A stretch of 64,000 nt of DNA. It comes from Cyanidioschyzon merolae (lineage: Eukaryota). Both the position numbers and the translations under genes were made by a program. How positions within the stretch are numbered: the stretch's first letter is position 1; the number at the start of each line of letters is the position of its first letter. Location of the stretch: assembly GCA_000091205.1 (NCBI GenBank), contig AP006497.2. One strand, given 5' to 3'. Below, one piece after another: positions 1 through 64,000 of this stretch. The notes beneath the pieces were generated by a model that saw only the letters and a program-made list of their open reading frames with translations, did no database searches and was not told the origin of the DNA.

Positions 1-239
1 GGGAGCGTCCGCGGGAGACACGCGGTCGGGCGTCGTGTCCAATTTGGGCCGTGCCTCACGCGCAACGTGTCCGGCGGATACAGACATGCGCGCGCACGCA
101 CGCACGCGCCGGCCGGCGCGCCTGCGAGCTAACTACGTCATCGTCATGCACCGCAACTGGATTCCATAGACAGGCGCGTGTCATCTCATGCTCTTTCGAG
201 GTGTAAGGCAGACGCGTTCGATTGCGTCTATTTAAAGTA

Positions 240-700
240 ATATAAAATCCAAGGTATGGAGATGAAAGTCGGGGATCCTGGCGGACCGTCATCGCCGGGC
301 GCCCGGAAAAACGAAAAAGTCCTCTTCTCGCCTGTCATCGAGCGAAGAAGCGCAAGTGACGTAGATGAAGAAGAGTGGAGATAGTCAAGAAAAGGTGCTT
401 GATCCACGAGACGATGACGAGACTGTAGTGGCACAGAGGGCACGAGTTCAATGAGCCCCTGCGATCATGGGTTCAACCACCGGCAATGTACGCGAAGAAT
501 TTCGTGAACCGTGACCCCAACGCCGCCATGAATATAACACGACGTGTGGTGCTGGACACGAGTCCCGCGGAGCTGAGGCACTCTAGTTTTGTGAGGAAAC
601 CGCTCAAGGTCGAATTGTGCAAGAAGAAGTAGAAACCAGTAGCAGGTGACCGGTCAAAAAAAGGCGGGGCGGTGTCGGCGAGTGGGTATGCGTACCCCGC
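240..700 (+). mobile_element. Degraded 3' fragment of a TnpB/Fanzor-like element (copy 3), oriented tail-to-tail with copy 1. Includes a conserved 3' flank.
   Basis: The plus-strand frame at 429-632 translates to ...AKNFVNRDPNAAMNITRRVVLDTSPAELRHSSFVRKPLKVELCKKK*. The RDPNAAMNI stretch matches the RuvC-III consensus RDxNAAxNI and is homologous to RDFNAAINIRRCAVLETRPPE of copy 1. An upstream shifted frame (PVIERRSASDVDEE) resembles IPIDEFRTSHSHHE of copy 1, but with stops and frameshifts. DNA at 600-700 aligns with the reverse complement of 1845-1946. Confidence 0.55.
429..632 (+). pseudogene. C-terminal RuvC-III fragment of a TnpB/Fanzor-like nuclease (copy 3), truncated by an upstream in-frame stop at 426-428.
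   Basis: Direct translation gives a RDPNAAMNI motif. The peptide is homologous to the copy 1 C-terminus. It is inverted relative to 1946-2030. Confidence 0.5.
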
Positions 701-1284
701 TCTACGGTCGTGAGCCATTTTTCGTCTTGCTGAGTATATATATGGACGCTAGTGGAGGCGATGACTTAAACTACGCATAAGCGACATTCCGCGGGGATGT
801 TCCCGAGGGCCTTGTCCTGATGTGTTACCCGGTATCGCGCGCTCCCTGACCAATGTTTCAGTTTGCCGGGCAGTAGGTGAACCAGCCAGCTATCCAGCGG
901 GTTGTTTAGGTACAGGCATATTACATTCCCTTAAATTCACGAATCTTTTTAAGGAATCCTCTTGTTTCATACTACTACTTCCGTGCTTTTCGCGCTTAAA
1001 CTGAAATGCGCACAGAATACTCCGTCATGGATACCGATTGCGCAGCGCCTGCTTCTCTTCCACATGCGTGTGTCTCGGACCTAAAAAGTGCAGTATTTTG
1101 CGGTTATCCTGGAGTGTCGCCCTATCCACCGCAGAAGTAAACTCGTCCGGTGCCTGCTTCTTCCGATGCGCTGCGGCTGTACTGAACAGCAACGCCCGCT
1201 GAGACGCGGTCGTTGTGGAGTATTCACGTCGCAACCCAGCCAAGCGCAGCTTCCATACAAGGAAAGAAAGCTCTAGCGTCTCCT

Positions 1285-1878
1285 TTAAGTGTTGCCGACG
1301 TTGCGTTGGGGAACACCACTGGCCAGTTCGACCTTGGTGATGCGCCCGCCCATCTTCATGATCCGCTGCTGCTCGCTGTACCAGGAAGTGAACGGCACCA
1401 TCTTCGTTGTCGCAACGTTCTGCAACTCGCGACCGCTGTCAACACGTGACTGACTGGGCAGCACATACGAGACCTTAAACATGCGGCGATCATTCGCAAC
1501 GCCAGATGACTTGATGCGCCGCGGTCCGAGGTTCCCCGCGCTGCTCCCGTTCATATCGTACCCTGTCATGCGGACGCTCCAGGACGAGTGTGCCAAGCAC
1601 CGCTGCGACTCTGCAGACTTTGCAGAAGCCTTAACACCTGTTCCAAAGAAACTGGTCTGAACGAACATGGTCAACGAACGAAGAAACACAGAGAACAAAG
1701 ATATCGCGAAGTTGTGAGTCAAAAGACGGTGGTGCAGCGAGCGCAGCCGGCGAGCTCGCTTGCGTATTCTCGCCACGTTCTCGCCGGCCGTGTACAGTAG
1801 TGGCGATCGGCGCGCCTTGGACAAAACGTCTCCAACTGATGTGCAGACGCCTCCCCGTCTTTTTGGACCGGCCACCAA
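1285..1878 (-). CDS. Hypothetical protein, function unknown, lying between the two facing TnpB/Fanzor-like 3' ends. Its start may be non-ATG in the track.
   Basis: 197-aa ORF. Its C-terminal half (…KMVPFTSWYSEQQRIMKMGGRITKVELASGVPQ) looks protein-like, but I cannot assign a family. Confidence 0.25.
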   Translation of the reverse strand: MVAGPKRRGGVCTSVGDVLSKARRSPLLYTAGENVARIRKRARRLRSLHHRLLTHNFAISLFSVFLRSLTMFVQTSFFGTGVKASAKSAESQRCLAHSSWSVRMTGYDMNGSSAGNLGPRRIKSSGVANDRRMFKVSYVLPSQSRVDSGRELQNVATTKMVPFTSWYSEQQRIMKMGGRITKVELASGVPQRNVGNT

Positions 1879-1945
1879 CTACTTCTTCCAATTTTATCTC
1901 ATATAGTTCGACCTTAGAAGGTTGTCCAAAAAAGTACCTTCTTGT

Positions 1946-2557
1946 TCACTCTGGAGGTCTCGTCTCCAGCACCGCACATCTCCTGATATTGATGGCAGCG
2001 TTAAAGTCTCGGTTCGCAAACTCCATACGTTTCTTACCATCGTTGGTTGTACTTACTAATGCAAGTAGCCCTCGAAGTTTCGCCCTCCTTTCCATTTGCT
2101 CTTCCGTCAGCGGTCCGTACTTTTTTGCATCCTCAGGGCTCCGCTGGCACTTTTCCATCTCCACTCTCTGGAGCGTGCGCCCCCGCTCATGGTGTGAATG
2201 CGATGTTCGAAACTCATCTATCGGTATTGTAACAAAACGCCGTGCGCACTCCTTATACGTTCTCGTCGTTGGAGCTGGTGCAGTCCCTTTTTGGGTCTTC
2301 CATCGCCCTGCTCCGTACGCTACTACGAGCCTCTGACTTTCATCCTCCTTCAGGGCACTCAACTGATTGAAAAAATTCGCGAACGCCCGCTGCTTCCCAC
2401 AATACAAGTTCATTCGAAGACGAGCCCACCGGGGCTTGGTATACTCCTCCCACAGCGCATCCCAATGGGCAACACGAACTTCCATGAATTTCCGAAAAGC
2501 TTTAAAGTCCGCTCCTCGACTCATCACCTCGCTCAAAGCTTCCAGGTGCTCGTTCAT
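1946..2557 (-). pseudogene. C-terminal segment of the TnpB/Fanzor-like nuclease. It holds the TnpB-like TSQ-region equivalent and RuvC-III. A single TGA separates it, in frame, from the upstream segment.
   Basis: Translation gives ...RLVVAYGAGRW...FVTIPIDEFRTSHSHHERGRTLQRVEMEKCQ...KRMEFANRDFNAAINIRRCAVLETRPPE*. The RDFNAAINI stretch matches RuvC-III RDxNAAxNI. 'IDEFRTS' resembles the V-P-YTSQ segment that precedes the zinc finger in TnpB. The CxxC...CxxC zinc finger is replaced by a His-rich SHSHH...C stretch. Confidence 0.65.
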
Positions 2558-2566
2558 TCCTGAATT

Positions 2567-3655
2567 TCAAGTCTCGATTTTGTTCCTTGCATTCATGCTT
2601 CCCGATTCTCGATAATATCTCGCTCTCGAGAACCTCAACAGACGCATGTCTTTCTGACATAAGTTACCGTCAGGACCATCTTCCGCACGCTTCGGTGCTG
2701 CGATGGTGATGATATTTGTGTTGCCGGGGTCCGCGCCAATGACAAAGTCGTTATCCTGCACTTTCCGCGTCTCAGGATCTGCTTCTTTCTCATCTTCATC
2801 CTTCGTCACCTCAACGACATGCACGTTATCCTGCACCTGCTGCATCGCAGGATCCTCCTTTTCGTTTTCTTCATCCTTCGCCGCGTCAACGACAAGGTCG
2901 TTATTCTCTACCTCCTGCGTCGCGGGATCCGCCTCCTCCTTTTCCTCATGGTTCGCCGAGGGCGGGACTGGTCGATCTCTCTTCAACCGCCGATAGTGTA
3001 CACACAAGGCTACTCCATCGGTTTCGATTAACCCAGTGGACAACTTTTGCTTGCTCACTCTCAGACGTTTGGAGCTGAAGATATTCTTCCAGGACATCTC
3101 CCGGTTTTCACCGGAAAACTCCTCCCTGCTAACATCGAACTCGGGACTGATCTCCTTCATGATGCCATGAGGGATTCTGGAGTCGATAGTCACGAAATGT
3201 GACTTGATATTGGACATTGGAACGACGTTGAAGCGCTTCTCCTTTAGGACAGCCTTCCTTTCCTCCCACTCTAAATTTTCCCTATTCAGCCTCATCTCTG
3301 CTTTGCGTTCGAGCTCTCGGTCGAGAAATACGAAATATCGCAGGAAAAGGCGATAGTATCTTTCCTTATCTTTTTTCAACTCTGATATCTTGTCTGTTGG
3401 ATTCGCCATCCCCAAGATTGCACGGTGCGCTTGTAGAACCGCGCGGATTACAGAAGCCTCATTCGTGCTCTCGTTTGACCCCTTCTCTCCGGCGAATTCG
3501 ACCTCATCTTGATGCTTACGATCTTTCGTGATGCCATTCATAATCGCCCATTTTCCATTGCGCGATAGGCCCGGGTAGAGTGCAATCACGGCGCGTATCA
3601 TGAAACGTTCGAGGCTCGTTGTCAAATGGTTCTTCAGGTTCGTGAGGTACTTCAT
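2567..3655 (-). pseudogene. Middle segment of the TnpB/Fanzor-like nuclease. It contains a REC/WED-like region, acidic 24-aa tandem repeats and RuvC-I.
   Basis: The segment ends ...DNDFVIGADPGNTNIITIAAPKRAEDG..., matching the RuvC-I consensus GIDxG..N of TnpB/Cas12. It is in the same frame as 1946-2557 but separated from it by TGA at 2567-2569. Its N-terminal part (MKYLTNLKNHL...FMIRAVIALYPGLSRNGKWAIMNG) is homologous to the copy 2 peptide IKYLANPNNHMNMNPERFMIPSIFALYPGGSRKARCAIIHG. Confidence 0.65.
2700..2950 (-). repeat. Three tandem units of about 72 bp inside the nuclease ORF. They encode D/E-rich 24-aa repeats (…KDEENEKEDPAMQQVQDNVHVVEVT…).
   Basis: The units '...ttcatccttcgtcacctcaacgacatgcacgttatcctgcacctgctgcatcgcaggatcctcc...' and '...ttcatccttcgccgcgtcaacgacaaggtcgttattctctacctcctgcgtcgcgggatccgcctcc...' are visibly repeated. 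Confidence 0.6.
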
Positions 3656-3793
3656 CGCTCCGCATGTGTAAATATCCCGGTGACTCTTGTACCGACGAAC
3701 CCGTAAGAGGGATGTTTTTCGTGGAAGGCATGCACTAGCTCATTTTTCCTCCGCGCTTCCTCTGTACCAAGCATCAGGTGATGAATAAAGGTC

Positions 3794-4084
3794 TTATCGA
3801 AAAACCCGTCCGGGAACCTCGACCGTTTCCATGTGCGTCACGTCGCGATACATCTCCCTCGCCAAATACATCAGTCCTGACGACGCCTTGACAATACTCT
3901 TGGAGTACGAGTCGACACGTTTTTTGATAGCGTCTCGCAACTTTTCGCTGTACGGATCCTTGATATATCCAAGAAGAAAGGTTTTCACCACCTTCTCGTC
4001 GTACAGCCGTCTTTCTTGCTGCCTTCGACGTAGGGCCTCCCCCTTTTGCTTCTTTTCCTCTTCCTTTTCTTCTGGAATGGGCAC
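3794..4084 (-). pseudogene. N-terminal segment of the TnpB/Fanzor-like nuclease. The track start is GTG. It is frame-disrupted relative to the 2567-3655 segment.
   Basis: The peptide ...VVKTFLLGYIKDPYSEKLRDAIKKRVDSYSKSIVKASSGLMYLAREMYRDVTHMETVEVPGRVFR* is homologous to copy 2 (VKAFLLWNIKDPYEEKLPEAIRNRVASSSLSVCKASSGIIHLLKEMYDYVMELKTVEVPEELF). An alternative frame over the same DNA encodes a K/R-rich stretch (SRRKGRGKEAKGGGPTSKAARKTAVRR). Confidence 0.55.
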
Positions 4085-5877
4085 TGTTTTTTGTTTTTTC
4101 TCCAGCAGCCGGCGACCCTGGGCCTCCAGGATCGTGAACTTGCTTTTTCACAGCTTTCCTTGTTTTGTTTTTTTTTTGAAAAAGAACGCTCTTTGAACCC
4201 TTCTGTTATATACTGCAAAAAACACTAGACTAGACTTGTTTGAAGTTTGAAACAAAAACGAACTGAAAGACTGTACTTTGCTATGACCTCAACGGAAATC
4301 CAACTTTCTACAGCTGAACAACACGCTAGAGATCAGGATCGCGTTTCCGTTCAACGGAGGCATACGCGTCGTGTCTCATGCCTGCCTGATCTCCCAGTTG
4401 CGCTCACTGAGCGCGATGCGTGCACCGCGCGAGACGCCTCACCGATCAATAAAGGACACGTGTCCGACACCCTGCATTGGCACGTGCGTGTTCGCATCGC
4501 ACTGCAGCCAAAATAACGTATCGTAGATCGGAAACTCACGTAGAATGCACTCCTGCTATAGGCTATGTCGTTGGTGCCTATCGCAGTGCCGCCCTGAAGC
4601 ACAGTCGGTGTTGTGGCACGCTTGGATCTCCATAATGCCTCCAGAAGAAGCGTAGCTTTCGCAGCGGCTCACGCTTGTCTGGATGAGGTGTGCATCACAC
4701 TAGCCTTGAAGAGTTTCGTTAGTTTTATTGATCGTAACCAAAGTAGGCATATTAGTGTTCCCGAACACGGCTACAAGTTTATTCCCTATGCTTGTTATGC
4801 ATGCTGCACGGACGCTGCAGGGAGTATCTAATTTGAATTGTGCTTCTATCCTGCGTCATAGGCTGGTACTGATGACAGCTCAAGTCATTTCCATGCTGCT
4901 TTCGTTGTCTAAATTATGGTGCCTGCTTCGTCCTCCGGATCCGGTGATCTTGGCAGAGGCAGAGCACACTCGACGGGCCCTTTGCTATCGGTTTCAGCTT
5001 CTCCTTGTTCAACTCTGGGCTGGGAGGTTCCCCCATAAAGTTGGACCGCGTCAGCTCCGCCGATCGCGCCTCCACCACCATACATCATCTGACATTGATG
5101 GCGTTTTGTCTAAAACGCTCGTGATAGAGCTGAGGTCAAGAAGCGATCAATCTTGACCGACGCTATCAAACGAGCGGTAACAGAAGCTGAGGGCTGTAGC
5201 CGGCACCAGGTGCTCTGGTGCCTACATGCTGGCCGTGAATCGTGCGTGACGAAGCCGCACAGCATGCCACGGTTTCCTAGTACGTAAACCAAGCACGTAT
5301 TCGAAACGTTCGGGTTCAGTGTGATGACGAGTCGCCGCTGCGGCATTCTGGGAAAATCATCCGAGTGCGCTATGGTTTTTCGAATATCGAGCATCATCAC
5401 GAGTGTGGGTGCGCTTCACTGCACGAGTTGCAACGATCACCGAATCCACCATCATCCAAAAGTGACGAAAATTCACATGCGCACCGGCCTCGCACCTCTA
5501 GGTCAGGACGTGCCCACCAGCACGCAAACAAATTTCGTGCCCCGCTGTGCTTTCACCAAAAACGAAAGGAAACATGCGTTTCCTCGACCAGGGATAGAGG
5601 GTTCCGAATTCCTTCAGATACTGCCGATGTTTCGCCCGAACCCAGACCAGCATCTGCAGTGTGCCCACGAGCATACACAGGATGCCTGCGATTGTTCGCA
5701 TCATCGAGATCAATCCTACGCACGCCAGTACCTCAAATATGCAGTTCGGATACGACACGAACTCGAAAAGCAAGCCGAATGGGATCCGCCACCAGCGGCG
5801 ACCGCGAAACCCGATTGCAAACCGCTCCCGCAAGCCATTTGGGCAAACGAGTGGTGCAGCGCGCATGTTCATATAAT

Positions 5878-5915
<38 letters not shown>
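5878..5915. repeat. (CAG)12 microsatellite immediately upstream of the Mpv17-like start codon.
   Basis: The run gcagcagcag... is read directly from the sequence. Confidence 0.95.
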
Positions 5916-5916
<1 letters not shown>

Positions 5917-5960
5917 TGCAAATACCCCACTGCATCTGCGCAGTTCCTGGACCAGCACCG

Positions 5961-6629
5961 ATGAGGCACGTGCGGGGCAGTCCAGCCGTGCAGGCTGTTG
6001 CTAACTTATACGATCGGTACCTTCGCAGCCTCCAGCGATACCCCGTAACTACAAAGTCGCTGACTGCTGCCTCGGTTGGTGCTGCAGGTGACGCGTTGGC
6101 GCAGTTGCTCGAACGTCGTCAGCGAACACCGACAGCTGAGCGATTGGGAGACCCTGGTCCACAGAAGCCGTTTAACTGGCGAAGGCTAGTGTTATTCGCA
6201 ACGTTCATGGGTGTCTTTAGCGCACCAGTTTCTCATTATTGGTACCTTTGGTTAAGCAAACGCTTTCCCGCAACCAATATGGTAGCGGTTAGCAAACGCG
6301 TTGCCTGTGATCAGTTGCTTATGGCGCCGACAATCATCCCGGCAACACTGTTTTTTCTCGAGTACGCCGGGCGAAAGTTTGTCGCTGGAGAGAATGGTGA
6401 CGGCCTGTTGCGACACGCCTTGCAGGTCGCAAGCGAGGAAACCGGTCGTACGCTGCTGGCGAACTGGACGATATGGCCTATAGCGCAAGTTGTGAACTTC
6501 CGCTTCGTCCGCAACGAGCTGCAGGTCCTGTTCGCAAATCTGGTCGGTGTGGGATGGAATACCTTTCTCAGCCTTGTCGCTGCCGAAAACCTGCAGAAAA
6601 GCCATAAAACATTGACGAAAGCTGATTGA
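5961..6629 (+). CDS. Mpv17/PMP22-family membrane protein.
   Basis: The sequence ...TTKSLTAASVGAAGDALAQ...FMGVFSAPVSHYWYLWL...WTIWPIAQVVNFRFVRNELQVLFANLVGVGWNTFLS matches the conserved Mpv17/PMP22 pattern (GD..Q, H.WY, W.VWP..Q..NF.FVP...RVLF.N.V...WN.YLS). The track start at 5916 is GTG. The first ATG is at 5961. Confidence 0.7.
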   Translation: MRHVRGSPAVQAVANLYDRYLRSLQRYPVTTKSLTAASVGAAGDALAQLLERRQRTPTAERLGDPGPQKPFNWRRLVLFATFMGVFSAPVSHYWYLWLSKRFPATNMVAVSKRVACDQLLMAPTIIPATLFFLEYAGRKFVAGENGDGLLRHALQVASEETGRTLLANWTIWPIAQVVNFRFVRNELQVLFANLVGVGWNTFLSLVAAENLQKSHKTLTKAD

Positions 6630-9072
6630 GAAACCGGACGGGCTCGCCTGGTTGGATGCCGTCAATGCATCTTTCCCGCGAGCCGTTCAGGTACGATCAT
6701 CTGCTGGCAACGCCCTTCCTGCGTTCGTTCGCAGGCATCGTCATCGAGACCTGCTGCTCCTGGTTCGTGCAACAGACTACGCGGTGCGGGATGCCTCGAT
6801 GGTGGGGTTTATTTAAGGTGTCGGATCGAGGCATCCCCCGAATCTGCGATAGTCATCGGTCTCTGGTCGTGGATGCAATGGCACGGTGCTTTCGTTGCAA
6901 ACATGACGAAGATCATGGAACCGTTCAGTTCCGAGAACCAGACACAGTCTATGCCACAGGTGGACGGCCTAACGCACCTTGCATCGAATCATTGCGAAAC
7001 ATGGCCTGTGGATGGTTTCCCATGTGTGCCAGGTCGCCCGAAGCATTGCTCAGGTACACGCGTGGCGGAGTAAAACGGCCAATGTCCTGCAACACGGGCG
7101 CTCACTATGTGTTTGGAACTCTTCCCATGGCCATGAACACCAGTCTTTGCGGATTCACGCTGTGGCTGCTTCCTCTGTTCCCGCTCATATGTCCGGCCTC
7201 GTGACGTCGGTCTCTCCGCTCACTGCAGCTCGGCTTGCAGCGCCCGATGAATGTTCGCAGGAGTGTCCAAGTCCAGATTTGACCAGTTCCGACTGTAGTT
7301 CACGCATGTCATGAACTTTTTGGAATTTGCGATTCAAGCCTTGTCTGCCGTTCACAGCTTGTTTGTTTAAAGCATCTGCGCGTGCTTCGTAGCCTTGACA
7401 TCTGATTGTGGTCAGGTTTTCTCCAATGCCAATCGCAGCTCCTCCTGCTCCTGTTCCAGTTCGTCCGAGGTCTTCTCTATGGCACGTGAACGCTTCCTCC
7501 GTCGCTCAACAGATGCGAGTGACGGGTACCGAGGGCCCGCCACGATACAGTCCTCCCTTTTGCGCGCCCGGTGCCGTACGCTGGGATCACGGGCCCTTTC
7601 TAAGCGATATCCTCGGGGGTTACGCTGCATGCGTTACGCCCAAGCGTACGTTGGTCCATTCGAGAGCGTCTCTTTCGATTGCTATAGTATCCATGACAGG
7701 AACGAGTATCGGAAGGATGATCCAAACGGTAGACCGCCAAAATGAGAACTTTCCATCTACGTGCACCCGACTGATACAAAGCAGAGACGCACTCTCCATT
7801 GAAAGCGACCACTGCGACGACTCGAGTCCAAGTCCAGCACTCTTTTCCATGCGAACAGCAAAGACGGTTGCGCCCCTGAGAGCACATTCCAAGAAAGATT
7901 TCATGCTGGTGTCGAATGCCGTGTCGTCGTTGGCCACAAAGACAGATCGATTTGTTTCTTGAACTGTACGGATTCTTTCACGTCACAAGTTTCGTGCGCT
8001 TGCGGCATGCGCTTGTGAACAAGTCGTCACGAAACGATACCGAGCTCTTCTTCCTCGTCAGCCGAGCGGTGCGTTTCGATGTGCCCATGAGTTGCCGTGA
8101 AACAGAAAGATCAAAAACTTGAAAAATGCGTCCTTGGAGCATGATTCTCGTAAGAAAAATGGAAACATTAAAGACGATGCCTACGCTTTGGATACTGGTA
8201 TTGGTTAGTTTACGAACCCTTGTTTGAGGACGTCGCAAACCGTCGTGAGTCTGGTGACGTAGCGCACGCCAACGGCAAAGCGTCGAAGGAGTCGCTTTCA
8301 AAACACGACCGAGAATCCGATAACTATGCATCCATTGGCAAGTGCTTATGACTGCGCTTGGGGCGTGTCGATGTTGTCCATTTGAAACAAGTTCGGAGCG
8401 GACTCAACGGACGGGACTAGAGCCAGTCGTTGTGTTCCATGCTATGGGGCCACGAGCTTCGTGCACATCTCGAAACAAACTCGTTGCATAGGGTCCTCGT
8501 CTGTGCGTTCGCGCGGGGGCGGCATGGCGGTCCTTGTTTCGACCGATTACAACGAGGCGCTCACCACTGATGAATAGCTCCTCCTTTTGGAGAAACGTTT
8601 GGGAACGGCTGCGAGCAGTCGGGACCCGAGCGCCGCGGGGTCCCGTCGAGCGACCGCCCCCGCAGTGCAAGGACTTTCTGGACTGGGACGACCTCACGAG
8701 CTACGATAAACAATATTGTGCCCAGTTCCGGTTGGACGTGGTTTCGCACCTCATGAAACAGGTTAGGAAGGGAGAGATCCAGGATCCGCAGCTCCGCCAA
8801 CAGATTGAAGCACTCTGGAAGGAGATCACTGCTGCCAGGCAACGTTTACGTTCAAAGTGATGCGGCAGGTCCCTCAAGCGCCTTGTGAAACAGGTCAGGA
8901 AGGTCAAAGTCCAAGACTTGCAGCTCCACTCAGAGATTCAAGCACCCTGGAACAAGCTCACTCCCGCAAGCCAAGATGGACCTGTAAAGTAGGACCCAAG
9001 GCCCCGGTATCATGTTGCGATACCACAGGGAAGCGATCCCCCGGAGCCTCGTCTCCGAGGACGAGCGCGGCA

Positions 9073-11607
9073 TCACTGGGTCCCGTGCCCGCCGTTGCTT
9101 CGCGCAGCTGCGTTTCTCTGCTGAAACTGCTGCAGCGTTGCCAATAACTGCTTGACTTGGTCCATATCGGCTCCAGGCGGTGCCGTCGATGGCTGGTTCG
9201 CCGCATAGGGTGCATTTCCGGAGAAGCCAGGATGCTGTGCATGCATCACAGGGGCATTCATGCCCGTCGGTGGCAACGAAGCCATGTATCCGGGGTAGGC
9301 ACGCTGACCGATGGTGCTCCCGGGGCCGTTCGAGGTCGCTTGCGGAGGTGCCGAGGGCTGCGGCTGCGGCTGCGGCTGCGGCGCTCCCGGGTGGCCGTAC
9401 AGATAGCCTGGCGGCATCGAGGCGTAGGGATAAGGCATGGTGCCCGGGGCCGCCACCATTGGATTCTGGTACCGGTACGCTGCTGCAGCGGTCGGGAGTG
9501 AGGGCGCTGGAGGCGTCATTCCAGGGACCACCCCGGACATCATCGATGAGATGTTGCTGGGATCCGCGACGGTCGGTGGCGAAAGCGCCATCGCAGCTGA
9601 GGCCACGGTGTACGCAGCGGGCGGCAGAGGCAAGTTAATACGTTCCTCGCGGAAGATAATGGCAAGCGCCTCATGAAAGGGTATGATGGAGCCTCCCCCA
9701 GCGTACTCGAATCCTGTTTTTTCATAAGTTCGTATGGAACACGTTCCCTTGGAGGCATCCTTGCTGCTAACCACGATCACGTAACGTACGCATTGTGCGT
9801 AGGCCTCTTTGAGCGCAGTGCCCAGGGAATCCGAGAAAATATACGCCACATCAGCTGAAATTCCAAGGCTGCGGATCACGTTCTGCATGGCGTGGGCCAT
9901 GGATCTCGACGTCGTTCCAATAACCAGAATGCGTACATAGGGTGCACCAGGTCTAGGTGGCGGCCGCGGGCCACCCGTTTCCAGCGCAGCTGCGTCACGC
10001 TTTCGCCACCCGCTGCTCTGCTGCAGGGGGCCTCGTTTGCCCTCGACAACGGGACCGGTGCTATGGTGTGCAGCTGCCTCCCTTCCGGTGGCACGGCGGG
10101 TGCCATGGTTGCCGCTGCCGCTGTCGTTGCGACGTCCGGACGCAACGCTTAGATCCAGGTGGCGGCCACCGATCAGGCGCCCTTGCTCGTAACGAATCGC
10201 GAGTTGCGTCGATTCCGGATTATCATACTGGATGAAGGCATAGGAGCGGAGCAGGAGTGGCTGCTCGATGATGCGGCCGTACTTGGAGAAAATGCTTATC
10301 AATTCAACCGGACTTGTAGTCTCTGACGCCAAGTTTCCAATAAACAGGCGTGCGTCGTTGGTGCCTTCTGGATGCCGCCTCGGCAGCGTCTGTATGTATT
10401 CAGCCGCCTCTTTCAAACTCAAGGCTGGTCGCAGCTTACTGGAATCATCATCCTCCAGTTTGTTCCATTCCGCTTCAGATTTCTCGGGCACGGCTGGCGT
10501 CGGCTGCAGGTCGTGTGCTGTCGAGGCCTCCTCTTGAGCGCCTCCTGTGGAGGGTTCTGCGGACTCCTCTTCGGATGTGGACTGGTTAGGGGCTGGTGCG
10601 GCCAGCTCCGTTTGATCGGATGCGACATTCTCGTGGAAGGCGCTTCCTTTGGATCGGCGTGGAATGCTTGCTCCAAATGATACCGGGGACGACTCTGCCG
10701 CTCCAGAAACGGCTTCTGTTAGACCTGTCCCGTCCTCGAGAGTGACTGTTGCCTCTGCCACGCTGCCTGACTTTGTCTCCACTGCGTCGGTTTTCTGGCG
10801 CTTACGGCGAACGACAGGCGGAAGACTATCGTCATCGAGCAGGTCGTCGTGCTCGATGCTGGCCCTCTCGATGGTGTCATCGTCGTTCAGGGTCACCTCA
10901 TCGGTATCATCGTCGACGACGGCCGATGGTGGAACTGGTGACCCCCGAACCTGTTCATCCAACGAAGAGTGCATCGAAGGCGTGGTGTCGACGCGATTCC
11001 GGAGCTCCTGTGCAGCTTCCGCTGATGAAAAGCCATTTTTGGAGACGGACTCGACAGCGGCGACGGCGGACTGTAATGGGGTTGCCTCAGCATCTTGCGC
11101 CTCAGCGCTGCAGTGCCCATGCGGGCTCGTAGCGCTCGGTAGATCTAGGGCAGTTTGCTCCTGCTCCGGTAACCCGAGGCACACTGGCCTGGCTGGTGAC
11201 TCCTCTGACGACAGCACTGCGGATGTAGCCGCCATCGCATCCCCCTCGCTCTTCCCACATTCCGCAGTCGGCTTCGGGTCAGTCGTATGCTCGGTGCAAG
11301 CTGGGCGTTCGTCTCGAGAGCTGGACGCCACCGGGCTGGTTTCGTGGGCACCGACGGACATGGGCCCAACCGGGTCCTCCACCCCGACAGCGGAAGCGCG
11401 CTGGGTTTCCGGTGAAGCTGGTTCCTTAGAAATCGGGTCTGAGGCCTCCTGTTGCTCAAAGGTTAGCTCTTCTGGTATGGCGGTAACGTTTTTCACAGTG
11501 TCCTCTTGGACTTTAGACTCGCCGTCGTCGTCGTGATGGTGGTGAGCAGCGGGCGCTGGCTCCTCCGCAGCTTGCGCGTCATTGCGCAGACGACGCCCGC
11601 GAGGCAT
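9073..11607 (-). CDS. RRM-domain RNA-binding protein with a long low-complexity N-terminal region and a P/Q/A-rich C-terminus that includes PQPQPQ.
   Basis: The RRM signature is LFIGNLASETTSPVELISIFSKYGRIIEQ...YAFIQYDNPESTQLAIRYEQGRLIGGRHLDLSVA. The track start at 11652 is TTG. The first ATG (MPRGRRL) is at 11607. The antisense ORF at 10649-11536 is treated as a GC-bias artefact. Confidence 0.6.
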   Translation of the reverse strand: MPRGRRLRNDAQAAEEPAPAAHHHHDDDGESKVQEDTVKNVTAIPEELTFEQQEASDPISKEPASPETQRASAVGVEDPVGPMSVGAHETSPVASSSRDERPACTEHTTDPKPTAECGKSEGDAMAATSAVLSSEESPARPVCLGLPEQEQTALDLPSATSPHGHCSAEAQDAEATPLQSAVAAVESVSKNGFSSAEAAQELRNRVDTTPSMHSSLDEQVRGSPVPPSAVVDDDTDEVTLNDDDTIERASIEHDDLLDDDSLPPVVRRKRQKTDAVETKSGSVAEATVTLEDGTGLTEAVSGAAESSPVSFGASIPRRSKGSAFHENVASDQTELAAPAPNQSTSEEESAEPSTGGAQEEASTAHDLQPTPAVPEKSEAEWNKLEDDDSSKLRPALSLKEAAEYIQTLPRRHPEGTNDARLFIGNLASETTSPVELISIFSKYGRIIEQPLLLRSYAFIQYDNPESTQLAIRYEQGRLIGGRHLDLSVASGRRNDSGSGNHGTRRATGREAAAHHSTGPVVEGKRGPLQQSSGWRKRDAAALETGGPRPPPRPGAPYVRILVIGTTSRSMAHAMQNVIRSLGISADVAYIFSDSLGTALKEAYAQCVRYVIVVSSKDASKGTCSIRTYEKTGFEYAGGGSIIPFHEALAIIFREERINLPLPPAAYTVASAAMALSPPTVADPSNISSMMSGVVPGMTPPAPSLPTAAAAYRYQNPMVAAPGTMPYPYASMPPGYLYGHPGAPQPQPQPQPSAPPQATSNGPGSTIGQRAYPGYMASLPPTGMNAPVMHAQHPGFSGNAPYAANQPSTAPPGADMDQVKQLLATLQQFQQRNAAARSNGGHGTQ

Positions 11608-12395
11608 AATTAACACGTGGACGGTGCTGCTTCTTCCTCCTAAGTAAAACAATCACCACAGATGCTTAGCGCTTGGCACCCTGGGCTGAAGCGGAAAGCT
11701 CTGCGCTTTACCCTCTGAGAACGGGTGACTATGGTTAAACCCCTCGCGCTAGGAGCGCAACACGTCCCGCGTCGGTGATGCACGATACACTGGACGAGGC
11801 CGCGCCCTCCGAGGGGGCATGTCACGTCACGCGGAATGCGCGATCATCGATCGCCAAGGGCGCTGGCGCCCTCATGCGCATCGCGATCATCGATCGTGCG
11901 TAACGCACCCCGGCGGCGCGCGTGGATGTGCCAGGGCGCACGCGCGCGCCCTGGGATCGCGAATGCCCGCGAGGATCGGTGCAGCGAAAGAGTGTTGTGT
12001 ATATCCAATCATGGACAAAATTGTTGCGGTTGTGACTAGGGAACCCCAGTGTGATTCCGGCGCGCTGCTCGCTGTAGCTGTCGTCCGGAAAACTTGCTGT
12101 GGCACCTGGGCAGAGAGCGAAGGAGAGCCAGAGCAATCGCCGTTCTATAACAGGCAACAGCGATGCGTTGTGCAACTCGCGGGTAGCGCCGGGATAACAA
12201 CGTGGGAAGCACGTTGATCTGTGCAAGCTTCTGCATACGACATTAGACTCTGACTGAGACTGCGCTATCTATTACAGAGGTCTTCTGGATTTTTCCATAG
12301 CGCGCACCTTCATTGCGACCTCTGGACGCAGCTTCGGGTCGCTGCGCGTTTGCGAGCTGGGCGCTGGTCTCTTCGCGCTCAGGTTCCTCTGTGTC

Positions 12396-13244
12396 GTGAT
12401 GAAAGAGACTGAACAGGTGTCGGAAGCGCCACACGGCCTAGAAGGAGCCTGGTTAGACTTGACAAACAGAGTGCGCGTCTCCGGGGATACGGTGGAAGCG
12501 TGTTCGGCGTTTTCAATTGGTCCACCGCGTTGCCGCTGGCTGCTACAAGCGACAGACCGCGGCGTCAACTGTGCTGCACTGGATCACTACGTACCGCACA
12601 TATGCGGCACACACACGGAAACAGTGTATCACATTGCACACCATCGATATATAAAGAGGGCAGTTTGTGAGATACCGTTTTTCAGGTTTCACAAAGCTCG
12701 GATTCAAGTCTGCACGGCGAAAATCGCATGCACCGAACAGGTGCTTCCTTCGGCGGATACAGACTATCCTTGCCTGGAACCGAACGACTTGATCGTTGGT
12801 CCATCGGCGTTAAACCGTGCACCTCGGTACACACGCGCACAAGACAGCACGATAGAGGCCCTGATACTCATCGTCGTCGGGCCCGACGGCACGTCCGACT
12901 GGCGCGATGGCAAGCTCGATGATCGGCCGCCGTATCTGACACCCGCTGCAATCGAATCACTGGCGACCCGCTACCCGAACATGCGTCATTTGCTAACGAA
13001 TTTGCCATCCGTTGATCGCCGGCGAGATGGTGGCCTTGTCCGTAGCCACCGAGCGTTTTTCGCAACTGACTTTGCTGGAGATGGGACACCGTCCGAAAGC
13101 CCCCAGAAAACCATAACAGAGTTACTACGAGTGCCTCCAGACTGGCAATTGTACGACGATGCAGAAGGCGTTGTCTGTATCTCCCTCGCACCCATTGAGG
13201 GGCTCGATGCGATCCCCAGTTCCGTCTACTTTAAGAGTCACTGA
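12396..13244 (+). CDS. Possible cyclase-family protein, similar to kynurenine formamidase. The assignment is weak.
   Basis: The HICGTHTETVYHIAHH stretch loosely resembles HxGTHxDxPxH. The C-terminal pattern (ILIVVGPDGTSDW...SVDRRRDGGLVRSHRAFF...ITELLRVPPDW) resembles the cyclase fold. Confidence 0.3.
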   Translation: MMKETEQVSEAPHGLEGAWLDLTNRVRVSGDTVEACSAFSIGPPRCRWLLQATDRGVNCAALDHYVPHICGTHTETVYHIAHHRYIKRAVCEIPFFRFHKARIQVCTAKIACTEQVLPSADTDYPCLEPNDLIVGPSALNRAPRYTRAQDSTIEALILIVVGPDGTSDWRDGKLDDRPPYLTPAAIESLATRYPNMRHLLTNLPSVDRRRDGGLVRSHRAFFATDFAGDGTPSESPQKTITELLRVPPDWQLYDDAEGVVCISLAPIEGLDAIPSSVYFKSH

Positions 13245-13714
13245 TTTGCGGATGCAATGCTTCCGTGCTACACTCTGCGAGTTCGCTGCAACCAGCTTCA
13301 TTTGCCGATACCTAACATACTTGTAGAGCAGTGTCCACGAAGCGCATAATGCTAACAGCAGCCGGCGCTCGACGGCTACGTGCTATTGGAGCAGTCCGCG
13401 CGCCCCGTACGGACACGTACCATGGTAAACAAAGAACGATCGCCAGCGCGGGTGGCGCTCCACGAGGGCGCCCCGGAGCGTTCGCCGCCTGAGCGATCGC
13501 ACCGGCGACGCGAAGGCGCTCGAAGGGGACGCGTGCGTACCGCCGTGGCCAGATCTGTCCAAGGATGTTCATGATGTGGAAGGGGTTCTGAAGTTCGCAC
13601 TTCCCGATTGGCGCCTTGGCGGCGTCTCTGGTTCGTTGCGGCAGGCGACGTTCCCGCCCGAGTTTTACCCCTTACCCCACGGGGCTCGGTCAGCAGGCGG
13701 GCGTTGACCCGCCT

Positions 13715-14404
13715 ATGCCCAGAATAAAGCACACACCCGTAAATAGACCTCGTAAAACCCATCAGTGTGTGCACTGTGGGACGCTTTTTGCCACAAGTTC
13801 TCAACTTTGTCGCCATACGCGGACCGTGCACGAAGGACGGCGCGACTATCGGTGCGAACGCTGCGGTGCGGCTTTTACAACGAAACAGAGTTGTGCGACG
13901 CACGTTCACACGGTGCACGAAGGTGCGCGGGACTTTCTATGTTCGCTGTGTGGTTCGCGTTTCACGCAAAAAGGGGCGCTCACCGTTCATATTCGGACCG
14001 TGCACGAGGGTCATCGCGATCATCGTTGTGATATATGCGGGAACACGTTCACTGCGAACTCCAGTTTGAAACAGCATATTCGTGTTGTTCACGAGAACGC
14101 TCTCGACTGGGTATGCGGTAAGTGCGGCGCCAGGTTCACGAGCCGCAACGGTCTGAAATACCATCTGCGAACGGCGCACAGTGCACATGGCGGGCGAGAC
14201 TTTCCCTGTCCGCGCGAGGGCTGCGACCGCGTATTCACAAGCAAGGGCGGTCTTTTGAAGCATCTGAAAGCCCAGCACGATCGCGTGAAGGACCAAATCT
14301 GTGACCTCTGTGGAGCGGCTTTCGCGCATCGCACTCAGCTGAACCAGCATAGAAAGCGCGTGCACGAACAATCCCAGAGCCGGTCGAGTACCGCCCCAGG
14401 CTAG
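13715..14404 (+). CDS. C2H2 zinc-finger protein with about seven tandem fingers.
   Basis: The repeated pattern C..C.....F.......H.RTVHEG (HQCVHCGTLFATSSQLCRHTRTVHEG, YRCERCGAAFTTKQSCATHVHTVHEG, ...) occurs seven times. The track start at 13616 is TTG. The first ATG (MPRIKH) is at 13715. Confidence 0.8.
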   Translation: MPRIKHTPVNRPRKTHQCVHCGTLFATSSQLCRHTRTVHEGRRDYRCERCGAAFTTKQSCATHVHTVHEGARDFLCSLCGSRFTQKGALTVHIRTVHEGHRDHRCDICGNTFTANSSLKQHIRVVHENALDWVCGKCGARFTSRNGLKYHLRTAHSAHGGRDFPCPREGCDRVFTSKGGLLKHLKAQHDRVKDQICDLCGAAFAHRTQLNQHRKRVHEQSQSRSSTAPG

Positions 14405-14839
14405 TCGTTCAAAAGGATGATGGACGGCCCCTAGGTTGCAAGTGTCGCAGTACTGCGGCGGAGGCTTCTACGTGCTCTTTTCGGCTTGAGTGCCTTGTAA
14501 AATGCAAGTGTTTCCCTGGCATCATTTCGGATTGACGGACCTTTACGTGCGATCAGGGGATTTAGATTTGCGTGCACATCGCGCACAGCTTGGTCCGTTG
14601 GAGGCGGACCTGGATCCGAGTCCCATCTCACTGGATTGTAACTGGCGTCTATATTCATATCCACGTGTCTGAACTTGGCAACCACGTTATTGGTTGCTAA
14701 GCACCTTCAAGCGTTTGGCGACTTCGAACGGCACCTGGACTGTACGCGGCGGATGTTCACGCAAAGGCGGTCTGTTACTTGTCAGCGGAGGCAGTCCCTA
14801 TACTCAACGGCAACAGCATTTACACGGTTCGACCAGAGA

Positions 14840-15835
14840 TCAGAGTCGATCGAGGGTTTCGTCCTCTTCATATCGCGGCACATAACAGGAGAATTCGAAT
14901 TCCTCACCAGCGAAATGAAGCAGGACGAAATCCGTGAGCACGAAACAAAACGTCTGTTGTGGATGGACTAGACGCGCTTCGAGCGCATTCGCTAGAGCGC
15001 CCACCGGAATCTTTGCGCTTATCAGGTGATGCACGGCAGCAGCCGAGCTGTTATTATCGTCCGCGTGTCCCGGGGCAGCTGCTGAACCCGGAGGTGCATC
15101 GGGGCATTCACCTTCCACATACGCCAGTTTCAGTTCAGTGAATGTCAGACCGACTCGGATGGTTGTCGTCGGCACCGAGAGGCGAAGACGTGCCGTCGAT
15201 GATGTTTCTCGCTTCACTTCAATGCTTAAATGGGCACAGAGCGGTTCCATTTCTGTTATACTGTATCGATGAAGTGCTCGTAGGCGCTTCGCGGCAGCAT
15301 GGAGGCGTTCGGGGCAAGACAGCACCACGCCGCGTGCGCCAGCGGTCACCGGCGGCTCGCGTAGCTCCTGTAGGCGAGCTGGTGGCAGCACCTCCACGGC
15401 GACGTCCTGGATGATGTCCCATTCAGGTACTGTTGAATCGTGGAGGGCAATTTCCAGGCTAAGCACGGCACCGAGTTTGCGCCGCAAACGCAGCTGCACA
15501 AGCTGGCCCCGTAGCGCCGAACGCAGTGCCCCGCTGAGGCTTGTCGGTTCCAGCTGCAGAGCAATGTGATCCTGGGCCTTAGACTCGAGCTGATAGCTGG
15601 AAAACCAGGCCACCTTTTCTAACGAGGCCCATACCGCGAGGAGGTCGCCATCGCGCTCTCGATCACGGCCGACCAAACCGTCTCGATGTCCAGTGCTGGA
15701 TACAATAAACTCGATGCGATCGTCAGCGGGCGGCGTCAGGTGCAGAATTACCTGTCGGTGATACTTGGCGAGTACGTTCGATATGCTCACGAGCTCTGGC
15801 ACTTTCTCAAGCCGAAGCGCCGCTTTAAAGCGCAT
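14840..15835 (-). CDS. HUS1: Hus1-like subunit of the checkpoint clamp (9-1-1 complex).
   Basis: MRFKAALRLEKVPELVSISNVLAKYHRQVILHLTPPADDRIEFIV matches the Hus1 N-terminus (MKFRAKIVD...[25 protein letters not shown]). Similarity continues through LEPTSLSGALRSALRG.. and a C-terminal F.LL.F...E..Y.P pattern. ATG at 15835. Confidence 0.65.
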   Translation of the reverse strand: MRFKAALRLEKVPELVSISNVLAKYHRQVILHLTPPADDRIEFIVSSTGHRDGLVGRDRERDGDLLAVWASLEKVAWFSSYQLESKAQDHIALQLEPTSLSGALRSALRGQLVQLRLRRKLGAVLSLEIALHDSTVPEWDIIQDVAVEVLPPARLQELREPPVTAGARGVVLSCPERLHAAAKRLRALHRYSITEMEPLCAHLSIEVKRETSSTARLRLSVPTTTIRVGLTFTELKLAYVEGECPDAPPGSAAAPGHADDNNSSAAAVHHLISAKIPVGALANALEARLVHPQQTFCFVLTDFVLLHFAGEEFEFSCYVPRYEEDETLDRL

Positions 15836-18766
15836 GCGTCGACTGAAGTGAGAACCGGGAAAGTGTCGTTCATCCAAGGACGTGACCCGCTGGCAGGCGA
15901 CTCCGGCGTTGATCACCCCAATTCGCACCTACAACCATACGGTTCCTCGAGTGTCGTTGGCGCCAAAACGTGCACCTCGGGCAGCGTGCGCTGCATTGGA
16001 GCACCGCCTGCGATCTTGCGAATGGCGCCGCGGGCGGGCCTGGATGCATGCGTTTCATCAAAACTGCACACAGTACGCTGCTAGGTTTGTCCATGCCTTG
16101 AGCATTCTGGGAGCTTGTTTCAGATGTACCGTCTCTACATTCGACGTGCAGCAATGAGCGCGTACATGTTGATGGGCTGGTTCCAGGTTTTCGGTCGAGT
16201 TCTAGGGGTAGCTTCTTCGGTTATTTGCCGCAGGATTTCGTCACTTCATCGGAATCGAGATGATTCGTAATGCCATGGAGCAAGCGTCCACGAATGAACC
16301 CATAACAATATACAATGTTGGCATACAAGCCTGCAGTATTCTATGTTCCATTCGTGTCGTATGCTCCGATCACGTGTGGTTTACCGTTCGGATCTCTCTG
16401 CTTCGGGGCAACGCGAGGGCGCAGCAAATCGTGTCACTGGATCAACGAAGCGAGACGCTCGACATTGTCCGTTGAAGATCTCTTGAGAAGCGCACGCAAA
16501 AAGTTCGCTGCATTTGTTGCGTCCAAGAATCGATCCCGATCGAAAAAGAAATCATACTTGCTTCATGATTATCGGCAGCGCGGCACTCGACAGCAGCATG
16601 ATTTCTCACACGTGAAATGCTCCGAGAGGCTCCGCGTTCTCTTCTGTTTTGCATGGAAGAGAGCCGCGGGCTCGGTCCTCAGTGATTGCAGCTATCGCGT
16701 CCAGTGGAGTGTGTCTAGCCGATTTACACCATGTGAACGGAGCTGGTTCGAATTTTCTCGACATGTTCTCTAACCTGGGTTCTCCTTACGGTGCTTGTTT
16801 CCTAATGAATAAATTTGCGTTTCACAAATGCTCTACCGAAGGGCAGTGGGTTCGCTTCCGTGTGCAACGCGCAACATTCTTGCCAATGGAACCCTCAGAA
16901 GAAGCCCTTGATCCCGGGAGACGGCACCTGGCCCGGAAACCGAGGAGAGCATCGACTGGTACATTCCATCCCCGTGAAGAATATGTACCAGAAGATGAAG
17001 GAAGCTTTCATGAATCAAAGGGCGGCGCCCGGTGGAGGCATAGGCGTAGAAATCGTATAACAACACCCGACTAGAGTCCAGTGACACCGCTGCAAAGGGC
17101 GCAAAGGGCGTTTGTGGGCGAAGAAGCTGAATTCGGCGATGAAAGCGTATATTGCGACTGCCGCCTAATCTTCAAAAGCGTCCACAACAGCTTGAAGCAG
17201 CGAAATCAGAACTTGAGCTCTGCAATCAACATCTGTCGAGTGCTGAAACCGGAGCTGGAGCAACGTGAGAGACTGGCGTTATGAAGCTTCAGGAAAGGGC
17301 GAGGGAAAAAGCATTCGGGTCAAAAACCTAGAGAGACTGGTGTTGATGACAGTTCACAACGACCCAGGCATGACTTCTTACGCGCATGTTAGGTAAAAGG
17401 ACTCGTTCCATTTTATACCGATATCAGGAGAGTCGCGTTGACGTATATTTTGACCGACGAATCGTTGACAGGAACCCAAGATCACCTACGCCGCATCTGC
17501 TATCCGCATCTGGGAATGCGCCCATCATTCCGTTCCATACCGTCGGGTTATAGCTCCACCATTAACTTTATTCACACCTGATTGCGGAATGTTGGCAATG
17601 AGTGCATCCTGATTGTTGTCTGCATGGGGCTGCTTCGGAACCGTTCCGCGCAGGTTCTTACGCGTGGCGATGTGGACGGAACGCCACCCTCGTTCCGCTC
17701 AGAAGCATATCGAGATACGCACGATGAACCAGGAGTCTTACACAGAGCAGGGCTGCAAATGCGCAAGCACTGTATCATGCAGAGATGCCGCACGCTGGCG
17801 ATGCTGGTTCGAAGGATGACGTTCGCAGATTCGTATTCGATTTGACGCTGATCAGGCTGCGCAAGCATCGTCGTACTTCTGGGGGCAAACAAGCATCACC
17901 GGAACATGTATGAATCCGTCTTCGACAGGGCAAATTTTCCCACAATGTGACGAGCAGTGCATGCTTCGAGAGCCAACGCTTGCGTCGGAAAATACGCAAG
18001 CTGCTGTTACTGCCGCAAAGAACGCATCCATGATTTCTCGGCCGTTTCACTCCTTGATACTCAGTTTGTAGGCAACGGGGATTTATTCTGTTCAAGAAGG
18101 CACACTGGGGTTGCAGCTCACCCACATGCTCTGATCGATACAGCTGTGTTTCTGGGTCGGTGGTAAGCAGCCTCCGACACCGTTGTTGAAATGCATGAGG
18201 GCGGGAACGCCCCGTATCGGGGGCTCCGACGGTACACTGCATCCCCGAGAGCATCTTGTACGGTGTAAGGCGGATGGATCTGAACAGGTTGCCTTGGAGG
18301 TACAGCGCATGTCGGCAACCGGGACAACAGGCTTTACACTGCTCCAGACGTGGGTGTATTTCGCCAACGTCAGATCACGCTGCCTGCTGGGACCCATGAA
18401 AGCATCGTCCATCCAGCGACAGCGTAGATGCCGAACCTATCGAAAAGCGGCTGCTACGGCGCCATCTACGCTACTGCTGACGCTGTTCGAAGAGAAGACG
18501 TCCTTGCGGAACCCGAACTCAAGTCGACTGGAAGCGTGTCCGGGCGTAAGTGTGTTCCTTGCATTAGATCGCTGTGCAGCGGGTAACCTTCTGAAGACAT
18601 AGTGCTGCGTTTCTAATATCCAGGAGGTACCGGGCGCGCTAACCGCGTACTCACAAGACAAAGTTTTTCGGCCTATGATAGCGGCAGTGTGGTGTTTTCA
18701 CGCACCGGGTTTTCTGGAACTAGAGCCAACAGCGTGTGTGGGTTGTTCAAGAAAGGCTAGTGCTCT

Positions 18767-21763
18767 ATGCACTACCCGGCGGGGAACGCACTGCAGCTCG
18801 GCTTTGAGCAGTGTTACTGGAGCCTTGTGGCGCCAAATGCTTGTCCGACGAACAACTCAGCTACTAGTGTATGCGGCGAGTGGGAGCCTGTCCCTGTAGT
18901 GGACGCGGTTCCAGCCCAGAGAGCTGACAGCGGAGCGAGACGATCGAGCTATGAGAAGCTTGTTGCCGCTTCTAGCGGTGACGACTCGAGTGTGCGGCTC
19001 GTTTGCGGCTCAGTGCCTGGTCACTTGTGCAGTGAACCTCGTTGCTCTATGACTGTGCTTTACTTTGAACCTGCGTTCGGACGCATGACGGATCACTTGC
19101 TCTGGATCGAAGAGCAGCCCGATGAAGGCCCTCTAACCGGCAACGCCGTCTTCGTCATGGAAAAGGCCACACATCAAGTGGAAATAGGATGGACGCAGTG
19201 GTCCATCAACCTACGACTGCACCCGCACCTGCAGTTCATTGCATGGGAGCCACCCATACGGAGCGCAGCTGGTGCGTCGCTCATGCTGCATCCTCAAAAC
19301 GGCGGTATGCAGCTCGCGTGGGTGGAGCTGCAGTTTGCTGCTGGAGAAGACTCTGCGCTGGTATATCTGTTGAGTGCTAAGGAGCTTCAACGGCTTCAGT
19401 TGACTCGCAGGCACGCTCGCCAATGGGAAATAGCGGATCTGGATTGCATTGAAATGGTCGTTCCGCTGCCGACACCAGTGCATAGAATCCTGCGATGGAT
19501 TCGGCCTTTTGTCGATTCTGACAAAGCCGTGGTTTTGCTCCATGAAAATCAGATATGCTCACTGCCTTCCGCCCAGCGCATCGACTTGAGTGCTCTAATC
19601 CAACCGAAAGGTCGCATTGATGATGTTGTTGCGCTCACCGATGATCGCATGCGGCAGGTGTGGCTCGCTCGCTGTGTCGATGGAACGACACACGCGATAG
19701 AGGTCGATGCCTCGTTTCGAGCGAGCCCGCTACCGATGATACCCACGTATCGAATGTGGCCGAGTGGTCGACTAGAGGCCACACGACCGCCAATTCCTCG
19801 TGTGTACGTAGTTCGTCAACCACGTTTCCCCGCTGTTGCGATGACGCAGCCAGATGCAGTTACCGCATCGATAGATGGTGATCGGGCGTCGCTCGCTCGA
19901 CATGCGGACGAAGGGCATCCAGCTGGGGCTGTGAGCCTCAGCTCACCATCACACGGAGCGAGGTCAGAGAGCGGCCCATCGCGTGCCTGCATAGTCACAG
20001 AACGCGACTCCGGCGGAATGCGCAGCCCACGATTGTTGCCCGGAAACTTTGTACCGAATCCGCTGACACAATCGCTGTCATCAAAGCGATCGGGGTCAGC
20101 GTGCAGCGATGTACTACCGACTGAAGACCCCGCACAGGGACATTCGTCGATGTCGATGTCGATGACCACCGCAGTCGGCGAGTCGGCACCGAATAGAAGC
20201 CTCGATAAGCGGTCGACGCATCGTTCTGCAGCGCAACGCATCCTCTATTCTACCGGATCCGGAGTCTGCCTCGTTGAGCTCGATGTTTCAAGCGGCGCTG
20301 TAGGCGAGCACATGGTCGTGGACGGAGTAGTTACCGGTCTGTGTTTCTTCGACAGCAGAGAGGCGTTGGTCGTACTGCGCTTGCCGGGCGATCCGCTGAT
20401 GAACGAGCGCATCGCTTGCTTCCCTGCGCACGTAGTGCATCCTTGGTTGACTGAGGGCCGGCAAGGTGCCTGGCCCTTTGCACCGCCGTGCTCCATGGAA
20501 CTTATGCTGGACGCAGTTACCGAAATTGCTGAAGATCGTCAGGCGCGCTTGCAGGAGCAACACGAGCAGCTTGAACGCACGCTGCTGGCGATGCGTCCCG
20601 CCCCGCAGTACGCTTACCTGCTCGGCAAGAACGAGCACGATCGTGAGCGCCTTGCCACCTTGTTCTCGGTGGGTGTCCGAACAGAGCGTGGCTTCGCAGA
20701 AGCGCCGTCATTACGGGTCGCTATACGCCTGTCGAGTGAGATCAGGGATGCGTCTGGGAGTCGACAGGAATTACCATCGCTCTCGGATGCCTGCAGCTTT
20801 GTCGTGCACTTGGGTGCGGCATTGGAAGCCATACCTGGTCCTCTTGCTGGCGCTTGCATGGACAACTTGAACGTGGTGCGATGCATCCCGGCCGGAGACT
20901 GGGTAAGCGCCACCGAAGAGCGTGTGATGCTGGTACCCTTGCCCGCCAACTCCCATGCACCAGTGCGGCTACTGGTGCTGCTCTGCTTTCATGGCCGTTT
21001 GGAGGATCCCGAAGCAGCATCGGCAGCAGTTGCGTCTGCGTCTGGATCGGAGGCTTGGCAGTTAGCTCCGCGAGGTAGCCAAGCCTGGTGGCTCGTGCTG
21101 ACAGAGCGGCATCTCGATGTATTCGACCTCGTCGAGCGCGTCACGGGTGCGGATTTTGCGGCAGCGCTACCCCTGGCACCATATCATCAAAAGCCGACTT
21201 GGTACGGCGACGTACCGATTTTGCCAGCAAGGAAGCGGCCGCGCTGCCAGCGACTTGTTGCTGGTATACCCGGGGCCGTTCTGCGCGAGACGTTCCCGTC
21301 GTGCTGGTCAAACGGCGATGATCGAGACACTGCTACGATTTTCGTTGAGACGCTGCTGGGCAGCAGATTCCAAGTACACATACAACGCCAGGACTCGGAC
21401 CTGGCTCGCTTCCAGGTCCAATTCAGCGGCCCGCTGGACGTGATTTCGTGGGCACGAGTTGCGCTCCGGGAGCGCTGCGACCGACATCGCTCTAGGCGTG
21501 AGGCGGCAGAGGCGCTCCCGGTCAGCGGAGGGCGCGCAGCGTCCAGGACGCCTCACCTGGTGGATTCTGAGTTTCTCAAAGCTTGGCTTGGCGCGCGAAC
21601 AGGGTCGTCAGCGCCTCCATTGTACCCGCGAACGACTGCAATGCCACTTAGACCAACTCCAGCGGAAGAGAGGCATCTGCTCGCCTGGATCCGCGACGGA
21701 TTAGCGACCTTTTCGGAACGTCTCGAGTCTGCGGAGCGGGTGTACGGCATCATTGCGCCTTAA
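18767..21763 (+). CDS. Large hypothetical protein of 998 aa with no recognisable domain.
   Basis: It is a single uninterrupted ORF with an ATG start. Its composition is not merely low-complexity. I could recognise no motif. Confidence 0.45.
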   Translation: MHYPAGNALQLGFEQCYWSLVAPNACPTNNSATSVCGEWEPVPVVDAVPAQRADSGARRSSYEKLVAASSGDDSSVRLVCGSVPGHLCSEPRCSMTVLYFEPAFGRMTDHLLWIEEQPDEGPLTGNAVFVMEKATHQVEIGWTQWSINLRLHPHLQFIAWEPPIRSAAGASLMLHPQNGGMQLAWVELQFAAGEDSALVYLLSAKELQRLQLTRRHARQWEIADLDCIEMVVPLPTPVHRILRWIRPFVDSDKAVVLLHENQICSLPSAQRIDLSALIQPKGRIDDVVALTDDRMRQVWLARCVDGTTHAIEVDASFRASPLPMIPTYRMWPSGRLEATRPPIPRVYVVRQPRFPAVAMTQPDAVTASIDGDRASLARHADEGHPAGAVSLSSPSHGARSESGPSRACIVTERDSGGMRSPRLLPGNFVPNPLTQSLSSKRSGSACSDVLPTEDPAQGHSSMSMSMTTAVGESAPNRSLDKRSTHRSAAQRILYSTGSGVCLVELDVSSGAVGEHMVVDGVVTGLCFFDSREALVVLRLPGDPLMNERIACFPAHVVHPWLTEGRQGAWPFAPPCSMELMLDAVTEIAEDRQARLQEQHEQLERTLLAMRPAPQYAYLLGKNEHDRERLATLFSVGVRTERGFAEAPSLRVAIRLSSEIRDASGSRQELPSLSDACSFVVHLGAALEAIPGPLAGACMDNLNVVRCIPAGDWVSATEERVMLVPLPANSHAPVRLLVLLCFHGRLEDPEAASAAVASASGSEAWQLAPRGSQAWWLVLTERHLDVFDLVERVTGADFAAALPLAPYHQKPTWYGDVPILPARKRPRCQRLVAGIPGAVLRETFPSCWSNGDDRDTATIFVETLLGSRFQVHIQRQDSDLARFQVQFSGPLDVISWARVALRERCDRHRSRREAAEALPVSGGRAASRTPHLVDSEFLKAWLGARTGSSAPPLYPRTTAMPLRPTPAEERHLLAWIRDGLATFSERLESAERVYGIIAP

Positions 21764-23571
21764 GCTCTGCTATGGACGAACGTTGAAATCACCGCTTGCT
21801 CAGTGTCGCTTGCGGAAACGAACAAACGCAAGATGGAAACGAGGTACCCCGGGCAACATCGCCGCCCGTATTGGAGCTGTTGTCGTCACAGGACGCTAAC
21901 GTGCTTGCTCCTGTGCGACGAGCTTGACGTGAGTGCGTACACATTCCCGACGTACGCTCGTATCTGCTGGCAGCGTTTGTCTGAACCTTGCGTGGCACCG
22001 ACCAGGCACTTGGCTTACCTTTTCTCACCAGGCAGTCTTTGTCTGAATTGATGATGTTGAACGGTTGAGCATGCCTCTGGTTGCTCGACTAAGCTTCAGG
22101 TGTCCCGAACGACATGCAAGTGCGTATTCCATCGATCGGTACGGTTCCTGTAGACTCCCTGCTGTGTCCTCGCTGTAATGTTCGGGATTCTCCCTATTGA
22201 TATCTTTCAGTCTGGAGGCGTTGACAACGATTCCAGACTGAGGTTACCGCTTCGACCGTTATCCATCCATGTTTATCCTCTTTCCGTACAAATTTTGGTC
22301 TTCTCTGTGCGATGATTTCTTCTTTTTTTGGTTTTTACTTGCCTGGATAGAATGGATTTGATCGCTGCGCATCATATCCGTTTGTGCATCCTCGGTGTTC
22401 AGACACATGCGATGCACAGCGGCATAGATATTCGCTTTTCTCTATCGATCTATATATCTGCAATTTTCTGAGTACTTTCCGGTCATCTTCCCCCTCGCGA
22501 GCACGCCAACAGATCAAAGCGCGTCTTCCCGCGCCTTATCGTACAAGAGCAGAGAACCCACACATCTGTTCTGGACTGCTCAAAGTAGACAAAAACTTGT
22601 CATACACTTTCAGTGCCGTGGGTGCGAAAGACTCGTCCATGGATCTCTCTGCATGCAGCTGACATACGACATCACAGAAGACGCTTTCGATTGCACGATA
22701 CCCGGGAGCATGTGCTGATCCCAAGCGCACCTCGAAGGTCAACCGCTGCTGCATGCTCCCTGACCAATTTTGAGTGACGGAAAATAACGTTGTTATCGAG
22801 CATGACAGAAAAACATCGCATGGAACTAGCGCAAAGCACTTCAACGGAGAATGACACACATAGAACGATTCTATTCGTTCGGCGATCAACATGCGATCAC
22901 GAAATGGATGGGCGCCTAGTACGAATCTTGTCGCCGTGCTCGCTTGGGTCGTGCTCTCGGCCAGCAGTTTGCGTTTCTACGAGTGCACAAACAATTTCTC
23001 TGATTTTTCTCCACTGAATAATCGTCCAGTGAAACAGACATCCGTCCCAGATGAAGCAAGATTCTGTAAGAATCAGCACAGAATCAGTTGTGCGCGAGAC
23101 CCGACGCGTGAGCGTCTCCGATCGAAGCGTACCGCTTTTGCCTCGCTCATTGCTGTCCGCATGAAGGGTATGAGAACCTCATCTCCTGAGGGTACTCTAA
23201 CCATTTATCTCAGAGAGTATGAAGAATGCATATATTGACGAGGAGGTACGCTTGGAAGTCGAATCTGGTGCATTCTGTTTTGCGTATAGTACGCACCGTA
23301 TAAAGACGAGAAGTTGTTCATTCATTTGCTGACCGTAGAGTAACTGACCTGGACAAGTAGGGTCGTTTTCGGCAAGCCACCAGTGACAGTACCCACTCGC
23401 TCAGCGATACGCTTCTTCTGATGAATATCTGCGAGCAAAACACTCAAACTCAACATGCTCGTGCTGCCACCGGTCATCCAGAATGCACGGCGCTGCGTGT
23501 CATGCACCGTATACAGCGTGCACTGGATTGCGGCAACGTTTCGCGATCCACTCAAGTATAACTCCTCAAGT

Positions 23572-25587
23572 TTATGACTTGTTCTGGTTGGATTCACTGC
23601 CTTCCAGCACGGACGGCATGCGATACAACCGCAACGACTGTCGATGCGCTTCTTTTGTCAAGATCGCCCGCTCCCCATCCGCGAGTAAACTGAAACATAC
23701 TTGGACTAAATGGTTCATGATTCCCCACATATTCCGCGTATTCACGCCAATCTGCTTCGCAAATTCGTTCGGCTTGTATGCCTGCATACCCAGGATCACG
23801 TGATTGCGTGTATCACGAGGGTTGACCCGCGACACAAAGCCCAGTTTCAGCTGATCCGCGCCAGCTATCAGCGCTAACACTGTCCAGCGAACGAGTTTGG
23901 CGGTGTGATTGCGCAGCTCCGTCGCCAAAACACTGCCACGCTGGGCGTCGAGACGTGTACGCCAGTCGCCCACACCTCCCCCGGCAGTGGCACCAGCAGC
24001 GCCTACAGCACTTCCAGAGCTGCCGCCAGCGCGTACATTCGTGTCCGGTATTTCGTTGAGCGCGCGCAAAAGGATCAAGGCCGGAGCAGTGGATTCTCCC
24101 GCAAACGCTGGTCCAGTAGTTTCCAGTGCTGCATCAACTTCACAGCGCGCAATCAGTTCCAGCTCATCCGACAGCTCCCATCGGCGATAGCGGTAACCCA
24201 CGAGAACCGCATCCGTCGCACTGTCGGTGAAAGGGCTCTCGCCAGCAAACCGATACGGCTCAAGGTCAGCGCGGAGCACGCTCTGAGAAAAGTTGTGATT
24301 GATACGTGCCGCTTCCAGAGCGTTGCTTTGCGCCTGCTGAAGTGCAAACAGCATGTTGGCCCCAGCAAAGGCCAGTCCAGAGCGCTGACTGTTATCCGTA
24401 ATGGTCTCGAACATGGTAAGCGTCTCTACCTGGCTATCTGGACGCCTGTCGATAACCAGCACGTTACCGTGCCGTTCGACGACCACATCCCATGGATAGC
24501 TCGATTTCGGAGCCGCCATCAGCAGTGCCAGCAGCGGCCCTGTGGTGAGCACGCGTCGTTTCTCCGTGGGCGCGTCAGCTGCTCCATGATCGCTGTGCTC
24601 TAAATCGCTCCGATAGGACTGCATACGTGGATCTTCATTGACAGTTGGATAGAGTCGCTTGCGCTGCTCGAAGGATGCCAGCGGCCGAGGTTGCTTGCAC
24701 GAAATACGATCACAGCTCTTGTCGTAGTAGCTAACTGCTCCGCGTTCACAGAGCATTTCCGCTTCCGGGATATCTTGTCCGAGTTCCATCTTGATCAGCT
24801 TCGCAAAGGGTATTTCAACCAGCAGCGTCCACTGAGAGGTGCCCTCTAGTGTCAGCAGCGGTACTGCGTCCACAAATGGACTCAGCAAGCTTTCGTCGCG
24901 GTTGCTTGCCTGGGCGTTTCCGGTACGTGCGAGCTGGGTCGTCGGTGCGCCGGCTGCTCCGAGGAGCGGCGTCGTTGCACTGGTTTGCTTGCCCGCGCCA
25001 AAAGCACCCGACACACTCGAGCCGGCAGCCGTTGATGCCACCGCTCCACCGCGTGCAAGCGCTGCTGCTGTTGTACGTCTCGCCGGGGCACCGCCCCGAG
25101 CAGCCCCAGCACCACCTCCATAGCCAGAACGCTGCTGCTCTCGGTAGGCGCCATAACCCGCTTGAGCTGCACGCTCTCGACCGGATCCTTCGACAAGCGT
25201 GAAGCCCTCGTTCCCTGCAGATCGGCTTCCAGCGCCCGTGAACCGGGTTGTAGCCAGTGCGGACTCTTCGTCGCCGAGGCCGTTCGTTAGCCCCGTCGAC
25301 GCTCGACCGCGCTCGCGAGGCGTTGCCTTCTGGTGACGTCGACCCCGTCTTCCTAGCTCATCCTCTCTTGTATCCTCTTCTGCAGCCCATACGCTTTGGG
25401 CATCATTGCCGATCTGGGACGCTGCTGCTGCTCCCGCAAAGTCCGCTACCCGTCCGAGTCGCTCCAGCCGAGTGAACGGGGCGTACGGCACGTGGCGATA
25501 GCGATCGGGCCCCAAGTCCAGTGGTGGTCCCCAGCCCTCGGGATTTTCATAGAAACTGAGTCGTTCATAGAGCGCACCAGAGGGCAT
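23572..25587 (-). CDS. EIF3D: Eukaryotic translation initiation factor 3 subunit D.
   Basis: MPSGALYERLSFYENPEGWGPP...PYAPFTRLERLGRVADF matches the eIF3d N-terminus (DNPSGWGP...PYQPFSKGDRLGKVADW). YPWDVVVERHGNVLVIDRR and EAARINHNFSQS are conserved. The C-terminus KLGFVSRVNPRDTRNHVILGMQAYKPNEFAKQIG...NMWGI is also conserved. ATG at 25587, since the track start at 25653 is TTG. Confidence 0.9.
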   Translation of the reverse strand: MPSGALYERLSFYENPEGWGPPLDLGPDRYRHVPYAPFTRLERLGRVADFAGAAAASQIGNDAQSVWAAEEDTREDELGRRGRRHQKATPRERGRASTGLTNGLGDEESALATTRFTGAGSRSAGNEGFTLVEGSGRERAAQAGYGAYREQQRSGYGGGAGAARGGAPARRTTAAALARGGAVASTAAGSSVSGAFGAGKQTSATTPLLGAAGAPTTQLARTGNAQASNRDESLLSPFVDAVPLLTLEGTSQWTLLVEIPFAKLIKMELGQDIPEAEMLCERGAVSYYDKSCDRISCKQPRPLASFEQRKRLYPTVNEDPRMQSYRSDLEHSDHGAADAPTEKRRVLTTGPLLALLMAAPKSSYPWDVVVERHGNVLVIDRRPDSQVETLTMFETITDNSQRSGLAFAGANMLFALQQAQSNALEAARINHNFSQSVLRADLEPYRFAGESPFTDSATDAVLVGYRYRRWELSDELELIARCEVDAALETTGPAFAGESTAPALILLRALNEIPDTNVRAGGSSGSAVGAAGATAGGGVGDWRTRLDAQRGSVLATELRNHTAKLVRWTVLALIAGADQLKLGFVSRVNPRDTRNHVILGMQAYKPNEFAKQIGVNTRNMWGIMNHLVQVCFSLLADGERAILTKEAHRQSLRLYRMPSVLEGSESNQNKS

Positions 25588-26094
25588 AGCTGGTGTCAAA
25601 CGAATGAAGCTGATTCTTGGCAGACAAGGGCGCTCACTGATACCCGACTGCAAACATGAAGGACGCAGCAGCGGCGCCGCTGCATCCGTAGGCTCTGATC
25701 GCTTCCGTTCACGAATAAGCAGACTGCATTGCTTTAACGACTGACTTTTTTTAACGACAGCTCTGGTATCCTGGATGAACTGAGGTTGCTTTTTAGTTCA
25801 TCGGTAACATCGGCGTATGCGGTAGAAAGCTGGATAGGTTCATCTATCTTGGACCGGAAAAGCCGATTTGGGTGTAGGGTACGCGGAACCGTTTGCAGAA
25901 GAACTGGGTTTGCACTCTTTGCCCTTCATTAGTGATATTCACGTTTTCCTAAGCGACCAAGGGCGCTTTGCGTTACACCCCGCGAAGACGTCATCGAAGA
26001 CAAGAGGCGGGGCACGTGTGCACCGAGACAACGCGGCAGCGAACGGTAACCTTCGAAGCAGTCGCGGTGCTTTCGACACCGTACGAGTTATTGA

Positions 26095-27126
26095 ATGGAG
26101 GCGCAAGAGCGTTCTGTCGATGACGCAAAGGACACCTGTATTGGACAGAAACTTTCGAAACGAAGACCTGTTGGCTGCAGCGTGGATTGCGCGTTGGGCT
26201 TCAGCGCTCCGAGCGGACCGCCTACGGTACCGCTCCGCCGGGTGCTCCTGCCAGCGTCTCGCGTTAGAACGCCTCCATGTCGTGAGGCGTCCCGTTCAGG
26301 AACAGTGTGCTCCACGAGAAACGTTCCCGGAATCGCCCGTATTGCTTGCAAGTCCAGAGGAGCGTTGCGAGCACGAAAAATTGGTACACAGCGAGCTGTG
26401 ATCGTACTTCGGCACGCACAGCGACCACCGTTACTTTGGGGAAAACCGTCGCCAGCACTAGTCTTTGGTCTGGGAACCCTGCTTGCTGCTGCACTGGTCT
26501 GGAACCGTCTGGCGAACCTAACACTGGTGGAAGGTACACGAGCGCGTGCCGATCTCGTAGGTGCGATTGCAAGCAGTGCGCTCCTGTTGTATGCGGTGAG
26601 TGCCTGGCAAATAGAGGTTCGCAGCACAGCTCCGGTACGCATTCGGGACGGGCACCATCTAGAGCAGACAGAGACTATTGCCTTGGGAGGCGAACTTGAA
26701 ACCGCCTTGGCATGGCTCATTGATACGGTGTTTGGGGCGTGCGCGAATGTCACGACTGCGGTCTGGCTGACAGGTGATAATACCGGCCGCATCGTTGCCC
26801 AGCGGGGCATGGTCAAGGCAGCACTTGGATCCCAGGTTGATCTAAGGCGTTTTGAAGAGCTGGGCGTATTGAACCTCCGCGACCCGGTGAGCTCAAGGTA
26901 CTTTGCGGACCTGAAAACCGTCCCACGAAGCATCGAGTGGCAACAACTGCTACCAGCGGATACACAGTCCGCCTGGCTGGGTACCTTTAAGGCGCCACTC
27001 CAGCGTGATGGATCGCAACCTGCCCAGTCTTGTTTTCTGCTGATCCTTGGTTGCAACAAGATACGAGGTTTCTTGGATAAGGACCTGGAGATGTTGGCAT
27101 GCTTCCAGCAGCAGTGGATGCCATGA
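26095..27126 (+). CDS. Hypothetical membrane protein with two predicted TM helices followed by a soluble domain. It could be a plastid-type assembly factor, which is speculative.
   Basis: ATG start. The hydrophobic segments are PSPALVFGLGTLLAAALVW and LVGAIASSALLLYAVSAW. A same-length antisense ORF (26088-27191 minus) is R/S/A-rich and judged spurious. Confidence 0.3.
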   Translation: MEAQERSVDDAKDTCIGQKLSKRRPVGCSVDCALGFSAPSGPPTVPLRRVLLPASRVRTPPCREASRSGTVCSTRNVPGIARIACKSRGALRARKIGTQRAVIVLRHAQRPPLLWGKPSPALVFGLGTLLAAALVWNRLANLTLVEGTRARADLVGAIASSALLLYAVSAWQIEVRSTAPVRIRDGHHLEQTETIALGGELETALAWLIDTVFGACANVTTAVWLTGDNTGRIVAQRGMVKAALGSQVDLRRFEELGVLNLRDPVSSRYFADLKTVPRSIEWQQLLPADTQSAWLGTFKAPLQRDGSQPAQSCFLLILGCNKIRGFLDKDLEMLACFQQQWMP

Positions 27127-29737
27127 TGCAGCAGAGCGAAGGACGACATTCGTCGTCGACGGGAGCAGCGGCCGGTCGCCGTGTTCCGCATGACCAGGAT
27201 TTGCGTGGGAGTCCCAATGCTGTGGAGAGGAGAGCTGCCGAACTCCTTCGGGCTCGAGTGGCTGCATGCGACAGCGTCTCCTACAATCTAAAGGAGATAT
27301 CTGTGAACGCCCGACAACTACGCGAACTTAACATCAATCAATGCACTACCTTCCGTTTGGTATCGTACCGCTCGAGGGCATGCTGCGTGGACCATGCGCG
27401 CTCTCCCTGGTATTTCTACGGCGAGTGTTGCGCTGGATATCCGAAGAGCTGCAGGCGCGTTCATCGGACAACTTAACTGTAGTTTCGCTGCCGTCAGCCA
27501 ACGAGCGCCTTCCTCGCATATTCAGGATAATGAAGCTAACCTAGGGACAGCGCTGGCATACTCATATCGCCATCGTGGCGTTCGCGTGTGCCGCGCGCTC
27601 AACACCGGTGTCAGGTGATCGTAGAGCATTGAACAGCTCGCGATGTTCCCGCCTTGGGATCTTGTTCAGAACCTTTTCATGGATATATAGCCTCAAAATT
27701 CGAAGTAAAGCAATAGGGGTTTATGGATGCAAACGAGGTTTTAGGATTCGCGGTTGTCGTTTTCCAATGCCTGCTTCGACGCGCTGCCGCTGGGACCCTG
27801 TACGCTACGAGAATCAAGATGATTCGCAAAGAAATCAAAAAAGGATCTCGTGAAATAACCATAACCGACACCCACTGCATACGTCCTAGCGTCGACGCTT
27901 CTCTTTTGTTTACGTGTAGCGCGCTCAAATAACACATTCTTCAAGTCTTCGATCTTTCAAGGCAATTCGTAGGCGCTGCGATTCACGCCGCTTGATGAAC
28001 GAGGGAACAGAACTCGAAGTCATGTCTTGGCTAATTTTGCACCTGCTCATGCCGAAACTTCATTGAACCGCTCACCTAAAATAATCATCTCTGCTCGAAA
28101 GAAAAACCATCGTCTTTGGGCGAACAACGACGAACCGGCGTTCCCTAACAGCCTCAGCATGATACCCCTCACGGGATGTGCGCCTTGAGGCACCCGCATC
28201 CTCTGTTTGCACGTAAAGGGTCTCGGACTAGGCCTTGAGTCGGTGCAGTGATGCTTTCCAGTGGAGCGTGCGACATCCCGGTACAAGAAGCGAGCCGAGG
28301 CAGGTCGAAATCGCTCGCTTTGATCCCCATTCTCGATTTTCCTTCTGGTACGTGTGCGGCATCATGGATAACCTCGGGTGCCACAAATCTTCTGTGCTAT
28401 GGAGCAGCATGCGCTAGTGTGTGCGGCGGAGCGCTTTCTCGCCAAGGATATCAACCAGACCAGACCCGTGATCGTAGAATACGGCATCGAGCGCGGAAAA
28501 GGAGCAGGGCATCGAGAGTAGCGTTCTGTTCAGGTCATGCGTATGTACAGCACAGAGAGTCAAGCGGTCACGTGCCACAATACGAATCCCAGTTGAGGAG
28601 TCATTGGAGAGGGTATGGGCATAGGTGTCACCTGTCGAGTGTCACCTTGGCGAAATGCGCACCGAGGCTGCATACAAGTACGATGCAACTGGCGAGCGAA
28701 GCGTCGATCACCACGACTGTCTATATATGGAATGCGTCGACAACAGCTGGCAGCCAAGAAATCGGGACTTGAACAATGCCATCAGCATGCTTCGACCACT
28801 GACAACGAAGCTGGAGGAGCGGCGAGACTGGCGTCCTTGAAGCCGGCGATAAGAGACAGAAAACCGGTCCAGTTGCGGAAAACGCTCGCAAATTCTCGTG
28901 GCGGTGATCGTGAGAAGAGGCCCGAAAAATAATTATATCGTACACTCGACTAACAAGGCCCGCTTCTTTTCATGCCGACGTGGGTGTAAACCCGTCGACG
29001 CAGCCGGCCCCGTCATCCGACCAGATACTGCAAGGACACATGTCAGAATACGGTGCACTCGTACCAGCAGTTCGGTGTGGCGCTCACCACCATCGGATCA
29101 TGCCGTACGCAAGCAATCGATCAATACAAGACGCCCGAGAAGACAGTTCATCGACAACTCGATCACCGCTATGTCGGATAAACCCGCCTTTTTACCGTCG
29201 CCAATGCTTCGATTCGTCTGAGAAGCATGATCGATTCTGTCGGAATGAGCGTCGAATGAAAACGGCGGACTGCGTTCTGGAACCGCAGCGAACTCGGATA
29301 CGAGATCCCCACCCCGGGAACAGCTCTTTAGGGACAGAGACTCCTGGGCCTGTAGACAAGCGGAACAAACGTCGCGGTCAAGATGCACGCGTACGAATCT
29401 CGGTATCGTCGAATCCCGAACCCGACATGACACCGCAACGCCTACCCGATCCGGAGCCGGAGAGAGTTCATGCTGTGGATATACTCAAGTCGAGTTGGCC
29501 TCGTTAAGCGTTTCACCGGAACGCGACACAATGCCCAGATGTAGCGACACGATCAGCAATGATAGCACCAACATTGCGTCCGCTGGAGCATCATAGCATT
29601 CGTTTGCTATCCGATACGAACGTCGATTCAGTACAAGCGGGCATGCCAGCCCAGACTAGGAAGTTCCCAGTCCGAAAGGCGTCGTCATGCAGTGCTGGAT
29701 TCCATTTTACGACGATTGCGGTGAGTATCTGTACCGC

Positions 29738-29785
29738 TGCTGCTGCGGCTGGTGGCGGTGGTGGCGGTGGCGGCGGCGGCGGTGA
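29738..29785. repeat. (GGC/GGT)n microsatellite, encoding poly-Gly on one strand and poly-Pro on the other.
   Basis: The run ggtggcggtggtggcggtggcggcggcggcggtg is read directly from the sequence. Confidence 0.9.
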
Positions 29786-30732
29786 TATCCGTCCAGACCG
29801 CCGCGTAACCCAGCCAGCAAGCAGCCGTGAACATGCAACAGGGCCACAACACCCAGTTCTGCACACCCTCGCCTACAGACTCATTCGAAAGATGGTGAAT
29901 AAAGAATACTGGTAGTGTATATCTTCATTGCAACCGCTCGAGCGTGGTGCAAGACACAGTTCTAATCATCGTCTGTAAGCAGTAGGTGGATGACGTCTGC
30001 GGCATCGGCAGCGATGATAGCGCGGGTTGCATCCCCGCGGCCTCGCTTGCCGTTTTGCGTTTCATGCGCACTAACATGAATTCGCGTGCTCGATGACGCT
30101 TCTTGCAAGGCATGAACGCATGCCCGATGACAAGCGCCCACCTGAACTTGACTGCTAGAAAGCAAAGCAGGTGCAGTTTCCTAATCGTTCCAGCAGAAGC
30201 ACCACCGCGTAGGCTCTTCCCATTTTGTTTTTGGTGAACCGCCGTTTCGGAACTTGCCGCGAGACTTCCTGCGCCCGTCAAGGGCGTGCTCCGATATCGT
30301 ACGCGCATCGCTTGCGAGCAAGACGGTGCGATTCGTCGTACTCGATCGCTGTTGCTGGTGGCAGCGTTAGCGCTTGTCTCGCGCCCCGAGTATCAGCGCT
30401 CAGCCGCTGATGATGTCCATCGCGTTTCGTGCCTGCCCGTGCGCTTGCTACCCAAGGGGCTGCTAGCTCGCGGGTCCATGTTGCGGTGAAGCGGTCGTCT
30501 GAAGCACAAGATGCAGTCGTCAGGCGTTCCTGACGGTCGCGCACGCGCTCCGACCCAGAGAGCTCTCTCCTCCGAGCATCGCCGAGCAGGACGCCAATTC
30601 GCTCTCCCGGACCGAGGTTCATCAACGAGTCCAGTACCGGTAGACGTCATCGGTTTTGAAACAGAAGAGGACTCCAACCGACTTCGAGCACTTCTCTGTC
30701 CCCAGATGGACGCTGGACACAAATACACGCGC

Positions 30733-31844
30733 TTAGATTCGATCCAATGGTACAGGAGCCTGCGCAGCATCGTCGCCCTCTTCGACGCACCGTTGTACGT
30801 ACTCCTCGAACGATTCAAAATCATACCGAAACTGACCTAATTTGGCACGCGAACGTGAAGTATCGAAACGCTTTCCCGCTGGTCGAGCACTGCCACCACC
30901 ACGAACGGCTTCCGATTCTGCGGTAAAGACAGGCATTGGGCTCTTTGCGTACATCGGATGTCGTCGAGCGACCTCGCAGATCTCACGTCGCGAGAGCGGC
31001 TTTGCATCGGCAACGACAAGCGTCTCGCGCTCGAGACCCGGTTGCTCCAGTGCCGCTACAACCGCACGTGCCGCGTCATGGTAGCTTACGAGACTGATGA
31101 GCCCGTCGGGTGGACCACCAGTGACGGTTCCCCGACTAAGCCAGAAGCGGTGCGGGCCGCGTTCCAACGTGTACAGGCCGGCCAATCGAAGCACCGTACC
31201 GCCGGCATCGCGTACGACTTGTTCACACGCCAGAAGTTTCAGTGCCGACGGTGACGCGCCCGGCTCCGTCGGGTCCGTCACCACAGGCGAGTCTTCGCGA
31301 AGCACCGTCGGCGTCAAAGGCTCGCGGTACACGCCGATGGAAGAGGTGAAAACAAACGCAGCCGTTTCGGTGTCTGGTGTGCGTGCGACCCAGTATCGCT
31401 CCACTGCGCGACGAACCGCGGCAACATAGTCCTCGTTTTGCGACGGTGGTGCACAGAAGACGACGCGACGAAAGCGATCGAGACCGTAAGTTGCGGCATC
31501 CGCAAGCCGCAGTTCCAGAAACGGCAGGGTCGCACGCAGGACGCCGTGCGACGCAGGTGTGCGGCTCTCAGCCACAATTCGGGACGACGGGTATTTTTCG
31601 TGCCACATCGCAGCCACCGCACGACCAAGCACTCCTGGTCCGACGATCAGTAGCTCGTTCGGGTCCGCGGGTGGCCTGCTGGCGGACTCGTTGCCAGCGA
31701 GCATCCTGGTCGTTGCGCCGCCTCTCAAATGGACACCGTTTCGAACACTGCTCCCGTTCCGATTGCGAACGCTTTCACAAGCTGGTCTAGAGTGGCGTCC
31801 ACGTGCCTCTGGTCCTAGCCGCCAAAGCGCAAGCGCTACGAACA
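30733..31844 (-). CDS. NAD(P)-binding Rossmann-fold protein of the NAD-dependent epimerase/dehydratase-like family.
   Basis: LLIVGPGVLGRAVAAM carries the GxGxxG dinucleotide-binding motif, and an SDR-like layout follows. The first ATG is at 31844, since the track start is TTG. Confidence 0.55.
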
Positions 31845-32772
31845 TGAGTCGTTTAGGCAACGGGATGACGTGTTCTACAGTAGGTTTTTCGCTGCGCTGG
31901 AAACGCGACGTCGTACGCGATCACAAAGCGGCAGCGACGTCTAGTGTGCAGTAATGTGTAGGTAGATTCTAAAATATTCAGTATTGTCCAGTTGCTTTGT
32001 ACAGCATCACGAAGATCGCGTCGATCCACATCTCCGAGAATGTTGGCGTCTCTGTGCGATACCCGTATGCACAGTCTGTTTCGTGCGGTACGCCTGGGGC
32101 GTACCCAGCATACGCTGCTGACACCACCAGCTACGGATGTCGTGTGCATGCATCGAACAGTGCGTGTTCGGAGATTGCAGGACAAGTTGTAGCTGCCGGA
32201 GCCGGGTCCATAAGCGCTGGATCGGGACAACTCGGGGAATGCACCGAGTTGGGAGCCATCATAAGCGGTGCACACGTTGGATAGATTTGTCGCTGTCGCG
32301 CGTTTCACGAAGCGAATCTCGACAGCTAATCACCTGGACGGGTCGTGTGCACGTGAAGATCGCGGAGTCAGCGTGTGTGTCGACGCGCAGAATTCGTTGG
32401 GTTCTGGCGTCGACAGATGCCCTCGACTGTGCAGCGCGCCGTGCTTGTTCACCATGGTGCCGGTCCAACAGACCCAAAGTTTGAAACTTGCCTGCCGTGT
32501 TAGGTGTCAGGGGTCCATCGCGAGCTTCCAAAAAATATTTCGGAAAGCGTTCTATTCTTGCGCTGCAGCGGTGCCAGCGGCCTTGCCATGCGTCTGGTGC
32601 TTGCCGAACCGCACGCGAGTCGTCATGATCAGACACAATGCATATCGTACTCGCTTGCGCTGTCGCAGAGCGAGCGCAATCCTTGTAGCACGCTGGTGTC
32701 GTTGCTCTCTCGGACAGACGGCACGCGGAGAATGCACTGATGCAGACGAGCCACCGCAGGCATGGCGTTCGC

Positions 32773-35169
32773 CTACTGCGCTTGGCCCACGGCCGGTGAA
32801 TCCCGCGCTGGACTTTTGGCATCACATCGGCTATCACAAGCTGATCCCGCCTGCGCTCGAGGTCGTATACTGAACAAATATCCGTCGGCATGTGCCGTAC
32901 GCTTTGGTGAGCTCGGAAATACATGGCGCTCGGGCGCAGGGATCGGTTCGATGATGAAGCCACGAGCAAGCATTTCGTTCTCCGCCGTAATTCGCTGGCG
33001 GCGCAGCGCCTCATCAGCACTGAGATCGTCATCTGGATACAGTTTCTCAGCGGCACACACGTGCCAATCTATGGGTGCTCGTAGCACGTCTGGATCGCCT
33101 TCGCGATTGAAGGTTCCCACAGTCTTAACATCTTGTGGTAACCGACCACGTTTGGGTATCCATAAGAAATGACTGCCTTCATAATAGCAGCACTCCAGGG
33201 CGCGCTGAAAATCGATCGTTTCAAAAGTCAGGTGGGGATACTTGGCCTCGTCCATACACATGACCGATTCATGAGCATCCTGTGCATCCTCGAAAAAAGC
33301 GATCGCCGGTCCGAACGGAGTATCGACCGCGATCAATTCGTATATGGGAAACTCCTCATCAGACCGGATATACGATAGCACGGAAACTTCCTCGACATCC
33401 GTGAACGAGACGCGGACAGGATCACTTACCGGTTCGTGGACACCCTTTGCATTGCCGATTCCGTCGTCAGGAGTCCATCGCTCCTCGTCCACAGGCGGCC
33501 GGCTGGACGTGCGCTCATCCAAATCTCGAGGTAGCAAAGCGAGTGGCGAGCGCTCTGCCCCATGCTCTGCAGGTACGAGGTGTCTCGGCTCCGGTGCTAC
33601 GACTGGAAACGATGACGCTGTGGCGCTTCCAGTCGATCGAGCTCGGCCAGCATCCCCTGATCCCGTACTGCTCGGTTCCGCGGATGTGTCGCTGTCAGCA
33701 GTCGCACGACAGCCACCTGTACCGCGTTCCACTGACGCGGGTACAGAGCCGGCCTGCGAGCGCAGCGGATCGCACGATCTATGACAAGGCGTCATCGGGC
33801 CACTGGTGCCACCGAGAAAGGAACTGGAGCGGGATCCTACCCCTGGCGTCGCCCCCGATGTCCAGTTCCTCGTCATTTTGGTCTCATTGAGCCAAAAAGG
33901 ATTCCACTCAGCTAACTCGCGTTCCCATGCAGCAACAGCTGACCGTTTCACAGCGTCAAGAACAAAAGTGGGCGGTGATTCAAAAGTGGGTAGGCCGACT
34001 TGCTCCCAAATGAAATCCCAGAGGCGCTCGAGCCACCGCAGAGGACTTCCACGACCACTGATCCCGATGTCACGGTCCATTGGTGGCCCTGGAAGGCAGT
34101 CCGCTGACAACGACGGTGCTCCGGATGTCGCATCATACTCTGACACGACGGACTGCTGGCTGTCGTCCGCCCAGGGCCCAAAGCCAAGAAGCCCCCAGAG
34201 ACCACCGCCCCCGCCTAACCCTCGTTTTCGGCGCCAGCGTTGGAGCATTATCTTGTTGATCTCGTTCAGACGCAACCGGAAATCGTCTTCCGAGCTTGAA
34301 AAACTCGCTGGAAGAACCGCGGGGCTCGGGGGCCGCCGCCCTCCAATCGCCACCGTCGACCCGCCTAGCACAGGCTGCTTCGACAGGCTCTCGTTCAATT
34401 TCACCAGTTCTCCAAAAAGCTCCCGCCAACGCAAGCGCTCTGCCTCCTCCGTTTCCACCGCATTCTCTGAGGCGCCAGTCCCGACCGCTAGCGCAGCTCG
34501 CGGCAAGCAGCGAACGCGAGGTATCCCCGGTCGCTCACGCACCAACAACGTAGACGGTGTCACAACACGTCCATTCGAGCAGCCCGCGCTCAGCGTTGTT
34601 GAACTCGGCGATACATAGCCAACACTGAGGCCAGAATCAACCGAGCTCGACTCATGAGAACGCCACCACTGGCTCCGACCTGGAGGCGGCGAAGGCGTTT
34701 CCGTAACAGCTGTAGTGCGCTGCGGTGGACGCTTCCACGCATACGGCCAAACAGACGCCTGTAGTGCGCGCTGCCGCCCGGGCTGTGTTGCGGCAAGTGC
34801 GTTCGTTGCCTCCGATCGAGCCTGTGCGGGCTTCAGCCAAAACATATGCGTCGTGTTAGAAGGAGCCGTGCCCAGGCCTATAGTCCAATGAAAGACGACG
34901 AGTAGCGCGCACTGTTCAAGCGCGTGCGCGCCATCGACGTATCGAGCGCGCCCGGCGGGATTTGGAAATGGGTGCGCAGCGCGCCGAGACGTTGAGATCG
35001 CGCCTTCGGCATCATGGACGCGCACGTCGGTTGCTCGCCGCAAATTGCCACGCACGCGATGGGGTCTAGAAGAAACTGTAATAATTTGTAGATTTATGGA
35101 TGGTATGGATAAGAGGGGACACAGTGCTTGGACGCGCGATCGCCGCAGCTGGGACACGAATGGACACAA
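32773..35169 (-). CDS. Hypothetical protein. Only the C-terminal third looks like a genuine conserved domain. The N-terminal part overlaps decayed TnpB/Fanzor copy 2 and may be a spurious extension.
   Basis: It is a long S/P/R-rich ORF. The C-terminal region is non-repetitive (...EFPIYELIAVDTPFGPAIAFFEDAQDAHESVMCMDEAKYPHLTFETIDFQRALECCYYEGSHFLWIPKRGRLPQDVKTVG...). Confidence 0.3.
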   Translation of the reverse strand: MCPFVSQLRRSRVQALCPLLSIPSINLQIITVSSRPHRVRGNLRRATDVRVHDAEGAISTSRRAAHPFPNPAGRARYVDGAHALEQCALLVVFHWTIGLGTAPSNTTHMFWLKPAQARSEATNALAATQPGRQRALQASVWPYAWKRPPQRTTAVTETPSPPPGRSQWWRSHESSSVDSGLSVGYVSPSSTTLSAGCSNGRVVTPSTLLVRERPGIPRVRCLPRAALAVGTGASENAVETEEAERLRWRELFGELVKLNESLSKQPVLGGSTVAIGGRRPPSPAVLPASFSSSEDDFRLRLNEINKIMLQRWRRKRGLGGGGGLWGLLGFGPWADDSQQSVVSEYDATSGAPSLSADCLPGPPMDRDIGISGRGSPLRWLERLWDFIWEQVGLPTFESPPTFVLDAVKRSAVAAWERELAEWNPFWLNETKMTRNWTSGATPGVGSRSSSFLGGTSGPMTPCHRSCDPLRSQAGSVPASVERGTGGCRATADSDTSAEPSSTGSGDAGRARSTGSATASSFPVVAPEPRHLVPAEHGAERSPLALLPRDLDERTSSRPPVDEERWTPDDGIGNAKGVHEPVSDPVRVSFTDVEEVSVLSYIRSDEEFPIYELIAVDTPFGPAIAFFEDAQDAHESVMCMDEAKYPHLTFETIDFQRALECCYYEGSHFLWIPKRGRLPQDVKTVGTFNREGDPDVLRAPIDWHVCAAEKLYPDDDLSADEALRRQRITAENEMLARGFIIEPIPAPERHVFPSSPKRTAHADGYLFSIRPRAQAGSACDSRCDAKSPARDSPAVGQAQ

Positions 35170-36160
35170 GCAGGGCGCTGATGCTCGGTGCTCCCGGAGC
35201 GCGCTGCACGCATCACAGAGGCTTCATTCGTTCTCCTGTGTGTGATGTCTTCTCGTCGACGAATCCGTTCTCATCTTCATGCTGGCGATCGTTGTTCGAG
35301 CCATGGATGATGGCACATCTCGCCTTGCGAGAGCCGCCCGGGTACAGCGCAAAGATGGAGGGTATCATGAAACGTTCGGGGTTCATGTTCATATGGTTGT
35401 TCGGGTTCGCGAGGTACTTGATTGCGCCGTATTCGTAAACAACCGAGTCGCCCCTGAATAAAATAACGTTGAAGCGGTATTCAGCATAATTTTCATGGAG
35501 GGCATGCACTCGCTCGTTTCTCCTCGACGTTTCCCCCGTGCCAAGCATTAGGCGTCTGTTGCAGGTAACGTTGAAAAGCTCCTCCGGAACCTCGACCGTT
35601 TTCAATTCCATAACGTAATCGTACATCTCTTTCAATAAATGGATTATTCCTGAAGAAGCCTTGCAAACACTCAAGGAGCTGGACGCGACACGGTTTCTGA
35701 TAGCCTCTGGCAGCTTTTCCTCATAGGGATCCTTGATATTCCATAGAAGAAAGGCTTTCACCTCTATCTCGTCGATCTGCAATCTTTCGGCTAGCTTCTG
35801 ACGTCGGACCTCCGGCTTTCGCTTCTTTTCTTCTCCTGTTCCTTTTTACTCGGTTGTGAATTTCGTGTTGTTCTGGCAGCCGGTGATACCGGCCCAGCAA
35901 GATCCTCGACTTCCTTCTGCATAATGCTATGTTTTTGGAAGAAACACACTTTGAACGCATCTGCTATAAACCGTGAAAAATCTCTTGAATCCACTTACTT
36001 GACGCTTGAAGCACAACTGAAATGAAAGACTGTATTTTGTCACAACTTTAACCGAAATATATCTTGTACGGTAGAACGAAACGCTATTCGTTAGAAGCGC
36101 GTTCCTCCTCAACGGCGAGATGCGCGTCGTTGCTCTCGGCTGCGGAATATGGAGGTGCGC
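35000..36160 (-). mobile_element. Decayed N-terminal fragment of a TnpB/Fanzor-like element (copy 2) with a conserved 5' leader.
   Basis: The peptide at 35213-35782 is homologous to copy 1, matching both its N-terminal segment (3794-4084) and the start of its middle segment. The leader at 35950-36160 aligns with 4190-4395. Protein-level similarity continues about 60 nt past the stop at 35213 (HEDENGFVDEKTSHTGERMKPL*CVQRAPGA against HQDEVEFAGEKGSNESTNEASVIRAVLQAHRA). Confidence 0.55.
35213..35782 (-). pseudogene. Truncated N-terminal portion of a TnpB/Fanzor-like nuclease (copy 2).
   Basis: MQIDEIEVKAFLLWNIKDPYEEKL...IKYLANPNNHMNMNPERFMIPSIFALYPGGSRKARCAIIHGSNNDRQHEDENGFVDEKTSH aligns with the copy 1 segments. 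Confidence 0.55.
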
Positions 36161-36856
36161 GACCCGACCCCAATATATAGAACAAAGAGCAGAAACTAAC
36201 CACTAACTTGCAACGACGTTACGATTTCTTTCCCTCTCTATGATAAACATGAAAAGAGGGTAGGGCTTTTCGTGCTGTCGAACGTTCGCCTTCTAGGCCG
36301 AGGTTCCCGCGGGCCGGACGAGTCTGCCGTGCAATCGCTCCGTATTCCTCTGCAGTGGCAGGTGCTGTGGTGAGATCTGAGCAACTCTTCTGCAGCGCAG
36401 GTAATTCTGGGACTCGGAGCGGGTAGCATGCGTCTGGGCGTTGCGCTTGTCCTAGTGGACATCTAGTGTGTCGCTTCGCGCTGTCGCAGGTAGTACGTTT
36501 GTCTGTGCAGATCGCAGGCTCCCAGCATGATAACTAGCCCTGATTCCGTGTCAGATGGAGCATCCCTCGATCCGACGCCCTATGCGGTTTGGCAAAGCCG
36601 TTCCAGCGTGGTGCTGCATCCCTACCAACGATATAGGCGCTTTGGCTGGAACTCAAAGCAGGCACTCGGCATAAGATAGAGCCTAGGAAAACGCCAGCAC
36701 ATCCGAGAGGAAGTAAAACGAACGGAGCCTGGAAACAGAGCGTGGAATCATGGATACGTCAACGCGCGCTATTCTCAAGGGCATCGGTCACGGAACGCTG
36801 GCCTCTGTGTCAACGACTCGCTCGAAACCGAATTCCGTTACGTCTCGCCTCTTCGT

Positions 36857-38266
36857 ATGCGTGCGCTTTGGCAGAGACTCGCACGAGCGCCGAGAGAGTT
36901 GTGGCTCATCTACTTGTTGAAACTACTCTCTTCCTATGCATACTTCAGTCTCTCGTTAGCGCTCGTCCTCTACCTGTCAGAGACGCTCGGCTACGATGAC
37001 GAAACTGCAGGTCTACTGTACGGGCTCTACGGGGTCGTTGCCAGCGCGTACGGCCTTGCGAGTGGCTGGCTCATCGATCGTCTGGGAGCACGTCGATCGT
37101 TGCTTTTCGGTGCAGCGCTGGGCACGCTTGGGCGCACTGCTTTGGCGGTGCTTTCGCAACGCCTCGTGGTGACAACGCTGCTGGTCACGGTGCTTCCGTT
37201 CGCCGAGTGTCTTGGGGTGCCTGTGCTAACAATATGCATCAAGCGGTATACGAGTGGCAAAGACGGTACTCGCACAGTGGCGTACTCGTTGTTCTACACG
37301 GTCATGAACGTTGCAGCGCTCTTGGCCGGGCCTGCCGTGGACCTCTGCCACCGATTCTGGGACTTGCGCGCCCTCTTCTGGACCTGTGCGCTCGCCAGCG
37401 CGGCCATGTTCGGTATCATCCTCCTGGGCGTCCGTGAAATCGAAGTCGACGCAGAAGGCCGAACTCGTGATTTTGTTTCACCGTTTGCGGGAGAGACGGT
37501 TTTGGAATCCCTGCGGCGCCTGGCCGTGGACCAGCGCTTCTGGCGCCTGCTCGTTTTCACGACGCTCATTGTGGGTGTTCGACTCATTTTCCGGCACCTG
37601 GACGCAACATTACCCAAGTATATGACTCGAGTGTTCGGTGAAAGTGCCCCATTCGGACTATTCTATGCAATTAATCCATTCATGATCATCACTCTGGTGC
37701 CGGTTCTTGGCGTTTACACCAGTCATATCGATCATTTCCAGATGATCCTATACGGATCATTTCTTTCGGGATTCTCGGTGTTTTGGATGATGCTCGGTGA
37801 TCGGTACTGGACGGTGGCTTTGTTCATCATGACGCTGTCTCTGGGCGAAGCGGTGTACTCGCCGCGGGTGTACGATTACACAATGGCAATCGCTGCGCGT
37901 GGTAGCGAGGGCACCTACACCTCGTTGGCGAGCCTGCCACTATTCGGCGTACAGTTTTTCACTGGCTGGATGAGCGGCACCTTGCTGCAGCGATATTGTC
38001 CTGCGAGCCCGGCCAGCGCTCGGCAGCCTCGAAAAATGTGGTTCATTATCGCGTTGGCAACCGCTTGGTCCCCACTAGGAATGTGGTTTGCTCGCAACTG
38101 GCTACGAACGGACGTTGCGTCGCGAAAGGCGACCGCATCCGCGGACGCATCACCGGCGAATGCCAATGTCGAGTACGCAACGACAGTTGAGGCCCCGGAT
38201 GCCGAACAAATGACGAAGCGAGCTGTACCCGAAGACAGCATTAGCCAAAGCGTATCAATTGAATAA
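36857..38266 (+). CDS. Major facilitator superfamily transporter.
   Basis: 469 aa with an ATG start. It has about 12 hydrophobic segments and the MFS-like motif GWLIDRLGARRSLLFGAALGTLG after TM2. Confidence 0.7.
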   Translation: MRALWQRLARAPRELWLIYLLKLLSSYAYFSLSLALVLYLSETLGYDDETAGLLYGLYGVVASAYGLASGWLIDRLGARRSLLFGAALGTLGRTALAVLSQRLVVTTLLVTVLPFAECLGVPVLTICIKRYTSGKDGTRTVAYSLFYTVMNVAALLAGPAVDLCHRFWDLRALFWTCALASAAMFGIILLGVREIEVDAEGRTRDFVSPFAGETVLESLRRLAVDQRFWRLLVFTTLIVGVRLIFRHLDATLPKYMTRVFGESAPFGLFYAINPFMIITLVPVLGVYTSHIDHFQMILYGSFLSGFSVFWMMLGDRYWTVALFIMTLSLGEAVYSPRVYDYTMAIAARGSEGTYTSLASLPLFGVQFFTGWMSGTLLQRYCPASPASARQPRKMWFIIALATAWSPLGMWFARNWLRTDVASRKATASADASPANANVEYATTVEAPDAEQMTKRAVPEDSISQSVSIE

Positions 38267-39768
38267 TCTTGTCAAGGCGGACGGCCCCGATCGTTGATCA
38301 GGTAGTACATACAAAACGATACCGAGCGGATGTTATCGCCACGATGGATGATCGCTAGCAGCCGCCAAGTCACAGGAAAAAGGCTCCAAATGCTTCGTAC
38401 GCGTCGTCATGCACGGCATACGACGCGACTCCAGTCTCGATATCGCGTTGGTTCGCTCTTGATGCGGCTCCGTCGAGTCACGTTTCCGAATACGGCACGC
38501 TCACCATGACTCGGTCTGAAGCCTTCGGTCATACCAAACAACATAGCAGCAGCGTAGCGGCTGTACCCGAACAATGAGATTCGTTGTGAGTTATCGTGTG
38601 GCATTCATGGCGAGGTCGCAACGCTAGCACTCCCTGAACCAGGCTTGTTACCCGAGCACAGTGGATAGACCAGGAGCTGCAGGACGTCTGCAACCCTCAT
38701 GGAGCGCGCTCAGTCGAACACACTACAATACAAGGGCCCGCTCTTCAGCTGTGATGATTCGTCACCACATGTATCCGAGCTAATCGGGGCACGCCTCTGA
38801 ATCATCACGCTCTGGGGCACCGATGTCGTTGCCGGTACCCCGCTGCGTTCGAATCATGAACGCCCAAGCCGTGTTACTCGTTTCGCGAAAGCAATGATAT
38901 TGCTGCCGATTCCGCGTGAATCGTAGGGATTTCTTTACGAACAAGCGGTGATTGCGCAAACCTGCTCCCGACCTTGCAGGCCGCTGTGCTCCATCGACGC
39001 TCGTTCACCCGGCAAATACGAGACTTTATGGGTAAGGGTATGCATGGGCTCGATGGCAAGCGACCGAGCGCGACTCCAAGGAACGGCACGCATCATCCTT
39101 CGACAGGCAAGATACAATATCAACGCTCATGGTCAGCGCGTTTCCCCCCTAAGATATCCTGAGCGCATCGTTCCGGTACAATCGCTCGTTACCATCAGAT
39201 ATCGAGTGCGTTGCGTACTGCCAAACTCGATACGATGCGAGATATGTTTTTTCCCCAGAGATGACAATAGCTACCAGGCAAGCGTTGCGAGGGACTTTTC
39301 GTCGGTTGCAGAGCCCCATGCAGGCATCGCGTGCAGTTGTTGCGGCAGATATGGCAACACCGATGATCAGCTCGTTCGCATCTGCCCGTGACATGCACGA
39401 ATACATCATGATATACGGTACCCGCGATGCATCGTAATTGCAGCGCTTGGCCAGACGACGACACCCGTCGGCATTGCGCTCCATTCCCGCACACAATCCA
39501 CAAAGATAGCATCCTATGGAGTATGGTTTCCGCGCTATGAAGGCAGCGCTCGGTCACGGGGTTGCGTATGTCACCGAAACTTGCACTGTCGTTGCGCCTT
39601 GGTCGTACCCTGGTAGACGTCACCCGATTCGGCCCATGCCTGGCGATTGTTGTTGCACTCGCTTACAGTACAATGCAGTTCAGCGTTGAAGCGCTTCTAG
39701 CGCAAGCGCTGAACTGCCCCTCAACGCCTACACAGATGCAGGAACCCAGCAGGAACCTAAATTGCAGA

Positions 39769-40929
39769 TCAACGAGACCAGCGCAAAAGTCCGCGATGTA
39801 GTTGCACTTCGAGGAGCTCGGCTCCAACCTCTCGTACAAGGCGATTCAGAATGGAGAGCTGCTGCCCCGATTGCGATATCAGGTTCACAACGCAGCCGCG
39901 GCGGTGAAAACGCCCAGTCCGGCCTGCACGATGTGCGTAGTGAATGGGGTCGGTCGGCAAGCCCGCTGCGTTGATGACAAGCCCCACATCCGGGAAATCG
40001 AGACCGCGAGCTGTCAGTTCCGTTGTAACCAGCACTCGAATGATGCCGTTCCGAAAGTAGTCCATGACTTGTGCCCGTTGAAACTTGCTTTTTCGGGGAC
40101 CGCTGCCCTCTATGCGGCCGGATAAGGCTGCCGCAATGACGCCTCGTGCATCGAGTCTCTCTGCGTAAATATCTGCCGTGCGTTGATCAGGCACGAACAC
40201 CAGAGTCTGTATCACAGCTTCGTTGGTGAGTTCAAGATTCTCGGTGCGGAGATGATCGGGATCGTCCCAGGATTGCTTCAGTGGATCCACGGGAGACACC
40301 AGCAATCGGGTGACGGCATAGGTGAGCCTCCGAATGGTGTCCATTCGCAGATGGTCCGGCACCTTGAGGTAAAAATGACGGATGGATTTCGGTAGCAGTG
40401 CCTGGCTGGTGTCGGCACCATGCCCGGTGCGCAGTAGGAATGGTTGCTTACGCGTGCACTGTAGCGCCGTTCGCAAAACGTGCGGCTGATCGCTAGTTGC
40501 CGAAACAAAAACAAACTGGCGCTCCTTTCCAGACGACGTCGGCGAGCGAAAATGGCGCAACAAGCGCTCTGTTTCCTCTAAGTGAACACCTTCGAGCAGG
40601 CGGTCTGCCTCATCGAGCACCACGGTTTCGAACGAGGCCGCGGGAAGCCTACGACCTCTGCGATCGATCATCACCTCGATCAGGCGTCCCGGGGTACCCA
40701 CAATGACCTGCGGTGGCAACTTGCGGAGGCGCTCGAGCTGTCTCTCCACACTGGTCAGGCCGATCAGGCCCTGCGCTCGAATGCTCAAGGATGCAAAACG
40801 CTCACATTCGCGGACGACCTGAACGACTAGTTCCTGACTCGGAACCATGACGAGTAAGGTAGGCGCGCTTCGTGCCGAGCCCCGCTCAATCTCCTCGCAA
40901 AGAGTATCGATCGTTGGTAGCAGATATGC
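39769..40929 (-). CDS. DEAD-box ATP-dependent RNA helicase, exon 2. It holds motifs Ia through VI.
   Basis: The motifs are LLVMVPSQELVVQ (Ia), TPGRL (Ib), VLDEADRLL (II), VSAT (III) and ARGLDFPDVGLVINAAGLPTDPIHYAHRAGRTGR (V/VI). The acceptor tttag|GCATATCTGCTACCA reads AYLLP in frame after exon 1. Confidence 0.85.
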   Translation of the reverse strand, partial: AYLLPTIDTLCEEIERGSARSAPTLLVMVPSQELVVQVVRECERFASLSIRAQGLIGLTSVERQLERLRKLPPQVIVGTPGRLIEVMIDRRGRRLPAASFETVVLDEADRLLEGVHLEETERLLRHFRSPTSSGKERQFVFVSATSDQPHVLRTALQCTRKQPFLLRTGHGADTSQALLPKSIRHFYLKVPDHLRMDTIRRLTYAVTRLLVSPVDPLKQSWDDPDHLRTENLELTNEAVIQTLVFVPDQRTADIYAERLDARGVIAAALSGRIEGSGPRKSKFQRAQVMDYFRNGIIRVLVTTELTARGLDFPDVGLVINAAGLPTDPIHYAHRAGRTGRFHRRGCVVNLISQSGQQLSILNRLVREVGAELLEVQLHRGLLRWSR

Positions 40930-41230
40930 CTAAACTCGATGCCAGCTCACTTCAATGGTTAGTTTTCTTGTTCGCTTTCAGCAGGAGCACTGAGGCTCGC
41001 GCTTCCGTTGCCCGGCCTGGAGCGGCAGGGCATGACGACTCGAGCGAGTCTCGGTCTCCCGAAGCAACCCTCGCGTCGTTCAACCGACGGAAAGTCTCTT
41101 TGCTCTCGGCCGCATTCCATCGATAGGACGCTAAGCGCTCAGCAACGCGACTGGCGCTCGCCGCCGCGTCGTCCGATCGTCAAACTTCGGCCTAGTTCCT
41201 CAAAGCCGCAGCGCATAATCCATAACTTAC
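40930..41230 (-). other. Spliceosomal intron of 301 nt in the DEAD-box helicase gene, phase 0.
   Basis: The minus-strand donor GTAAGTT follows ...GSGKTW directly. The acceptor TTTAG precedes AYLLPTIDTL. Joining the exons restores the canonical GSGKT-W-AYLLP motif I context. Confidence 0.8.
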
Positions 41231-41992
41231 CCATGTCTTCCCGGAGCCTGTAGGCGCCTTAATCACGCCGCTCTGACCTGTTCTCAAAAGAGGAATCGCA
41301 CGACGCTGCACCAAGGTCGGTGCGTTGATGCCGTTTGCAGCCAGTATCGCCCGCACTTTTGCATTCGCGACCAGAGCGGAAAAGTCAGCGTCAGCATTCG
41401 CTATCTCCGCTTCGCTGTCACCGGGTATGAGATACGAGTCTATCAGGGAAGCCGACGCTGCTTCCACCTGCTCAGCTGGGCTCTTTTCGACCGCCGGAGA
41501 CGGCGGCAGCTTCGCAGATGAACCCGAACGTTGCCGTCGCTTTTCACCTGGGGGTGAAGCCAAGGCTTCTTGCCCGTTGCCGTTCCGTTTCTGTGCAAAG
41601 CTAGCTGGTTTACCATAGCCGTTTTTAGGGCCGTCACGAGCACTCGGTGGACCGGAAGCATCCCGACGTCGCGGGCGCTCGCGAGCCATGCACCACCAGC
41701 GATGCCGGCTGTAGCAACGTTCGCTGCTCCTCTCCAAAGCAGTGGAATTGTGCTTTCTCGCTGAGGGCACACTTGGGCTCAACGCAATCCAAGACGGTAT
41801 TTCCGTAATCGCCATCGAAAGAAAACCTCTTGAAGCACGCTCAGCGAAGAGGCCGTCGAGTCCAGCGGTGCCAGGACGCTGTGCACGTCGCCGCGGGGCA
41901 CTGGAATGACCCTCGCCCTCCTGCAACCCGCGCTGCACCTTGTTGTGCTGAACGAGTTGATCGTCGTAGAGGTAATCACGCGGTTTCCGCAT
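41231..41992 (-). CDS. DEAD-box ATP-dependent RNA helicase, exon 1. It holds the N-terminal extension, the Q-motif and motif I.
   Basis: ...APTLVQRRAIPLLRTGQSGVIKAPTGSGKTW carries the Q motif and the Walker A motif AxTGSGKT. ATG at 41992. Confidence 0.8.
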
Positions 41993-42698
41993 GCTTGGAA
42001 CGATATTCGGGACCGGGTTATTGTTCTTGGTCCCAGTAACGCCAACTCTGATGAAACTGCGGAAACGATCACTACCTGGTACTTGTGCTGCGAGCAGTCG
42101 CCGCGCTGGTGCTGTGCGAGCCCAGGTCGAGCGCTCTTCCCCAGAAGCAGAAGCGGTTCAGTTACCCGATCGTTCGGCGGAAAAGATCCAGAAACATCGC
42201 CTTGGAGCGAAGAAGCATGCCGTTGCGTATTATTTGGTAAAAAGCGAGGGTTCAGGGCCGCGCAAGTTCACCGTTGATGACCTTGCGGCGAGTCCTCTGC
42301 GTTGCACCAGCTGGGACGGCGTGCGTAACTTCCAGGCCCGCAACGTGCTACTATCCATGCAACTTGGAGACTTTGCCCTCTTCTATCACTCAAACTGTAA
42401 GCAAGCGGGGATAGTGGGCATTGTCGAGATCGTCCGGGAAGCCTACGTCGACCAGACCCAATTCGATAGCACGGACTCCGAGGCGTACGACCCCCGTGCG
42501 ACTCCCGACAAACCACGCTGGTATGCGGTGGACGTGAAACTTCAGTTGAAGCTACCGCGACCGATTCCGTTCGAGGAGTTGAAACAGTATGCAACGCCGG
42601 GCGGTCCACTGGACGGTATGCTGCTGTTCTCGCAGGCGCGCTTGAGCGTGCAACCGGTGCGCCCGGAGCATTTTCGATTTATTCTCGGCCTTTTTTGA
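41991..42698 (+). CDS. EVE/PUA-like domain protein, THYN1-like.
   Basis: AVAYYLVKSEGSGPRKFTVDDL...WDGVRNFQARNVLLSMQLGDFALFYHSNCKQAGIVGIVEIVREAYVDQ...DPRATPDKPRWYAVDVKL...LDGMLLFSQARLSVQPV matches the THYN1/EVE pattern (YWLMKSEP, WDGVRNYQARN, GD.AFFYHS, GIVGI, RLSV.PV). The true ATG may be internal. Confidence 0.7.
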   Translation: MLGTIFGTGLLFLVPVTPTLMKLRKRSLPGTCAASSRRAGAVRAQVERSSPEAEAVQLPDRSAEKIQKHRLGAKKHAVAYYLVKSEGSGPRKFTVDDLAASPLRCTSWDGVRNFQARNVLLSMQLGDFALFYHSNCKQAGIVGIVEIVREAYVDQTQFDSTDSEAYDPRATPDKPRWYAVDVKLQLKLPRPIPFEELKQYATPGGPLDGMLLFSQARLSVQPVRPEHFRFILGLF

Positions 42699-42894
42699 CT
42701 CTAGTCAACGAATCGCCTCGAACATAGGAATACAGCGAGGAAGCGCTGTCAAGGAAGTGCGCAGCAGCCCTGGGGAGCGTCTCGGGCGCCGGTTTGCACC
42801 AAACGAGCTTCGCTTGCGCGCTTGCCCGCCGTCGGGTATGCCCACGGAACGTGCGACCTGTTGGGTGTAACCACGAGCACATGCTGCCGATGAC

Positions 42895-43212
42895 AGACGC
42901 TTTCTGCTATTCTAGAGTTGCTTGCTACGAGGCAAGAATATCCAGCTGTGCGTTTTACGACCATATGGGAGTGGCGGCTTTGCAGCAACTGCGGGGAGAC
43001 GTTCCCTTTTTTCCTCCAGTTACTGTGTGACGCAAGCATACCATGCCGTGCTTGCTAAGATCATGCGGGAGCGGCGGCTTTTCCAGCAACTGCCCCTAGA
43101 TGCTTTCCTTTTTCCGAAGTTGCTAGGACGCAAGCACATCATGCCGCTTTTTCTATGATCATGAGTGAGCAGTGGCTTTTTGTAGAGCACGGTATGCACT
43201 CCAGAACCGCAT
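42895..43212. repeat. Tandem repeat of about 100 bp with roughly 3 copies, in the convergent 3' intergenic region.
   Basis: 'catatgggagtggcggctttgcagcaactgcggggagacgttccc...gacgcaagcataccatgccgtgcttgctaagat' is followed by the near-repeat 'catgcgggagcggcggcttttccagcaactgcccctagatgctttcc...gacgcaagcacatcatgccgctttttctatgat' and then a partial third unit. Confidence 0.7.
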
Positions 43213-43555
43213 CAAGACAACCTGTGTCGATGTGATCGCCTCGATGACGCACTCTTGACGCATGGACGCACAATTCAGAGGGTATCCCTGAGAGACACCA
43301 GTGTCAGCTGCTCAAGTCGACGAGCATAGCATGGTGCTCGTCGTTTGCTGTCGCACACGTCACCGCATCAACAAGATTGGTGCAATCCTGCAACCCGGCG
43401 ATGCTGTGTTTAAACAATAGCCGACCGAAGCACCTCCAGGCCGCGAGGTGAACGCATCCATTTGCTCAGCAGACGCGAATCTCGATTCACCATCATCACG
43501 CGCTGGTGAACCGCGCGACCGCATGATCAGGCATTCACGAAAGAAGCTTTAACGA

Positions 43556-44806
43556 TCAGGCGGCCTTTTTCTTGGCTGCGTCTATTTTCTTCTGATCCAT
43601 ATGCTTCGCATACGAATAGATGAGGGTACCACCGACGGCGAGCGCCACACCGAGCCAATTAAGCGGGCGCATGATCGTACCAAATGCGATAACACTGGAT
43701 AATATGATAGCTAAACGCTTCACGACGTTACCAATCGAGAATGTCAATGGCGAAACATCCTCCAGTACGCCATACGATGCTTCGTTGTACAAGTGATAGA
43801 GCAGACTCGCCACTGCGATGTAGCCGAACACAGTGCCAGCGCCGATTCCCGGAATGCGGGACGCGACTTTCGGTAAACCTTCAAAGAGCAACGCCATGGG
43901 CAGCTCCAAGAAGAAGCTTATGATTGTGATCAGACCGTAGGTGTTGAAGGCGGTCAAGCTGGCGTCCTTCTTGGTGTCGCCGAGACTCACCTTGGAGGTT
44001 ACGTTTCGAGCGACAAACGCAAAGTTGCTCGCCATCGCGTTCAGGAAACCAGCCATCGTAAACGTTAACTCGCTGATGGATGAGAGTGCAACCCCAACGA
44101 TAATGGGAATCATGGCAAAGTACACCATGGGCGAGTAGTACTCGTGGAGAAAGAGCGCGGAACCCAGTGCACCGACCACTGGTTCCGCCGACTTCACCGT
44201 GTGCGTGAAGGAAATCGCTACCGACGAGAAAGATAAACAACTTGTCGCATGGCCTATGGTGTGGAAGAGAGACGGCAGAATTAGAGAGCGAATGAGCTTT
44301 CCGTTCACCTGCGGACGCCGGCGCAATCCCAGCAGCCACAGCACACTCACGTAGAGCGCTCCGACGCCAAGTTGTATCGTCGATAGAACCCAAGGATACG
44401 ACCACATATTCAACGTCTTCTTGTTCACGATATTAAAAACGACATTATACAGGTACCACATGAAGAACCAAAAACCGACTTTCAAGCGCTTTCGGCTAAG
44501 GCCAAGAAACACGGGTTTCGTCTGCGCGTCACCCGCGCTTGCCGGCATCGGTGACGACGGCGATGATGCGCTCTCCACCGCACAGCACAGCGCGCGACGT
44601 GAAACACCCACAGAGTGCACTGGAGCGGAGACGGCAGCACCGACTCGGGCCGGTCTCTTGGGGAGCACAACACCCCCGCAGCGAAACGCCGGCGAACCTT
44701 GAGACGCTAACCCAGACGCAGCGTGATGCACACGACTGCGCTGCAGCGTCCCCGTACCTCCGGGATGGACAAAGCTCAAACGCGTAGTGATGCACGCCGC
44801 ACGCAT
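43556..44806 (-). CDS. Plastidic phosphate translocator of the TPT/PPT/GPT family (DMT superfamily). It has a transit-peptide-like N-terminal extension of about 100 aa.
   Basis: KKTLNMWSYPWVLSTIQLGVGALYVSVLWLLGL...LILPSLFHTIGHATSCLSFSSVAISFTHTVKSAEPVV matches the TPT signature, including FTHTIKALEP. The N-terminus is A/R/S/V-rich. The first ATG (MRAAC) is at 44806, since the track start is GTG. Confidence 0.85.
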   Translation of the reverse strand: MRAACITTRLSFVHPGGTGTLQRSRVHHAASGLASQGSPAFRCGGVVLPKRPARVGAAVSAPVHSVGVSRRALCCAVESASSPSSPMPASAGDAQTKPVFLGLSRKRLKVGFWFFMWYLYNVVFNIVNKKTLNMWSYPWVLSTIQLGVGALYVSVLWLLGLRRRPQVNGKLIRSLILPSLFHTIGHATSCLSFSSVAISFTHTVKSAEPVVGALGSALFLHEYYSPMVYFAMIPIIVGVALSSISELTFTMAGFLNAMASNFAFVARNVTSKVSLGDTKKDASLTAFNTYGLITIISFFLELPMALLFEGLPKVASRIPGIGAGTVFGYIAVASLLYHLYNEASYGVLEDVSPLTFSIGNVVKRLAIILSSVIAFGTIMRPLNWLGVALAVGGTLIYSYAKHMDQKKIDAAKKKAA

Positions 44807-45356
44807 GGCTAGCACTGCTTCAGAAACGTACGAACAGACCAGGAGAGATACCCAGGAACAGCAACTTCAGTTTCAAGTACGATCGTTTGCACGGCGTGCG
44901 CAACGACAGGTGCGGCGTCGATGATCGCGCCCTGGGGCGTCTGTGGCGGGCGGGGCGCCTCGCACTGCGCCAGCGCACATCGCGATGCCGCACCTGCACG
45001 CATGGGCCGTACAACATAGTATAAATATGGAAGTATGTAGACGCGTGATGTGTCGCTGGGCGGCGGGTACGCCACAGCCCAGCGCAGCACACAACATATC
45101 TGGTCAGTGCGGCGACACGGGTGCGCGTACGCATTACTCGAAGCGCTCGCGGTGTCGGTATGTTCGATATTCACGAGCGGACGCTGCTCCCGGGAGAGTC
45201 GAGATCTGGGTCGGCCGGGGCGTATCGAGTGCGCCAAAGCCGCCACTGGATGCTCGAGTACGACCACCAGAGGTATCGTATGTGCCGCAGCTTGTACATT
45301 GGCGCACCACCAGAAATTGCAATCCGTACCAGAACCCTGACAAATCCTTGTTGAGT

Positions 45357-46010
45357 CTACCAGCGGCTATTTCTTATCCGCTCTTTCCCTATAGATACCA
45401 GGCATAGTATCCCGTACGTCTCCATCTCATCTTTCCCTATAGATACCAAGCACAGCATCTTGTATATGTCCATCTCATCCTTCCCTATAGATACCAAGCA
45501 TAGTATCCCGAATATGTCCATCTCATCCTTCCCTATAGATACCAGGCATAGTATCCCGTACGTCTCCATCTCATCTTTCCCTATAGATACCAAGCACAGC
45601 ATCATGTATATGTCCATCTCATCCTTCCCTATAGATACCAAGCATAGTATCCCGAATATCTCCATCTCATCCTTCCCTATAGATACCAAGCACAGCATCT
45701 TGTATATGTCCATCCCATCCTTCCCTATAGATACCAAGCACAGCATCATGTATATGTCCATCTCATCCTTCCCTATAGATACCAAGCACAGCATCTTGTA
45801 TATGCCCATCTCATCCTTCCCTATAGATACCAAGCACAGCATCTTGTATATGCCCATCTCATCCTTCCCTATAGATACCAAGCACAGCATCTTGTATATG
45901 TCCATCCCATCCTTCCCTATAGATACCAAGCACAGCATCTTGTATATGCCCATCTCATCCTTCCCTATAGATACCAAGCATAGTATCCCGAATATCTCCA
46001 TCATCGACAT
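45357..46010. repeat. 48-bp minisatellite with about 13.6 imperfect tandem copies.
   Basis: The unit 'tccatctcatccttccctatagataccaagcacagcatcttgtatatg' is repeated. It generates artefactual repeat ORFs on both strands (GKDEMGIYKMLCLVSI and SISSFPIDTKHSILYM). Confidence 0.95.
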
Positions 46011-46141
46011 AGCAGCGTCAGCGCTATGGACACCGTGCCTCCGCTGCGTCGATGGAAACGCGCGGCCGACGGCGCATCGGCCGGAGTACGCACCTCAGAC
46101 GCGTCAACTGAACAGCTCGCTGCTGGCTGCGGTATGCGTTT

Positions 46142-48988
46142 ATGCGCTGCGCTGCGTCGTTTCAGAGACCCGCAGAGAGCTACCATGATCTGCAGCCTAC
46201 GCTGACATTGCGAACGGAGTGCAACCAACGCAGTTCCCCGGTGAAGCGTCTTGAAACGCGTCCAGTTATCATGCGGTTAGGCGTAGGGTCTTGCCGGTTG
46301 TGGCTGGGCGCATTCGTGTACGCACTGCGTCCCGCTCTGCGAAGAGACGGAAACGTTTGGCAGCAGTGGCGCCGGGCACATGCCCTCGTGCCTGCTGTGC
46401 CTCGACGACGCTGGCTGTGTGCGAACGCCCGCCGTTCGGCTGCTAGTACCTGGGACGAGGAAACGGACGTGGTTGGTGACGAGTTCAGCTCCGTGAACCT
46501 GGTACAGGCGAGCGCGGCAAAGATAACCGAAGGCGACGAGTTCACCGCCCAGCGACTGCAGTTGCTGAACGCGCCTGAGCGCGAGAGCGCTGCCGCCACG
46601 CTCGAAAGGTCACCGCCGCCTGGTGTAACCGTCGTGCGCAACCGCGCAAGTGCGTTGCGCGTGATTGATCGGCTTTGGCAACTTCAGAAAGAGTCGGAGC
46701 TTCTTTACGGACGTCGGGCTGCTTCGGTGCCGAGGCGATGGCGTCTCATAACGGAGGGTTGTACCCACTCGAATGGCAACGGTGTGCTCCACGAGGACAA
46801 CACGCTCCAGTGCAAGCGTCTGTATCCACCGACCGCAGCGGACTGGATGGAGCACTCGCAGTGTTATCACGCTTGGGATACGGAAACCATTGGCATTGAT
46901 CCGACAGAGGACTCCCCTGTTGGGAAAGGTCAGGTGATCTGTCTCTCGGCGTTCTGTGGGCCGCGTGTAGACTTTGGGAATGGACCCCGCCTTTGGATCG
47001 ACAATTTTGGCGACGCACAAGGTACGCTGGACTATTTCAAGTCTTATTTCGAAAATGAGGAAATTCCCAAAGTTTGGCATAACTACAGCTTCGACCGAGC
47101 GGTCCTTTATAACCACGGCATCGACTGTCGAGGATTCGGCGGCGATACCATGCACATGAGCCGACTATTGGACGCAGCGAGACTGCGTTACTCTCTGGAG
47201 GCGCTCACGGAAGACTTTCTGCTGCGGAAGAAACGCAGCATGCGGGAGCTGTTCGGTCGGCCTCGTATTTTGAAAAATGGAAAACCAGGCAAGGAGATTA
47301 TCGTACCGTCCACCAGCGAACTCCAGATGGACCCTGAGACCATGTACCACTGGGTGCAGTATAGCACCTATGATGCCGAGGCAACCTGGTATCTGCGCGA
47401 TAAATTTGAGCGTCTGCTTCGTGAACAGGAGATCCTCGGCTCGGAGCGAACCATGTATGACCTTTATACGGAATGTTTCGTTCCTTTTGGTGCGGTCTTA
47501 ACCGATATGGAACGCATCGGCTTCAAGATTGATATTGCGCGACTCCAAGATGCGCAACGTGTAGCCGAAGCCGACCGCCAACGTTACACTGCAATGTTTC
47601 GAGAATGGGCAGCGCGCTACTGTGCTGATGCAATCCACATGAATGCCGAGTCGGAGAATCAAAAGCGCCAATTCTTTTTCGCCCCGGTCCGGAACAAGAA
47701 AACCGATGAATTGTTGCCAGCAGAGCGCACTTTCGAGGTCGAGAACACGGAACAGGTCGTGGAGTCCGCGGGGAAGAAGCCCCGCAAGAAGCGAACCATA
47801 CAAATATCCGGTCTCGGGCTGCCGCCCGTGGCGTTCACTGCAAGCGGTTGGCCGGCTTGCACGGCGGTGGTGCTGCGGAAACTGGCGGGCACGCCGAGCG
47901 CGAGTCCCGCCCAGGGCGGGCTCCTGTATGACTTTCTCACCAAAGAGCGACGGGAGAGCGCGGAGGATGCGCTTGCGGCGTGCAAAGCCGTTGAGGCGCT
48001 ACTTGAGGCTGGTGCAGTCGGCACCCTGCTCGACAGTTTCATCGATCCGCTGCAGAAGATGGTGGATAAGAACCATCGCATTCATGCGTCGCTCAACTTG
48101 AACACGGAAACAGGTCGGTTGTCGTCGCGGCGGCCGAATCTGCAAAATCAACCCGCTCTAGAGAAAGATCGCTATCGTGTTCGGGATGCTTTCACTTGCG
48201 AGGAGGGCAATACGCTGATTGTAGCGGACTATGGCCAACTCGAGCTGCGATTACTTGCGCATATCGCCAACTGCCGCAGCATGATTGAGGCGTTTAAGGC
48301 TGGTGGCGACTTTCATTCGCGCACGGCGAGCAGCATGTACCCGTACATCGCAGAATCCGTTGCCCGCGGCGACGTGCTTCTTGAACCCGAGCCCAATGCC
48401 AACGGACAGGCCACTTCGTCGAAGCCGCTGCTCAAGGATGTATACGCAGGGGAGCGACGTCGGGCCAAAACACTCAATTTTTCAATCGCATACGGGAAAA
48501 CGCCAGCTGGGCTGGCGCGAGACTGGGGCACCAGCCTGAAAGAAGCTCGCGAGACCGTAGATGCTTGGTACCGGGATCGACCCGAGGTTCGTGCCTGGCA
48601 GGAGCGCGCTATTAAGTTCGCGCAAACCCATGGATTCGTGAAAACGCTGCTGGGTCGACGGCGGCCTCTGCCGGAGATCAACTCCCCGAATACGAATGCG
48701 GCTCGCCATGCGGAACGTGCAGCGATTAACACCCCTCTCCAAGGTAGCGCAGCCGATGTTGTTATGAAAGCCATGCTGCTCATTCATAGCAACGCACGTT
48801 TGGCTGAACTTGGCTGGCGAATGATCCTCCAGGTCCACGATGAGATCATCCTCGAGGGGCCCGAAGAAACAGTCGAAGAAGCGGAAGCAATTGTCGTTCG
48901 GCTTATGCGTCAACCGTTCCGTGAACCGCTGCGCGTTGACCTCGCTGTTTCGGTCGCTCACGCGAAGACGTGGTTTCGTGCAAAGTAA
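46142..48988 (+). CDS. Organellar family-A DNA polymerase (Pol I-like, POP-type) with a 3'-5' exonuclease domain.
   Basis: The 3'-5' exo I motif is WDTETIGIDP. Motif A is VADYGQLELRLLAHI, motif B is RRRAKTLNFSIAYGKT and motif C is LQVHDEIILEGP. An N-terminal presequence-like region is present. ATG at 46142. Confidence 0.9.
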   Translation: MRCAASFQRPAESYHDLQPTLTLRTECNQRSSPVKRLETRPVIMRLGVGSCRLWLGAFVYALRPALRRDGNVWQQWRRAHALVPAVPRRRWLCANARRSAASTWDEETDVVGDEFSSVNLVQASAAKITEGDEFTAQRLQLLNAPERESAAATLERSPPPGVTVVRNRASALRVIDRLWQLQKESELLYGRRAASVPRRWRLITEGCTHSNGNGVLHEDNTLQCKRLYPPTAADWMEHSQCYHAWDTETIGIDPTEDSPVGKGQVICLSAFCGPRVDFGNGPRLWIDNFGDAQGTLDYFKSYFENEEIPKVWHNYSFDRAVLYNHGIDCRGFGGDTMHMSRLLDAARLRYSLEALTEDFLLRKKRSMRELFGRPRILKNGKPGKEIIVPSTSELQMDPETMYHWVQYSTYDAEATWYLRDKFERLLREQEILGSERTMYDLYTECFVPFGAVLTDMERIGFKIDIARLQDAQRVAEADRQRYTAMFREWAARYCADAIHMNAESENQKRQFFFAPVRNKKTDELLPAERTFEVENTEQVVESAGKKPRKKRTIQISGLGLPPVAFTASGWPACTAVVLRKLAGTPSASPAQGGLLYDFLTKERRESAEDALAACKAVEALLEAGAVGTLLDSFIDPLQKMVDKNHRIHASLNLNTETGRLSSRRPNLQNQPALEKDRYRVRDAFTCEEGNTLIVADYGQLELRLLAHIANCRSMIEAFKAGGDFHSRTASSMYPYIAESVARGDVLLEPEPNANGQATSSKPLLKDVYAGERRRAKTLNFSIAYGKTPAGLARDWGTSLKEARETVDAWYRDRPEVRAWQERAIKFAQTHGFVKTLLGRRRPLPEINSPNTNAARHAERAAINTPLQGSAADVVMKAMLLIHSNARLAELGWRMILQVHDEIILEGPEETVEEAEAIVVRLMRQPFREPLRVDLAVSVAHAKTWFRAK

Positions 48989-49391
48989 GGGCGAGATTCG
49001 ATGTCAGCGGCATCGGAGAAACGGGCTCATGTGCCGGCTCTGCGAAGCGTCTGCAATCGGGCGAGACTCGGCTAGAGTGCTGCAAGATATCGCAGATACG
49101 GTGCTTCGGGCAAGCCATAGATTGTGTTGCAAGCATTCGAGAAAAAACGGGCTACTTGAACGCAGTCCTTCATCGTTCGGATGTTTGTCGCATCGTGGCT
49201 GGTCTAGGATGATGCTTCACGAGGGACTGCGGTTGAGGTCGCGGACGCTGAGCCCGGTTCCTCAGGTCGATGATCTGCACGCGGTGCGACGATTGCAGTT
49301 ACAACAGCGGTGGTACTGTGCACCATCAAAGAATGGCTCACTGAGCTTTCCGGAGGATCATAAAGGCCAAAAACCCGAAATCTTCCCAAAT

Positions 49392-50762
49392 CTACGAGGA
49401 AGATTTTCTCACAAAGGGATGCTCTAAAAGAGCCGAGGCTGGTAGACGTCGGCGGCAATTGAGTTCGAGCATCTTGCTGAGGAGGTCAAAGGCCTCGTCT
49501 GGAACTTCCGTCTCGGAGGCTGTGTTCGGCCGCCTGCCCACCCGCAGCTGGAGACACAGTTGGCGCAGGTCCACTCCAGGAAAATTGTTCGCGGGAACAA
49601 AAGGGCGTCGACAGGCTTTTGCTGCGGACGCTAGTTTCTGGGTCCCGAATATCTGCTCGAGTTCCAGGAGGGCTTCTTCGTCGCTGCTCGCGCGAAAGAA
49701 CGGATATTGACATGATAGCATGGATAAAAAGATGACGCCCGCGCTCCAGACATCGATGCAGGAATCTTGATCACGATATCGCAGAAGAATTTCGGGTGCA
49801 CGAAATCCGCGAGTTCCCGCCCGCGGTGCCTCTGCCGATTCCATGGTTACTGCCCTACGTCGAGTCCGATCCTCTGTTAAACGAGAGACTTTCCATGCGG
49901 GCGCTCTAGCTGGCGTCGGTGTGAAAACGGGCGCCGTCATCGCAAGTCGCCAGTCATCCAAGCGATCGCGGTCACTGGATACCGTGTCCACTGCATTAGC
50001 TCCTGAGGAAAGTTGCCGGCAAGCGGTTTGCGCCCTGGGATCCCGCCACAAGTTTTGCCCGGAATCGCAGTCGCGGTTTCGCGTTTGCTCGGATTTCTGG
50101 GCGAGGCCAAAGTCAACAAGCACCGCGGCGTCTGGATGCTTGCGATGAAAGAGAAAATTTCCCGGTTTCACATCCCTGTGGATGATCTGATGCCGCTCCA
50201 GAACACTGAGCACGTCCAGAAGCGCGCGCATGTACACGCGCATATCGTCGATGCCCATATCCGCGATCAGGAGACGGAACGGCTCATTAGGGTAGAGCGG
50301 CATCACCATCCAGACTTCATCGTCCCGGCGAAAGATACCCTCAAGGCGCGGAATACCTTTCTCCCCTTGGAGCCCACACAGAAAGCGCACTTCCTGCTGT
50401 ATTCGTCGCGGCTCGTTCGTTTTGTAGAAGCGTTTCACGGCATATGCACGATTTTGAGCGCACGCTTGGTCCAGCACGGCCCTGTACACAGTGCTAAACG
50501 TTCCTGCACCGACGCGTTCGTGCAAAACCAGTGGCGGCCACAAGCTACCGCCTCCACCAACATTTGAAGTATCCGTATATTGGGTCTCGTCAAGGCTTTC
50601 CTGGACGTCTTTCGGAATCGCGCGGGCTGATAATTGGTTTGACGATGTGCGCGCCAACACTTTCCACCTGGCGGAAAGCGCAGCTGCACTCCAGCACAGT
50701 TCCTGATGAGCCAACCCAGATATATACGCTCGTGGTATCGCCGCTGCAGACGTAATATCCAT
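49392..50762 (-). CDS. CDC7: Cdc7-like serine/threonine protein kinase (DDK catalytic subunit).
   Basis: The motifs are GAGTFSTVY (glycine loop), YAVKRFY, IIHRDVKPGNFLFHRKHPDAAVLVDFGLAQ and a long kinase insert, followed by GTRGFRAPEILL. These are characteristic of Cdc7. ATG at 50762. Confidence 0.8.
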   Translation of the reverse strand: MDITSAAAIPRAYISGLAHQELCWSAAALSARWKVLARTSSNQLSARAIPKDVQESLDETQYTDTSNVGGGGSLWPPLVLHERVGAGTFSTVYRAVLDQACAQNRAYAVKRFYKTNEPRRIQQEVRFLCGLQGEKGIPRLEGIFRRDDEVWMVMPLYPNEPFRLLIADMGIDDMRVYMRALLDVLSVLERHQIIHRDVKPGNFLFHRKHPDAAVLVDFGLAQKSEQTRNRDCDSGQNLWRDPRAQTACRQLSSGANAVDTVSSDRDRLDDWRLAMTAPVFTPTPARAPAWKVSRLTEDRTRRRAVTMESAEAPRAGTRGFRAPEILLRYRDQDSCIDVWSAGVIFLSMLSCQYPFFRASSDEEALLELEQIFGTQKLASAAKACRRPFVPANNFPGVDLRQLCLQLRVGRRPNTASETEVPDEAFDLLSKMLELNCRRRLPASALLEHPFVRKSSS

Positions 50763-50892
50763 ACGAGACTACCAACTTGGCCCAGGAAAGGTTCCCAGTT
50801 GCGGATCGCTTCAGTCAGTCCAGAATAAAAGAAAAGTTCAGCACGAGAGAAACGTGCATCCGGGGTGTTACACGGCGGACAATTTTTTGAAA

Positions 50893-50911
50893 GCACGCAC
50901 GCACGCACGCA
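50893..50911. repeat. (GCAC)n microsatellite.
   Basis: The run gcacgcacgcacgcacgcat is read directly from the sequence. Confidence 0.9.
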
Positions 50912-51125
50912 TCGCCCGTAAGGAACGTCGCCGCGCATTGCGATCATGCAGCGCGATGCAGCGTTCGCGCCATCACGCGTTGCCGGGCAATAGGGTGCAC
51001 GATTTGCCTGTCGCGCTCGAGGTGTTTGCTTTGTACTGGATTGTACAGGAGTCCAGTGGCGCGGCTGCCATGGCGCTGCGCTCGACGCGCTCTTCGCTAC
51101 CACGACGTGCACGCGTATCGTTGCA

Positions 51126-51464
51126 TTGAACTGCATGGCGCAGGAAAGTAGCCCGGAGAAGAGGGTATTGATACACCGGTTTGGGTTCTTCAAAATGAAG
51201 CGAACTGATCGCTGGCGCGAGCGGTATGCAGTGCGGAGGAGAGAAGTTTGTCGGTTTCGCGACGATCGCGTATTATTTGCGAGCATGGACATGTCCATCC
51301 ATGCGCAGACTCCGACCATAGAGGATTTTTGCCTGCTGGTGGGAAGTGTTCTTTCTTCTGCGCTTATTTGCAAGGAATTGCGGCTTCGACTTCGATGCGA
51401 ACGTACGCCAAAGGGTATGTTTCGGAACCAGGGTTGGTGTTTGGGTCAGTACGCCCAGAAATAG
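51126..51464 (+). CDS. Possible small PH-domain-like protein. The call is speculative.
   Basis: VLIHRFGFFKMKRTDRWRERYAVRRREVCRFRDD resembles a PH-domain N-terminal strand pattern. The ORF is short and unverified. Confidence 0.2.
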   Translation: MNCMAQESSPEKRVLIHRFGFFKMKRTDRWRERYAVRRREVCRFRDDRVLFASMDMSIHAQTPTIEDFCLLVGSVLSSALICKELRLRLRCERTPKGMFRNQGWCLGQYAQK

Positions 51465-53303
51465 TTCACATCGTCCAGTTCGAGGCATGTCGGCTGATAC
51501 GAGCGTAGAGCAACCATGGAGAGCCTCACCAATGAACAGCATCAATTCTGAAGCACCGCAGGACTTGAGGCAGTCGCTTGGACGTAGCCTCGAGGCCGCA
51601 TGCGGCCAGGTTTCACGGGGTCCATATCGCACTTCCCGTTGGTTCGCAGAGCAGCTGGCCCGCGACCTACATAAAAGAACTCGTAAGCGATACAGCTCTC
51701 TTTATGATTCTGTTTCGGACACTCTGCTGTGGACAGAGCAATCCATCTCTGAAATGTGACGTTGATTCGTCCAGCGTTTGCACTTTGTCTTGCTGCGCGA
51801 GCTCCTTGATCACAGCCACCGCCCGGCAATGACAGATGCGATTCGATCACCGGATCGCTTGGCTTTCAATATGCCCGTCAGGGCCGGCATTGACGCCCCG
51901 TCGGCTGCACCGGATACCACGGGGAGCGCAGCGTCACAACACAGCGGCTCAGTGCATGGCATGGATGCAGCGAGTTTCCTTTCAGTCACATCACGGGCAT
52001 TGCGTCGCAAATGAGCAAGAAGCGGCGGTCACGCACCCTGTAAGGTTTGGTTACCAGCATGTCTCAGGTGGCGAGCAGTGCCAGTTCCATGTGTTCAGAC
52101 GCTCTGCTGATGGCTTGAGATGCTCTCGTGAAGGCGATCAGAAACCGAACTCGCACTGCTGGACAAGAATTTCCCTGTGACGCATGGTCGTTTCCCGTTT
52201 GAAACACATTTAAACCAAATTTGGTCCCGTGATGAACATGATAGCGTTCTTGGCGACCTGGGAGAGCCAAAGCAAGTATTTGCCTCGGTCGGCTGCCACG
52301 AGCAGCATGCTGCTTCAGAGCCGCACGGAGAGGCATGTCCCGTGGGTCACTGTACAGCCGGCAACACGACTGGGTGCACTATGTCGCTGTATTGCTTCAG
52401 TAGCCGACTCCTTAGAAGGCGTGGCGAAACAGCACGATTCCCGTCCAACGCGTGCAGTGTATAGAGTGCAACCAAAGCGCCTAAGCCTCGATTCCAATCG
52501 AGAAGCGCATGGCTACACGGGGGCAACGAGCAGTGGCCGCCCTGACGCTTGTCCGCGAGGACCTCTGCACCCCCATGCTGATGATGTCGGTGTACTGAAC
52601 GCTTCCCGGTACGGCATCGGTGTCACCAGCGGAACTCGTGTACACGTTTGACGACGCGAAAATCACGTGCAACGCTCGCAGATACAGCCGCTGAAAGCGT
52701 ACAATACACGAAACAGGCCGTGGAATTAGAGTTTCTCCGAGCGGCTCCAGACTCGGAACTCGACCGCCTGCGCAAGCATCGCGCTTCGGCGTTCCATACA
52801 AAGCGTTCTGGGTAGAGAGAGCGTTCTAACCGGACGCCATTTCCATCCCAATCTCCAATCGTTACCTTTAGGCGAGGAATAGTTCGACGCGTATCCAGGA
52901 AACGGACGGTCTAAACGGCTGCTCAACTGGAGAAGCTTCAGGAGGCACCTGCGTATTCAGGTCCAAACACCAAATCCTCGGGTATCCCGCACGGCGCTCG
53001 TTATCGGAAACGCGCGAGTTCACAGAACCTCTAACAGCACTTGGCCCCACAGGAAGCGATCGCCATCACCGGAATGCGACCCAGACGGTATCGATCGACA
53101 CCATGACCTGCAGCAGTGATCGAGCGTTGCGGGTCGCGTCGCCAGTTCCTTGCCAAACCTGGCAGGAGAGCTCCAGCCTAAGTCTAACCACGTATAGAAA
53201 TGTAAAATATTGCGTTCACCGCTCCAGATTGCACGAGTGATCACCATTTCCGTAACACCAATACGTATAATCATCAAAAAACACGACACTTGCGACTGTA
53301 GCT

Positions 53304-55301
53304 TCACGAGCCCAGGAGTCTTCTGATTTCATTGACGACACATCGGGCGAGTGAGCTTGCATCCGCTTCGGTGTGCGCTTCTGCATAAACGCGCACAACA
53401 TCTTCCGTGCCGCTGGGGCGCACGACGATGCGCGCCCCAGCAACTGCTGACTCGTTTGCGGAAACGCTCTCACGAGCACTACGATAACTCGCCACGATGC
53501 GATCTATGCTTCGTTGGAGTTCGGGCGGCTCAACGACACGCTGATCGTAATCCGATGTTACAATCTGGTGACGGTCTGATACCCGCTCAACCAGATAAAC
53601 GCTCGCAAGCGGTGTATAGTAGGCAGTTGCCCAGTCTACCAACGACCAGCGTTTCCACTGTAGTATCGTGGCGATCAGGAGCAGATTCGCGATGCCGTCG
53701 CCAACACCTTGATTGGCGACTCGCGCGCAGCACCGTAAGGGAAGCGGCAATGTCGAAGCATGCGACTTCAACAGCGCATCGCTGAACAGAATCGTGCCGT
53801 GGCCATTGGGTTCAAAGTATAGGCCAATATCAAACCGTCTGGCTTCCTTCTCCAAATGCACGACTCCAGTCCAGGTGCAAATGATCTGTAGCTCAATGAC
53901 GCAGGCGTGATGCGCTCGCTGGGATTCCAGTTCGCGTTGCCGCTTGCGCCAGTACGCCACTGCGGCACCATTGGCGTACACGGTATGGACGAGCGCTACA
54001 CGCCAGGATTTCCGCGCTGCACCCGCTGCGGCCTCAGCGCATGTATTTTGGCTCAAGTACGCATGTTCGGGATGCAGAAACCCCAGCACAAAGTCCAGGA
54101 AGAGTGTTGCCGTCTGATCCCCGTCTAGCAACATGGCTACGCCCTGCGCATCCGCTAGGAAGCACACGAGGCGATCGGCATCGCCATCGAGACTCGCACC
54201 CTGACGTTCGGGTTTGCCAGCTGGGGTCTGTGGCCAACGCTGGGGCAGCCGGTTTCCTTTCTGGACCCAATCTGCTCCGCATTGCACGTTCAATAATTCC
54301 GTTTGGGCTGTCTCCTGGTTACAGCATACAATCTGGATACCGCACTGTGTGCGGAGCGCAGACGCCAGCTCGCACAGGAGCGGCGCACCGACCCCGTTCG
54401 CGCAGTCTACAACCCAGTGATCCATAAGCGCCCGGTGCTCCACGTCTGCCAAATGGAGTGCTTCCGAGAGCGCCCTCGTGGCCTCCACCAAGGTCGATTT
54501 GTAGCGGTTGAGCAGAAACAAGGGCCGTCGCTCGAATGCGTCCCGGAAGTTTGACAAGTCCGATTCGCGCATGTCGACAGGGCTTTCGTTCCACGCTCGG
54601 ACGACTGCGTGCATGGCCGGTGTCGTTGTCATGCCCAGAAGGAGCGCGTCCGCAAACGCCAACGTCTCGCCACCGGAGCATCTCGTCGCGCGCAGATAGT
54701 GTGAAAGCACGACACGTGCGCCTTCCTGCGCATTACTAGCGAGGTGCGGGCTCGAGCTTCTGCTATCATACCCCAAGAGAACGACCGGTATGCAGAGGGC
54801 GTCACGTATGGCCCGGGCCTCCGATATTTTTTCACGATGCACTTGTTCCAGAACGGTGGCGAGCGAGTCGGGCCCCGCTGATGCCCGGACCAGCCGAACA
54901 GCGAGGTGGATCCAAGTTGGGTCCGCCATGCCTCCGTTGGTATCGATAAACTTCACGCCATTCTCGTGCGGTGGGTTATGTGACGCAGTGATCATCAGTC
55001 CTACAGCTACAGTTCTGAACACTGAAGCCGACAAACCCGGAGCTCCCAGATCATCATGGTGTCCGACTTTGTTGGCAGGAAGAGTGCTTCGGGCCTCGGT
55101 TGTCGATGCCCTTTTGGAACCGTCGAGGGCGTGCCTCAGAGCTAGGAAACCTGCTGCGAGCCCGCAACAGAATGCAGCTTTATCGAACGCGTGATCTCGT
55201 GCTGAACCCCGAAGACCTGCCGCGCCGCACTGAAGGTCTTCTGGAACTGTGTCCGACCACGAAGGTAAATAGCGCGCAAGCTGGTGTGCCTCCCAGTCCA
55301 T
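53304..55301 (-). CDS. AGM1: Phosphoacetylglucosamine mutase of the AGM1/PGM3 type, in the alpha-D-phosphohexomutase family.
   Basis: The active site is GLMITASHNPPHENGVKFID, with phospho-Ser and the SHNP..NGVK pattern typical of AGM1. GDADRLVCF is the metal-binding site. RPSGTEDVVRVYAEA is the sugar-phosphate-binding site. ATG (MDWEAHQ) at 55301, since the track start at 55457 is TTG. Confidence 0.85.
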   Translation of the reverse strand: MDWEAHQLARYLPSWSDTVPEDLQCGAAGLRGSARDHAFDKAAFCCGLAAGFLALRHALDGSKRASTTEARSTLPANKVGHHDDLGAPGLSASVFRTVAVGLMITASHNPPHENGVKFIDTNGGMADPTWIHLAVRLVRASAGPDSLATVLEQVHREKISEARAIRDALCIPVVLLGYDSRSSSPHLASNAQEGARVVLSHYLRATRCSGGETLAFADALLLGMTTTPAMHAVVRAWNESPVDMRESDLSNFRDAFERRPLFLLNRYKSTLVEATRALSEALHLADVEHRALMDHWVVDCANGVGAPLLCELASALRTQCGIQIVCCNQETAQTELLNVQCGADWVQKGNRLPQRWPQTPAGKPERQGASLDGDADRLVCFLADAQGVAMLLDGDQTATLFLDFVLGFLHPEHAYLSQNTCAEAAAGAARKSWRVALVHTVYANGAAVAYWRKRQRELESQRAHHACVIELQIICTWTGVVHLEKEARRFDIGLYFEPNGHGTILFSDALLKSHASTLPLPLRCCARVANQGVGDGIANLLLIATILQWKRWSLVDWATAYYTPLASVYLVERVSDRHQIVTSDYDQRVVEPPELQRSIDRIVASYRSARESVSANESAVAGARIVVRPSGTEDVVRVYAEAHTEADASSLARCVVNEIRRLLGS

Positions 55302-57164
55302 ATATGGCGTTGTCGCCCCACGAGAGCACCAGAGAACACTGCGCTCTGCGGGCACGACGAAGGAGAGTCGCAAATCGTTGAAGTACGGAAGCTTTCTCGC
55401 AGCGCTTGAACAGTCTCTCAAGAAGCTGGTGTCAGACAAAGAAAGGTGCCTGAACAACTCACTCTGCTACTGCGTTTCGATTTCGTTCGAGGATTTCTCT
55501 AGGTTGACAGCCTCATTCATGGAAAAGCCGGACTCAAGGTTCATGGTTTCATACGCCGGTGAAAGGATGCTGGGTCGCCCATGTATTGGCCTGACTCCAT
55601 CCCTTCTCTGTCGCTGGATCTCGTTACGTCATTCGAATCAAGACGATTCGCCACATACCCGTAATATTATTCGCAAAATAACCGCATTCCTTCTCACATT
55701 CACACGTACGAGCCTCCGGTCTTCTCACTTCCTCACGTGAAACATGGCTCAAAGCGGGCAAGCGTCAAGTTTTCGATGTTTCTATTTTAAACGAATCATG
55801 GGCAGTGCAGCTCGCTTCGCTCGATTGACAAGGAACGAAACTCCACGCGATCCCGTGACGGCCAGTTGAAATGCTCTTGCCGAAATCTCACTGGACTTGA
55901 CACGTCAATTCCGGTGGAAAGACTAATTGTCGGTTCTTTATAAATATAGATGACGTGAATTTCGACACGAGCCTGATACTCGCCCCAAGATGTACACCGA
56001 GAGGCTCGCGTCTCTTGTGTTTGCCTGATAGAGAGTCTTGGGTTCGGGCTTGAGGCACTGCAGCGATCGCTTCTATTCGAGATTGCGCCAGAAGGTTGCA
56101 CGAAGGACAAGCAGACAGATCCAAATTTTTCAACTTGGTCTCCAGCCCGAAGATTCGTTCCTACGCTTGGTTCACATGGAAGGCATCGGGTTCCACTAAT
56201 TCTCAACCGCACGGGATCGCATGCGCTTGCCTCTGCAGTGCATAGGTTATGCGCCCGAGGTGATCGTCCCGATCAAGCGCACGGTCGTAGAGTACGCCAT
56301 CGGACGCGGAAACGGGGCAGGGCATTGAGAGTGGCCTGCTTGGCCCGTCAAGAGCATGGACCAAGCGCTGAGGCAAGCGTGCGTTTGTCACAGGGCGGCG
56401 TTCGGAACCAGCGCATGTGCAGTGGCCATACGGGAACACCGGATCACAACCAAGTGTCGCCGCTGCACAGCGCACACCGAGGCTGCAAACAAACAAGATG
56501 AACATGCCAAGTGAAACTCCGATCGCAGCCGCCGCCTGTGCATCAAATGCTCCTAAATCGCCCGAAGCAGTGACATCGGACATCGAACGCTACCATCAAC
56601 ATCATTCAACTGCTGTCAACAAAGCTGCACGGACAAGAGAGATCCGCGCGCGCAACACCAGTGCTTCGAGCGCGGAAACGGAAGCAATCACAGAAACCCC
56701 CCGCAAACACCAATCTAGACGACACATGAAACTCACCCAAAGGTTAACGCATCCGATCGATCCAGAACATGCACTCCGCTTTATGTCGACTCGGACCACA
56801 TCGTGATTCGGTGCATCACCAGCTGCTTCGGCGAGCTGTTCGTGAGCTGCATGCGTTGCCGGCAGGCTGCAGGCGACGCAGCGGTCGCGTGCATGAGCGT
56901 GGCGCAGCGGGCGTCGCGGACACGCACCGTAAACACGCATACGCATGCATGCACGCACGCAGACGCACTGAGATGCGATCGCGCGCGGGCGCATGTCGCG
57001 GCACCATCGACGCTGCTGCCGCCGTAGAAGGCGCCTGGCGATGCATCGCGAACGGATGGCGACGCAGCGCGCGCCGTGGACACGTGGCGCGCATGATGCG
57101 TGCATTTTCCCTTGAACACGCAGGTATCGCCGGAAGTACACAGAGGGCACGCTGCCCCAGTACA

Positions 57165-58899
57165 TATGCAGAGGCTTGCTCCTCATATGTCGGGAGCGGA
57201 TAGCTGCCGCAACTTTGATGGGCTTGAACCCTTCCGTGACCAGCGGGAACCACGGCCGTCTGGCAGCGGCGCGAGGAGCGGCGACGCAGTGCACGCTGCG
57301 GCTGGTCCGGTCAACGACTGGGGCGGCGGCGGCGGCGGCAGCGGCAACGCCGTGCGGGATCCTGCAGACACCAGAAACCTAAGGGATGCTGGGCAACACT
57401 TTCCACAAAAGAAAAGGCGCTTGAGTGAGGGCGAGTCAGAAGCGTTGATGCGTTTTCGAGAGCTTCGCTGTGAGCGACTTGACCTGAGCGAGTTGCCCCC
57501 GTTGATGCCGGCGAACGATATGCTATCCCCGGCAGCCGCACTCACACCGTCAGGTGCTATATCGGCCACGATTTCTGAAACAGAACTGCGACTGGTGCAG
57601 ACAATCGCAGAGTTTGGACAAAATACGAATACCCCGCGAATTCTAGCGGCGATCCAGGAACATCATCAAAAGGACCTACTGGGCATGCCCGCTGGGACTA
57701 CGCTCGGGCCCAGCAACATGCCCAGTACGCTCAAGCCATCGGATTCATTGCTCTCTAATGCAGCGCCAGCGGGACTTTCTGGGACACTGGACGCGATGTC
57801 GTCGCCAGCGCTCTCTCGGGACAGCGTTCCGAACGTTCCAGACTCGGGATCGATAACGCCGCCCATGGACAGTAACGTTGAGCCGCTCATGCCCGGTTCA
57901 ACGCTGGAATGGTGTCGCCAATACGCCCGTCAGATAAGCTGCCAATATGTTGACGAGCTGCGACGAAGGATGCGGGGCTCCTGTCGACAGTGCGCGGCGC
58001 CCTACGGCTCGTGCAGTCACCGGCCAGTCGACCGCGACGCTGCGCTGGGCGAATGGAGTGCGCTGTCGCCGTCACGCCGTCGAATTGCGAAGAACAGGGA
58101 AACGGCAGCTGTCTCACGCTTCCGCAAAAAGGTGTACATGGAGAGCCTCGAGCGAGCGATTATGAACCTGGAACGAAAATATATGGAAACGAGAAATGAA
58201 CTTGCACAACTTCGCAAACTCTTTGACATGAGCGTCACACCCGTGACACCGATGCATGGACGCGCGGCGCCAGCGACGCAGCCTGAGCGCAGGGCTGAGG
58301 CGGACAGTGCCGCGCGCCCGCCCTTGGCAACAGCTGCGAGTGACGCGACAGGCGCCCTGCAACTCATGGGTGCCGTCACCGCATCCGACGCCCTAGGCAT
58401 GCTCGATGCCGACCGCAGCCCGCCAAATGTGCAGCAGAGAGCACCTGGGCCGGTCGCACTGGCTGCTGAGCCCGCGGAACCGTCACCGCGACTGCTGGAG
58501 GGTTTCCTGCGTCCGCTCCTGGCCAGTGTGGGCATCGAAGGCGAGAACGCCGCAAACGCAATCTCCGGGGCGATGACGACGGCACTCCAGGATGCACAAT
58601 CGCGCTACGCCCTGCTGCATGCGCTGCGTATGTGCGCAGGCACCGTCGCCGGCACCCATGAATCCGAAGAAAACGTGGATGCAGCCACGGACTTGACTGG
58701 GCTGGCGACCAGCCCGTGTCTTCGTCCGTCAGCAGCACGCGCTCGAGCGAATTCCTGTTCCAAGTCGCCGGTCGAGGATCTGGCTGGCGACGCTTCGCCG
58801 CTCGCCCTGGGTCGCATGCACTCGTCTCCGATGGTGTCGGCACGGGCGTCGCGCGCCTCCGGCTCCAGACCTCCGGATTCGGCATCCTCAGGGGCCTAG
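57165..58899 (+). CDS. bZIP transcription factor. The basic region and leucine zipper lie near the middle. The N-terminal extent is uncertain.
   Basis: PSRRRIAKNRETAAVSRFRKKVYMESLERAIMNLERKYMETRNELAQLRKLFD carries the N.R..A...SR.RKK basic motif followed by heptad leucines. The track start at 57100 is GTG. The first ATG is at 57165. Confidence 0.55.
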
Positions 58900-59118
58900 A
58901 CGTTTGCTTGCAGGCCACCACGGGAGCCGCTCTCCTTGTGCATGTGCATCCATTGAGCGTTGCGGTTGTGGTTGCTGGTGTCCTCATCTGTGAGAATGAG
59001 GAGCAATGGTGATGGCGCGCTAGCAAGCCTGAAACCAATCTGCCTTTTGCCTGGCATGTTTGGCTCGCGCACGCGTACGCAGGCATCGCTTCCGTCTGTG
59101 TGCGTCTCGCGTGGCTCG

Positions 59119-59139
59119 CAGCAGCAGCAGCAGCAGCAG
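59119..59139. repeat. (CAG)7 microsatellite.
   Basis: Read directly from the sequence. Confidence 0.9.
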
Positions 59140-59456
59140 TAGAACACAGGCGCGAACGGCGCGAGCAGTGCCCGTCGCGGTCGGATCTCGACTCCATGCA
59201 GTCGCAGTGCGTGGTCGGGCACCAATTCCACCGGCTGCCTGGCCTTGATCGGGCGTCAGGTATGTGGTTACGGGCGAGTGCATTACGAGATTCCGCCTTG
59301 GTGCATTTTTTAGGACAGTAAGAAACCCGCTGCGAGCGATTCATTGGATACCAAAAGCAGGTCAGGAAATGCAGCTTCATGAGATACGACAGCGTCCGCC
59401 GGGTGCTGTGAAGGATTCACTCCGAACCGGAAGCGATTTCCGGAATCAGTGCACTG

Positions 59457-59458
<2 letters not shown>

Positions 59459-59494
<36 letters not shown>
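59459..59494. repeat. (CAG)12 microsatellite.
   Basis: Read directly from the sequence. Confidence 0.95.
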
Positions 59495-59495
<1 letters not shown>

Positions 59496-59554
59496 GCGGT
59501 GCGTTGATCATTTCATTGGATGCTGAAAGCGATGCAGGGAATCCGTGCAGTTAG

Positions 59555-59594
59555 ACACAGCAGTGTCTGTGTCTGTCTGTGTGTGTGTGTGTGT
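59555..59594. repeat. (GTCT)n/(GT)n compound microsatellite.
   Basis: The run gtgtctgtgtctgtctgtgtgtgtgtgtgtgtgt is read directly from the sequence. Confidence 0.9.
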
Positions 59595-59834
59595 CGAGCC
59601 TCCCTGCTGCGATCACAAACGCAACATCGAGCCGATCGCAAATCCTGGGAACCACAACAACCTGGGCGCTCCTTTCGACTGCGTTTTACTCAACTGCCGG
59701 GAGCGATATGATAGCTAGCTTGTCTATCGTACCAGCAAAGGCCTGTGCACCGACTTTTGCGAATGCCTCTGCGTATCGAGACTATTTGCCCTGTAGGCAT
59801 GCACAGGATGCCAGATACAGGTGCGTCTGTCGCT

Positions 59835-60884
59835 TCAGAGAATCGGGACCACGCGACTGGCATGTGCAAATTGCTTCTGCGTAATGCATTCAGCGATCCA
59901 GGTAAGGTTCCGGATTTCCTGTTCCAGCATCCGGAAGTAAGCATAGAAGACCCCGTAGTGGAACTGGGCATCGAAAGACTCGCGCAGAAGCTTCATCTCG
60001 AATTCTAAAAACTGATCCTCCAAGCTATATTCTCCCCGTTCAGCCGCTCGCTGGAAGAGCGCTCGGTATGTACTGCTGAGGTCCAGAGCCATGGCAACCG
60101 CTTGCAAGTCGTCCGCCCTCCCTAGTCGTTGGATGATCTCGTCGTCGAGTCCACCGGGCACCCGCGGAAAGAGCATCATTCGTTCATCCTTCCGTAATGA
60201 TGTTTCCAGTGAATTCAAAGTGATGTTGATGACTCGACGATCAGCCTCGAAAGCGATGAGCGTTGCCATGATTGACCCCGTCATGCCACCGATTCGCTCC
60301 ACACAGAGCTGATAGAAATCAGTAAGGTAAGCCTTGTACAGTAGGTTGCGGATGATTTCCACATTCATCTCCGTCAGGTCATGGACATTGACGCATTCCG
60401 CAAAATAGGGCGCCAACGGCGTATCGACCAGAATCTCTCTATAGAGTTCCTCTGGCGAGTGGATTGCTGTTAACGTTGCAATACCCTCGAATAGGCCCAG
60501 TGGGTGACACTTGTCCAGCAGCTCGCTGAGGTCGCGATTCCGGAGCACACCCATGAGCAGCAGAACTAAATTGTCGATCATGTACGGATACGTCACATAG
60601 TCCAGAAAGGTGGAGAGCGGTGCGTAGGATTGCCCGCGAATGCTCCGAAAGTCGTAAACGAGGCGGTTCATGAGGCAGTCGTACAGGGCCTGGGTCTGCA
60701 GGGGGGCTGGTTCATTCTGCAGCCATAAACCGTAATCCGAACTGTTCAGAATCGTGCGCATATCTTCTGGAGACTCGCACTGAGCCAAATTCGTGTAGTC
60801 TTGGCGACGGAGTAATGAAGCCTTGAGTCCTCTCACGACAGCCTCGAGGTAGCCGTTGTCGGCGTTAAACGTAAGCATATCCAT
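59835..60884 (-). CDS. ATP6V0D: V-type proton ATPase subunit d (V0 complex).
   Basis: MDMLTFNADNGYLEAVVRGLKASLLRRQDYTNLAQCESPEDMR matches the subunit-d N-terminus (M..L.FN.D.GYLEGLVRG.K.GLL...DY.NL.QCE.LEDLK). At 349 aa it is the right length. ATG at 60884. Confidence 0.9.
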   Translation of the reverse strand: MDMLTFNADNGYLEAVVRGLKASLLRRQDYTNLAQCESPEDMRTILNSSDYGLWLQNEPAPLQTQALYDCLMNRLVYDFRSIRGQSYAPLSTFLDYVTYPYMIDNLVLLLMGVLRNRDLSELLDKCHPLGLFEGIATLTAIHSPEELYREILVDTPLAPYFAECVNVHDLTEMNVEIIRNLLYKAYLTDFYQLCVERIGGMTGSIMATLIAFEADRRVINITLNSLETSLRKDERMMLFPRVPGGLDDEIIQRLGRADDLQAVAMALDLSSTYRALFQRAAERGEYSLEDQFLEFEMKLLRESFDAQFHYGVFYAYFRMLEQEIRNLTWIAECITQKQFAHASRVVPIL

Positions 60885-62379
60885 GGTGAACGCGCGAATC
60901 AGCCGTGCTGAACGGAGTCAGCACTTGCGGCTCGCTAGCAAACGCGCAACTGCTGAGTCAGCGATCACGAAATAAACACCAAGCACACGTCCGGACGTCA
61001 ATACCAGAAAAACTCGCTAGACTCGCTGAAGCGTCCCTGGAGAGCCACACCAGAAGAGTCGGCGATGGACGCGACACGGACTCAACTGTGCAAAGTCTTG
61101 CACACGTCGGTGCAAGCCGGTGCAAACCTGCGTCAAGCGTTCCTCAGCTTTTGATACGGCTCCGGCAGATCGTTTCAGATGTTGCTCGTGGTCAGCGAGC
61201 GGCGACGATGTCTGGCGCTCGAAACAGCGTCCACCGCAGTCGCGACTTGGGTTTAAGTTTGTTAACGCTGCTACGGTTGCTGCGGTGTGTGTCCACAGAA
61301 ACAATACGAGGGATCGTTGCGTATAGACCTCGGTTCTGCAGCGATGAGCAGGAAACCTCCAATCCAGACGCCGGTGCCGAATAAGGTTCTGACCTCGAAA
61401 TCGGGTACCCCGGGTGCCTCCTATGCCAGTTTCGAACGTTTGGACGATGTCGGCGCTCACCGCCTGCTAGCCAAAAACGTTTCAGCAGTCAAGCGTGGAC
61501 ACTTTTTAATCTGGTTCACAGAAGCGCTTACCACTATTTACAAGCACTCCGAGTCTTGAGCAGCCGAGCTCTTTTGAACGCTACGCTTTCGCCTGGCCAC
61601 CGCTCAGGCACCCCGATTGTCAGAGACGCTTTCAGCGTTCTGCAACACGAGCGAGCCCCTGGTGCTGTGCGCCCCAAATCCTCAGCGGTACCATACTGGA
61701 CTGGACTGGAATGGAAAGGAATAGAATGGACAGGCTGAGCACCGTTTCCGCTTGCCGAGGCGCTTTTCGCAGGTATCTTCCGAAATGCATTATCCTGTGT
61801 CGATACCATTTCTAGTCTTTGGGGCATCATATCTAGCAGCTTGCTTCGGAAACGCCTCGCCGAACACTGGTGACGACTCTGGTCGACGGGCATTCGTATC
61901 TAGCATCTATCTTCCGGGAAGCGTCACCAAAGGCAGGTAGCATTTCTAGTCTAAGGTCCATCGTTGCTAGCAGCTCCATTCTGAAAGAGACATGGAACCC
62001 TGGTAAAAGTACTAGACTGCTGGGAATCTGTTCTAGCATCTGTCTTCTAAGAAGCGCCACTGAACGATGGCAGCCTTCCTAGTCAACGGGACTTGGTTCG
62101 GAGCACCGGCACAGCGTCGATGTGCAGACTCGCCACTATCTCAATGTTGGTGCGTTCTCGGCACGACGCGGACGGCTCGTGACGAGCTTCGGCAGTGAAG
62201 CTAGGTTTTGGTGACTGCTTCCCACGAACTTACTCTCCTAGGAATATTAACAGGGATTGAGATAAGAACGCTAGAGCTTATAACGCAGCGGTCTAATCTG
62301 AGCAGTTACGACGAGCACTCGTTCGTGTTCTTCGTGTTTAACGTGAGCACAGCTTGCGTTTTACACCCCTGCTTTGTGT

Positions 62380-62970
62380 ATGAGCAGCAGTACGAATAGC
62401 CATTCCGGAGATGAGAAAGCTTGCACTATTGCTCCAGGTCAAGTTTTGGAAGCTTCACAGGCAACCACGGAGCAGCTGCTACGCCACGCCGTAGAACTCG
62501 CGCGTCAAGGCGTTCGCAAGCGCGCTGGCGGTCCTTTCGGTGCAGTTATAGTCCGTAAACTGCCCGCGTCTGAGCATAGTGGTAAGCAGTTCGTTGAAAT
62601 ACTCGCTTCTGGTCATAACTGCGTTTTGAAAACGCAAGATCCTACGGCGCACGCGGAGATGGTTGTGCTTCGAGAAGCTGCACAGCGACTGAAGCGTCGG
62701 AACCTCTCGGACTGCGAGCTTTATACATCTTGCTTTCCGTGCGCGATGTGCTACGGGGCCATATGGTGGGCCAAAATACCCCGTTTCTGGTATGCTTCGA
62801 GGAGTGAGGATGCCGCCGGAGCGGGTTTTGATGACGCTCGCATCTATGAATGCTTGAGAGGAACGGGTCACGCAGACTTGCGAGGTGAGCATGTAACGAT
62901 TGCGGAACACCACGAGCCCTTCGAAGAATACCTGGACGCTCTCAAACATGGTCTATCAGAACTCTATTAA
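62380..62970 (+). CDS. CMP/dCMP-type zinc deaminase, similar to guanine or guanosine deaminase.
   Basis: The zinc-binding motifs are DPTAHAEMVVLREAA and TSCFPCAMCYGAIWWAKIPRFWYA (H-A-E ... PC..C). The first ATG is at 62380, since the track start is TTG. Confidence 0.7.
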   Translation: MSSSTNSHSGDEKACTIAPGQVLEASQATTEQLLRHAVELARQGVRKRAGGPFGAVIVRKLPASEHSGKQFVEILASGHNCVLKTQDPTAHAEMVVLREAAQRLKRRNLSDCELYTSCFPCAMCYGAIWWAKIPRFWYASRSEDAAGAGFDDARIYECLRGTGHADLRGEHVTIAEHHEPFEEYLDALKHGLSELY

Positions 62971-63082
62971 AAATGGAATCGGATCAAAATGTGCTGGCGG
63001 ACGCTGTGATGATGCGCTAGATCGATGCTCGCGCTAGAACACGGTTTATCAGAAGTTTTGGCAGAAAGGGAATAGGATCAAG

Positions 63083-63850
63083 ATGCAGCGGGGATTCTGT
63101 GATGATGCTCCCGCCTCTCGGTCTCCATTATCGACGCTGCATGATTGTTTGGGTATGCGACTCGTTATTGAGCGCATATGTGCGCTCAAAGCTAGCTATC
63201 AGGCGGATCACGGAACACGAGTGTCATCGGGTCGTTCGCCTCCTCAAAAAGAGGTTTGGAGGCAGTCGCCTGAGGACTTCATGGGGTGCACGCTCCGGAG
63301 CGTGCACGGAGCCGAGCGTGCCGCTCCAGGACACCGGTTGTGGACACTGGCTGAGCAGCTCTACGATTCGCGCAGTCGCATCCACCGAGTTGCAGGAAGA
63401 TTCATTGATCGTACACCATACAAAACGACGTTCGAGCTCCTTTTTGCGTCATACGGGGTGCACGAACCACCGGATTTCTGTGGTATCGCTAACGCGCTGA
63501 CGTTTGCTTACCGCACAAGTGAGATCGAGCACGAGACGCACGCCTCGACGAGAAACTGCCTCGCTTTTCGTGCTCGTGAAGACCAGGGTAGCCAAGCTCC
63601 CGCAGATCGCGATGGACGGTGCTCTCTGTGCTTTCGCAGCCACAGGAATAAAATTAGATCATACGCTCTCACCATCGCTACCTTTGGCAGAATTCATTCT
63701 TTACGTCTGAGGCGCCAACAAACGGGTTTCAGCTGCCTTCGCTACGCGTCGCTATTGAGCAGGGTTCGTCCGCGTTGGTACGTCGCCGTTTTCGCGCACA
63801 GGCGGCAACGACATTGCCGCCTCGCAGACAAGACCCGAGGCTTCGGGTGA
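63083..63850 (+). CDS. Hypothetical protein.
   Basis: ORF only. No motif was recognised and the start is uncertain. Confidence 0.2.
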   Translation: MQRGFCDDAPASRSPLSTLHDCLGMRLVIERICALKASYQADHGTRVSSGRSPPQKEVWRQSPEDFMGCTLRSVHGAERAAPGHRLWTLAEQLYDSRSRIHRVAGRFIDRTPYKTTFELLFASYGVHEPPDFCGIANALTFAYRTSEIEHETHASTRNCLAFRAREDQGSQAPADRDGRCSLCFRSHRNKIRSYALTIATFGRIHSLRLRRQQTGFSCLRYASLLSRVRPRWYVAVFAHRRQRHCRLADKTRGFG

Positions 63851-64000
63851 CCGATGACAGGATACGCTATGCAGGACGTGTTCGTCGGAAATACCACCAG
63901 CACACGGATGCACCAGTGTACGCACAGGACGCGAGAACCCCCAGCAGACCCGTGAAATAAACAATCCGCTCGGTATGCTCCATCAGAATCGCGCGCGTCT

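Follow-up and report, generated by a model that had tools for sequence, protein, structure and literature searches.

A conserved structured 3' module in decayed CMe-1A Fanzor1 copies of Cyanidioschyzon merolae, a candidate omega-RNA scaffold

CMe-1A is a multi-copy red-algal Fanzor family described in 2013 (Bao & Jurka, Mob DNA 4:12, PMC3627910), for which terminal inverted repeats and target duplication are both recorded as absent (PMC3627910 supplementary table). The 2013 paper predates the omega-RNA and describes none. Published work places the Fanzor omega-RNA between the end of the ORF and the right end of the element (PMC10432273, PMC10530073), and in ApmFNuc the non-coding region on the 3' side is conserved and structured (PMC10530073). 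Although CMe-1A has been known since 2013, a guide-RNA link is absent from the literature searched, and the search returned no paper that connects a C. merolae Fanzor with an RNA. We analysed a 64,000-nucleotide stretch of C. merolae DNA (assembly GCA_000091205.1, contig AP006497.2; hereafter the window), in which a sequence-only reading had proposed two tail-to-tail TnpB/Fanzor-like copies sharing a non-coding 3' flank as a candidate omega-RNA scaffold. The conserved segment lies in the place expected of such a scaffold: on the nuclease strand, from at or after the 3' end of the ORF to the right end (consensus about 3040-3169). In copy 1 it is present in truncated form (1888-1782).

Identity and decay of the Fanzor copies in the window

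The 3169 bp CMe-1A consensus (PMC3627910 supplementary file 2) was compared with copy 1 by blastn and matched over most of its length, with 83% identity over 4391-2881 (consensus 671-2196) and 88.5% identity over 2809-1782 (consensus 2118-3145). Judged by sequence similarity, both window copies belong to CMe-1A, the published Fanzor1-carrying transposon family of C. merolae. The Fanzor ORF has 112 protein homologues, and the family profile (alignment A2) matched the experimentally characterised Fanzor1 proteins PpFz1 (PDB 9cf0, E=1.8e-17) and SpuFz1 (8gkh, E=1.9e-10). Fanzor1 proteins are defined here by the RuvC-like D...E...D motifs, a [TS][TS] motif and a C-terminal RD motif; the catalytic motifs are present in copy 1, in columns that vary little or not at all in alignment A2 (Table 1). 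A C4 zinc finger (OrfB_Zn_ribbon, RuvC-II to RuvC-III) was not found in copy 1, where TSHSHHERGRTLQRVEMEKC has one Cys, and the corresponding stretch of the family consensus, TSYTHHELGC..EKC, has two Cys and two His. Pfam PF07282 gave E=0.09 on copy 1 versus 3e-6 on the distant relative P0093, and Pfam searches yielded nothing significant on the ORF pieces of the copies (top match Cas12f1-like_TNB, E=0.09) or on close homologues. The finger is degenerate in the CMe-1A clade, and Bao & Jurka classed CMe-1 as Fanzor1 despite the degenerate finger (PMC3627910). The host is a Cyanidiophyceae red alga; its genes are eukaryotic and without introns, and its eIF3d is 60% identical to that of Cyanidiococcus, the only 100% match being a metagenome protein.

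Table 1. Coordinates of the CMe-1A copies and their parts in the window
Feature	Position	Strand	Basis or remark
Copy 1, Fanzor1 pseudogene of the CMe-1A family	1946..4151	-	translation; blastn to consensus
RuvC-I motif FVIGADPGNTN, catalytic Asp	2714..2746	-	DPG columns nearly invariant in alignment A2
RuvC-II motif IDEFRTS, catalytic Glu	2201..2221	-	translation, alignment A2
RuvC-III motif NRDFNAAINI, catalytic Asp	1985..2014	-	translation, alignment A2
Former coding C-terminal tail of copy 1, TRRYFFGQPSKVELYEIKL	1889..1945	-	behind premature TGA 1946-1948
'Long-type' 5' region of copy 1	4392..4974	-	absent from CMe-1A consensus; 5'-truncated here
Structured 3' module of copy 1, candidate omega-RNA scaffold core	1795..1888	-	RNAalifold, consensus fold, covariance model
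Closing stem arms of copy 1 module	1878-1884 and 1795-1801	-	
P1 of copy 1 module	1873-1879 with 1843-1849	-	
P2 of copy 1 module	1866-1871 with 1854-1859	-	
GGCG..CGCC hairpin with variable loop, copy 1 module	1802-1816	-	
Linker TACACGGCCGGCG of copy 1	1782..1794	-	family homology stops at 1782
Non-canonical substitute hairpin in copy 1 flank	1746..1788	-	GCCGGCGAG (1780-1788) pairs CTCGCCGGC (1746-1754), read from sequence
Copy 2, decayed 3' part of subfamily-2 Fanzor ORF	162..632	+	may extend past window start
Copy 2 RuvC-III motif NRDPNAAMNI	507..536	+	translation
Copy 2 coding tail, in frame	573..629	+	before stop
Copy 2 TAG stop	630..632	+	
Copy 2 3' module, subfamily-2 type	633..730	+	proximal P1/P2 (GGCGTCTGC-like) common with copy 1; distal part differs
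Copy 3, subfamily-2-like remnant (..NAINVR*CMVVEARSAELTRSNF..)	4975..5126	-	ends inside own 3' module, abuts copy 1 5' region
Further partial CMe-1A copy	35203..36733	-	consensus 90-1624, 79% identity

Copy 1 (about 4975 to 1782) is a nearly full-length pseudogene. Compared with P0001 and CMe-1, it has at least three frameshifts and two premature TGA codons; frameshifts lie near 4095 and within 3655-3800, and the in-frame TGA codons are at 2567-2569 and 1946-1948, the latter being Leu, Trp or Ser in other family copies. Uninterrupted family ORFs are called on other contigs, and one of them, P0001 (752 aa), is 70% identical to copy 1 save where the frame is lost. The 'long-type' 5' region is common to L006, L026, L031, L050 and L072, and a search of it in copy 1 for a transposase remnant found none. 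At the other end, copy 1 matches the CMe-1A consensus through ...GCCACTACTGTACACCGCTGGCG; its right edge, 1782, corresponds to consensus position 3145 of 3169, and the last 24 nt, including the terminal hairpin, are missing. Copy 2 (at most 162 to about 730) is a decayed 3' fragment of a diverged subfamily. Positions 162-494 align to subfamily-2 copies in L079, L048 and L003, similarity to L051 extends to 728, and copy 2 groups with L051, L040, L003b, L023c and L078b, whose distal 3' part differs from the copy 1 type. Neither copy has an intact Fanzor1 ORF, copy 1 being broken and copy 2 a fragment. To judge from their frameshifts, in-frame stops and truncation, both copies are dead and cannot be active, and on its own the window result is mundane, namely decayed copies of a known repeat.

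The tail-to-tail order of the two Fanzor copies was borne out by their RuvC-III motifs on opposite strands (Table 1), and their Fanzor-type identity by the Fanzor1 profile matches. A convergent subfamily-1/subfamily-2 pair was also observed at L023, a single locus and too few for a pattern. The 1.05 kb separating copies 1 and 2 is unique DNA, and with one further instance only, the idea that the arrangement is meaningful was dropped.

Neither element end is intact in the window. Among the family copies, 57 distinct 3' ends can be aligned as far as ...GCCACTACTGTACAC, then over some 8 more nt and the hairpin; about 10 nt past the hairpin the sequence becomes random. The hairpin takes one of two forms that compensate each other, CGTCGTTCGA..TCGAACGGCG or ACGTTTTTC..GAAAGGCGT, and it always follows the end motif, with no occurrence elsewhere in 470 kb. 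On this ground, and because the window contains no such hairpin, we rejected the notion that it is an independent target repeat for insertion. A Tc1-like inverted-repeat terminus with TA duplication at ...CTACTGTA is not supported: conservation runs past it, a search turned up no matching repeat at the left end, and the published consensus ends after the hairpin. An IS630/Tc1-mariner element would be recognised by its DDE transposase gene, by inverted repeats at its termini and by duplication of a TA target; no DDE_3 match was found in the window (tblastn, E<=1e-3), and no inverted repeats were found in the long CMe-1A family copies. Non-autonomous Helitron2-like elements are defined by a terminal hairpin, the absence of inverted repeats and target duplication, and insertion at T-T, besides 5'-TC/CTRR-3' ends and a RepHel partner. 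CMe-1A has a hairpin at its right end, with TT beyond it, and a T-rich run ahead of its left end; a Helitron2-like nature is at most a possibility. At nine independent loci, the last 10 nt of the left-end flank were 66% T versus 20% further out (p=3e-15).

Conservation and structure of the 3' module

Copies 1 and 2 stay similar at the DNA level beyond the stop codon of each, as the sequence-only reading had claimed, with inverted-repeat arms at 501-572/1949-2020 (74%) and 606-661/1860-1915 (71%). A direct blastn alignment joined 506-679 to 2015-1843, with 68% identity over 176 nt (E=7e-8). The description of this flank as non-coding held in part: the module beyond the tail is without clear codon periodicity, but about 60 nt are a conserved C-terminal coding tail with the family consensus RPxxLxRxxFxGQxLKVELY. 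The tail (RPxxLxRxxFxGxxL..VG..I..) is kept in intact relatives of 28-38% identity and in the solved PpFz1, and it looks non-coding in copy 1 because of the premature TGA at 1946-1948. By this reading of the sequences, about half of the homology cited as 'non-coding' was once coding tail. The 'GLVSST..MAAL..SRF' peptides reported on opposite strands are present, but they are only an antisense reading of the RuvC-III motif. Pairwise similarity does fade at about 690-700 and about 1850; however, the cause is divergence of the subfamilies, which differ in the distal 3' part, and not a transposon end. Neither about 700 nor about 1845 is a right end, since the 57 family copies and the consensus match copy 1 as far as 1782.

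The module is about 95 nt long; where copies are intact, a short linker comes next and then, at the right end, a 10-bp terminal hairpin. Across the family, conservation at codon positions 1/2/3 was 0.865/0.882/0.715 in the RuvC-III region and 0.783/0.844/0.720 in the coding tail, which is coding-like, whereas the module gave 0.768/0.794/0.764, and thus almost no periodicity. The module also contains indels that are not multiples of three, as well as hypervariable loops flanked by conserved complementary arms, and its overall conservation (0.78) exceeds that of the third codon positions of the adjacent ORF (0.715).

Folding and covariation with further copies gave a divided outcome: the consensus fold is stable, and covariation within the family lies at or barely above the controls. 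The module consensus folds at -58.8 kcal/mol (z=-3.3), shuffled sequences of the same composition already reaching -45 kcal/mol. RNAalifold with RIBOSUM scoring gave -40 to -50 kcal/mol; with default settings, the full 57-copy alignment showed essentially no structure. Pairing in register was found in 80-88% of cells versus 17-56% in slid registers, with the exception of a +3 shift of the closing stem (78%). Covariation over the whole module was nearly matched by the shuffle (87.9% paired versus 87.5%), and that of P1/P2 was no better than shuffles, 203 of 500 of which reached the observed value. The closing stem changes from CAGTA/TACTG in subfamily 1 to CGATA/TATCG in subfamily 2; ten of its cells were altered on both sides versus 4.1±1.8 expected (observed value reached by 3-5 of 500 shuffles), in a test for which the arms were extracted by hand and in which the changes are inherited rather than independent. 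GTAGGTG in the module has two competing pairings. The covariance model recovered the family copies; it matched copy 1 at 1743-1890 with 114 bits, placing the substitute hairpin at the positions of the terminal hairpin, and copy 2 at 631-768 with 17 bits (E=0.15). Rfam returned no relevant match on window 1-6000.

A conserved 3' region is also found in distant relatives. The relatives of 28-38% identity in L063, L081, L082 and L084-L088 have a DDE_3 transposase gene directly upstream and terminal inverted repeats of roughly 30 bp, and the right-hand repeat forms the end of their conserved 3' non-coding region. In three intact distant relatives this region is about 200 nt long, and 15 of 40 predicted pairs are compensated; an eight-sequence alignment of the distant 3' regions was too divergent for folding. 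The module covariance model R1 found no match in these regions, even with filters off, and the P1/P2 core would be homologous across clades on our reading of the sequences.

Candidate roles of the module

The best explanation, which we hold with moderate confidence, is that the dead CMe-1A copies share the last ~20 Fanzor codons and the proximal half of a structured module that serves as an omega-RNA scaffold. On this model, the folded non-coding stretch is probably the guide-RNA scaffold of the nuclease. The module and the terminal hairpin together would form the scaffold of the CMe-1A family omega-RNA. This RNA would be made together with the 3' end of the Fanzor gene, or out of it, and the Fanzor nuclease would bind it. 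Roughly 15-20 nt of flanking DNA would extend this RNA and serve as the guide. The ribonucleoprotein may then cut sites that match the right-end flank and lie beside a motif like that at the left end, where the T-rich run preceding the element is a candidate TAM. Part of the module is formally coding, as the ORF of the published consensus extends 30 codons into it (…WRRFV*).

The terminal hairpin and subterminal sequence could instead be DNA signals for transposition, and it is possible, though we regard it as unlikely, that the whole 3' segment acts in cis at the DNA level, marking the right end for recognition or termination by whichever transposase moves CMe-1A, and is not a guide-RNA scaffold. 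Subterminal hairpins are such signals in Helitron, IS91 and IS200/IS605-type elements. The absence of inverted repeats and target duplication from CMe-1A (PMC3627910; our own search) fits this explanation, as do the hairpin at the element end, the T-rich run before the element and TT after it, and the start of the left end, which resembles the 3' arm of the hairpin. Hairpins are a general feature of HUH-type transposon ends (PMC10288648). However, a cis signal accounts for the last 25-40 nt at most and not for the ~95-nt multi-helix module upstream, and these copies yielded neither a Rep/helicase nor any other transposase gene. An RNA role is moreover compatible with a cis signal, as TnpB/Fanzor scaffolds overlap the transposon end.

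Slightly less probable still is that the flank has no function of its own and consists of coding tail and ordinary transposon sequence, similar by descent, with a fold incidental to its G+C richness. The share taken by the coding tail agrees with this, and copies 1 and 2 are about as alike in the coding arm (74%) as in the flank (71%). The P1/P2 covariation within shuffle controls, the marginal excess over the whole module and the folding of shuffled sequences point the same way. Against it stand the conservation of the module above third codon positions, the hypervariable loops between conserved complementary arms, the two compensated versions of the terminal hairpin, the closing stem compensated between subfamilies, and the conserved, compensated 3' non-coding region that distant relatives also retain. 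A lineage-specific C-terminal protein extension (consensus ORF ..KKLEAVVGGRSKKTGRRLHVSWRRFV*) is very improbable: the published 734-aa CMe-1 protein and the family consensus read on to a TAG within the module, 11 of 49 copies stop there and P0006 and P0008 are called with the extension, but codon periodicity is almost absent from it (0.787/0.805/0.752 versus 0.865/0.882/0.715 in real coding sequence), 10 copies end at RPPE* and others have frame-breaking indels, subfamily 2 and the distant relatives stop ahead of the module, and the stretch past the TAG is conserved equally.

If the module is an omega-RNA, it offers a testable RNA of ~140 nt (consensus about 3030-3169 plus 15-20 nt of flank) with a candidate T-rich TAM. 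C. merolae is thermoacidophilic, genetically tractable and rich in homologous recombination, and it would then be a convenient host in which to study the role of Fanzor in a transposon in vivo. A wider reading, which we put forward as doubtful, is that Fanzor1 and the RNA module 3' of it move as a unit between unrelated transposon chassis. The distant relatives are housed in IS630/Tc1-mariner units, and the CMe-1A lineage would have moved to, or turned into, a hairpin-ended element free of inverted repeats, with a T-rich left flank and a TT right flank; the hairpin may there be both a guide-adjacent omega-RNA stem and a right-end signal. Were this true, intact members from thermoacidophilic red algae would be heat- and acid-adapted Fanzor1 proteins with a ~140-nt guide RNA and a T-rich TAM.

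Comparison with known systems

A close parallel for the proposed RNA is the SpuFz1 omega-RNA of Spizellomyces punctatus (Saito et al. 2023, PMC10432273), whose scaffold runs on the same strand from the Fanzor1 stop codon to the right end, as here. The SpuFz1 scaffold is 75 nt long, versus about 95 nt plus the hairpin in CMe-1A, and its guide consists of 14-15 nt of variable flank (PMC10432273); a like guide would be expected for CMe-1A. A 30-nt inverted repeat is covered by the SpuFz1 scaffold; CMe-1A, by contrast, has no such repeats and its end is a hairpin. The two RNAs have no detectable sequence similarity. Expression and binding were demonstrated for SpuFz1 (PMC10432273), while the CMe-1A RNA is a prediction from sequence. 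The omega-RNAs of ISDra2 TnpB and GtFz1 overlap the 3' end of the ORF (PMC10432273), and the CMe-1A consensus ORF likewise overlaps the module by ~30 codons; in contrast to those systems, the overlap in CMe-1A is under almost no constraint as coding sequence, and subfamily 2 does not have it.

Among Fanzor1 elements of the Tc1/mariner type (e.g. PUl-1; Bao & Jurka 2013), similar elements carry the relatives that are 28-38% identical to the window protein. Unlike these, the window copies and the CMe-1A family are without transposase and inverted repeats. A further close system is the CMe-1A consensus itself, with the same protein motifs as copy 1 and 83-88% identity over 671-3145. Copy 1 differs from it in having three 25-aa repeat units rather than one, in its 'long-type' 5' region and in its missing terminal hairpin, and copy 2 represents a diverged subfamily.

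CMe-1A elements in the window

The Fanzor-like protein of the window has 112 homologues, the majority 55-80% identical and from JGI metagenomes, often in large clusters. The family profile matched the solved Fanzor1 structures of PpFz1 (9cf0, E=1.8e-17) and SpuFz1 (8gkh, E=1.9e-10). For Cyanidioschyzon merolae, Bao & Jurka (2013, PMC3627910) give a single Fanzor1 family, CMe-1A, which has a 3169-bp consensus, ~150 copies, a 734-aa protein and both ends defined, without inverted repeats. Consensus matches were found across the window (see the table), indicating that the window elements belong to this known family. The partial copy at 35203-36733 adjoins an MFS transporter gene. The other long ORFs are intron-less eukaryotic genes, including eIF3d, a family-A DNA polymerase, an MFS transporter and a kinase. 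The eIF3d was 100% identical to a metagenome protein only, and its best named matches were from Cyanidiococcus yangmingshanensis (60%) and Cyanidium caldarium (48%), which makes the host a red alga of the Cyanidiophyceae. A CAG/CTG run at 5870-5910 encodes poly-Q or poly-L in several frames.

Features of the Fanzor-like elements in the window
Feature	Position	Strand	Remarks
RuvC motif FVIGADPGNTN	2714-2746	minus	copy 1, catalytic
RuvC motif IDEFRTS	2201-2221	minus	copy 1, catalytic
RuvC-III motif NRDFNAAINI	1985-2014	minus	copy 1, catalytic
Third 3' remnant, subfamily-2 type	4975-5126	minus	cut off within its module
Match to CMe-1A consensus 671-2196	4391-2881	minus	83% (blastn)
Match to CMe-1A consensus 2118-3145	2809-1782	minus	88.5% (blastn)
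Match to CMe-1A consensus 90-1624	36733-35203	minus	79% (blastn)
Match to CMe-1A consensus 2907-3084	501-679	plus	72% (blastn)

Translation of copy 1 gave a single long Fanzor-like frame on the minus strand, from ~4151 to 1946. Its breaks, mapped against the intact relative P0001 (752 aa; 70% identity overall), comprise two premature TGA codons in frame (2567-2569 and 1946-1948), frame loss across 3655-3800 and an additional shift at ~4095. Copy 2 (plus strand, 486-632) encodes only MYAKNFVNRDPNAAMNITRRVVLDTSPAELRHSSFVRKPLKVELCKKK and its stop, with stops upstream. The two copies lie tail-to-tail, separated by 1.05 kb of unique DNA, and both are defective and unable to function. The third remnant is joined at ~4975 to copy 1's 5' region, which is "long-type" and lies outside the published consensus. 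Just N-terminal of RuvC-I, at 2737-2961 of the minus-strand ORF, is a 75-nt tandem repeat (25 aa, acidic, DPATQ.VQDND-type). It has three units in the window, one in the CMe-1A consensus, four in P0001 and at least five in the homologue P0008; because the counts differ among copies, this insert is variable in copy number inside the nuclease.

Coding tail and element right end

DNA similarity past both stop codons, proposed in the sequence-only reading, was borne out. Inverted-repeat arms were found at 501-572/1949-2020 (74%) and 606-661/1860-1915 (71%), blastn aligned 506-679 with 2015-1843 (E=7e-8), and pairwise alignment of the two copies showed similarity decaying at ~690-700 and ~1850. That reading had taken the whole flank to be non-coding, which fails for about half of the shared homology. 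Intact relatives (28-38% identity; P0064, P0069, P0071, P0077 and others) carry ~25 residues after RuvC-III, RPxxLxRxxFxGxxLxxxVGxxIxR and a stop, and PpFz1 likewise finishes ...RPPLFSRE. In frame, copy 2 ends with SPAELRHSSFVRKPLKVELCKKK and a stop, while copy 1 reads RPPE, its TGA and then TRRYFFGQPSKVELYEIKL. Family conservation at codon positions 1/2/3 was 0.865/0.882/0.715 in the RuvC-III region and 0.783/0.844/0.720 in the C-terminal tail, a pattern that is still coding-like. Hence 573-629 and 1945-1889 are coding or former coding tail. At the codon of copy 1's second TGA, 57 family copies carry TTG/CTG (Leu) in 20 cases, TGG in 10, TCG in 7 and TAG in 10. In the conserved RPxxL, the Leu codon is thus replaced by TAG (10 copies) or TGA (one copy), a recurrent stop right where the coding tail starts.

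We fetched 80 related loci and aligned 57 distinct 3' ends. Right ends had been placed at ~700 and ~1845; neither is an end. Similarity to copy 1 stops at one point in almost all of the 80 loci, equivalent to window 1782, and copy 2 remains similar to locus L051 as far as 728. Both the boundaries and the description of the flank as non-coding require correction. In the alignment, the coding tail is followed by TGGAAGCAGTAGTAGGTGGCCGGTCCAAAAAGACTGGGAGGCGTCTGCACGTCAGTTGGAGACGTTTTGTCTAGGGCG, a variable loop, CGCCACTACTGTACAC, ~8 nt (CGCTGGCG), a 10-bp hairpin and TT. Two versions of this hairpin exist, CGTCGTTCGA-CTT-TCGAACGGCG and ACGTTTTTC-TTT-GAAAGGCGT, and they are mutually compensated. Past the hairpin and TT, information content drops to background within ~10 nt, and the published consensus terminates directly after the hairpin. 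No hairpin without the end motif was found in 470 kb, and none elsewhere in the window. Copy 1 tracks the family to GGCCGGCG (1782) and then diverges, indicating that its last 24 nt are missing. It has no canonical hairpin; its last bases and the unrelated flank form a perfect 9-bp inverted repeat (1780-1788/1746-1754), with arms GCCGGCGAG and CTCGCCGGC within 1746-1788.

Copy 2 clusters with five loci (L051, L040, L003b, L023c and L078b), whose 3' parts have a common proximal GCAGGYG-CCGGTC-A-rich loop-GGCTGG-GGCGTCTGC and then differ (...CCCTCTATCGTCGTGAGACATTTTTCG). A second tail-to-tail pair of a subfamily-1 (copy 1 type) and a subfamily-2 (copy 2 type) copy was seen at L023:3665-4052, with 3' ends ~40 nt apart, although such cases are too few to generalize. 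At three loci (L050:126-253, L072:432-586 and L031:259-395), 138-nt module copies lie ~80 nt upstream of a full element's 5' region. Two of these modules (48-49 bits) are diverged and "solo", while the other is part of a tandem full copy. Ghost elements or tandem insertions could account for them.

Conservation and predicted fold of the module

Mean pairwise identity among family copies was 0.82 in RuvC-III coding sequence, 0.77 in the tail, 0.785 in the module (1795-1888 in copy 1), 0.66 in the linker and hairpin, and 0.29 beyond the element end. Codon-position conservation in the module was 0.768/0.794/0.764 (0.787/0.805/0.752 in the part covered by the consensus ORF, …EAVVGGRSKKTGRRLHVSWRRFV and a stop), indicating that periodicity is almost absent and that conservation exceeds the third-position proxy of 0.715. 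A rival reading attributes the shared flank to neutral common ancestry. The module also contains frame-breaking indels and a hypervariable loop between conserved GGCG/CGCC arms. Both the near absence of periodicity and the places where the copies stop make a C-terminal protein extension a less favoured reading.

Folding and covariation analysis with further genomic copies, the check suggested with the sequence-only reading, gave a stable consensus fold for the conserved module, with weak covariation over the whole structure and no excess in helices P1 and P2. The 138-nt consensus folded at -58.8 kcal/mol versus -45.1±4.1 for shuffles (z=-3.3; equalled by 1/200). RNAalifold with RIBOSUM scoring returned a closed multi-helix structure of -40 to -50 kcal/mol, and almost no structure at default settings. 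Over the whole structure, 87.9% of cells were paired versus 37-56% in slid registers and 87.5±0.2 after column shuffling (0/500), and 12 pairs had double changes versus 7.6 expected (20/500); by the caveats of the tool itself, this covariation is weak. Across three subfamilies, P1 (GTAGGTG/CGTCTGC) and P2 (CCGGTC/GACYGG) were 80% paired versus 32-41% when slid, with no excess covariation (203/500 shuffles). Between subfamilies, CAGTA/TACTG in the closing stem is replaced by CGATA/TATCG. With hand-extracted arms, its paired cells reached 81.9% versus 77.2±1.0 (0/500) and its double-change cells 10 versus 4.1 (3/500), but the changes are inherited and thus represent few independent events. GTAGGTG has two competing pairings, of which that with the 3' end is thermodynamically favoured (-38.1 kcal/mol, versus -26.7 kcal/mol for the P0+P1+P2 model).

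Element flanks, distant relatives and the guide-RNA reading

The sequence-only reading had also suggested looking for a short motif (a TAM) just outside each end. Neither end is intact in the window, but the family has a T-rich run before the left end. Nine independent copies have the canonical left end (CGATGACAAAACGTTT…; L008, L009, L015, L022, L024, L034, L039, L044 and L065). Their upstream DNA is unrelated save for the last 10 nt, which are 66% T and 86% pyrimidine versus 20% and 49% at greater distance (Fisher p=3e-15). On the other side, TT and a weak yGkTGTysG pattern come after the right end. These flanks reflect a target preference or a TAM-like motif, or the two together. The sequence at the start of the left end, GACAAAACGTTT, is similar to the terminal hairpin's 3' arm.

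In 8/8 distant relatives (L063, L081, L082 and L084-L088), the gene directly upstream on the same strand encodes a DDE_3 transposase of the IS630/Tc1-mariner type; a further locus, L083, begins too near the gene to reveal its upstream content. Terminal inverted repeats of ~30 bp were present in all six relatives searched (L082 and L084-L088), five of which share TATACTCTG…/…CAGGAGTATA, the ends of L085 being more diverged; between the Fanzor stop and the right repeat are 80-200 nt. CMe-1A-type copies, in the window and elsewhere, contain neither a DDE remnant nor inverted repeats, which suggests that the nuclease's transposon chassis changed between the relatives at 28-38% identity and the CMe-1A lineage. 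L082, L083 and L063 have a common conserved 3' non-coding region of ~200 nt, in which a P1/P2-like core was predicted at default settings, 15/40 pairs showing compensatory changes. We read the GGTGGCC[GA]G…CTGG…GGC pattern of both clades as probably homologous, although a covariance model built on the CMe-1A module did not detect the distant 3' regions.

Because the module agrees with Fanzor/TnpB guide RNAs in size, strand, location and placement relative to the right end, we regard it, with its terminal hairpin, as the likely omega-RNA scaffold of the CMe-1 family. The module may instead be a DNA-level right-end signal, a reading with which an RNA role can coexist. The CMe-1A family and its Fanzor1 protein were described in 2013, and the 3' omega-RNA principle has been known from 2023 on; Rhodophyta are given among Fanzor hosts (PMC10530073), and our literature search found no paper connecting a guide RNA with the C. 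merolae family. The CMe-1 module is thus a candidate new example of the known Fanzor guide-RNA arrangement, in which ApmFNuc has a conserved and structured 3' non-coding region (PMC10530073) and the scaffolds of GtFz1 and ISDra2 overlap the ORF end (PMC10432273).

What the first reader, a model, noticed from the sequence alone, without database searches (positions are those of the whole stretch)
1845..4395. Eukaryotic TnpB-like (Fanzor-type) RuvC nuclease element with recognisable RuvC-I and RuvC-III motifs and a TnpB-like TSQ region
The minus strand carries an approximately 660-aa composite reading frame. Its middle segment ends in DFVIGADPGNTNIITIA, which fits the RuvC-I consensus GIDxG of TnpB/Cas12. 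Its last segment contains ...FVTIPIDEFRTSHSHH... followed by ...EFANRDFNAAINIRRCAV. RDFNAAINI is a textbook RuvC-III motif (RDxNAAxNI). It is preceded by the TS(Q)-type segment that precedes the zinc finger in IS605/IS607 TnpB. No glutamate occupies the canonical RuvC-II position (QRLVVAYGAGRW), which suggests a rearranged catalytic site. The CxxC...CxxC zinc finger is replaced by a His-rich stretch (SHSHH...C). An acidic 24-aa tandem repeat is inserted just before RuvC-I. From established knowledge, TnpB/IscB-family proteins are RNA-guided DNA endonucleases, and eukaryotic members (Fanzor) are transposon-encoded. The element sits among ordinary housekeeping genes in an intron-poor eukaryotic genome. 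It is the best candidate here for a programmable RNA-guided nuclease system.
Basis: partly seen in the sequence, partly recalled or inferred. Interest (0 to 1): 0.9.

Follow-up and report, generated by a model that had tools for sequence, protein, structure and literature searches.

The report
Dead copy of known Fanzor transposon

Summary
Window 1946-4084 (minus strand) carries three ORFs in one frame with the quoted motifs. The Fanzor reading is correct. A profile of the family matches the three solved Fanzor1 proteins (E 2.6e-25 to 1.5e-11). An AlphaFold model of an intact relative has only Fanzor1 structures among its significant fold matches (E 5e-16 to 1e-13). The family's invariant D, E and D align with SpuFz1 catalytic D383, E541 and D606.

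It is not new. The window is C. merolae 10D DNA (eIF3d 671/671 identical). The element is 86% identical to the published CMe-1A consensus of Bao & Jurka 2013 (about 150 copies, about 3.2 kb, no TIRs).

This copy is a fossil. The start codon is lost, frameshifts occur near 4100 and at 3699-3814, TGA replaces Trp485 and Leu692, and the original stop is lost. Only 1 of 40 full-length relatives fetched keeps an intact ORF.

Minor additions:
- The canonical C4 zinc finger is missing across a large sister lineage, not only here.
- The acidic repeat is 25 aa and duplicates the RuvC-I strand.
- The right end has a conserved module of about 75 nt plus a long G·U-rich terminal hairpin. This is a plausible omega-RNA scaffold, but no covariation supports it.

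Novelty: already known. Interest: low.

The parts
1743..4391 (-). Core of the CMe-1A-type element shared by all copies. It corresponds to consensus positions ~671-3169 and is 86.1% identical over 2,501 aligned positions.
   Evidence: blastn and global alignment to the published consensus; depth of similarity to 72 loci.
1743..1792 (-). Terminal right-end hairpin (GCCGGCGAG...CTCGCCGGC). The structure is conserved among copies although the sequence differs.
   Evidence: RNA fold. Terminal 57 nt of 45 copies fold at -20.3 vs -13.1 kcal/mol for controls, p=2e-9, across 19 sequence types. The sense strand is more stable than the antisense, p=1.4e-4.
1784..1857 (-). Conserved right-end module of ~75 nt (…GGCGTCTGCAC…GCCACTACTGTACAC…GGCG). 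It is a candidate omega-RNA scaffold or cis-acting end and is also present in two ORF-less elements.
   Evidence: nhmmer E=2.9e-22; alignment A3. Covariation is not significant.
1817..1945 (-). Remnant of the last ~43 codons of the ancestral ORF, downstream of the premature stop. The ancestral TAG at 1817-1819 is now CAA.
   Evidence: Alignment to the consensus; CMe-1 protein from PMC3627910.
1946..1948 (-). Premature TGA replacing Leu692 of the consensus.
1946..2557 (-). ORF segment 3: the RuvC-II/III half, containing VVAYGAGRW (2300-2326), IDEFRTS with the alternative Glu (2201-2221), the degenerate zinc-finger region (2147-2203) and RDFNAAINI (1985-2011).
2567..2569 (-). In-frame TGA replacing the conserved Trp485 (ETWN in intact homologues).
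2567..3655 (-). ORF segment 2: the REC/WED region with the Fanzor1 TDG motif (IETDGVA, 3008-3028), the acidic repeats, and RuvC-I GADPGNT (2717-2737).
   Evidence: TDG hallmark from PMC10711439.
2749..2957 (-). 75-nt (25-aa) acidic tandem repeat, 2.8 copies. It is a disordered insertion and its copy number varies between copies.
   Evidence: TRF; 138 nt extra relative to the consensus; pLDDT<50 for the equivalent residues 374-470 of P0001.
3699..3814 (-). Frame-shifted stretch (+1, -2, -5, -2, +2 indels) that separates ORF segments 1 and 2.
   Evidence: compare.
3794..4084 (-). ORF segment 1: the N-terminal region.
4100..4151 (-). Ancestral start region: ATG mutated to GTG at 4149-4151, and a +1 frameshift at ~4100.
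4152..4391 (-). Conserved 5' leader shared by all copies (consensus 671-905).
4392..5102 (-). Subfamily-specific 5' module shared with only 6-11 of the fetched loci. It is different from the TE-N2_CMe module of the published CMe-1A consensus. Positions 4971-5102 hold a diverged fragment of another Fanzor C-terminus (aa 676-719, 50% identical).
194..679 (+). Internally deleted derivative of the same family (consensus 842-969 joined to 2907-3084, plus its own terminal hairpin). This form is itself repeated in other loci.
35203..36733 (-). Second, 3'-truncated CMe-1A copy (consensus 90-1624, 78.7% identical), including the TE-N2_CMe-like 5' module.

Best explanation
Window ~1743-4391 (minus strand), with a subfamily-specific 5' extension to ~5102, is a decayed copy of CMe-1A. 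CMe-1A is the non-autonomous repeat family of Cyanidioschyzon merolae whose single ORF encodes the Fanzor1 protein CMe-1.

Shown here:
- The window is C. merolae 10D DNA.
- The element is 86% identical to the published consensus.
- The family protein has the Fanzor1 fold and the D/E(alt)/D RuvC triad aligned to the catalytic residues of SpuFz1.
- This copy has lost its start codon, carries frameshifts near 4100 and at 3699-3814 and two premature TGA codons, and so cannot make the nuclease.

Inferred from homology with SpuFz1, GtFz1 and PpFz1:
- Intact family members bind an omega-RNA transcribed from the element's right end.
- The candidate scaffold is the conserved ~75-nt module plus the long terminal hairpin.
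- The guide would be the flanking sequence just beyond it.
- The complex would cut TAM-flanked double-stranded DNA complementary to that guide with the single RuvC site.

How the family moves is unknown: it has no transposase, no TIRs and no defined TSD.
For: Organism:
- The eIF3d ORF is 671/671 identical to C. merolae 10D XP_005537639.1.

Family identity:
- blastn to the CMe-1A consensus taken from PMC3627910 supplement 2 gives 88.5% and 83.3% identity over consensus 671-3145.
- Global identity is 86.1%.
- The CMe-1 protein matches at 72% over aa 18-734.

Fanzor1 homology:
- Profile A1 against PDB gives SpuFz1 3.5e-7.
- Profile A2 gives PpFz1 2.6e-25, SpuFz1 3.4e-14 and GtFz1 1.5e-11. DPG aligns with IDPN (D383), DEFRTS with DEYKTS (E541) and NRD with NRD (D606). 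The catalytic residues are from PMC10432273.
- The AF2 model of the intact homologue P0001 has pLDDT 78.5 and pTM 0.72. Its seven Foldseek PDB hits with E<=0.001 are all Fanzor1, with target-normalised TM up to 0.71.
- D, TDG, E and RD are invariant across 28 diverse relatives.
- Distant relatives at E~1e-65 carry PF07282.

Pseudogene status:
- The lesions are listed.
- Only 1 of 40 full-length copies is intact.

Transposon-like behaviour:
- 71 loci were found in metagenomes, in different gene contexts.
- The 3' boundary is sharp.
- Truncated and internally deleted derivatives occur.

Past protein-level selection:
- Majority-base frequency is 0.90 and 0.92 at codon positions 1 and 2, against 0.85 at position 3. 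The contrast is strongest in the RuvC half.
Against: - Direct Pfam and NCBIfam scans of the window protein are not significant.
- The canonical C4 zinc finger, part of the original Fanzor/TnpB motif definition, is absent.
- No omega-RNA is demonstrated. RNAalifold finds only 3 pairs. Covariation on the proposed right-end structure is no better than shuffles: 75.9% against 75.6% paired.
- Synonymous sites are not clearly more conserved at the 3' end of the ORF.
- No nuclease activity has been reported for any CMe-1 protein in the papers read.
Confidence: 0.93

Rival explanations
1. The locus is a functional Fanzor gene. On this view the apparent stops and frameshifts are introns, recoding events (TGA read as Trp or Sec) or sequence errors.
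For: The three ORF segments happen to lie in one frame. One TGA sits exactly at a conserved Trp codon.
Against: - There are at least five independent lesions: a lost ATG, a +1 shift at ~4100, a ~115-nt out-of-frame stretch, two TGA codons and a lost stop.
- The consensus and the intact homologue are uninterrupted across all these sites, so they are not introns.
- 39 of 40 other full-length copies are also broken, each at different places.
- From general knowledge, the C. merolae 10D genome is a finished assembly and uses the standard nuclear code.
Confidence: 0.02
2. This is a host multigene family, or a domesticated gene, rather than a mobile element.
For: The family has no TIRs, no TSDs and no transposase (PMC3627910). 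Codon-position conservation shows that the protein was under selection. The element sits ~110 bp upstream of a host cpcD-like gene on the same strand.
Against: - Dozens to ~150 copies diverge by 15-40% and lie in unrelated gene neighbourhoods.
- Nearly all copies are pseudogenes.
- The 3' boundary is sharp, with a shared end module.
- Truncated, internally deleted and ORF-less derivatives exist.
- The closest solved relatives are all transposon-borne Fanzor1s.
Confidence: 0.03
3. The conserved 3' module and terminal hairpin are not an omega-RNA. They would instead be a DNA-level transposition signal (for example a Helitron or HUH-type terminator hairpin) or an mRNA 3'-end element.
For: - The hairpin structure is kept while its sequence changes (19 sequence types).
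- Composite elements look like read-through or tandem joins. CMe-1A is TE-N2_CMe, which also ends in a hairpin by my reading of the consensus, followed by the Fanzor module.
- At least four alternative 5' modules exist.
- There is no covariation support for the internal helices.
Against: - G·U pairs are enriched and the sense strand folds better than the antisense. That fits a sense-strand RNA, although single-stranded DNA tolerating G·T is not excluded.
- In characterised Fanzor1 systems the omega-RNA scaffold is exactly the right-end region and ends in a double-stranded stem (PMC10432273, PMC10711439).
- Bao & Jurka, who defined the Helitron2 group in the same paper, left CMe-1A unclassified.
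Confidence: 0.3

Closest known systems
CMe-1A / CMe-1 (Fanzor1 family of Cyanidioschyzon merolae; Bao & Jurka 2013, Mob DNA 4:12, PMC3627910)
   Same: Same organism. The window copy is 86% identical in nucleotides to the published 3,169-bp consensus across positions 671-3145. It has the same single-ORF layout and the same protein (72% identical despite decay). The paper reports about 150 copies, each ~80% identical to the consensus, no TIRs and undetermined TSDs. All of this matches what is seen here.
   Different: The window copy has a different 5' module (4392-5102) in place of the TE-N2_CMe 635-bp module. It has two extra 25-aa repeat units and a different terminal hairpin sequence, and it is a pseudogene. 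My folds suggest that the terminal hairpin's 3' arm runs ~10-15 nt beyond the published consensus end.
Solved Fanzor1 nucleases SpuFz1 (8GKH, 9CEU-9CEZ), PpFz1 (9CF0-3) and GtFz1 (9CER-T)
   Same: Same overall fold over the full length (Foldseek E 5e-16 to 1e-13). Shared features are the DPG RuvC-I motif, the WED TDG motif, the alternative Glu in DE[FY]xTS and the RD motif of RuvC-III, all aligned to SpuFz1 D383/E541/D606. All are transposon-borne and multicopy, and ORF-less relatives share the right end, like the Spu-1 'ghost' elements.
   Different: Sequence identity is only 12-15%. All three solved proteins keep the CxxC...CxxxxC zinc finger, which the CMe-1 lineage lacks. CMe-1 has a disordered acidic repeat insertion before RuvC-I. 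The Spu-1 elements have 30-nt inverted repeats; CMe-1A has none. No omega-RNA or nuclease activity has been shown for CMe-1.
Prokaryotic TnpB (IS200/IS605, IS607) and Cas12f (Pfam PF07282 Cas12f1-like_TNB, PF01385 OrfB_IS605)
   Same: A single RuvC nuclease with the D...E...D triad, a TS motif before the TNB region and the RDxNAAxNI signature. The gene is carried at the right-hand side of a mobile element, with the guide RNA encoded at the right end.
   Different: There is no significant direct Pfam hit (E=0.09, RD motif only). The Glu is relocated. The N-terminal REC/WED half is much larger. There is no zinc finger and no TnpA partner. The host is eukaryotic.

Membership tests
CMe-1A repeat family of C. 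merolae (Repbase; PMC3627910) | Nucleotide similarity to the published consensus at the level typical of family members (~80%) | tested here: met
   86.1% identity over 2,501 aligned positions, covering consensus 671-3145.
CMe-1A repeat family of C. merolae (Repbase; PMC3627910) | Located in the C. merolae nuclear genome | tested here: met
   The window eIF3d is 671/671 identical to C. merolae 10D XP_005537639.1. Neighbouring genes are eukaryotic and uninterrupted.
CMe-1A repeat family of C. merolae (Repbase; PMC3627910) | 5' 635 bp equal to TE-N2_CMe | tested here: not met
   The main copy has a different 5' module upstream of consensus position ~671. It is therefore a sister subfamily sharing the Fanzor core. 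The second copy, at 35203-36733, does carry the TE-N2-like module.
Fanzor1 | RuvC-I with a DPG motif | tested here: met
   GADPGNT at 2717-2737. D and G are invariant and P nearly invariant (>=90%) in 28 relatives. The motif aligns to SpuFz1 IDPN (D383), PpFz1 DPG and GtFz1 DPG.
Fanzor1 | Rearranged RuvC-II: canonical Glu replaced by Gly or Pro, with an alternative Glu just before the TS motif (PMC10530073, PMC10711439) | tested here: met
   VVAYGAG occupies the canonical position. The invariant E in DEFRTS (2201-2221) aligns to SpuFz1 E541.
Fanzor1 | RuvC-III RD(x)NAA motif | tested here: met
   RDFNAAINI at 1985-2011. The invariant D aligns to SpuFz1 D606.
Fanzor1 | Characteristic TDG motif in the WED domain (PMC10711439) | tested here: met
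   IETDGVA at 3008-3028. T, D and G are invariant in alignment A2.
Fanzor1 | C4 zinc finger (CxxC...CxxC) between the TS motif and RD (original motif of PMC3627910; regular expression of PMC10711439) | tested here: not met
   The window has TSHSHHERG...LVSTTNDG and the consensus has TSYTHHELGC...LVSTTSDG. None of the four Cys positions is kept. Distant relatives P0122-P0126 and all three solved Fz1 proteins keep them. Of the 124 top representatives that carry the E motif, 106 also lack a canonical finger. The authors of the family nevertheless list CMe-1 as a Fanzor1.
Fanzor1 | Overall fold of the solved Fanzor1 proteins | tested here: met
   The Foldseek top 7 hits are SpuFz1, PpFz1 and GtFz1 (E 5e-16 to 1e-13, target-normalised TM 0.50-0.71). 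The next hits are weak Cas12 matches. Tested on the intact homologue P0001, which is 73% identical to the window protein.
Fanzor1 | Catalytic residues brought together in three dimensions | not testable with these tools
   Model coordinates are not exposed. Only the sequence and profile alignment to the catalytic residues could be checked.
Fanzor1 | Cognate omega-RNA from the right end, with the guide beyond the element boundary | tested here: inconclusive
   The conserved right-end module and a stable terminal hairpin are present. There is no covariation support, no Rfam match and no expression data.
Fanzor1 | RNA-guided, TAM-dependent dsDNA cleavage | not testable with these tools
   This needs biochemistry. 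For this copy it is excluded by the disabling mutations.
TnpB / OrfB_IS605 / Cas12f1-like_TNB (Pfam) | Score above the Pfam gathering threshold | tested here: not met
   PF07282 scores 13.3 bits against a cut-off of 26.3 (E=0.09). PF01385 gives no hit, and NCBIfam gives none.

The most novel reading that the evidence does not exclude
The CMe-1 type belongs to a large, uncharacterised Fanzor1 lineage that has dispensed with the canonical zinc finger. Its right end is a ~75-nt conserved module closed by a long, G·U-rich, sequence-variable hairpin. On this reading that end is both the omega-RNA scaffold and the only cis-requirement for mobilisation by a still unknown, TIR-less mechanism, for example rolling-circle-like read-through that produces the alternative 5' modules. 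The lineage would then be a distinct functional variant of Fanzor1, not just a decayed member.
Probability: 0.2. Interest if true: 0.5.

Novelty: already known. Interest (0 to 1): 0.15.

Why it matters
The result matters little as a discovery. Fanzor1 elements in C. merolae were catalogued in the paper that founded the family, and Fanzor RNA-guided cleavage has been established since 2023. The value lies in closing the lead: the locus is correctly identified, but it is a fossil and cannot be a working programmable nuclease.

Two side observations could interest specialists. First, a very large zinc-finger-less Fanzor1 lineage exists, and none of its members has been tested in the papers I read. 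Second, the family's right end is structured and hairpin-terminated. That end, together with the rare intact copy (L001 / P0001), would be the obvious starting material for testing a thermo-acidophile-derived Fanzor.

Tried and rejected
- Direct Pfam and NCBIfam scans of the composite and of its segments gave nothing significant.
- Exact-sequence look-up of the 362-aa ORF found nothing on record.
- RNAalifold on 53 right ends gave only a 3-bp helix.
- A covariation count on the structure taken from the intact copy was indistinguishable from shuffles. I therefore do not claim the internal helices.
- A test for extra synonymous-site conservation at the ORF 3' end, which would indicate an overlapping RNA, gave no clear signal.
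- An Rfam E-value scan of 1-6000 gave only a chance isrG hit.
- A search for empty (uninserted) sites among the fetched loci, meant to define termini and TSDs, found none. Of the two candidates, one is the same filled locus (L025) and the other (L072, 82%) was not examined.
- A search for ORF-less 'ghost' elements carrying the right-end module found only 2 of 77 in this Fanzor-biased sample and none in the window.
- I considered a Helitron classification because of the 3' hairpin and the composite 5' modules. I did not adopt it: no Rep/Hel gene and no TC...CTRR ends were seen, and Bao & Jurka left the family unclassified.
- I considered an intron explanation for the out-of-frame stretch. I rejected it because the consensus ORF is continuous there.

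Full report
**Observation**

The minus strand of window 1946-4084 carries three ORFs: 3794-4084, 2567-3655 and 1946-2557. All three lie in the same reading frame. The quoted peptides are present:
- GADPGNT at 2717-2737
- IDEFRTS at 2201-2221
- RDFNAAINI at 1985-2011
- VVAYGAGRW at 2300-2326, where TnpB normally has its RuvC-II glutamate

Tandem Repeats Finder confirms an acidic repeat at 2749-2957 with a 75-nt period and 2.8 copies. The unit is therefore 25 aa, not 24. The last unit is the RuvC-I strand itself.

**Relatives and direct family scans**

Pfam and NCBIfam scans of the window protein are not significant. The only hit is PF07282 at E=0.09, confined to RDFNAAINIRR.

A database search found 97 relatives, nearly all from JGI metagenomes. 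One is an intact 752-aa protein, P0001, at 73% identity. In the intact relatives the window's TGA at 2567-2569 is a Trp (ETWN), and the junction between the first two window ORFs is continuous. The window copy is therefore broken.

**Is it a Fanzor?**

A profile of 17 family members matched SpuFz1 (8GKH) at E=3.5e-7. A profile search of the protein database reached more distant relatives that carry PF07282, at E around 1e-65.

With those relatives included (alignment A2), the profile matched three solved Fanzor1 proteins:
- PpFz1 at 2.6e-25
- SpuFz1 at 3.4e-14
- GtFz1 at 1.5e-11

In these alignments the family's DPG aligns with SpuFz1 IDPN, DEFRTS with DEYKTS, and NRD with NRD. The SpuFz1 catalytic residues are D383, E541 and D606 (PMC10432273). 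The 65-residue spacing from E to D in the aligned SpuFz1 segment equals 606-541.

D, the WED-domain TDG, E and RD are invariant across 28 diverse relatives. DPG, the relocated glutamate and TDG are the published Fanzor/Fanzor1 hallmarks (PMC10711439; PMC10530073).

An AlphaFold2 model of P0001 has pLDDT 78.5 and pTM 0.72. Only the acidic repeat (residues 374-470), residues 193-207 and the first three residues fall below pLDDT 50. Its seven Foldseek matches in the PDB with E<=0.001 are all Fanzor1 structures, at E 5e-16 to 1e-13 and target-normalised TM up to 0.71. The next matches are weak Cas12 hits.

**It is a published family**

Bao & Jurka 2013 (PMC3627910) describe CMe-1A in Cyanidioschyzon merolae:
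- about 150 copies, each ~80% identical to a consensus of ~3.2 kb
- a 734-aa single-exon Fanzor1 protein
- no TIRs, and TSDs undetermined
- the first 635 bp equal another repeat, TE-N2_CMe

I took the consensus and the protein from their supplementary files. The window copy aligns to consensus 671-3145 at 83-88% identity, or 86.1% over 2,501 positions.

The window itself is C. merolae 10D DNA. Its eIF3d ORF is 671/671 identical to XP_005537639.1. Its neighbours are intron-less eukaryotic housekeeping genes: Mpv17/PMP22, Hus1, eIF3d, a family-A DNA polymerase and phosphoacetylglucosamine mutase.

**State of this copy**

Relative to the consensus, the window copy shows these changes:
- ATG mutated to GTG at 4149-4151
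- a +1 frameshift at ~4100
- an out-of-frame stretch at 3699-3814
- TGA for Trp485 at 2567-2569
- TGA for Leu692 at 1946-1948
- the ancestral TAG, at 1817-1819, changed to CAA
- 138 extra nucleotides of acidic repeat

It cannot encode the nuclease. This is typical of the family: of 40 full-length copies recovered from metagenome loci, only one (L001) has an intact ORF with all motifs. Codon positions 1 and 2 are more conserved than position 3 (0.90 and 0.92 against 0.85), most clearly in the RuvC half. The protein was therefore under selection while the family was spreading.

**Anatomy and other copies**

Similarity to 70+ loci begins sharply at window ~1775-1783 and falls off at ~4391-4420. 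A subset of copies continues to 4969 or 5102.

Upstream of the shared core, at least four unrelated 5' modules occur among the copies. The published CMe-1A corresponds to one of them. The window copy has another, which includes a diverged fragment of a Fanzor C-terminus at 4971-5102.

The window also holds two further copies:
- a 3'-truncated CMe-1A copy at 35203-36733, which carries the TE-N2-like module
- an internally deleted derivative at 194-679, a form that recurs in other loci

**Right end**

The last ~75 nt before ...GGCG are strongly conserved. They are followed by a hairpin whose sequence differs between subfamilies while the structure persists.

The intact copy and the window copy both fold into the same layout, with z of about -2.6. 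The terminal 57 nt of 45 copies fold at -20.3 kcal/mol against -13.1 for nearby control segments (p=2e-9), and they fall into 19 sequence types. G·U pairs are enriched, and the sense strand folds better than the antisense (p=1.4e-4); the copies are related, so these p-values are only indicative.

Two ORF-less elements share only this end. They resemble the Spu-1 'ghost' elements that share the omega-RNA region of SpuFz1.

This fits an omega-RNA scaffold that ends in a double-stranded stem, as described for Fanzor1. It is an inference, for four reasons:
- RNAalifold finds almost nothing.
- Covariation is no better than shuffles.
- Rfam has no match.
- I have no expression data.

**Zinc finger**

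The CxxC...CxxC finger is absent from the window copy, from the consensus and from the whole near clade. More distant relatives and all three solved Fanzor1 proteins keep it.

An exhaustive profile search found 8,080 representative clusters at E<=1e-3. Of the 124 best that carry the E motif, 106 lack a canonical finger. The loss is therefore a feature of a large lineage, not of this locus.

**Verdict**

The element is a decayed copy of an already described Fanzor1 repeat family in its type organism. Novelty: already known. Interest: low.

Noticed in passing
window 1285-1666 (-): A host gene with a CpcD/allophycocyanin-linker domain (PF01383, E=5.5e-10). It begins ~80-120 bp downstream of the Fanzor element's terminal hairpin, on the same strand. 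The listed 197-aa ORF (1285-1878) is an artefactual read-through from the element into this gene.
   Followed up: partly
window 32773-35169 (-) and 18767-21763 (+): Two long ORFs (798 and 998 aa) have no Pfam match, even at E<=0.1. The first abuts the truncated CMe-1A copy at 35203-36733.
   Followed up: partly
L035:1121-1341, L004:810-1030; L057:4743-4963, L069:4742-4962: Some elements share only the last ~100 nt (right-end module plus hairpin) of the CMe-1 family, with unrelated or strongly diverged sequence upstream. They are analogous to the 'ghost' elements of Spizellomyces.
   Followed up: partly
loci L002-L072, upstream of the shared core (equivalent to window 4392-5102): At least four unrelated, individually repeated 5' modules are joined to the same Fanzor core at nearly the same point. 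The published TE-N2_CMe module is one of them and itself ends in a 9-bp hairpin. This suggests read-through or tandem-join origins.
   Followed up: partly
proteins P0163-P0306 and P0091-P0109: A very large Fanzor1-related lineage (thousands of 50%-identity clusters) lacks the canonical C4 zinc finger. Most members keep only one Cys, in ...RGLLWC.ST....
   Followed up: partly
P0097 (Haematococcus lacustris QJQ45_001972): An 861-aa protein combines a hAT C-terminal dimerisation domain (PF05699, E=2.5e-13) with a Fanzor-like C-terminal half of this family.
   Followed up: no
window 2749-2957 and homologues: The number of acidic 25-aa repeat units varies between copies: the consensus has about one, the window has ~three (2.8 by TRF) and P0001 has about five. 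Each unit is a degenerate duplicate of the segment that includes the RuvC-I beta strand.
   Followed up: partly
window 5860-5900: A perfect (CAG/CTG)n-type run, read as poly-Q or poly-A/L in overlapping ORFs, lies just upstream of the Mpv17/PMP22 gene (5916-6629).
   Followed up: no
precomputed annotation of homologues: Many family members carry the precomputed Pfam label PF26935 (DUF8286, 'weak'). That family is absent from the local Pfam copy, so the curated databases apparently file this Fanzor1 lineage as a domain of unknown function.
   Followed up: no

Follow-up and report, generated by a model that had tools for sequence, protein, structure and literature searches.

The insertion at positions 4968-1782 on the minus strand of the window (the whole stretch of 64,000 nucleotides of Cyanidioschyzon merolae DNA that was analysed) is very probably an old, non-functional member of the CMe-1A transposon family. 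The nonsense codon that replaces W485 with TGA in its nuclease gene belongs to a set of at least six disabling changes in this copy. CMe-1A is the lone Fanzor1 family described in C. merolae, and its roughly 150 copies each share some 80% identity with the consensus (Bao & Jurka 2013, PMC3627910). According to the same report, the consensus is 3169 bp long and has no TIRs, its TSDs are undeterminable, its 5′ 635-bp module is about 95% identical to TE-N2_CMe, and its protein of 734 aa is encoded by a single exon, some copies being still intact. The consensus was taken from the supplement of that report (Mob DNA 4:12), and a blastn search with it, together with a comparison with metagenome copies, placed the following family members in the window.

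4968-1782, minus strand: degenerate CMe-1A-type Fanzor1 element of about 3.19 kb (copy 1)
36733-35203: second copy, 3′-truncated, matching consensus 90-1624 at 78.7% identity, so that from position 90 on the 5′ part of the consensus is present
501-679, plus strand: small 3′ fragment, 72% identical to the CMe-1A consensus

The blastn alignment paired consensus 671-3145 with window 4391-1782, at 83.3% identity over consensus 671-2196 and 88.5% over 2118-3145. The 5′ limit of copy 1 was set at 4968, the same base at which the similarity of ten metagenome copies ended, and the segment 4968-4392 was recognised as a variant 5′ module common to ten metagenome copies. At the other side, the conserved 3′ end stopped at a sharp boundary near 1782-1790. 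No inverted repeats pairing the two ends of the element (4968 and 1782) were found. The published 5′ 635-bp module, which is TE-N2_CMe-like, was not recognisable in copy 1, where homology to the consensus starts at 671, and copy 1 was therefore assigned to a 5′-variant subfamily and not to CMe-1A proper. Six ORFs of the window, which belongs to the CMO gene series, were residue-identical to proteins of C. merolae 10D (among them BAM81602, 81607, 81611, 81612 and 81615); BAM81602 is CMO259C, BAM81611 a plant organellar DNA polymerase, BAM81612 CDC7 and BAM81615 V-ATPase subunit d.

The interrupted gene was laid out along the minus strand as listed below, with the catalytic residues in CMe-1 numbering.

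3655-2567, minus strand: 362-aa ORF, starting at internal Met168 and ended by the premature TGA, with the REC/WED-like part and RuvC-I
2714-2737, minus strand: RuvC-I motif GADPGNTN, catalytic Asp codon GAC at 2729-2731 (D431)
2569-2567, minus strand: premature TGA replacing TGG, the codon of an invariant Trp (W485 of CMe-1, W538 of the intact relative P0001)
2557-1946, minus strand: 203-aa ORF continuing the frame of the 362-aa ORF, with RuvC-II and RuvC-III
2201-2221, minus strand: RuvC-II motif IDEFRTS, Glu codon GAG at 2213-2215 (E603)
1985-2014, minus strand: RuvC-III motif NRDFNAAINI, Asp codon GAC at 2006-2008 (D672)

Across the stop the minus strand reads AAA ATC GAG ACT TGA AAT TCA GGA ATG, that is KIET*NSGM, exactly as a preliminary description of this DNA had translated it. 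Its further statements, that the two ORFs share one frame and that a lone in-frame TGA parts the RuvC-I segment from the RuvC-III segment, agreed with the frame arithmetic (3655-2557 = 1098 = 3 x 366) and with the motif positions: RuvC-I lies upstream of the TGA, and RuvC-II and RuvC-III lie downstream of it. All three codons of the RuvC triad are kept in the window copy and are split by the premature TGA, which falls between the RuvC-I aspartate (D431) and the RuvC-II glutamate (E603). Over their full length the two ORFs aligned with homologues that are each one continuous protein, at E values down to 3e-286, and since single uninterrupted homologues span both of them, they represent one interrupted gene and not a chance pair. 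The start of the 362-aa ORF corresponds to Met168, an internal residue of the 734-aa protein. The absence of a GT...AG intron across the stop, also claimed earlier, holds in its result and not in its reason: flanking GT and AG dinucleotides do exist, for example a GT near 2630 and the AG at 2562-2561, and an intron is excluded because the surrounding stretch is conserved coding sequence in the uninterrupted relatives.

The preliminary description had proposed a comparison with the orthologous codon in other genomic copies, and these carry a sense codon. At the aligned sites of 73 related loci, the codon was TGG in 64, TAG in three, TCG in three and TGA in one, and the site was disrupted in two; the sole TGA belonged to L001, an allele of the same locus as the window copy. 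The published CMe-1A consensus likewise has TGG (W485) at this site, where its protein reads KKIETWNAGMK. At the protein level, Trp occupied the position in 87 of 99 aligned homologous segments, and in an alignment of 30 sequences with identities down to 20% it formed one of the ten invariant columns. In the AF2 model of P0001 this residue (W538) is situated within a confidently predicted helix. The ancestral codon is TGG for an invariant tryptophan, and its conversion to TGA at 2569-2567 is a G-to-A transition at the third codon position.

The reality of the stop was examined with orthologous contigs from independent metagenomes, which were reached via the neighbouring Mpv17-like host gene (5961-6629). 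Two of them, L074 and L075, were colinear with window 1-14629 at 99.2-99.3% identity; they have the element at the same place, keep the layout of 96-, 362- and 203-aa ORFs and carry TGA at both 2567-2569 and 1946-1948. The 2389-bp contig L001 was 98.1% identical to the window in a gap-free alignment, and both TGAs were again present. A sequencing or assembly error, with TGG as the true codon and an unbroken gene segment, had been among the earlier explanations, and a one-base departure from the family consensus is indeed the kind of change that errors could make. Against it, the TGA appears in three independent metagenome assemblies (L074, L075 and L001), and with dozens of other differences from the window these are not copies of the reference; we give an error practically no credence. 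The TGA at 2569-2567 is real, and with TGG in the other copies and TGA confirmed in independent assemblies, the pseudogene alternative of the preliminary description survives. No empty site was found at the locus, as L074 and L075 carry the insertion together with the TGA and a third contig carries part of the element.

The same description had spoken of a single nonsense change in an otherwise intact nuclease frame. This did not stand when the copy was scored against two references, the published CMe-1A consensus and one derived from 33 metagenome copies, which revealed a lost start, three frameshifting indels and a second premature TGA.

4151-4149, minus strand: lost start, GTG in place of ATG relative to the published consensus (GTTATGGAAAAG) and to the consensus of the 33 metagenome copies
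4085..4100, minus strand: +1 insertion in an A-run at consensus codon ~18, shifting the frame between 'VKKQVHDPGG...' and 'PIPEEKEE...'
3810..3816, minus strand: +1 insertion at consensus codon ~113, by which the conserved 'FFDKTFIHHLMLGTEEA' falls in another frame and the main frame gains stops
3695..3715, minus strand: net 7-nt deletion at consensus codons ~145-153, restoring the frame in which the 362-aa ORF is read
1948-1946, minus strand: second premature TGA, at Leu692 (TTG in the published consensus), the consensus ORF being 42 codons longer
2749..2957, minus strand: tandem repeat of 75 nt (25 aa, acidic) within the ORF, 2.8 copies, with a copy number that differs among family members

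Besides the disabling changes, the window copy contains in-frame ones: 3 nt are deleted, and the 75-nt repeats are longer by 138 nt than in the published consensus. The TGA at 1948-1946 was also considered as the natural stop of the family and was ruled out, as the codon varies among the copies and the published consensus has TTG there followed by 42 further codons. Among 34 copies this codon was TAG in ten, TGG in six, TCG in five, TTG in five, CTG in four and TGA in two. The consensus of the metagenome copies itself ends at the codon of the second TGA, and some homologues have W at the positions of both TGAs.

These results bear directly on the age of the decay. If inactivation had been recent, the TGA would be the first and only lesion, and recent transposition of the family would be implied; the 1.7-kb frame 3655-1946, with one stop only and the catalytic motifs kept, does give that impression. 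It is contradicted by the five other disabling lesions, by a divergence of 12-17% from the CMe-1A consensus with the best sampled paralogue at most about 87% identical to the copy, and by lesions held in common with orthologous alleles that are 0.6-0.85% different in their flanks. In all orthologous alleles that were checked, both TGAs and the frameshift-split ORF layout were common to all, and as every lesion checked in these alleles is shared, the decay is old. Relative to 10D, the element in the orthologous alleles was 1.3% diverged and the flanks 0.6-0.85%; the faster change of the element fits unconstrained DNA. A full-length ORF was found in just one of the 73 sampled loci (L002, encoding P0001), nearly all sampled copies being broken. 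A recent inactivation is thus very improbable; the expressions 'recently inactivated' and 'recent activity of the family' do not suit a copy that is 83-88% identical to the consensus and shares its lesions with orthologous alleles, and the stop carries no information on recent family activity.

A working nuclease with its ancestral residue restored would be made if UGA were decoded, most plausibly as Trp by a near-cognate tRNA, and the preliminary description had listed read-through as an alternative. The position of the stop is exactly that of a Trp codon, the RuvC-II and RuvC-III motifs are intact in the downstream frame, and a mild synonymous excess was seen among the alleles. On the other hand, TGA is an ordinary terminator in this DNA: it ends ten of the 20 long ORFs of the window, host genes with Pfam cover included, such as those for a TPT transporter and a phosphoacetylglucosamine mutase, in both of which the Pfam match extends as far as the C-terminus. 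Genome-wide recoding of TGA as Trp was considered and was rejected on this stop usage of the host genes. Moreover, the paralogues do not have the stop (64 with TGG), the loss of the start and the three frameshifts would leave at best a protein without its first 167 residues, and another premature TGA follows downstream at 1948-1946. The best-known leaky stop context is UGA followed by C, whereas the base after this stop is A. With TGA ending host genes, the upstream frame broken and the paralogues reading TGG, read-through to a working nuclease is unsupported and must be considered highly unlikely.

The synonymous excess deserves a closer account. Variant sites among the orthologous alleles comprised 17 synonymous and 22 nonsynonymous ones, where 10.7 synonymous sites would be expected under neutral placement (P ~0.02), and this excess could hint at residual constraint. 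Its distribution was uneven: 19 of the 45 differences of L001 fell in one 196-bp tract, with 9.7% divergence there, as between paralogues, vs 1.2% elsewhere, and half of the synonymous excess lay inside this tract. Outside it, a hand count gave nine synonymous to 11 nonsynonymous sites, which was not significant. The tract resembles the product of gene conversion by a paralogue or of a chimeric metagenome assembly, and a tract of either kind would import differences that had been built up under selection. An exact donor was not found among the sampled loci, the best of which reached 89%. The excess was attributed mainly to the dense tract, an attribution that explains it and stops short of proof; in the case of read-through, the tract largely removes one of the arguments in favour.

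A third reading would have the nuclease dead and either the 362-aa ORF (the N-terminal, non-catalytic part) or the 3′ RNA region domesticated, with a retained role for the host or the element. The layout of 96-, 362- and 203-aa ORFs is kept in all orthologous alleles, and the 3′ end is conserved among copies, as might be expected in that case; yet over a divergence of about 1% both would be expected to persist even if no selection acted, and the element diverges faster than its flanks. The 3′ region was defined as follows.

1782..1945, minus strand: former C-terminal coding tail and conserved 3′ end, judged by conservation among copies

About 160 nt after the ORF were conserved up to the sharp boundary near 1782, and it is here that a putative omega RNA would lie, by analogy with other Fanzor1 elements. 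A search of the 3′ end of the element against Rfam gave no match, and RNAalifold applied to the 3′ end gave an energy of about -0.4 with almost no covariation and no convincing consensus fold, results that lend a structured RNA no support; the 362-aa and 203-aa ORFs had no exact sequence in the protein collection. Domestication is accordingly a very doubtful reading. Some residual use might take another form, in which an omega-like RNA from 1782-1945 would be used in trans by the few intact CMe-1 proteins, or low-level UGA read-through with insertion of the ancestral Trp would yield a RuvC protein that begins at Met168 and so is truncated at its N-terminus. This we consider improbable, if a little less so than the alternatives above. 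The synonymous excess among the alleles and the retained catalytic motifs are compatible with either form.

An old and non-functional insertion remains the preferred explanation, and its history may be sketched as follows. When intact, the CMe-1A gene encodes a Fanzor1 protein of 734 aa. Such proteins are TnpB-like RuvC nucleases of eukaryotes, and this one is presumably RNA-guided, by analogy with characterised members. A G-to-A transition in the TGG of the invariant W485 produced the TGA at 2569-2567, in a helix predicted to lie after the RuvC-I aspartate and before the RuvC-II glutamate, and any product ending there would be without two of the three catalytic residues. At least six lesions make up the decay (ATG to GTG at the start, +1, +1, net -7, W485 to TGA and L692 to TGA), and those checked in the orthologous alleles, all of them shared, are older than the split of those populations. 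The copy would then be a decaying relic yielding no product or function, in which the stop does nothing.

The importance of this is low, with one further decayed copy annotated in a transposon family that was published in 2013. For annotation work, it means that where a pattern of two ORFs and one stop is met, the native N-terminus is to be checked before recent inactivation is deduced. Environmental Cyanidioschyzon populations contain at least one full-length CMe-1-type Fanzor1 ORF (P0001, in L002), and this protein is a lead toward a Fanzor nuclease derived from a thermoacidophile.

The assignment of the encoded protein was examined by profile and by fold. A Pfam scan of the read-through protein and its close relatives gave no match, DUF8286 (PF26935) not being recovered, and a single-sequence PDB search with the window protein gave no match either; the family profile alone worked. 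This 30-member profile matched PpFz (9cf0) at E = 1.5e-23, SpuFz (8gkh) at 3.4e-15 and GtFz (9cer) at 2.2e-8, and the published CMe-1 Fanzor1 protein was colinear with the reading frame of the window. The comparison of the fold, in which REC/WED parts are joined to a split RuvC domain, was made on P0001, an intact relative with 73% identity to the frame of the window, and not on the broken window copy. Its AF2 model had a pLDDT of 78, and its top seven PDB matches were all Fanzor1 proteins (SpuFz, PpFz, GtFz), with E values between 1e-16 and 6e-14 and TM values of at most 0.71; for SpuFz in particular, E was 1.2e-16 and TM 0.58/0.70. In P0001 numbering, D484 and E656 of the RuvC triad were invariant in the family and D725 nearly so. 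The protein of the element is a Fanzor1 by homology and by fold, the fold being that of the relative P0001, and intact CMe-1 proteins are likely to be RNA-guided RuvC nucleases, judging from the Fanzor1 proteins that have been solved or assayed.

Among known systems, CMe-1A itself is the closest. The window copy resembles it in residing in the C. merolae genome, in a nucleotide identity of 83-88.5% over the ORF and 3′ end, in its single exon and in being without TIRs; the sizes are also similar (about 3.2 kb vs 3169 bp for the consensus), and its divergence agrees with the published figure of about 80% identity to the consensus. It differs from the consensus in at least six breaks, in the unmatched 5′ 580 bp (4968-4392) and in the 138 nt of extra 75-nt repeats. 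Both the family and the Fanzor1 element were already published in 2013, and the window copy is one more decayed member. Toward the solved Fanzor1 proteins SpuFz (8GKH, 9CEU), PpFz (9CF0) and GtFz (9CER), the likeness consists in profile homology and the D..E..D order of the RuvC residues, and the intact relative P0001 has their overall fold at only 12-16% identity. Between RuvC-II and RuvC-III the solved proteins have the canonical CxxC pairs of a zinc finger, and these are not conserved here: the family has 'TSYTHHELGC' instead, and the window copy 'TSHSHHERGR'. In the alignment 'YTHHELGC...RGLLALVS' occupies the place of the Cys pairs of PpFz and SpuFz, with His and Cys present in a non-canonical pattern. 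The acidic tandem-repeat insert is a feature of the family as compared with the solved proteins, and the P0001 model predicts it to be disordered (residues 373-471). A more distant likeness to bacterial TnpB (IS200/IS605, IS607) and Cas12f is seen in the PF07282 Zn-ribbon domain of distant homologues in the set, and in the RuvC part the P0001 fold search gave weak matches to Cas12 and Fanzor2. In contrast to bacterial TnpB and Cas12f, the element belongs to a eukaryotic nuclear genome, its protein is much longer and bears an N-terminal extension, and Pfam is silent on the copy and its close relatives.

The 5′ module of copy 1 (the degenerate CMe-1A-type Fanzor1 element at 4968-1782), occupying window 4392-4968, was found to be unlike the published consensus and was common to 10 metagenome copies, all of which ended at 4968. 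The related metagenome locus L073 was 82-84% identical to the window, including 400 bp past 4968, and it carried 358 bp of extra sequence (L073 413-772) placed precisely at the 4968/4969 junction. Taken together, the variant module and this extra sequence at the junction suggest that the 5′ ends of the CMe-1A-type family are modular or that insertions have been nested there. Beyond copy 1, the following relics of the family were present in the window:

35203-36733, minus strand: second CMe-1A copy, 3′-truncated (consensus 90-1624, 78.7% identity)
501-679, plus strand: small piece of the CMe-1A 3′ end, matching consensus 2907-3084 at 72% identity

The second copy, unlike copy 1, contained the published TE-N2_CMe-like 5′ module; it also kept about 240 N-terminal codons, these being degenerate as well. 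The fragment at 501-679 was the third CMe-1A relic within the 64 kb. An MFS transporter gene (36857-38266) adjoined the second copy, and a further ORF was located near the 3′ end of copy 1:

1293-1577, minus strand: small ORF with a CpcD domain (phycobilisome linker-like), the Pfam assignment being taken from the orthologous contig L074

This ORF started about 200 bp downstream of the 3′ end of copy 1, in the same orientation as the element. A perfect (CAG/CTG)n run was observed at about 5840-5880, just upstream of an Mpv17/PMP22-like gene (5961-6629); the run would encode 12-13 residues of Gln, Ala or Leu, according to the frame read, and it overlapped an opposite-strand ORF that was steroid-dehydrogenase-like.

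L001, an allele of the copy 1 locus, carried 19 differences within 196 bp (L001 679-874, equal to window 3305-3500), the two alleles being 98.8% identical elsewhere. Four of these 19 differences were also found in L075, a colinear orthologous contig, and no exact donor for the tract was found among the sampled loci. Either ectopic gene conversion between copies of CMe-1A or a chimeric metagenome assembly may account for the tract.

Only a single full-length family ORF was obtained among the 73 sampled loci, at L002 4001-6259 (metagenome contig Ga0504780_000149); it measured 752 aa as called and 722 aa counted from the first Met, and it had a 2OG-Fe(II) oxygenase gene on one side and a GRAM/VASt gene on the other. 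In L003, a contig from another sample that was 99% identical to L002, the same ORF was interrupted.

Two regions of the coding sequence were variable among family members. The first was a repeat just upstream of RuvC-I:

2749-2957: acidic tandem repeat, 75-nt unit (25 aa)

Its unit read ADPATQEVxDNDLVVDxxKxEExKE, and the copy number varied widely across the family, with many more units in the relative P0011; the AF2 model predicts this region to be disordered. The second was the codon at 1946-1948, a variation hotspot in the window and 33 related copies (TAG 10, TGG 6, TCG 5, TTG 5, CTG 4, TGA 2). Many copies ended about 42 codons short of the consensus stop, and in the stretch so lost the coding sequence would run into the putative omega-RNA region.

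Whereas Fanzor and TnpB proteins carry a canonical CxxC...CxxC zinc finger, family alignments A1 and A2 showed these cysteines replaced throughout the clade by YTHHELGC ... RGLLALVS, at about 2150-2215 in the window. RGLLWC was retained by more distant relatives. The metal site of this clade may be altered or lost.

Follow-up and report, generated by a model that had tools for sequence, protein, structure and literature searches.

The minus-strand segment at w35203–36779 (w, position in the window, i.e. the whole 64,000-nucleotide stretch of Cyanidioschyzon merolae DNA that was analysed) is very probably a truncated, dead copy of the Fanzor1 element CMe-1A, and the leader that it shares with copy 1 would correspond to c645–905 (c, position in the published 3169-bp CMe-1A consensus). 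The family and its composite 5' structure are already known, having been published in 2013 for the same genome. CMe-1A is a C. merolae element with ∼150 copies that are ∼80% identical to the consensus; it has no terminal inverted repeats (TIRs) and no linked transposase, its target-site duplications (TSDs) are undetermined, and its 5' 635 bp are 95% identical to TE-N2_CMe, which itself has ∼70 copies (Bao & Jurka 2013, Mob DNA 4:12, PMC3627910). The consensus sequence used here was taken from Additional file 2 of that paper (PMC3627910). Three host proteins encoded in the window exactly match the C. merolae 10D proteins BAM81602, BAM81607 and BAM81611.

CMe-1A fragments in the window

The segment at w35203–36779 (hereafter copy 3) aligns by blastn with c90–1624 of the consensus (w36733–35203, 78.7% identity over 1541 columns), and a 5'-module nhmmer profile made from 19 copies of class A places its upstream limit at w36779 instead of w36733 (Table 1). 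It comprises a TE-N2_CMe-like module (431 of 546 positions, or 79%, are the same as in the consensus), the leader (198/253 positions) and an N-terminal coding part that starts with an ATG at w35922–35920. This coding part is decayed: tblastn recovers residues 1–37, 33–227 and 227–240 in three different frames, which implies at least two frameshifts, and the longest ORF spans 35213–35782. Copy 3 ends at residue 240, so the RuvC half (i.e. the whole nuclease half) is absent, as are all elements of the Fanzor1 motif of Bao & Jurka. The initial annotation had homology fading into a 798-aa ORF (32773–35169); we find instead an abrupt stop outside that ORF, with a sharp 3' truncation at w35203–35206 in ∼80 pairwise alignments, and with a few alignments that reach 35182.

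Copy 1 is a related subtype and not a canonical CMe-1A. It matches the consensus over c671–2196 (w4391–2881, 83%) and c2118–3145 (w2809–1782, 88.5%), with 210 of 260 leader positions the same, and it lacks both the TE-N2 module, with unrelated DNA upstream, and the final 24 bp (c3146–3169), the site of the terminal hairpin. Its reading frame starts with GTG (w4151–4149) in place of ATG and contains a +1 shift in an A-run, a frameshifted patch at ∼3815–3700 and in-frame stops at 3796–3794 and 2569–2567. The identity of copy 3 over c90–1624 and of copy 1 over c671–3145 (83–88.5%) agrees with the ∼80% published for the family.

Two further remnants were found. The label of copy 3 as a third copy is correct, another, internally deleted, remnant being present on the plus strand at w171–318, which holds the end of the leader and the first codons, and w501–679 (c2907–3084), which holds C-terminal ORF codons to ∼24 bp before the consensus stop codon. 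The 3' coding end of a further copy sits ∼550 bp upstream of the copy 1 leader and includes one arm of direct repeat D2 (1949–1996 and 5055–5102, 75%).

Table 1. Probable CMe-1A-related features of the window
Feature	Window positions	Strand	Basis
Copy 3, CMe-1A 5' fragment, c∼45/90–1624, both ends truncated	35203–36779	−	Consensus blastn and 5'-module profile
Copy 3, TE-N2_CMe-like 5' module, c∼45–635	36186–36779	−	nhmmer profile, E 4.5e-162
Copy 3, core leader, c645–905, non-coding, directly 5' of ATG	35923–36177	−	nhmmer leader profile, E 4.7e-62
Copy 3, decayed N-terminal coding part, Fanzor1 residues 1–240	35203–35922	−	tblastn of 734-aa consensus protein
Copy 1, CMe-1 core, c645–3145	1782–4420	−	Consensus blastn, leader profile reaching w4420, 3' alignment
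Copy 1, core leader, c645–905	4152–4420	−	nhmmer, E 1.1e-83
Copy 1, class-B subtype-specific 5' segment with palindrome GGACACGTGTCC	4421–4485	−	HSP ends and alignments
Copy 1, Fanzor1 reading frame, decayed	1820–4151	−	Translation; tblastn residues 18–734 at 72%; alignment to copy 3
Third remnant, internally deleted	171–679	+	Consensus blastn, c842–969 and c2907–3084; leader profile, E 6e-4; tblastn
3' coding end of a further copy, residues 676–719	4971–5103	−	tblastn, blastn, direct repeat D2

The family resembles the published CMe-1A in its length of ∼3 kb, its divergence to ∼80% identity, its lack of TIRs, its single-exon 734-aa Fanzor1 ORF and its TE-N2-like 5' module. It differs in that the TE-N2 module is missing from copy 1 and from roughly half of the distinct copies in related metagenome contigs, and the alternative sequences found upstream of c645 (i.e. 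class B and an inverted TE-N2 5' end) are absent from the 2013 CMe-1A text. The two copies in the window are dead fragments, neither of which has both consensus termini (c1 and c3169). A repeat search for TIRs over w1650–5200 found only weak arms of 16–24 nt (75–81% complementary), none of them paired at the two element boundaries.

Assignment of the protein to Fanzor1

By profile comparison and predicted fold, the encoded protein is a Fanzor1, which bears out its earlier description as Fanzor-like. The copy 1 protein alone gave nothing above threshold in Pfam or PDB searches, and a profile of its close homologues only gave no match to a Fanzor1 structure; 89 distant relatives were needed, and the profile of these matches the Fanzor1 chains 9cf0 (E 1.3e-21), 8gkh (2.1e-12) and 9cer (4e-8). 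An AF2 fold was run with a deeper alignment on P0001, an intact relative 73% identical to copy 1, and not on the window copies (pLDDT 82, pTM 0.80). The top seven Foldseek PDB matches of this model are all Fanzor1 (E 2e-16 to 3e-13), followed by Cas12 at E > 0.04, and SpuFz (TM 0.71–0.72 normalised to the target, E 2e-16), PpFz and GtFz are the only strong PDB matches. For the relative, these matches bear out the WED/REC/RuvC architecture of the Fanzor1 fold.

Copy 1 has the catalytic motifs of SpuFz1 (8gkh), PpFz (9cf0) and GtFz (9cer), i.e. DPG, DEFRTS and RDxNAAxNI (the last kept as RDFNAAINI); sequence identity to these proteins is 12–15%. The published Fanzor1 motif is D-X(125,275)-[TS][TS]-X-X-[C4 zinc finger]-X(5,50)-RD (PMC3627910). 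Copy 1 contains GADPG, DEFRTS and NRDFNAAINI at compatible spacing, but the four zinc-finger cysteines are absent and the region reads TSHSHHERGRTLQ...EKCQ. The CMe-1A family differs from characterised Fanzor1 proteins in its lack of a conserved C4 zinc finger and in a disordered 25-aa tandem-repeat insertion before RuvC-I; copy 3 differs further in having no nuclease half.

At the other end of the element, the 3' tail is conserved to the terminal hairpin, which folds with z of −1.7 to −4.4. In characterised Fanzor1 systems, the 3' end encodes the guide RNA, which runs past the right end (10.1101/2023.08.09.552727), and the 8gkh complex fits such a 3'-encoded guide RNA. RNAalifold on 32 3' tails found no consensus structure on the sense strand, where the guide RNA would be expected.

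Divergence and content of the shared leader

The presence of a conserved 5' leader in copies 1 and 3, proposed in the initial annotation, is borne out by a single continuous HSP between w3441–4385 and w35206–36143 (68.9% over 957 columns, E 6.9e-97; blastn of w1000–5500 against the window), which passes from coding sequence into ∼240–270 bp of upstream DNA. The blocks originally compared (4190–4395 and 35950–36160) are indeed non-coding, although w4085–4151 of the suggested alignment range is coding, with the family start at w4151. A local alignment of the leaders only (w4150–4420 against w35905–36175) scores 100, against 19.1 ± 2.6 in 300 dinucleotide-preserving shuffles (z = 31), and omitting the A-rich run beside the start codon leaves 79 against 17.7 ± 2.5 (z = 24). 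Because of these values, the similarity is not of low complexity; there is next to no chance that it reflects coincidence or A/T-rich composition, to which only the A-run before the start codon would lend itself, given also leader-profile matches of E 1e-83 (copy 1) and 5e-62 (copy 3) and the same sequence in 36 distinct copies elsewhere. That reading is already refuted.

Identity between copies 1 and 3 is 65% in the leader (173/266) and 70% in the ORF, falling to 32% upstream of w36180 and 41% downstream of w35205; by codon position it is 75/70/68%, and copy 3 therefore shows no coding constraint. Among 26 distinct full-length copies, of which one has an intact ORF, mean pairwise identity is 0.67 in the leader, 0.72–0.78 at codon position 3, 0.79–0.86 at positions 1 + 2 and 0.23 in the flanks. 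By these comparisons, the leader has diverged at about the neutral rate, with no sign of maintenance in copies 1 and 3, whose leaders would be alike through descent from a common ancestral element.

All ORF-bearing copies have the leader directly before the ATG, irrespective of which module lies further upstream. Some 60–65 nt before the ATG stands a T(A/T)TATA(A/G)C block, with an A-rich run after it (conserved consensus TTTTTCGCnGTnTATAaCAGAAGcGTTCAAAGaGcGTTCTTTtTCAAAAAA); a strict TATA-like hexamer occurs in only 20 of 36 leaders. Judging from this position and the TATA-like motif, the leader of the active ancestor most likely held the promoter and 5' UTR. Its retention as non-coding DNA in all ORF-bearing copies, with some well-conserved blocks (e.g. 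CGCCGTTGAAGGGAAACG), could also be read as the mark of a functional structured RNA, e.g. an IscB-like 5' guide-RNA scaffold. We regard this as very unlikely, as conservation of the leader does not exceed that of synonymous sites, the guide RNA of characterised Fanzor1 lies at the 3' end, and the whole window has no Rfam match at the gathering threshold. A tRNA scan of the window was negative as well. RNAalifold on 36 leaders with column-shuffle controls gave energies of ∼0 on both strands (z −1.25 or undefined), which is only weak negative evidence because the 3' tail also failed and the method has little power on decayed copies.

The junction at c635–645

Comparison with relatives suggests that the breakpoint between copies 1 and 3 would be a seam at ∼c635–645, coinciding with the published TE-N2_CMe junction, at which a Fanzor core (i.e. 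leader, ORF and 3' tail) joins 5' modules that differ by subfamily. In canonical CMe-1A, represented by copy 3, the core would be joined to the 635-bp TE-N2_CMe sequence; in the copy 1 subtype, to a different segment with the GGACACGTGTCC palindrome; and in a third subtype, to an inverted TE-N2 5' end. With differing modules at the seam, the mobile units would therefore reach beyond the breakpoint in both copies.

A metagenome scan found 171 relatives, and fetching 80 of these loci gave ∼40 distinct copies in differing flanks, in agreement with the earlier view of a mobile element and not a host gene. Of 42 distinct 5' regions, 16 carry the TE-N2 module, starting at c1–90 with unrelated DNA beyond it, while 20 lose similarity to the consensus at c638–687, the DNA available upstream being long enough to establish a genuine break; in seven of these 20, that DNA includes a TE-N2 5' part in inverted orientation. 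Pairwise identity among class-A copies is 0.6–0.7 across the whole 5' module, equal to the leader level. We treat the 5' modules as unrelated because nhmmer found no significant homology between the class-A module (c570–645) and the class-B or class-C upstream segments (best E 0.098), and no homology between the class-B segment of copy 1 and the TE-N2 module could be detected. One solo TE-N2-like copy that was inspected ends at ∼c582, not c635. Neighbour-joining trees of the ORF and the leader, examined for monophyly of the module classes, are star-like and unsupported.

The initial annotation placed the end of similarity at ∼w4395 and ∼w36160 and took it as the left end of the element in both copies, with the leader terminal. 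A real break does exist, although it lies ∼20 bp further out (w4414–4420 and w36171–36177, with a breakpoint between copies 1 and 3 at ∼c645–670; the alignment is anchored by c635 = w36185, c645 = w36175 and w4418, and the ATG at c906 = w35922 and w4151). It is also reproducible, both in the 20 of 42 copies noted above and in the mean pairwise identity of 26 copies, which climbs from 0.23 to >0.6 between w4460 and w4400. That this break is the left end of the element is nevertheless distinctly unlikely and is already contradicted for copies 1 and 3. Copy 3 runs on for ∼560–600 bp as canonical CMe-1A at 79% to the consensus, its TE-N2-like module reaching w36733/36779, and 16 distinct copies share this module. 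In copy 1, similarity within its own subtype extends at least 35–65 bp further, across the class-B segment to w4455–4485 in four other distinct clusters, where their similarity to copy 1 stops (HSPs end at w4455–4471 for L013, L026/27, L034/37/38 and L063/64), and on to w4595–4992 in other related copies. Neither TIRs nor recognisable TSDs were found at the two proposed boundaries, and inspection of the flanks of copies with unique junctions also revealed no TSDs.

The seam recurs within ∼3–5 nt although the sequences upstream of it belong to at least four unrelated contexts (i.e. classes A, B and C, plus L001 and L012). Common descent alone does not account for this recurrence, and the seam may mark a discrete terminus or a site favoured for recombination. 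A stronger proposal is that the core (c645–3169) is or was an independent mobile unit whose left end is the GC-rich palindrome GCGCTCGGTGAGCGC (class A GCGCGGTCGATACGCGC), its repeated joining to TE-N2 termini in both orientations and to other modules reflecting site-specific insertion or recombination there. This is unlikely, if not negligibly so. The tight junction before unrelated upstream DNA speaks for it, as do the direct contact in class C between the inverted TE-N2 5' terminus, T-run included, and the core, and the hairpin at the 3' terminus. In the first 96 nt of copy 1, folding is slightly more stable than in shuffled sequences (z −2.1, 9 of 200 shuffles as good), but for the corresponding class-A consensus it shows no advantage over shuffles (z +0.6), and RNAalifold gives no shared structure. 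Moreover, the left flanks have no common TAM-like motif and no TSD, each of the few contexts could be one ancient event followed by amplification, and the family has no linked transposase.

Two known systems invite comparison. IS200/IS605 TnpB elements have subterminal hairpins at their left and right ends, a TAM and a 3' guide RNA. Like them, CMe-1A has no TIRs, a 3'-terminal hairpin, a GC palindrome where the shared core begins and a nuclease gene that occupies most of the element; unlike them, it has no TnpA, a eukaryotic host and extra 5' modules. An IS200/IS605-type left end was considered and rejected: the GC palindrome is present, but the left flanks of the five contexts have no TAM-like motif in common, and the palindrome is unsupported as a conserved structure by class-A folding or RNAalifold. 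Fanzor1 chimeras (e.g. the MCi-2 subfamilies and Sola2-, IS4- and Mariner-Fanzor; Bao & Jurka 2013, PMC3627910) similarly combine a common Fanzor-bearing part with alternative 5' regions across subfamilies. However, their alternative part often encodes a recognisable transposase, with TIRs or TSDs, whereas the CMe-1A modules encode nothing recognisable.

In brief, what has been found is a pair of decayed copies of a published family, a re-discovery with little weight beyond annotation. We give a low but appreciable probability to the c645 seam being a true site-specific end of the Fanzor1 core, joined to within a few nucleotides to at least four upstream modules including both TE-N2_CMe termini. 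If true, it would imply directed modular exchange of 5' ends or targeted insertion, possibly guided by a hairpin or the nuclease, in a eukaryotic Fanzor without a known transposase, and would bear on the means by which Fanzor1 elements that lack a transposase, CMe-1A among them, move. The genetic tractability of C. merolae makes the leader testable as the native Fanzor1 promoter.

Family assignment and state of the copies

We aligned the window with the 3169-bp CMe-1A consensus (Additional file 2 of Bao & Jurka 2013; consensus positions are prefixed c and window positions w). Copy 1 (w1782-4420) and copy 3 (w35203-36779) belong to this family already published for C. merolae, composite 5′ structure included. 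CMe-1A was found in the C. merolae genome as ~150 copies, each ~80% identical to a ~3-kb consensus, with coding retained in some copies, and was published as having no terminal inverted repeats (TIRs), undetermined target-site duplications (TSDs) and unknown classification; its 5′ 635 bp are 95% identical to TE-N2_CMe, a separate element of ~70 copies (Bao & Jurka 2013, PMC3627910). The published 734-aa protein is the product of the CMe-1A consensus; it covers copy 1 over residues 18-734 (72%) and copy 3 over residues 1-240, spread over three frames.

Alignment of the window to the CMe-1A consensus, with reference positions
Feature	Consensus	Window	Strand	Identity to consensus
Copy 3	c90-1624	w36733-35203	-	78.7%
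Copy 1, first block	c671-2196	w4391-2881	-	83%
Copy 1, second block	c2118-3145	w2809-1782	-	88.5%
Third remnant, internally deleted	c842-969 + c2907-3084	w194-318 + w501-679	+	
Reference position	c635	w36185		
Reference position	c645	w36175 / w4418		
Reference position	c660	w36160		
ATG	c906	w35922 (copy 3) / w4151 (copy 1)		

As a single query, the copy-1 protein has no match in Pfam or PDB sequences, and large protein collections contain 44 close relatives and 1232 cluster representatives at E<=1e-3. Solved Fanzor1 chains are reached with a profile built from 89 full-length relatives: 9cf0 from Parasitella (E 1.3e-21), 8gkh from Spizellomyces (E 2.1e-12) and 9cer from Guillardia (E 4e-8). 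For the intact relative P0001, which shares 73% identity with copy 1, the AlphaFold2 model computed from the 89-relative alignment is confident (pLDDT 82, pTM 0.80), and its strong PDB matches are to those Fanzor1 structures only (E 2e-16 to 3e-13, TM up to 0.72). The initial annotation of these copies as Fanzor-bearing mobile elements is supported.

Copy 1 retains the GADPG, DEFRTS and RDFNAAINI motifs but is dead: its ATG has become GTG, an A-run is shifted by +1, one patch is frameshifted and two stops lie in frame; copy 3 holds only the N-terminal third of Fanzor1, and the ORF is intact in one of the 26 full-length copies. An A-run near codons 17-22 (w~4085-4110 (-); L001:9985-10005; consensus GGAAAAAAACGAAAAACAG) varies by +/-1 nt between copies, so that in copy 1 and in the otherwise intact gene of metagenome locus L001 the first ~20 codons are out of frame; the gene caller began the L001 gene at a downstream GTG. 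A 75-bp tandem repeat lies within the copy 1 ORF (w2737-2961 (-); 25 aa, acidic, DPATQEVQDNDxVVD-type), with three units in copy 1, a single unit in the consensus of Bao & Jurka (c2117-2196) and as many as six in L053; this region (residues 376-469) is disordered in the AlphaFold2 model, just before RuvC-I.

Neighbouring remnants and the 3′ end

Three long host ORFs of the window have exact protein matches in C. merolae strain 10D: BAM81602 (CMO259C), BAM81607 (MFS transporter) and BAM81611 (plant organellar DNA polymerase). The divergent BAM81607 gene (w36857-38266) has its start codon <80 bp from the 5′ end of copy 3 (w36779-36857), so a transposon remnant fills its upstream region. The remnant near the window's start comprises the leader end and first codons of the element (w171-318 (+), c842-969) and the ORF's last codons (w501-679 (+), stopping ~24 bp short of the consensus stop codon), with ~180 bp of other sequence between them and ~1.9 kb of the element absent. 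The last ~44 codons of another Fanzor copy (w4971-5103 (-)) lie in the same orientation ~550 bp upstream of copy 1's leader, and similar 3′-end remnants occur upstream of copies in L009, L040, L043/44/49 and L037/38. These remnants suggest tandem or nearby insertions, or duplicated dimers.

The family's 3′ end is sharp: similarity to copy 1 stops at w1775-1792 in all copies. In most of them ~25 more bases form a terminal hairpin, which copy 1 (ending at w1782) lacks. This hairpin has two sequence variants, GTCGTTCGACTTTCGAACGGC and AACGTTTTTCTTTTGAAAGACGTT (e.g. L016:8380-8407 and L054:8430-8465), and both fold (z -2.4 and -4.4). Its imperfections are of G.U type when read on the sense strand and not on the other, a hint that the structure forms in RNA rather than in DNA.

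The 5′ breakpoint and the modules beyond it

Aligned to itself (blastn), the window yields a single unbroken HSP between w3441-4385 and w35206-36143 (68.9% over 957 columns, E 6.9e-97), which spans coding sequence and the DNA 5′ of both reading frames and so bears out the conserved leader first noted in copies 1 and 3. For the leader alone (w4150-4420 vs w35905-36175), the local score is 100 against 19.1 +/- 2.6 for dinucleotide-preserving shuffles (z=31), and z=24 against such shuffles once the A-rich run is removed; the similarity is therefore not compositional, and the low-complexity explanation falls. The two copies are 65% identical across the leader and 70% across the ORF; identity falls to 32% farther upstream and to 41% beyond w35205. 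A break does exist near the limits initially placed at 4395 and 36160, with the ends of similarity ~20 bp farther out: identity rises at ~w4414 / w36171, and a profile HMM ends the leader at w4420 (copy 1) and w36177 (copy 3).

We then compared related loci from metagenome contigs (171 relatives found, 80 loci fetched), whose 5′ regions collapsed to 42 distinct ones and whose 3′ regions collapsed to 41; one locus, L032, is 99% identical to the window. Relative to the published consensus, 16 distinct copies of the 42, including copy 3, start at c1-90 (class A, canonical CMe-1A with the TE-N2 module), two start inside that module, and 20, including copy 1 (c671), start at c638-687 despite several hundred bases upstream.

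The class-A module is as conserved as the leader (0.6-0.7 mean pairwise identity) and has a common outer terminus, (T-run)CGATGACAAAACGTTTAC..., with unrelated flanks outside it. At least eight distinct class-A copies (L020:5010-5016, L022, L070, L072, L042 and others) have 5-6 T before consensus position 1 (CGATGAC...); the published CMe-1A/TE-N2 consensus may lack a few bases at its 5′ end, or T-rich targets may be preferred by the element. Copies of copy 1's type (class B) have an upstream segment with GGACACGTGTCC; likeness to copy 1 stops at w4455-4471 in four distinct clusters and reaches w4595, 4843, 4969 or 4992 in others. In class C, the TE-N2 5′ end, inverted, directly adjoins the core (leader, ORF and 3′ tail). 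Examples are L008:1356-1649, L018:5469-5672, L030:5351-5644, L051, L053, L068/74-77 and L003, where the inverted segment (c4-282, ending ...GTCATCGAAAAAA) joins the Fanzor core at ~c645, the mirror of canonical CMe-1A, where the opposite TE-N2 end adjoins the same point. L001, L012/L033 and L015 are singletons among copies breaking at c638-687.

Compared with each other, the 5′ modules have no detectable homology. The breakpoint between copies 1 and 3 is thus a seam between a common core and subtype-specific 5′ modules; to within 10-30 bp, it coincides with the point where the TE-N2_CMe-like part ends according to Bao & Jurka. The earlier reading of this point as the element's left end is unsupported for either copy: copy 1's subtype continues to w4455-4471 or farther, and copy 3 runs ~560-600 bp farther, because it belongs to the class with the conserved TE-N2 module (module profile match at w36186-36779, E 4.5e-162). 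Neither TIRs nor TSDs, for which searches were proposed initially, were recognisable at the copy boundaries.

At least four unrelated upstream sequences, both TE-N2 termini included, meet the core at this seam to within a few nucleotides. A small number of ancient chimeric events, later amplified, may have left this pattern; alternatively, the GC-rich palindrome at the start of the core may be a discrete end or a site of recombination. The trees are star-like and unsupported and do not choose between ancient chimeric events and a site-specific end; we consider a site-specific c645 seam improbable.

A solo TE-N2-like copy (L054:11222-11802 (-)) aligns from c1 to ~582 and then diverges, ~50 bp less than the published 635-bp TE-N2_CMe. 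At w17448-17550 (+), the first ~100 positions of the module are weakly matched (nhmmer E 3.9e-5), possibly by a small solo fragment.

Constraint on the leader and its likely ancestral function

Averaged over all pairs of 26 distinct full-length copies, identity is 0.67 in the leader (c645-905), 0.72-0.78 at third codon positions, 0.79-0.86 at first and second positions and 0.23 in the flanks. Copies 1 and 3 have diverged equally at the three codon positions (75/70/68% identity). The leader similarity is thus as expected from shared descent of old, neutrally decaying copies, with no sign of extra constraint, since the leader is no more conserved than third positions, codon positions have diverged equally and a single full-length copy is intact.

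RNAalifold found no consensus structure in the leader on either strand. This is weak evidence, as the method was equally unsuccessful on the 3′ tail. Scans against Rfam and for tRNAs gave no hits. Folding of the first 96 nt is slightly better than that of shuffles for copy 1 (z -2.1) and no better for the class-A consensus (z +0.6). Characterised Fanzor1 systems encode their guide RNA at the 3′ end (10.1101/2023.08.09.552727; 8gkh complex), so a 5′ guide RNA is not expected here.

From its position and motifs, c645-905 most likely held the Fanzor1 gene's promoter and 5′ UTR in the active ancestral element: (i) it adjoins the ATG in every ORF-bearing copy, whichever module lies upstream; (ii) a T(A/T)TATA(A/G)C block sits ~60-65 nt before the ATG, although no more than 20 of 36 copies have a strict TATA-like hexamer; and (iii) this block is followed by a conserved GTTCAAAGaGcGTTCTTTtTCAAAAAA and an A-rich run. 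In copies 1 and 3 the leader region is a relic.
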